From assembly GCF_009914755.1 (NCBI RefSeq), contig NC_060936.1: 64,000 bases of DNA; one strand, written 5' to 3'. A program made the translations under genes and the position numbers. The stretch is from the human T2T-CHM13v2.0 reference genome, Homo sapiens. Positions 1 to 64,000 of this stretch are shown piece after piece (the stretch's first letter is position 1; every line of letters begins with the position of its first letter). The notes beneath the pieces are model-generated. The model searched no databases. It saw nothing but the letters and a program-made list of their open reading frames with translations, and was not told where the DNA came from.

Positions 1-210
1 TTTTGTGACTGGCTTATTCACTTAGCATAATGTCCTCAAGATTCATCCATGTTGTGGTATGTGTCACAATTTCCTTCCTTTTTACAGGTAATATTCCATT
101 TATGTATATACCACATTTTGTTTATCCATTCATCCACTGAGGAACACTTGGGTTGCTTTTACCTCTTGGCTATTGTGAATAATGCTGTTATGAAAATGGG
201 TGTACAGCTT
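1..210 (-). mobile_element. Old LINE-1 (L1M-type) 3' fragment in MIP intron 3
   Basis: Sequence such as GACTGGCTTATTCACTTAGCATAATGTCCTCAAGATTCATCCATGTTGT...TTGGCTATTGTGAATAATGCTG resembles the antisense of an L1 ORF2 end/3'UTR; recognised by eye. Confidence 0.65.
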
Positions 211-756
211 TGAAAAATTTTTAAATTATTTCCATATGTTTGGCTTGCACAACATCAACATAACCAATATTTATTGAGTGCTTACTTTATATCAGATTCT
301 GTGCTAAATGTTTCTCACATATAACTTTCACACATTTCTCGTAATGTCCCATTTTATAGTAAAACAAACTGAAGCACAGAGTGATTATTTGCCCATGGTC
401 ACACACAAAGCCGATAACGTATTAGAACTGGAATGGGGCTGAGGCCCATCTGTGCTCACAACACATCTTGATCTCTGAGAGCAGAATTTATTCTGCTCAT
501 ATTTAGTTGTCTCTCTTCATACCCGCTAGTTCAGCAACCAGTGAATACTCAGTGCATACTCCCTGACTAACCAGAGAAGGAAAAATATGAGCAAGAGCCT
601 CTCCTTCTAGCAAAATCATGAATCCTGCTCACACAGGCATGCCAAACTCTCTGACAGCCCCCTTAGCTGAGTGCTGGTACAGCAGCCAACACACGCAGAA
701 GGAAAGCAGGAATCCAGCCTGGAACCTGCAGTCCACAACCATCCAGAAGGGCTTCA

Positions 757-2451
<1,695 letters not shown>

Positions 2452-4041
2452 TTAACCCCTTCACAGCTGTGGAGGGCTAAGTCCCCTCCCCTACATGGTA
2501 AAAATGCTGGATTTTCCCGCCTTTCTCAACTGGGAGATGAGCCGAGAGAGCCATGGCAGTGAGGGTGGGATTGGGGTCACAGCAAGAGAGACTACGAGAA
2601 GTGGGGGTGAAGAACAGCAGGACTGGAAGAGTCTGCCCTTCTGTGTGTGTCAAAATTGGGGTTCATTGTCCTGATTGACATCAACATTAGAATACTCTTC
2701 AGCTCTCTTTGGAAGGTCCATCAAGCTGAGCTCACTTCATGGCATTTGGGGCTGAGCTCCTGGGGGCCTCAGCCTCCTCTGAGTCTGCCAGGGGTAAGGG
2801 TTGGGGGGAGTGGTAAGGAGTGGGGTTCAGCAGGGAAGTTGGATAACTAAAGAGAATTCTTTAGTTCCCAGGGATTAGAAGCCTTTCTCCCATTGGCTAG
2901 TTTGGGCTGGAATCTGTGGACCCTGCAGCTCTGGGACAAAATAGTTCTGCTGCGTCTGGCTTTCTCTGAGCCCGGGTTCCCTACCCCCAGTCCATGACAG
3001 CACCTCCCTTTTCAAACCCTAGGCCTGGCTTTTTAAACTACAGGGACCGACAGAGAGAAGACACTATCATCCCTGCATGGGCTGGGAGTGGGGTTGGAGG
3101 GATAGGAATAAGAAAGGGACTCGTAGTTAAACCTTAGAATCAGCTTGTATTTCATCTTTCCTAACTCACATGGTCATAGCAAGAAGTACTGAAAGGAAGG
3201 AAACAGTCATGGCTATGAAGCAATGGGAAGGTCTAATGTCCTTTAATACAGCCATGATCAGCACACCCTAAGCCTTGATCCCCAGGGAAAGGTATGGGTG
3301 TGCTGGGATCAGATCTGGGGAAACAGCCGATCAAGGAGAGGGAAAAGGATAATATGGGGAAGGAAAGTTTGGGGAAAGAGGTTCAGTTGTGCTCGGGCTT
3401 GGTGAGGGACTTGGGACCTAGGCGTGGGGTTGTGTGGTGATGGAGAAGGTAGAATGGGACATACTGATAGGTTCTACCATCTCCACATAGTGGCAAGTCA
3501 TACCGGCCACAAACTTTTCTCATGAAGCACCAGAGAGCAGAAATTCGAGGTGAGGCCTGCAAGAATGGTGCCCAGCATGGGTCCTACCCAGTACACCTGT
3601 GGGGAGAGAGAAGGAACACAGATCAGGGGCTGTGCTTTCTCCTCATAATACCCAGCTTGGGGATGGACAGAAAGAGAGTTATAGTGAAGGTAGAGGGTCC
3701 ATCTAACCTATCCACTGGCAGGAAGAGTTGCTGAGAACAGGTCAGAGAGCACCCAAAGGGTTTGGAGCTCTCAATTACATAGAAGAGAAACAGTCCACTA
3801 GAAGTCATTGGAATCTCCTATATTCTAGAAGCCTCATCAGTCTCCTGACTTAAGGCCCTGTAACCCTCAGTGCATCTCACCCAGTAATGCTCCCAGATCC
3901 CAGTCACCACTGCTGGCCTCAGGAAGCATGCAGGGTTCACGCTGCCTCCAGAAAAGTTCCCCTGGACAGGATAAAGAGAGAGGGTAGCACATCATGGTGT
4001 TAAGAGCAGAGATTTTGGCCACAGATACTCTGGTCCAATTA

Positions 4042-15874
<11,833 letters not shown>

Positions 15875-16119
15875 TAGATTATTCTCACTTAATTATTACT
15901 AAGGTCTGTATATAATTTCTATTTTATAAATTAGAACACTAAGGCTCAGAAAAGTGGAGTGAGTTGCCCAAACTCACACAGTGAAGCCGGGATCAAAGCT
16001 AATTACAGTACTGTCTAATTTTAAAATCTATACTTCTAAGCATCTGGCTACACTATATCTCTAAAAGTTTTACGTAGTTCAAATGTGAGCAGCGTTCGTC
16101 TACGCAGAAAAACTGAATA

Positions 16120-16330
16120 AGCAGCATTAACCGCGGGCAGAAACAGAACAGAAACCACTACCTTGGCGGCCGCCCGCCCCCGGGCGTCGCCTACGTCATA
16201 ACACTGCGCGGCCGCCCCTCGCGCACCACGTGCTAGGGGAGCGGGCGGGCAGATGGCTGTGTCTGTAAGCGGGAGGCGTGCCCGGTTCATCCAAGGCGCA
16301 AGATGGCGCTGCTTTTTGCACGTTCTTTGC
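16120..16330 (+). promoter_or_regulatory. CpG-island promoter of SPRYD4
   Basis: CpG-rich, with GC boxes (CCGCCC), a CRE-like TACGTCA, an E-box CACGTG at 16227-16232 and a YY1-like CAAGATGGCG overlapping the ATG; no TATA box seen. Confidence 0.75.
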
Positions 16331-17288
16331 GCTTGTGCCGCTGGGGAGCCAAACGATTGGGAGTTGCCTCCACAGAGGCCCAGAGAGGTAGGATTATCTC
16401 TTTTTACTCTTTTACCTCCAGAATGGCTGCCGTCTATTATTCCCAGACCCCACTCCGAGAAGCAACTCCAACCCTCTCGGGTCTTTTCCTTCCCCACCTG
16501 CCTTGGTCTTAAGATTCCAAACCTGTGATACCATTTGGTTTCTTTAAATTCCGGGACTTACTCAATCCGAGTTTTTCAGCTCCGTGAGCTATCCGTAGTA
16601 AAGCGACCTCGCGACTCTCTTGCCCGCTTGGCATTCTGACTCTTCCCTAGTTGCTCGTGTATCATGGCTGCCTGCCTCATATCTGAATATATCACCAGCC
16701 CTAGGGTTCTAGCCCCTGTTATTATCCCGTCTTTTTGCTCTGCCCGCAGGCGTCAGTTTCAAACTGGAAGAAAAAACCGCCCACAGCAGCCTGGCACTCT
16801 TCAGAGATGATACGGGTGTCAAATATGGCTTGGTGGGATTGGAGCCCACCAAGGTGGCCTTGAATGTGGAGCGCTTCCGGGAGTGGGCAGTGGTGCTGGC
16901 AGACACAGCGGTCACCAGTGGCAGACACTACTGGGAAGTGACAGTGAAGCGCTCCCAGCAGTTCCGGATAGGAGTGGCAGATGTGGACATGTCCCGGGAT
17001 AGCTGCATTGGTGTTGATGATCGTTCCTGGGTGTTCACCTATGCCCAGCGCAAGTGGTACACCATGTTGGCCAACGAGAAAGCCCCAGTTGAGGGTATTG
17101 GGCAGCCAGAGAAGGTGGGGCTGTTGCTGGAGTATGAGGCCCAGAAGCTGAGCCTGGTGGATGTGAGCCAGGTCTCTGTGGTTCACACGCTACAGACAGA
17201 TTTCCGGGGTCCAGTGGTGCCTGCCTTTGCTCTCTGGGATGGGGAGCTGCTGACCCATTCAGGGCTTGAGGTGCCCGAGGGCCTCTAG
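16303..17288 (+). CDS. SPRYD4: SPRY domain-containing protein 4 (207 aa)
   Basis: Exon 1 16303-16387 (85 bp, MALLFARSLRLCRWGAKRLG..., Arg-rich mitochondrial-presequence-like), GT...AG intron, exon 2 16750-17288 (539 bp). Total 624 nt = 207 aa. B30.2/SPRY motifs SGRHYWEV, FRIGVA and KVGLLLEYE are present. Confidence 0.96.
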
Positions 17289-18041
17289 TATGTCCATTAC
17301 TGGAGTCCCTAATCACGCCTTTGGCCAGCCTCCTTTTGAAAGTGTCCGAAGCCTTTTTACTTTGCCTCAAGCAACCTCTAGCTCCCACAATTCAGTGTTG
17401 GGTCCTCTGTGCAATATCATGATCATCTTCCTCATCCCCTACCTTGTGAAAGCTAGGCATACAGCCAAACCCTCCTTTTCCCCACCCACCAACACTACTG
17501 CCAATTTCCTAGGCTACCATGGGTGTATCTTCCTTGACCTGCTTCCTTCAGTCCCTCTGCCTCCCTTTGCCCAGGCCTTTCTCAGACTGTATTCCATCCT
17601 GGGGTCTTATCATTCAGCTTTGTTTGAATTTATTAATCACCATGATACCTCTCCCTCCCTTTGTCCACATGTAACTTGTTCTTGGGGCTCTACCAGATGG
17701 CTGAAGAGTAAATCCTTTCTACCTCTGGCTGAAGGAGTGGTGCAGTCAATGACTTGGCCCTTTTTCTACAGCACATTTAGAGTTTGGGCTCTGGCTCCCT
17801 CAGTAAGTGCTTTATTAACTCAGTGTGTCAAAATGAAAACAGAGCCCTCCTTCCCCAGTAGCTCAGTGCCACAGACCTTCAGCCCCACACAGCTGTAGCT
17901 ATCCTTACCCTGAGTCCATCTACCTTAAATCTGTACCTCTGACACCCAGCCAGTCTGTCATAATCATTATCCCAGTTATAACCTTGACCAAAGGGGAAGA
18001 GAGACACTTGGGGGATATCTAGGGGATGAGTGCTAGAAACT

Positions 18042-18336
18042 ATTTATTTATTTTTGAGACAGAGTCTCACTCTGTCACCCAGGCTGGAGTGCAGTGGCAT
18101 GATCTTGGCTCACTGCAAACTCTGCCTTTTGGGTTCAAGCGACTCTCGTGCCTCAGCCTCCTGAGTAGCTAGGATTACAGGTGTGTGCCACCATGCCCGT
18201 CTCATTTTTATATTTTTAGTAGAGATGGGGTTTTGCCATATTGGCCAGGCTGGTCTCGAACTCCTGGCCTCATGTGATCAGCCCACCTTGGCCTCCCAAA
18301 GTGCTGGGATTTCAGGCGTGAGCCACCACACCCGGC
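18042..18336 (-). mobile_element. Antisense Alu in the SPRYD4 3'UTR
   Basis: Full Alu in reverse orientation, flanked by the near-repeat AAACTATTTATT / AAACTGTTTATT (probable TSD). Confidence 0.85.
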
Positions 18337-18674
18337 CAAAACTGTTTATTCTTGAGAAGTTCCATCTTCATTTCTGCCACAGTTGGAACTTCCCGAGGAA
18401 GGAAGGAGGCCTGAGGTTTTGCACAATCTGTTTCAGAGCCTGTTTAGACTCAAACCTATGCTTCCCTTGGCAGCAGAATACACTTAACCTAAAGCAGTAT
18501 TTGGAGTTGAGAAAAACCTGGTGGGGTAAGTGAATATGTACTGTTTGGTAGGGTAGGTAGAGAAGCTGTGCTTTGACCCTGTGATTCCATCTTTTTCTAC
18601 CTTCTATGATGGTGATGAAGCTAGATACCCCTAGGGAAGAAAGAAGGACTGGGTTTAGCAAAAATGATTTGGTA

Positions 18675-18680
18675 ATTAAA
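18675..18680 (+). terminator. Candidate poly(A) signal ATTAAA for SPRYD4
   Basis: ATTAAA on the plus strand downstream of the SPRYD4 stop, followed by a U/GU-rich stretch (TACTTTCTCTGTCT). Confidence 0.55.
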
Positions 18681-18681
18681 G

Positions 18682-18687
18682 TTTATT
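18682..18687 (-). terminator. Poly(A) signal AATAAA of GLS2
   Basis: TTTATT on the plus strand = AATAAA on the minus strand, about 510 nt after the GLS2 stop codon. Confidence 0.75.
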
Positions 18688-19199
18688 TGAACACAAAATA
18701 CTTTCTCTGTCTATAAAATTGGCTGTTAGCAGTAGCAGCAGCATGTCCTGGCCAAGGGGAGTAGATTTCTCCAGACTACTAAAGCCATGTATATAGCCAT
18801 TCCCACTTCCCATATTCTGTGGATATGTACATGTGCATGGTAGCTAGAGTCCCTCCACCAGAGTATCTCTCTCATGATGGTTTCTTCAGGGAGAGGAAGA
18901 GGAGACCTGGGTGAAGAGCTGGGATGGTTTTGAGTGGGGCAAGCCATTAGGCTGTACCTTGAAGCCCAGTCTCTCTGGATAGCTGTACTGCAGGTGTCCT
19001 CTGAGGCCCTTCTCTGTACTCTGTCTGCTGAGGGAATGGGGTATTTTGACTCCCATAGAAAGCACTAGCCTAAGTCACCAAATGACTGCTTGGTCCCCAC
19101 TGAAGCAGTGTAGCTCTCCATAGTATTTTTGGTGGTTATGGATTACATGTGTGGCCAGCTCATGCTTTTTCTTGAGCAGGGGCTGTCCATGACCTGTGC

Positions 19200-35788
<16,589 letters not shown>

Positions 35789-37319
35789 GCCCCAGCAAGC
35801 CTCCGGCTCTGCAGGTGCGCCCGGGACCTCTAGCTGTGGCTGGGAAGGAGGGGCGGAGCGAGCGAGACAAGGTGCGGGGGAGTTCTGTGAGGGAGCGCTG
35901 GACCTGGAAGACGGAGAATGTGGGCCCGGTGGGTGGGGCTGGGGCTGGGGCAGGAGAAGGGGCCTGCCCCTTTAAAGCTGGCTCCAGGGTTAGGGGCACC
36001 CTCAGGACAGGGGCTAGGTGAGGAGCGTTGGGGATGAAGGAGAACCCGGGTGGCTTTCTAGTGGGTGGAGAGAGGGCGGTGCCTGGGAGCTGGAATGGAC
36101 AATGCCCAGGTCCAATCACTGAGGAAGCAAAAACATTGAGGCGGGGAAAGGGTAAGGTTGCCCAATGAGAGCAAGACGGTGGGACCTTGCGACAGTCTGC
36201 GGATGCTTCCGCGTGGGCCCGGCGAGCGCGGGTATCCGCGGATGCTGAGGGCGGGAAAGGCGAGGACAAGCTGAGGCGAAGCCGGTGGGGGCGGGAGGCG
36301 CTCCCCGGGAACACCGTGGGGCTGCGAATGATGGAGTTGTCGTGTAGAGAGGAGGGTGCTGCCTCGAGAGAGGAGGCTAAGTAAGAGTGAGCCCAGTTCA
36401 GGAGGTCACTCAGAGAGCCTCGACCTCCGAAGGCCAAACCAGCGCCCAGTAACCCGGCGGGTAGCGTGGCGCGCGGCCGACGTGCGGTGGTGCTGAGTGG
36501 AGAGTAGGATGACTGCTGGGTACCCCGGGCAGAAGCAGCCGACCAGCACCTCAGGGAGGCATTGGGCGGCGGGAAGGTCGCTCTGGCGGTTAGGATGCCT
36601 GGGTTCCAGTTTGTGTCCCTCTACCATTTATTTGGTGTAGGACTTGTTTTCAAATCTGGAAAGTTAAGACATTAAAATAAGTTGGCACGCAGAAAAACGT
36701 TTTATAAACCATGAAGTGCTCCCCACATTTTTCCTATTTTAATTGTTTGCCCTTGTCCTCCTCACGGGCAGAAAAGAGGCGATATACAAAAAGCATTTTG
36801 AAATCCAAGAACATTCAGGACTTTTGCCATTTGCAGCTAGAACTTTCACCTTGTATCTCGGCAGCGCCTAACCCAGCATCCATATTTAGTAGGGACTCAT
36901 TATGTAAATGATAGCTATTATTGAGTGCCCATGGTGTTCCAACCGCTTAGTTTCTCTCTCCCTCTTACCAGAGACCTACAAAGTAGTTATTAGTCTCAAT
37001 TTGAAGGTGAGGAAACTAAGACTAGGAAATTAAGAATTCTCGCATAAGGTAACCCAGCTAGTAAGTACCAGAACCAGAAATTAGACCCGTTTTTTTTTTT
37101 TAACTACAAGTCTCTCCTTCATGCAGCCCTTCTCAAAAATTAAGCATTGAATTGAATTATCCCGGGAGAAATGACCCCATCCCTAAAGGAGGTATTTTAT
37201 GTGGAAGTATTATGATACAGTACTGGGAGTCTTTTCCTTGTGATAGTTCTGGCTGTATCACAAAATACTAGTTTTTGTTTGTTTGTTTTTGAGACGAAGT
37301 TTTGCTCTTGTTGCCCTAG

Positions 37320-37451
<132 letters not shown>

Positions 37452-38587
37452 TAGTAAAGATGTGGTTTCGCCATATCGGTCAGGCTGGTCTCAAACTCCT
37501 GACCTCAGATGATCCGCCCGCCTCAGCCTCCCACAAGTGCTGGGATTACAGGCATGAGCCACCGTGCTTGTCCCATAGTTTTCATTTTTGGATTAAAATG
37601 AGTTTCAAGGGTACTCGTGGGAAAACAAGTACTGAAACCAGTCAGGTGTGTTCTGTGGAAAGGCAGTTCTCCTTTGCCTTGGTTAGGGTTGGAGGGCTTA
37701 TTTGGCTTAAAACCAGATGGAGTGACATTTGTTTTTGCTTGTTTTCGCCTTCTGTAGTCATTCTGTGTCTGCTGTATCTGTTCTCCTGTCCGTGGAAAGC
37801 CGTCTAATTCTGGGAGGGCTTGCTGCTTTATGCTTGGCTTTGCCCAAGAGGCAGAGTTCTGGGTCTCAATACTTAACGTAAACTCAATCCTGCATTAGTT
37901 TTTTTCATACGTAACAGACGAATCTTATCCTTGTTTCATAGAAATATGATTTATCTGAAACGTTTTGATCTATTCAAGAGAAAAATACCATCTGTTAGGG
38001 AATTTCTAAACATTACCCAGAAGTAATTTGCTTCCTTTTTTTCCTATTTCTGCCTCTTTGAATTAGCTTTATACTCTAATGAGTTCCTTACTCTCTTTCT
38101 CCCAGCACTCTTCCACTAATAGGAACTGGTTGGGTAGTGAAGAAGATCTATGCATGGAAGCAGAGGTTCTTTGCTTAGAGAACTAGCTCCAGCTGCACTT
38201 GGACCTTTGGACTAACTGTCTCCAATACAATATTGCTGTCTTTGCATGAGGATGGAGCATGAACTGGTGACTTGGGAGGCCAATGGTACTGTGTAAAGTA
38301 TAAGATGCTGGAGAAGAACAAGTTTGTTGTCCCAGGTGGTTAAAGCTTGGCAGGGTCAGGTCCTCTTTTTGTTTCTAATTTGAAAAATACTCATCATCTA
38401 GTTTAATTTGTGCAAAACTATTAGCCAACTATGACAAGGGCAGCTAGAAATGAAGATTTTCATAACTGAAAGAAAGTTCTTTGTGTCTCTAACAGTGGGC
38501 TTTTAGGTTAGTCCATGGCTGTGCCAGAGTTTTGTGGTATGTGAGAGAGGATTAGACTTAATGATTTTGAATCCTTAATAAAAGCTA

Positions 38588-39152
<565 letters not shown>

Positions 39153-39907
39153 TGAGCCACCGCACCTGGCCTGTTCTACTCTTTAGACTGTAGCTAGGAT
39201 GTTAATTGGTCCAAGTAAAAGATTAGTTCATTTTTTTATTAATCTTTGTTAATGATACTATTGTTACAAACTCCTTTCTGCCTTAGTTTCTCCATTTGTA
39301 AAAGATAAACTTGTATTTTACTGGGTAAAATGTAAGTACTTGGGGCTCTGACATAATGAGCTTCCATTCACTCAATTAATATTTATTTGTTGGCATTCAG
39401 TGTGCCAGGTCCAGTGCTGGAAAATCCAGAAATTTAAAAATTTAATAAACCAGTTTCTACTGGGAGAAATGAGAAAGCTTATGTTTAAAATTCCTAATGA
39501 AAAATGCTGTGATGTAGAGACATGCAGAAGAAAGTATAAAGGGGACATCTAACTAAGCTGGGGGTGAAGGGCCACTGGGATAGAAGAGGAATGGTGACTG
39601 ACAGGAGCTGGTTTTTAAAGCACGAGAGGTGTTTCAGACAGAGGGCTCTACAAGAATAAACATAGCCTGAGAGGAACATTTGAGGGACTCTACCTGTAGT
39701 TTGGTTGGAATGAAACGTGGGTATAAGAATGTGGACCAGCTGGGCGTGGTGGCTTATGCCTGTAATCCCAGCACTTTGGGAGACTGAGGTGGGCAGATCA
39801 CAAGGTCAGGAGTTCGAGACCAGCCTGACCAACACGGTGAAACCCCATCTCTACTGAAAATACAAAAATTAGCCAGGCGTGGTGGCATGCACCTGTAATC
39901 TCAGCTA

Positions 39908-40099
<192 letters not shown>

Positions 40100-40854
40100 C
40101 TAGACTTTCATGGAGTAAATGAAATTTAATAAAAGTTTAAGCGTGTCTGTGATCTACTCCAGTGTGCTTTCCTAATTCTTCTTTGGTTTAGCAATAACAA
40201 AATGAACATTTATAGGACTGAAAAAATATAAATATAAGCCTATTAAAAAACATATCATCACACTGGTCCATTTACGATGCCTAACATGCATTTTCTCTAT
40301 TTTTCCAAATAATATCTTGTATAATCTGGGTTCTCCAATAGCTATTAAAGTAGATTCTAGCAAGTCTTAATCAACAAAATATACTAAAATAATGTAGATT
40401 TTGCTAGAATTCCTAAAAAGGATTTAGAAAAGTCTGTAGGCGAAAGCTAATTTGAAGGAATTTGAAAGCCTTTGCCAACACAGCAAGAAGAAAATACCTT
40501 CGGGGTTTGCTTGATAGCATTTTCTTTTTTCTTTTTTCCCTTCTCCAAGTTATTGCTAGAGAAATAGTATTTTAATACTTGTTTTTCTTTGACTTAAAGA
40601 CTATGAAAGATGTCAGAATCTTGTATTACTCTATAGTGAACAAATGAGACCCTTCTCTAAAAGACTAGGTTAAATTAACTTTTAACCACATTTACCTAAG
40701 TGAAATGCTCCATAAGCCATATTTTATTAAGATTGTATATAATTTGAAATTTTTTACATCACCTACTTTGACCTGTCAGTTTGCAAAAAAACTGTCATTC
40801 TAGTTTTCTGATTTTCAGGAAAGTTTTTTTTTTTTTTTAACTGTATGAATTTTC

Positions 40855-42810
40855 TTTTTTTTTTTTTTTTTAAGTATTTATTGATCATTCTTGGGTGTTT
40901 CTCGGAGAAGGGGATGTGGCAGGGTCATAGGATAATAGTGGAGAGAAGGTCAGCAGATAAACATGTGAACAAAGGTCTCTGGTTTTCCTAGGCAGAGGTC
41001 CCTGCAGCCTTCCACAGTGTTTGTGTCCCTGGGTACTTGAGATTAGGGAGTGGTGATGACTCTTAATGTGCATGCTGCCTTCAAGCATCTGTTTAACAAA
41101 GCACATCTTGCACCGCCCTTAATCCATTTAACCCTGAGTTGACACAGCACATGTTTCAGAGAGCACGGGGTTCGGGTAAGGTTATAGATTAACAGCATCC
41201 CAAGGCAGAAGAATTTTTCTTAGTACAGAACAAAATGGAGTCTCCTATGTCTACTTCTTTCTACAGACACAGTAACAATCTGATCTTTCTTTTCCCCACA
41301 TTTCTCCCTTTTCTTTTCGACAAAACCGCCATCGTCATCATGGCCCGTTCTCGATGGTCGCTGTCTCTTCAGAGCTGTTGGGTACACCTCCCAGACGGGG
41401 CGGCCAGGCAGAGGCGCTTCTCACTTCCCAGACGGGGCGGCTGGGCAGAGTCGCTCCCCACTTCCCAGACGGGGTGGCTGGGCAGAGGTGCTCCTCACTT
41501 CCCAGAGGGGGCGGCCGGGCAGAGGCGCTCCTCACTTCCCAGAGCGGGTGGCCAGGCAGAGGTGCTCCTCACTTCCCAGATGGGGCAGCCGGGCAGAGGC
41601 GCTCCTCAATTCCTAGACAGGGTGGCGGCTGGGCAGAGGTGCTCCTCACTTCCCAGATGGGGCAACCAGGCAGAGATGCTCCTCACTTCCCAGACGGGGC
41701 GGCCGGGCAGAGGCGCTCCCCACTTCCCAGACAGGGCGGCCGGGCAGAGGCACTCCCCACTTCCCAGACGGGGCAGCTGGGCAGAGACGCTCACTTCCCA
41801 GATGGGGCGGCTCCCAGAGGGGGTGGCGGCTGGGCAGAGGCACTCCCCACTTCCCAGACGGGGCAGCTGGGCAGAGGCGCTCCCCACTTCCCAGACGGGG
41901 CGGCTGGGCAGAGATGCTCACTTCCCAGATGGGGCGGCTCCCAGAGGGGGTGGCAGCTGGGCAGAGGCGCTCCTCACATCCCAGACGATGGCCAGGCAGA
42001 GGCACTCCCCACTTCCCAGACGGGGCAGCTGGGCAGAGGCGCTCCCCACTTCCCAGACGGGGCGGCTGGGCAGAGATGCTCACTTCCCAGATGGGGCGGC
42101 TCCCAGAGGGGGTGGCAGCTGGGCAGAGGCGCTCCCCACTTCCCAGACGAGGTGGCCGGGCAGAGGCGCTCCCCACTTCCCAGACGGGGCGGCCGGGCAG
42201 AGGCGCTTCCCACTTCCCAGACGGGGAGGCCGGGCAGAGACGCTCCTCACTTCCCAGACGGGGCGGCTCCCAGAGGGGGCGGCGGCTGGGCAGAGGCGCT
42301 CCTCACATCCCAGACGGGGCGGCCGGGCAGAGGCCATCCCCACTTCCCAGACAGGGTGGCGGCCGGGCAGAGGTGCTCCTCACATCCCAGACGGGGCAGC
42401 CGGGCAGAGGCGCTCCTCACCTCCCAGACAATGGGTGGCCGGGCAGAGGCGCTCCTCACCTCCCAGATGGGGCGGCAGGGCAGAGGTGCTCCTCACTTCC
42501 CAGACAGGGTGGCCGGGCAGAGGCACTCCTCACTTCCTCCCAGACGGGGCGGCCAGGCAGAGGCGCTCCTCACTTCCCAGACGATGGGCGGCCGGGCAGA
42601 GGCACTCCTCACTTCCTAGATGGGGTGGTGGCTGGGCAGAGGCTGTAATCTTAGTACTTTGGGAGGCCAAGGCAGGCGGCTGGGAGGTGGAGGTTGTAGC
42701 GAGCTGGGATCATGCCACTGCACTCCAGCCTGGGCAACATTGAGCATTGAGTGAGCGAGACTCCGTCTGCAATCCCAGCACCTCGGGAGGCCGAGGCGGG
42801 CAGATCACTT
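40855..42810 (-). mobile_element. SVA retrotransposon, 5'-truncated (no CCCTCT hexamer), probably an older SVA_A/B-like subfamily
   Basis: Read on the plus strand: poly-T tail (~40855-40871), TTTATT poly(A) signal (~40877), SINE-R (HERV-K env/LTR5-derived, ...GATCATTCTTGGGTGTTTCTCGG...), GC-rich VNTR ~41390-42640 (GGCAGAGGCGCTCCTCACTTCCCAGACGGGG units) and an Alu-like domain ~42640-42810. The subfamily call is from remembered diagnostic sequence only. Confidence 0.93.
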
Positions 42811-43408
42811 TATACTACATATAAAATTTCTGTGATAGTTATTAACAGTACTGGTACTTGATTTCAAATTTCTCTGAAATATCATCTTAGTTTTGTTTTT
42901 AAATTATTATTAAACAAGTCCCTTACTGGTGAATATTTGTGTTACTTTCCTTTTTTTTGTTGTTTTTTTTTTTGAGATGGAGTTTCACTCTTGTTGCCCA
43001 GGCTGGAGTGCAATGGTGCGACCTTGGCTCACCACAACGTCCGCCTCCTGGGTTCCAGCAACTCTCCTGCCTCAACCTCCTGAGTAGCTGGGATTACAGG
43101 CGCCCACCAATATGCCTGGCTAATTTTTGGTATTTTTAGTAGATATGAGTTTTCTCCATGTTGGTCAGGCCGGCCTTGAACTCCCAACCTCAGGTGATCC
43201 ACCCGCCTCAGCCTTCCAAAGTGCTGGGATTACAGGCATGAGGCCACGGAGCCTGGCCTCCATTTTTTATTATTGCTAGAATCACCATATTTCCTGGCTT
43301 GCCTGGAACAGTATGAAACATATTCTTATGTTTATAGCAGAATTAGGCCGGACGCAGTGGCTCACGCCTGTAACCCCAGCACTTTGGGAGGCTGAGGTGG
43401 GCGGATTA

Positions 43409-43757
<349 letters not shown>

Positions 43758-44234
43758 TCATTATTGGAGCCATTTTATTTTATAATTTTATTTATTCAGC
43801 TGGTTCAGAATTCAAAAGGGCATGTAATGAAGTCGCTATCCTGCTTCTGTTTCCCAGCTATCCAGCTTCCCTCCCTGGAGGCAAACAGTGTCATTGGTTT
43901 TCAATATATCCTTCCAGATGTATGTTATCCGTATCTAAGCAGTTATATTTATTCTTACTTCGCATAAATGGCAGCATGCTATAAGCACTGTTTTGTATTT
44001 TGCCTTTAACAATTTTTATTATACATCTTGGAGAACTTTCCAAATCAGTACATAATGTGCTTCCTTTTATTCCTTCATAGTATTCTATTGTCTGGATGTA
44101 TTATAATTATTTAACAAATTCCCTATTGGTGAATATTTGTCATTATTGCTAGAATGACCGTATTTCCTTGTTTGCCTGGGACATTCTAAGCTCATGCCAC
44201 TTGTCCCAGCTTATTTATTTATTTATTTATTTGA

Positions 44235-45250
44235 TGTGGGCGGCAAGCCACCCAGGCACCGAGGCAAGAGACAGAGGACACGAGCTGTTCCAGTATAATA
44301 AAATATAAAACAAGAATAGTTATACCAGATATAGATCTTAGATATGATTATATATGAATATCATTAATCATTAGTTTGTAGCAATTACTTTTTATTCCAA
44401 TATTATGATAATCCTCGCTCTATAATCATAGCCTAGGAAAAACCACGCCATACAGAGATAGGAGCTGAGGGGACATAGTGAGGTGTGACCAGAAGACAAG
44501 AGTGCGAGCCTTCTGTTATGCCCGGACAGGGCCACCAGAGGGCTCCTTGGTCTAGCGGTGACGCCAGCGTCTGGGAAGACGCCCGTTATCAGGGGGATCG
44601 TGGTCCAGCGGTAGCGAAGGTGTCAAGGAACAACACCCGCTACTTAGCAGACCGGGAAGCGGGGGGGGGGGAGGTCTCCCTTTCCCCAGGGGAGTTTAGA
44701 GAAGACTCTGCTCCTCCACCTCTTGTGGAGGGCCTGACATCAGTCAGGCTTGCCCGCAGTTATCGGGAGGCCTAACCGTCTCCCTGTGATGCTGTGCTTC
44801 ACTAGTCGCACTCCTAGTCTGCCTTCATGTTCCATCCTGTACACCTGGCTCTGCCTTCCAGATAGCAGTAGTAAATTAGTGAAAATACTAATAGTCCCTG
44901 ATATGCAGAAATAATGATGTAAGCTGTCTCTCTCTCTGCTTCCTCTCCCTCTCTGCCTCAGCTGCCAGGCAGGGAAGGGCCCCCTGTCCAGTGGACACGT
45001 GACCCACGTGACCTTACCTATCATTGGAGGTGACTCACATTCTTTACCCTGCCCCTTCTGCCTTGTATCCAATAAATAACAGCGCAGCCAGACATTCGGG
45101 GCCACTACCGGTGTCCGCGCATTGGTGGTAGTGGTCCCCCGGGCCCAGCTGCCTTTTCTCTTGTCTCTTTGTCTTGTGTCTTTATTTCTACACTCTCTCA
45201 TCGCTGCACACAGGGAGAGACCTACCGACCCTGTGGGGCTGGTCCCTACA
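44235..45250 (+). mobile_element. LTR13 (HERV-K13/HML-4-type LTR), plus orientation
   Basis: 1016 bp with TG...CA termini (TGTGGGCGGCAAGCCACCCAGG...GGTCCCTACA) and AATAAA at 45071-45076. It matches the LTR13 consensus as I recall it. Confidence 0.85.
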
Positions 45251-48222
45251 TCGGGGCTGAGAGTTGACGAATGCCCCATTGTTTAGAGGGGCCTGGGGCC
45301 GGCCCCTCATCCTGTTTCCCTGATTTTTAAAAGGCCGTAAAGGATGGCCATCAATATCAAATCTGAAATGGCATTGAGATGCCCAGTGAAGACCCTTTTG
45401 GCATCGTGGGCATACAGTAGAAGGTGGGGCATCTTGTTGCTGAAAAGTTTTTTGTTGTTGTTGTTGGTGATGTAAAGGATGGCGACCTGCACGCCGAGGG
45501 CAATTTCTTTTTGCATGTCCATTCTGGCCGCATATGAAGCATTGGCCAGAGAATTGTCCAGGCATTCGAATAGAGGCCATAGCTTGTGCCATAATCATTG
45601 CTGTATGGAGAGTTCCTCCCACCCCTTCACAGGCTTTAATGTAGGAGGTGAGTATATCACCACCTGGTGGAATTTTACCTTTGACGGGGCGAATAGCCGC
45701 CTGACAATCTGGATTTGCTTGTTCATAAGCCATAAGTTCTACAACAAGTCTTTGGCCGTGGCTATCAGGAATAGCCTTTTCTGCTGCGTCTTGAAGATGA
45801 GCAATAAAGTCTGGGTAGGGCTCATGTTGTCCCTGTCTGACGGCTGTGAAAGATGGGCATACTTTACCATCATCTTGAATTTTGTCCCAAGCATCTAAGC
45901 AACATTTTCGCAGTTGTTCAATAACCTCATCATTTAGTATAGTTTGGTGTCGGATTGCAGCCCATTGACCCATTCCCAGTAACTGGTCAGCCGTAACGTT
46001 AACAAGAGGATTAGAGCCCTGATTAAGACGAATGCGTTCCTGGACAGCATCAACCCACCAAGTCCTGAATTGTAAATATTGGGATTTAGATAAGACTGAT
46101 TTTGCCAAAATTTCCCAATCATAGGGTACCAAACGTTTATCTTCTGCTAAGGCTTTTAATGTGGAACGGACAAAAGGAGAGTTGGTGCCATATTGTTTCA
46201 CTGATTCCTTAAAATCTTTGAGGAATTTAAAAGAAAAACTTTCCTATGTAGCAGGGCGTAGCTGAACCTGGCCTGGATGGATGGTGTCAGGCTGAATTAC
46301 CGCCTGAACAGCGGGAATGCCAGGTATTGGCTGTGCCCCAGGAGCAGGCAATTGCAGAGCCTGATTATTTACCCAAGCAGCCGATTCTCAGGCTGAGGGG
46401 CTTAATTGTCAGCCTCTTGATCTTGTTGAGCTGTGGGGTCAGCCGCCTGCTGGGCAGGATCAACAACAGGCTGTGGGTGGTTTTGTACTGCTGGGGTGGC
46501 AGGTACTGGGGGTTGTAAAATTACAGGAAATTGCCAAGCTTCGGGATCCCCATATTCCCTTGCCTGAACTATAGCCCTCGTAAGCAGAGTGTCATCTTCA
46601 GGGATGTATGTAATTTGTTGCTTATGAGCGGCAATGGTAGTATTGGCAACAGCAGTTGCGACCAGACCAGGAGCAGAAAAAGAGGTAGAATTTTGAATAG
46701 AAGGAGAGTCGAAAAACTGAAAGCCAGGGTGAGAGCAGATTACCTGCTGAGCAGGTCTTTCATGGGCCTGAAAACCAGGCTGCCACGGCAAGTGTGAACC
46801 AGGCTTCAAGGGAGCCTGTGACTCTAACTGAGTCCAATTTGTAGGAAAGGATCCAGGCTTCAAGGGAGCCTGTGACTCTACCCGAGTCTGATTTGTAGAA
46901 AAGGGACCAGGCTTCAAGGGAGCCTGTGACTCTAACTGAGTCTGATTTGTAGGAAAGGATCCAGGCTTTAAGGGAGCCTGTGACTCTAACTGAGTCCGAT
47001 TAGGAGGAAAAGAACCAGGCTTCAAGGGAGCCTGTGACTCTACCCAAGTCTGATTTATAGGAAAGGAACCAGGCTTCAAGGGAGCCTGTGACTCTAACTG
47101 AGTCCGATTTGTGGGAAGGGAACCAGGCTTCAAGGGAGCCTGTGACTCTACCCGAGTCTGATTTATAGGAAAGGAACCAGGCTTCAAGGGAGCCTGTGAC
47201 TCTACCCGAGTCTGATTTATAGGAAAGGAACCAGGCTTCAAGGGAGCCTGTGACTGTAACTGAGTCCGATTTGCAGGAAAGGAACCAGGCTTCAAGGGAG
47301 CCTGTGACTCTGAGTCCGATTTGCAGAGAATGGACCAGGCTTCAAGGGAGCCTGTGACTCTACCCGAGTCTGACTTATAGGAAAGGAACCAGGCTTCAAG
47401 GGAGCCTGTGACTCTACCCGAGTCTGATTTATAGGAAAGGGACCAGGCTTCAAGGGAGCCTGTGACTCTGAGTCCGATTAGAAGAAATAGGATTGAGGGC
47501 CTCATTACCGGGCCGAGAATTGGAAGCCTCTTTTCCAAGCTGTTCATATAGCGGAGCCTCTGTACCGGGCTGCATAGAAACGTAATTTATAGACTCGTTT
47601 ACAGGCTGCCTGGTCTCATCTGCTATTTGCACGGCGGCAGTGTTGAAAGAGTGAGGAGAGACAGGAGGGTCTGGCCGCAATGGCTGTTGATATGTTTCAG
47701 CTGAGTTTTGCTGATTGGGGAGATAAGTACATTTAGGTCAGTTAAAAGATCATCATAAAGCGGCAATGGGGGTGCAGTGGCCTCTGGCGTAGGTGGCGGT
47801 GGCGCAGGCATGTCAGAGTGGAAGTCCTCCTTTGAAATTACGTTCTCAATTTGTGCAGTATCATCAGGGGAAAGAGAGCTGAGAGCTTCCTCGACCTCCT
47901 CAGAGGAGAGGAAAGAGGGATCAGTCTCCATATTGTCCTCCTGAGTCTATAAGGAGTCTAAGACAGAGCGAACCGAAGCCCAGATTGACCAAATGGTGGG
48001 TGGGATAAAATGTCCCCCTTTATGAGCAATTTTGAATTGTTTGCCAATCTCATCCCAATCTTTAAGTTCTGGAGTTCCCTGAGTCGGAAACCAAGGGCAA
48101 AGAAGATCTACAACCTCAAATAGTTCAATTAACTTTTCAGTAGAAACTTTAACACCTCCTTCTTTAAGAAGAGTTTTTATAAAATTTAAATAAGCCGAAT
48201 ACTTTGTACTGGCCTGTCCCAT
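45251..48222 (-). pseudogene. Disrupted betaretrovirus-like (HERV-K) gag
   Basis: Myristoylated matrix start MGQASTKYSAYLNFIKTLLKEGGVKVS...CPWFP (48222-47947), then stops and frameshifts. Capsid with major homology region VRQGQHEPYPDFIAHL, and two CCHC knuckles CFICGQNGHAKRNC and CPRCQKGLHWASQC (ORF 46201-45188). It ends abruptly at the inverted LTR; no pol or env. Confidence 0.92.
46795..47487 (-). repeat. 54-bp minisatellite (~13 copies) inside gag
   Basis: The motif CAGGCTT(C/T)AAGGGAGCCTGTGACT starts at 46800, 46854, 46908, 46962, 47016, 47070, 47124, 47178, 47232, 47286, 47336, 47390 and 47444. On the minus strand it encodes ESQAPLKPGSFPxNxTxx repeats. Confidence 0.95.
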
Positions 48223-48351
48223 GGTGTCCCCGGAAAACTCTGAGTGCTCAAGCTTACCACCAAGTTTATTGACTGCAATCCTCAGGAATCTCTCGTTGAA
48301 CTCCTCCGCTGATCCCGCACTCAGGGCGCAACTTCACACAGCGAGGGAGAG

Positions 48352-48369
48352 CCCCACGTCGGAGCGCCA
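48352..48369 (-). promoter_or_regulatory. tRNA-Lys primer binding site
   Basis: TGGCGCTCCGACGTGGGG begins 2 nt (TC) after the 5' LTR's CA and resembles the tRNA-Lys1,2 PBS TGGCGCCCAACGTGGGGC. Confidence 0.8.
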
Positions 48370-48371
48370 GA

Positions 48372-49393
48372 TGTAGGGACCAGCCCCACAGGGTCGGTAG
48401 GTCTCTCCCTGTGTGCGGCGATGAGAGAGTGTAGAAATAAAGACACAAGACAAAGAGACAAGAGAAAAGGCAGCTGGGCCCGGGGGACCACTACCACCAA
48501 TGCGCAGACACCGGTAGTGGCCCCGAATGTCTGGCTGCGCTGTTATTTATTGGATACAAGGCAGAAGGGGCAGGGTAAAGAATGTGAGTCACCTCCAATG
48601 ATAGGTAAGGTCACGTGGGTCACGTGTCCACTGGACAGGGGGCCCTTCCCTGCCTGGCAGCTGAGGCAGAGAGGGAGAGGAGACAGAGAGAGAGACAGCT
48701 TACATCATTATTTCTGCATATCAGGGACTATTAGTATTTTCACTAATTTACTACTGCTATCTGGAAGGCAGAGCCAGGTGTACAGGATGGAACATGAAGG
48801 CAGACTAGGAGTGCGACTACTGAAGCACAGCATCACAGGGAGACGGTTAGGCCTCCCGATAACTTCGGGCAAGCCTGACTGATGTCAGGCCCTCCACAAG
48901 AGGTGGAGGAGCAGAGTCTTCTCTAAACTCCCCTGGGGAAAGGGAGACCCCCCCCCCCGGCCCCGCCCTTTCCCGGTCTGCTAAGTAGCGGGTGTTGTTC
49001 CTTGACACCTTCGCTACCGCTGGACCACGATCCTCCTGATAACGGGCGTCTTCCCAGACGCTGGCGTCACCGCTAGACCAAGGAGCCCTCTGGTGGCCCT
49101 GTCCGGGCATAACAGAAGGCTCGCACTCTTGTCTTCTGGTCACACCTCACTATGTCCCCTCAGCTCCTATCTCTGTATGGCGTGGTTTTTCCTAGGCTAT
49201 GATTATAGAGCGAGGATTATCATAATATTGGAATAAAAAGTAATTGCTACAAACTAATGATTAATGATATTCATATACAATCATATCTAAGATCTATATC
49301 TGGTATAACTATTCTTGTTTTATATTCTATTATACTGGAACAGCTCGTGTCCTCTGTCTCTTGCCTCGGTGCCTGGGTGGCTTGCTGTCCACA
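48372..49393 (-). mobile_element. LTR13, minus orientation (5' LTR of the gag segment)
   Basis: Near-identical reverse complement of 44235-45250. It is followed on the minus strand by TC, the PBS, a leader with splice donor (GTG|GTAAGC at 48258/48257) and gag. Confidence 0.88.
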
Positions 49394-49734
<341 letters not shown>

Positions 49735-49957
49735 TAATATATGTTTTATGGTTACCTTAGTTATTACAGACAGTGCTGCAGTAAATAAGCTTGTATATCT
49801 TGTCATTTTGCAAGTTTGCAAATATAACTGTAGGATAAATTTCTAAAAGTATAATTGATGTGTCAAAGAGTATATATATTTGTAATTTTTAAAGATGTTG
49901 ACAAATTGCCGTCCATACTGGTCATGCCATTTTTCAGTTTTACCAGCAATGTAGTAG

Positions 49958-58380
<8,423 letters not shown>

Positions 58381-58460
58381 ACTCCGTGTAGTTTTAATGT
58401 GAGCATATTTTTATGTTCAAAATCACATTTTAATAGGTTGGTGATAGCAAACCTGCATTA

Positions 58461-60852
<2,392 letters not shown>

Positions 60853-61814
60853 AAAAATTTTTTTTAATTAGTGAGGCATGGTGGCATGTGCCTGTAGTCC
60901 CAGCTACTCAGGAGGCATGGGTGGGAGGATCAGTTGAGCCCAGAATGTCAAGGCTGCAGCGAGGCATAATCAAGGCACTTCACTCCAGCCTGGGCAACGG
61001 AGCAAGACCCTATCTCAAAAAAAAAAAAAAAAAAGAAGTTTGTCTTTAGCAATCTAAAATTTGACAAGTTTGCTTTGACTCTCTAGCTGCAGGTTCATAA
61101 CCCAAGTTTATAGTAAAAAATAAGATGGATTTGTTATATTCAACATGGTGTAGTAAATATCAAGTATAGGTGAAAAATATATTTCATATTCGTAAAATAC
61201 TATATAATAAAGTACTTTTATATAGTAAAATACTATATATTAAACAAAGTACTTTATAGTCACCTGATTTGACTGCCTTGATAATCCCTGAGAGATAAGC
61301 AGGACTGATACTTATTAGATGCCCATTAAACAGAGTAGTATATTAAGAAGTGTACAGATACTACTTATATGCCCGTTTTGTAGAAGAGGAAACTGATGTT
61401 TTAAGAACGTGACTTTCCAGTTTAACACAGCAAGTGGGTGCCCACTTTGTCAGCACATATACTAACACAGCAAGCAGTAGAGCTGGGTTTGAATTTCAAA
61501 CTTCTGATCTACCCACTACAAATTCTATACTTTCTTTTCCCAGTATTTGCTAAAGGAGACACAACCCGTTTTACCCAGGAGGTGGCAGCGTTTCTCTTAC
61601 TGTTATATTTATTGGGCGCTCACTTTCCCACTGAAGGTGAAATACTTAAAAAGTGAAAATTGTATTCTTTCAGTGAATAATCTCGAGTTAAATTATGTTT
61701 AGCTGTTAATGATAATAAGATTAGTAAAGTTGGTGCCTGCCTTCTAGGAGTTGACAATCTAGGAGCAAGAGGTGGAGGCGGAACTGTGAAGCAGAGTCCA
61801 AAATAGCCTAAAAA

Positions 61815-64000
<2,186 letters not shown>

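What the first reader, a model, noticed from the sequence alone, without database searches (positions are those of the whole stretch)
44229..49399. HERV-K (LTR13) element with inverted LTRs but a single clean 6-bp target-site duplication
Seen in the sequence: LTR 44235-45250 (+) and LTR 48372-49393 (-) are near-identical inverted copies, so both outer ends are U3 ends (TGTGG... and ...CCACA). Between them are only PBS, leader and gag. ATTTGA is duplicated at 44229-44234 and 49394-49399, and the flanks rejoin into one Alu. The left LTR's U5 end is followed by the same TC dinucleotide (CCTACA-TC) that follows the 5' LTR before the PBS, as expected for an unprocessed end. Established knowledge: proviruses normally have direct-repeat LTRs with one U3 end and one U5 end, and HERV-K integrase makes ~6-bp TSDs. 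Inference: this is a U3-U3-ended DNA produced by aberrant template switching (growing plus strand jumping from the end of gag onto a plus-strand strong-stop DNA) or by an autointegration-type inversion, then integrated by integrase as a DNA-transposon-like unit with 1 kb terminal inverted repeats.
Basis: partly seen in the sequence, partly recalled or inferred. Interest (0 to 1): 0.85.

Follow-up and report, generated by a model that had tools for sequence, protein, structure and literature searches.

The report
Retrovirus relic with two inward-facing LTRs
This is a dead HERV-K (HML-4) insertion whose two end repeats point towards each other, apparently a faulty DNA copy of the virus that was still pasted in by the viral integrase, and two more insertions of the same odd kind lie elsewhere in the same genome.

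Summary
LTR 44235-45250 (+) and LTR 48372-49393 (-) are inverted copies: 1006 of 1018 aligned bases are identical, with two 3-bp indels. Both outer ends are U3 ends (TGTGG...). ATTTGA flanks both sides, and the flanks rejoin into one Alu at its tail/body border.

Between the LTRs, on the minus strand, lie only the PBS, the leader and gag (Pfam Gag_p10, Gag_p24 N and C, zf-CCHC_5). Gag stops at 45253.

Normal HML-4 proviruses on chr16 and chr19 continue ...CAGCCCC|TGGCG... at that point. So the TC at 45251-45252 is not gag. It is the unprocessed U5 terminus.

New here: the same genome holds two more U3-U3 insertions of this LTR family.
- chr1q: LTR-PBS-gag-inverted LTR, with the junction 69 nt further into gag, TC again retained, and a 5/6 TSD.
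- chr17: LTR + 10 nt of PBS + inverted U3 nt 1-~269, with a 5/6 TSD.

In each full inverted pair (chr12, chr1q) the two LTRs are sisters on a tree.

Best reading (about 0.7): a polarity-switching error of plus-strand DNA synthesis made linear DNA with two U3 ends, and integrase inserted it in one event. Autointegration, nested insertion and post-integration inversion fit poorly. I found no printed description. Orthologous empty sites and read-level support could not be checked.

The parts
44210..44228 (-). T-rich (TTTA)n tail of the target Alu (left flank)
   Evidence: sequence; D2/I5 show the right flank is the body of an Alu in minus orientation
44229..44234 (.). left copy of the 6-bp target-site duplication ATTTGA
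44235..45250 (+). inverted LTR (U3-R-U5 on the + strand); outer end is the U3 terminus TGTGG, inner end is ...CCCTACA
   Evidence: 95.5% and 94.7% identical to the LTRs of the chr16 and chr19 proviruses; sister of the right LTR
45251..45252 (+). TC: the two bases that integrase normally removes from the U5 end; retained, and not templated by gag
   Evidence: normal copies read ...CAGCCCC|TGGCG
45253..48222 (-). gag, with several stops and frameshifts, from the ATG at 48222 to the breakpoint at 45253; the breakpoint is about 165 nt before the normal gag stop and 68 nt after the start of the GGGAAAC gag-pro slippery heptamer
   Evidence: ORFs; Pfam Gag_p10 2.5e-25, Gag_p24 1.3e-38, Gag_p24_C 6.3e-21, zf-CCHC_5 4e-13
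46796..47469 (-). 54-bp (18-codon) tandem array inside gag, 12.6 copies
   Evidence: TRF; family D1
48223..48351 (-). 5' leader between PBS and gag
   Evidence: 98% identical to chr19, 97% to chr16
48352..48369 (-). primer-binding site TGGCGCTCCGACGTGGGG
48370..48371 (-). TC between U5 and PBS of the 5' LTR
48372..49393 (-). 5' LTR of the gag-bearing arm (U3-R-U5 on the - strand); outer end is the U3 terminus
49394..49399 (.). right copy of the target-site duplication ATTTGA
49398..49680 (-). body of the target Alu (right flank)
   Evidence: D2 (49395-49556 is 83% identical to the Alu at 50008-50169)

Best explanation
This is a single integrase-mediated insertion of an aberrant, replication-dead HML-4 DNA that had a U3 terminus at both ends.

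The DNA most likely arose inside the reverse-transcription complex when two plus-strand DNAs became joined 3'-end to 3'-end by copying each other. Each of them had been primed at the polypurine tract, so each began exactly at the first base of U3.
- One strand had made the second jump and grown through PBS, leader and gag up to window base 45253.
- The other had run off the end of the minus-strand template at the last base of U5 (...TACATC), with no PBS copy.

Mutual copying gives a blunt duplex: U3-R-U5-PBS-leader-gag | U5'-R'-U3'. Its two ends are both U3 att sites. The U3 and U5 termini of this virus are nearly the same (GA-TGTGGG versus GA-TGTAGGG). Integrase could therefore process and insert it with the usual 6-bp stagger, at the tail/body border of an Alu.

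Shown: the anatomy, the TSD, the unprocessed inner end, the sister LTRs, and the recurrence at two other loci.

Inferred: which strands switched, where and when this happened, and that reverse transcriptase rather than a ligase made the inner join.

Consequence (inferred): inverted LTRs cannot recombine to a solo LTR, so such elements keep their internal sequence.
For: (1) Both outer boundaries are exact U3 termini next to ATTTGA. Four of 4 normal HML-4 proviruses have 6-bp TSDs (6/6, 6/6, 5/6 and 6/6 bases identical).

(2) The inner junction is ...CCCTACA-TC|GGGGCTGAG. Normal gag reads ...CAGCCCC|TGGCG, so TC is the unprocessed U5 end with 0 nt of microhomology.

(3) The left and right LTRs are sisters (100/99) and 1.2-1.5% apart. 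This is in the range of normal pairs: chr16 2.3%, chr19 2.7%.

(4) chr1q locus G000:C1:237326503-237331227 has the order LTR(+), TC, PBS, gag, inverted LTR. Its junction is ...CTTCAGC|GA|TGTAGGG, 69 nt further 3' in gag (normal gag reads CAGC|AATTTG). Its LTR pair are sisters, 2.8-3.0% apart. Its flanks are AAATTC and AAATTT.

(5) chr17 locus G000:C17:45012254-45013807 has a full LTR, TC, 10 nt of PBS (TGGCACCCAA), then the reverse complement of U3 nt 1-~269 ending ...GCCCACA. Its flanks are CATAAT and TATAAT. The inverted U3 is about 92% identical to its own U3. A partial tRNA copy at the join marks a plus-strand strong-stop DNA caught in synthesis.

(6) I classified all 25 exact matches to GGGCTGGNCCCTACATC in the genome: 7 are followed by PBS plus leader, 2 by antisense gag, 1 by a partial PBS plus inverted U3, and 15 by flank that gave no BLAST match to HML-4 internal sequence.

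(7) Other HML-4 copies carry antisense patches (chr8, chr1p), so polarity switches recur in this family.

(8) Passages of PMC7240061 state that only the final ~20 nt of U5 or U3 are needed for integrase-mediated insertion.
Against: There is no direct evidence that reverse transcriptase made the inner join. Two of the three junctions are blunt, with no microhomology and no added bases, which would equally suit blunt-end ligation.

No internal polypurine tract lies near the breakpoint that would explain a plus-strand 3' end there. The nearest purine run of 11 or more is about 440 nt downstream.

The predicted RNA structure around the breakpoint is only weakly better than shuffled sequence (z = -1.27 for the chr16 copy, -2.76 for the chr19 copy).

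The chr12 LTR pair is less diverged than any normal pair measured. This could mean gene conversion between the arms rather than simple shared origin.

Two of the three TSDs are 5/6, and all three are A/T-rich.

The orthologous empty site and raw reads were not available. The scan of LTR ends is incomplete: 91 of 191 matches and 84 of 184 matches were not listed and so were not examined.
Confidence: 0.7

Rival explanations
1. Pre-integration end-joining. An incompletely double-stranded viral DNA broke into two duplex pieces, 5'LTR-PBS-gag and a free LTR. A host ligase (as in 2-LTR circle formation) joined the blunt unprocessed U5 end to the broken gag end in the flipped orientation. Integrase then used the two U3 ends.
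For: Both gag junctions (chr12, chr1q) are blunt, carry the complete unprocessed ...TACATC end, and have no microhomology or added bases. That 2-LTR circle junctions look like this is recalled, not from a call.
Against: The chr17 junction has 10 nt of PBS and a 2-nt ambiguous overlap (AC), and it joins to an internal U3 position. That looks like a nascent strand switching template rather than the ligation of finished ends. This route also needs a free-standing LTR duplex cut exactly at the U3/PPT border, and an intasome assembled on a ligated product. The two gag breakpoints are only 69 nt apart in an 8.2-kb internal region (about 2% by chance), which suits a polymerase pause site better than random breakage.
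Confidence: 0.15
2. An inverted dimer that later collapsed. A truncated 5'LTR-PBS-gag DNA was joined to the U5 end of a full-length viral DNA and integrated as a piece longer than 12 kb with two U3 ends. Homologous recombination between the two direct LTRs of the full-length unit later left one LTR.
For: The geometry after collapse is identical to what is seen at chr12 and chr1q. That solo-LTR formation is very common is recalled background; here at least 459 LTR13-like U3 starts were found against about 14 loci with leader sequence.
Against: It needs an extra, larger intermediate and a later event at two loci independently. It cannot give the chr17 structure, with its partial inverted U3 abutting a partial PBS. 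It still needs the same unexplained U5-to-gag join.
Confidence: 0.05
3. Post-integration rearrangement or nested insertion. A normal provirus was later inverted or deleted, or a second LTR13 element landed in gag and a deletion trimmed the rest.
For: Rearranged HML-4 copies exist (chr8 antisense patches, chr1p truncated 3' LTR fused to antisense pol).
Against: A rearrangement would have to place a U3 terminus exactly against the host TSD on the side where a U5 terminus should be. This would have to happen at three loci. A nested LTR would end in ...CA followed by a 6-bp duplication of gag; instead TC follows and no gag duplication is present. The flanks rejoin perfectly with one ATTTGA. The two LTRs are sisters.
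Confidence: 0.04
4. Autointegration. The processed U5 end of the viral DNA attacked its own gag region, inverting a segment.
For: An inversion-type autointegration circle contains the order 5'LTR-PBS-gag-inverted LTR. This follows from established knowledge of the reaction.
Against: Integrase joins the processed ...CA-3' end, but at chr12 and chr1q the two extra bases TC are retained and gag does not supply them (normal antisense gag reads CA|GGGGCT and TT|GCTGAAG). The product is a circle, which cannot integrate. It also would not be cut exactly at both U3 termini, and no 6-bp duplication of gag is present.
Confidence: 0.03
5. Assembly artefact: the LTRs are really direct, or the inverted arm is a mis-join.
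For: None found. Read-level data were not available.
Against: The arms differ at 12 positions and by two 3-bp indels, so they are not a collapsed copy. The junctions are clean to the base. The same architecture appears at two other chromosomes in the same assembly. A 5.2-kb unit is shorter than the long reads used for such assemblies (recalled).
Confidence: 0.02

Closest known systems
Canonical HERV-K(HML-4) / HERVK13-LTR13 proviruses (for example the copies at G000:C16:2680468-2690742 and G000:C19:22018612-22028905)
   Same: The LTRs are 94-95% identical and the leader and gag 95-98% identical. The PBS position is the same, the TSD is 6 bp, and the 54-bp gag repeat is present.
   Different: The canonical copies have direct LTRs with one U3 and one U5 outer end, and carry pro, pol, env and a PPT. 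The window element has two U3 outer ends, an inverted LTR fused by its unprocessed U5 end to gag, and nothing 3' of gag.
2-LTR circle junctions and other unintegrated dead-end retroviral DNAs
   Same: An unprocessed LTR terminus (...CA plus two bases) is joined to other viral DNA without integrase.
   Different: Those forms are circles and are not integrated (recalled knowledge). Here the product kept two free att ends and was integrated with a TSD.
Defective HIV-1 proviruses with inversions or asymmetric LTRs (Joseph et al. 2022, PMC9278108; passages read)
   Same: Both are integrated defective proviruses put down to aberrant strand transfers. [quoted passage not shown]
   Different: The passages I read describe internal inversions and 3'-LTR deletions. 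They do not describe a provirus bounded by two U3 ends or a whole inverted LTR.
Concerted integration in vitro with donor DNAs that carry the same kind of end on both sides
   Same: Integrase needs only about 20 nt of a U3 or U5 end (PMC7240061 passages). The use of two like ends in vitro is recalled knowledge.
   Different: That is a test-tube design. Here natural germ-line insertions show it happened in vivo, three times in one family.
DIRS retrotransposons and DNA transposons with terminal inverted repeats
   Same: Inverted terminal repeats about 1 kb long; in the case of DNA transposons, also a TSD.
   Different: DIRS elements use a tyrosine recombinase and their inverted LTRs are their normal design (PMC3950715 abstract). 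DNA transposons encode a transposase. This element is a betaretroviral gag fragment with ordinary LTRs, and the inversion is an accident.

Membership tests
HERV-K(HML-4) provirus (HERVK13-int / LTR13) | LTRs and internal sequence homologous to other HML-4 copies | tested here: met
94-98% identity to the chr16 and chr19 proviruses. No repeat library was run.
HERV-K(HML-4) provirus (HERVK13-int / LTR13) | Betaretrovirus-type gag (MA p10, CA p24, zinc knuckles) | tested here: met
   Gag_p10, Gag_p24, Gag_p24_C and zf-CCHC_5, all above Pfam cut-offs.
HERV-K(HML-4) provirus (HERVK13-int / LTR13) | 6-bp target-site duplication | tested here: met
   ATTTGA/ATTTGA. 4 of 4 normal copies have 6-bp TSDs.
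HERV-K(HML-4) provirus (HERVK13-int / LTR13) | Two LTRs in direct orientation, with outer ends U3 (left) and U5 (right) | tested here: not met
   the LTRs are inverted and both outer ends are U3.
HERV-K(HML-4) provirus (HERVK13-int / LTR13) | pro, pol, env and a polypurine tract before the 3' LTR | tested here: not met
   homology to chr16/chr19 stops at their positions 4951/4810. Nothing from 4952-10511 is present.
Autointegration (intramolecular integration) product | A processed ...CA end joined to internal viral DNA, with a short duplication of the internal target | tested here: not met
   TC is retained after CA at chr12 and chr1q and gag does not supply it. No gag duplication is present.
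Nested LTR13 insertion in a provirus | The inner LTR is flanked on both sides by proviral sequence with its own 6-bp TSD | tested here: not met
   the left LTR's U3 end abuts host DNA carrying the same TSD as the right LTR. Its U5 end is unprocessed.
DIRS-type retrotransposon | Tyrosine recombinase; inverted LTRs as the native design; no TSD | tested here: not met
   Only gag domains were found, a TSD is present, and relatives have direct LTRs.
U3-U3 ended retroviral insertion (class proposed here) | Both outer termini are U3 starts; 6-bp TSD; inner join involves an unprocessed U5 end or a partial PBS | tested here: met
   chr12, chr1q and chr17.

The most novel reading that the evidence does not exclude
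U3-U3 'face-to-face' insertions may be a general and so far uncatalogued class of retroviral integration product. On this reading they arise whenever two polypurine-tract-primed plus strands copy each other 3'-to-3'. They are integrated because integrase hardly tells U3 from U5 ends. They become over-represented among surviving internal ERV sequence because inverted LTRs cannot collapse to solo LTRs. If so, they should be found in other ERV families and among the inverted defective proviruses of present-day retroviruses. The clustering of two gag breakpoints 61-137 nt downstream of the gag-pro slippery site would then mark a reverse-transcription pause or transfer hot spot.
Probability: 0.4. 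Interest if true: 0.75.

Novelty: new variant of a known kind. Interest (0 to 1): 0.68.

Why it matters
This is fossil evidence, at base-pair resolution, for two things that are usually studied only in vitro or in cell culture.
- Reverse transcription can switch between strands of the same polarity and build inverted-LTR DNA.
- Integrase will insert DNA carrying two U3 ends in vivo with a normal target duplication.

Three independent germ-line cases in one small family suggest the error was not very rare. The family has about 14 loci with leader sequence and at least 459 U3 starts.

There are also practical consequences.
- Annotation and dating pipelines that expect direct LTRs will misread these loci.
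- Inverted LTRs block solo-LTR formation, so these elements preserve gag sequence.
- The arrangement places two LTR promoters convergently around gag and creates a 1-kb inverted repeat. If transcribed, that could give long double-stranded RNA. This last point is inference and was not tested.

Tried and rejected
1. Is TC gag-derived? No. All 7 copies that run on past the chr12 breakpoint read differently there.

2. Internal polypurine tract near the breakpoint (a central-flap-like stop). No purine run of 11 or more lies within about 440 nt, and no 20-nt window reaches 18 purines in either reference provirus. The idea is not supported.

3. Frameshift-site structure as a pause site. The breakpoint sits at the 3' foot of a predicted GGGGC...GCCCC stem, 68 nt after the start of GGGAAAC. 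But the fold z-scores are weak (-1.27 and -2.76). I keep this only as a lead.

4. PBS-like motif. Normal gag reads TGGCGTCC right after the chr12 breakpoint, which resembles the PBS start TGGCGCTCC. The chr1q breakpoint has nothing similar, so I treat it as possibly chance.

5. Mirror-image U5-U5 elements. The one close pair of U3 starts on opposite strands among the 100 listed exact U3-start matches is chr8:144203141(-)/144203877(+). It has host DNA with Alu pieces between the two LTRs, so these are two separate LTRs. 359 of the 459 matches were not listed.

6. A fuller survey of structure at the more divergent loci (chr17:44.18-44.20 Mb, chr9, chr10, chrY, chr11) was not possible. Those loci were seen only around the gag end, where they read through normally.

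8. Literature. Nine full-text searches found no description of an endogenous retrovirus with inverted LTRs and a TSD, and none of this locus. Hits for 'inverted LTRs' concerned DIRS elements, lentiviral vector design, yeast chromosome rearrangement, and pairs of separate LTRs that form Z-RNA. Subscription journals and older J Virol papers are not in that library, so earlier reports on unintegrated avian or murine retroviral DNA may exist. Supplementary tables of HERV catalogues (for example PMC4724089) were not opened.

Full report
**What is in the window**

Reading 43900-49800 and the repeat search show two inverted arms, 44235-45255 and 48367-49393. A global alignment of the two LTRs gives 1006 identical positions, 12 mismatches and two 3-bp indels. 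A multiple alignment counts 15 differences in 1016.

Each LTR begins TGTGG and ends CCCTACA followed by TC. The left LTR is on the + strand (44235-45250) and the right one on the - strand (48372-49393). Both outer ends are therefore U3 ends, and the two U5 ends face each other.

ATTTGA lies directly outside each LTR (44229-44234 and 49394-49399). The right flank aligns with a neighbouring Alu from the border of its T-tail and body (families D2 and I5). The left flank is a (TTTA)n tail ending in GA. Removing the element and one ATTTGA restores one Alu.

**The inside**

On the minus strand the right LTR is followed by TC, then a PBS (48352-48369), a leader, and gag from the ATG at 48222.
- Pfam finds Gag_p10, Gag_p24 N- and C-terminal domains and a gag zinc knuckle.
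- Gag is broken by several stops and frameshifts.
- It holds a 54-bp array of 12.6 copies.
- Homology to other copies stops at 45253.
- No pro, pol, env or polypurine tract is present.

**The inner junction**

A search of the window's own genome with 45150-45650 found eight other copies of the gag end.
- The two full proviruses on chr16 and chr19 have direct LTRs and are 10.3 kb long.
- They read ...CTCAACTCTCAGCCCC|TGGCGTCCAGCC... where the window reads ...CTCTCAGCCCC|GA|TGTAGGGACC....
- So GGGGCT... on the + strand is antisense gag. The TC is not gag. It is the pair of bases that sits between U5 and the PBS and that integrase removes from the end of linear viral DNA. The left LTR's U5 end was never processed.
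- In normal copies the breakpoint lies 68 nt after the start of the GGGAAAC heptamer in the gag/pro overlap and about 165 nt before the gag stop.

**It is not unique**

*The chr1q copy* found has the same build.
- It spans G000:C1:237326503-237331227, in the order LTR(+), TC, PBS, gag, inverted LTR.
- Its junction is ...CCCACTTCAGC|GA|TGTAGGG, 69 nt further into gag. Normal copies read CAGC|AATTTG there, so TC is again retained and again not gag-derived.
- Its flanks are AAATTC and AAATTT (5 of 6 identical).
- Its LTRs differ at 28 of 1006 positions.

*Scan for LTR U5 ends.* I scanned the genome for LTR U5 ends that keep TC. I classified all 25 exact matches to GGGCTGGNCCCTACATC:
- 7 are followed by PBS and leader; two of these are the 5' LTRs of the chr12 and chr1q elements.
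- 2 are followed by antisense gag (chr12, chr1q).
- 15 are followed by flank that gave no BLAST match to HML-4 internal sequence.
- 1, on chr17, is followed by 10 nt of PBS and then the reverse complement of U3.

*The chr17 element* spans G000:C17:45012254-45013807.
- It consists of a full LTR (with a later Alu inside U3), TC, TGGCACCCAA, then inverted U3 nt 1-~269 ending ...GCCCACA.
- Its flanks are CATAAT and TATAAT (5 of 6).
- The inverted piece is about 92% identical to the element's own U3.

So three loci have two U3 outer ends and a 6-bp duplication. Four of 4 normal proviruses checked also have 6-bp duplications.

*Limits of the survey.* 91 of 191 matches and 84 of 184 were not listed and were not examined.

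**One event or several**

On a maximum-likelihood tree of 13 LTRs, the two LTRs of the chr12 element are sisters (100/99). So are those of chr1q (100/99), just like the pairs of the normal chr16, chr19 and chr4 proviruses. Pair divergences are 1.2-1.5% (chr12), 2.8-3.0% (chr1q), 2.3% (chr16), 2.7% (chr19), 4.8% (chr4) and 8.1% (chr8).

The chr12 pair is the least diverged. With substitution rates recalled from the literature this would be only a few million years. However, a chimpanzee-human comparison lists human-specific ERV insertions only for HERVK10 and files its one HERVK13 human-present gap as a deletion in chimpanzee (PMC1779541 tables). Gene conversion between the arms is therefore a live alternative, and I give no date.

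**How it most likely arose**

The outer ends require integrase acting on two U3 termini. The inner ends require a join that integrase did not make.

All three structures can be written as two plus-strand DNAs, each starting at the first base of U3 (where the polypurine-tract primer is removed), joined 3'-to-3'.
- *chr12 and chr1q:* a plus strand that had grown into gag, joined to a plus strand that had run off the minus-strand template at the U5 end.
- *chr17:* a plus-strand strong-stop DNA caught 10-11 nt into copying the tRNA, joined to a nascent plus strand 269 nt long, with a 2-nt ambiguous overlap.

If each strand copies the other, the result is a blunt duplex with two U3 ends and needs no further priming.

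The termini of this virus are nearly alike. The U3 terminus reads TGTGGG and the reverse complement of the U5 terminus reads GA-TGTAGGG. That the unprocessed U3 end also begins GA rests on the polypurine tract ending ...GAGA just before TGTGGG and on an assumed RNase H cut two bases upstream. A U3-U3 intasome is therefore plausible. A paper on integrase-mediated transgenesis states that only the last ~20 nt of U5 or U3 are needed (PMC7240061 passages).

It is inference.

Blunt ligation of two partial duplexes before integration would give the same chr12 and chr1q sequences. I rate it second because of the chr17 junction and because the two gag breakpoints lie within 69 nt of each other in an 8.2-kb internal region.

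Other routes fit worse.
- *Autointegration:* TC is retained, the product would be a circle, and there is no gag duplication.
- *Nested insertion plus deletion, or a later inversion:* these would need base-exact coincidences at three loci.
- *An inverted dimer later collapsed by LTR recombination:* this fits chr12 and chr1q but not chr17.

**Why the gag end**

The chr12 breakpoint sits at the 3' foot of a predicted GGGGC...GCCCC stem in a G+C-rich stretch just after the slippery heptamer. The folds are only weakly better than shuffles. No polypurine-like tract is nearby. I record the clustering as real but unexplained.

**Survivorship**

The genome holds at least 459 LTR13-like U3 starts but only about 14 loci with HML-4-like leader sequence. 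Vargiu et al. list 7 canonical and 5 non-canonical HML4 chains (PMC4724089 table passage).

Direct LTRs recombine to solo LTRs, whereas inverted ones cannot (established recombination logic). So two gag-bearing U3-U3 elements among about 14 internal-bearing loci need not mean a high error rate at integration. Three in a few hundred insertions, roughly 1%, is the better lower-bound guess.

**Comparison with what is known**

The element is HML-4 by sequence. It fails the defining architecture of a provirus, which is direct LTRs and one U3 and one U5 end. It resembles 2-LTR circle junctions in having an unprocessed end, and DNA transposons in having terminal inverted repeats plus a TSD. It is a member of neither.

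Papers on defective HIV-1 proviruses report inversions and asymmetric LTRs. In the passages I read they do not report proviruses bounded by two U3 ends (PMC9278108). PMC12657518 has no occurrence of 'inver'.

Nine searches found no description of such ERVs. The library lacks most subscription journals, so I do not claim priority.

**Verdict**

It is also extended, since this is a recurrent class in the family. It is a new structural variant of a known kind of element. It is interesting to retrovirologists and to people who annotate ERVs. It is not a new kind of system.

Noticed in passing
window 46796-47469 (-); also the chr16, chr19, chr8 and chr1q copies: The 54-bp (18-codon) tandem array in gag between MA and CA varies in copy number between loci. 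TRF gives 12.6 copies here. BLAST spans of about 260-270 bp (about 5 copies) are seen in the chr16 and chr19 proviruses and about 1.2 kb in the chr8 provirus.
   Followed up: partly
L065+L066 (G000:C8:146232001-146246000), about 146239843-146240209: An otherwise collinear HML-4 provirus carries two antisense patches inserted in pol. These correspond to chr16-copy positions 8831->8636 and then 5224->5077, inserted at about position 6890. They are further polarity-switch rearrangements in this family.
   Followed up: partly
L057+L058 (G000:C1:3309001-3323000, minus strand): In this HML-4 provirus the 3' LTR stops about 500 nt into the LTR and is fused, with a 2-nt CT overlap, to 281 nt of antisense pol. 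Non-HML-4 sequence follows.
   Followed up: partly
L077 (G000:C6:27063097-27063233, minus strand): An LTR end and PBS-like sequence with about 25 nt of leader run straight into the R/U5 part of an LTR in direct orientation. This is an extreme internal deletion form.
   Followed up: no
chr1p, chr4 and chrY loci (L023, L040, L062): Three loci share the same internal deletions relative to the chr16 copy: the leader at about 2474 jumps to the gag repeats, and about 3775 jumps to about 6479 and then about 7070. This suggests a deleted variant that spread.
   Followed up: no
normal gag just 3' of the chr12 breakpoint (L002, L003; corresponds to the position after window 45253): Normal gag reads TGGCGTCC immediately after the breakpoint, which resembles the start of the PBS (TGGCGCTCC). 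Read antisense it looks like a tRNA 3' end (…ACGCCA). This may be chance; the chr1q breakpoint has nothing similar.
   Followed up: partly
G000:C8:144202159-144204835 (L086): Two LTR13 copies lie head-to-head, with their U3 starts 715 bp apart and host DNA with Alu pieces between them. They are two separate LTRs, not a U5-U5 element.
   Followed up: yes
window 44235-45250 and 48372-49393: The two LTR promoters point inward, giving convergent transcription across gag, and the arms form a 1-kb inverted repeat 3.1 kb apart in the GLS2-HSPD1P4 intergenic region. If transcribed this could yield long double-stranded RNA. Not tested.
   Followed up: no
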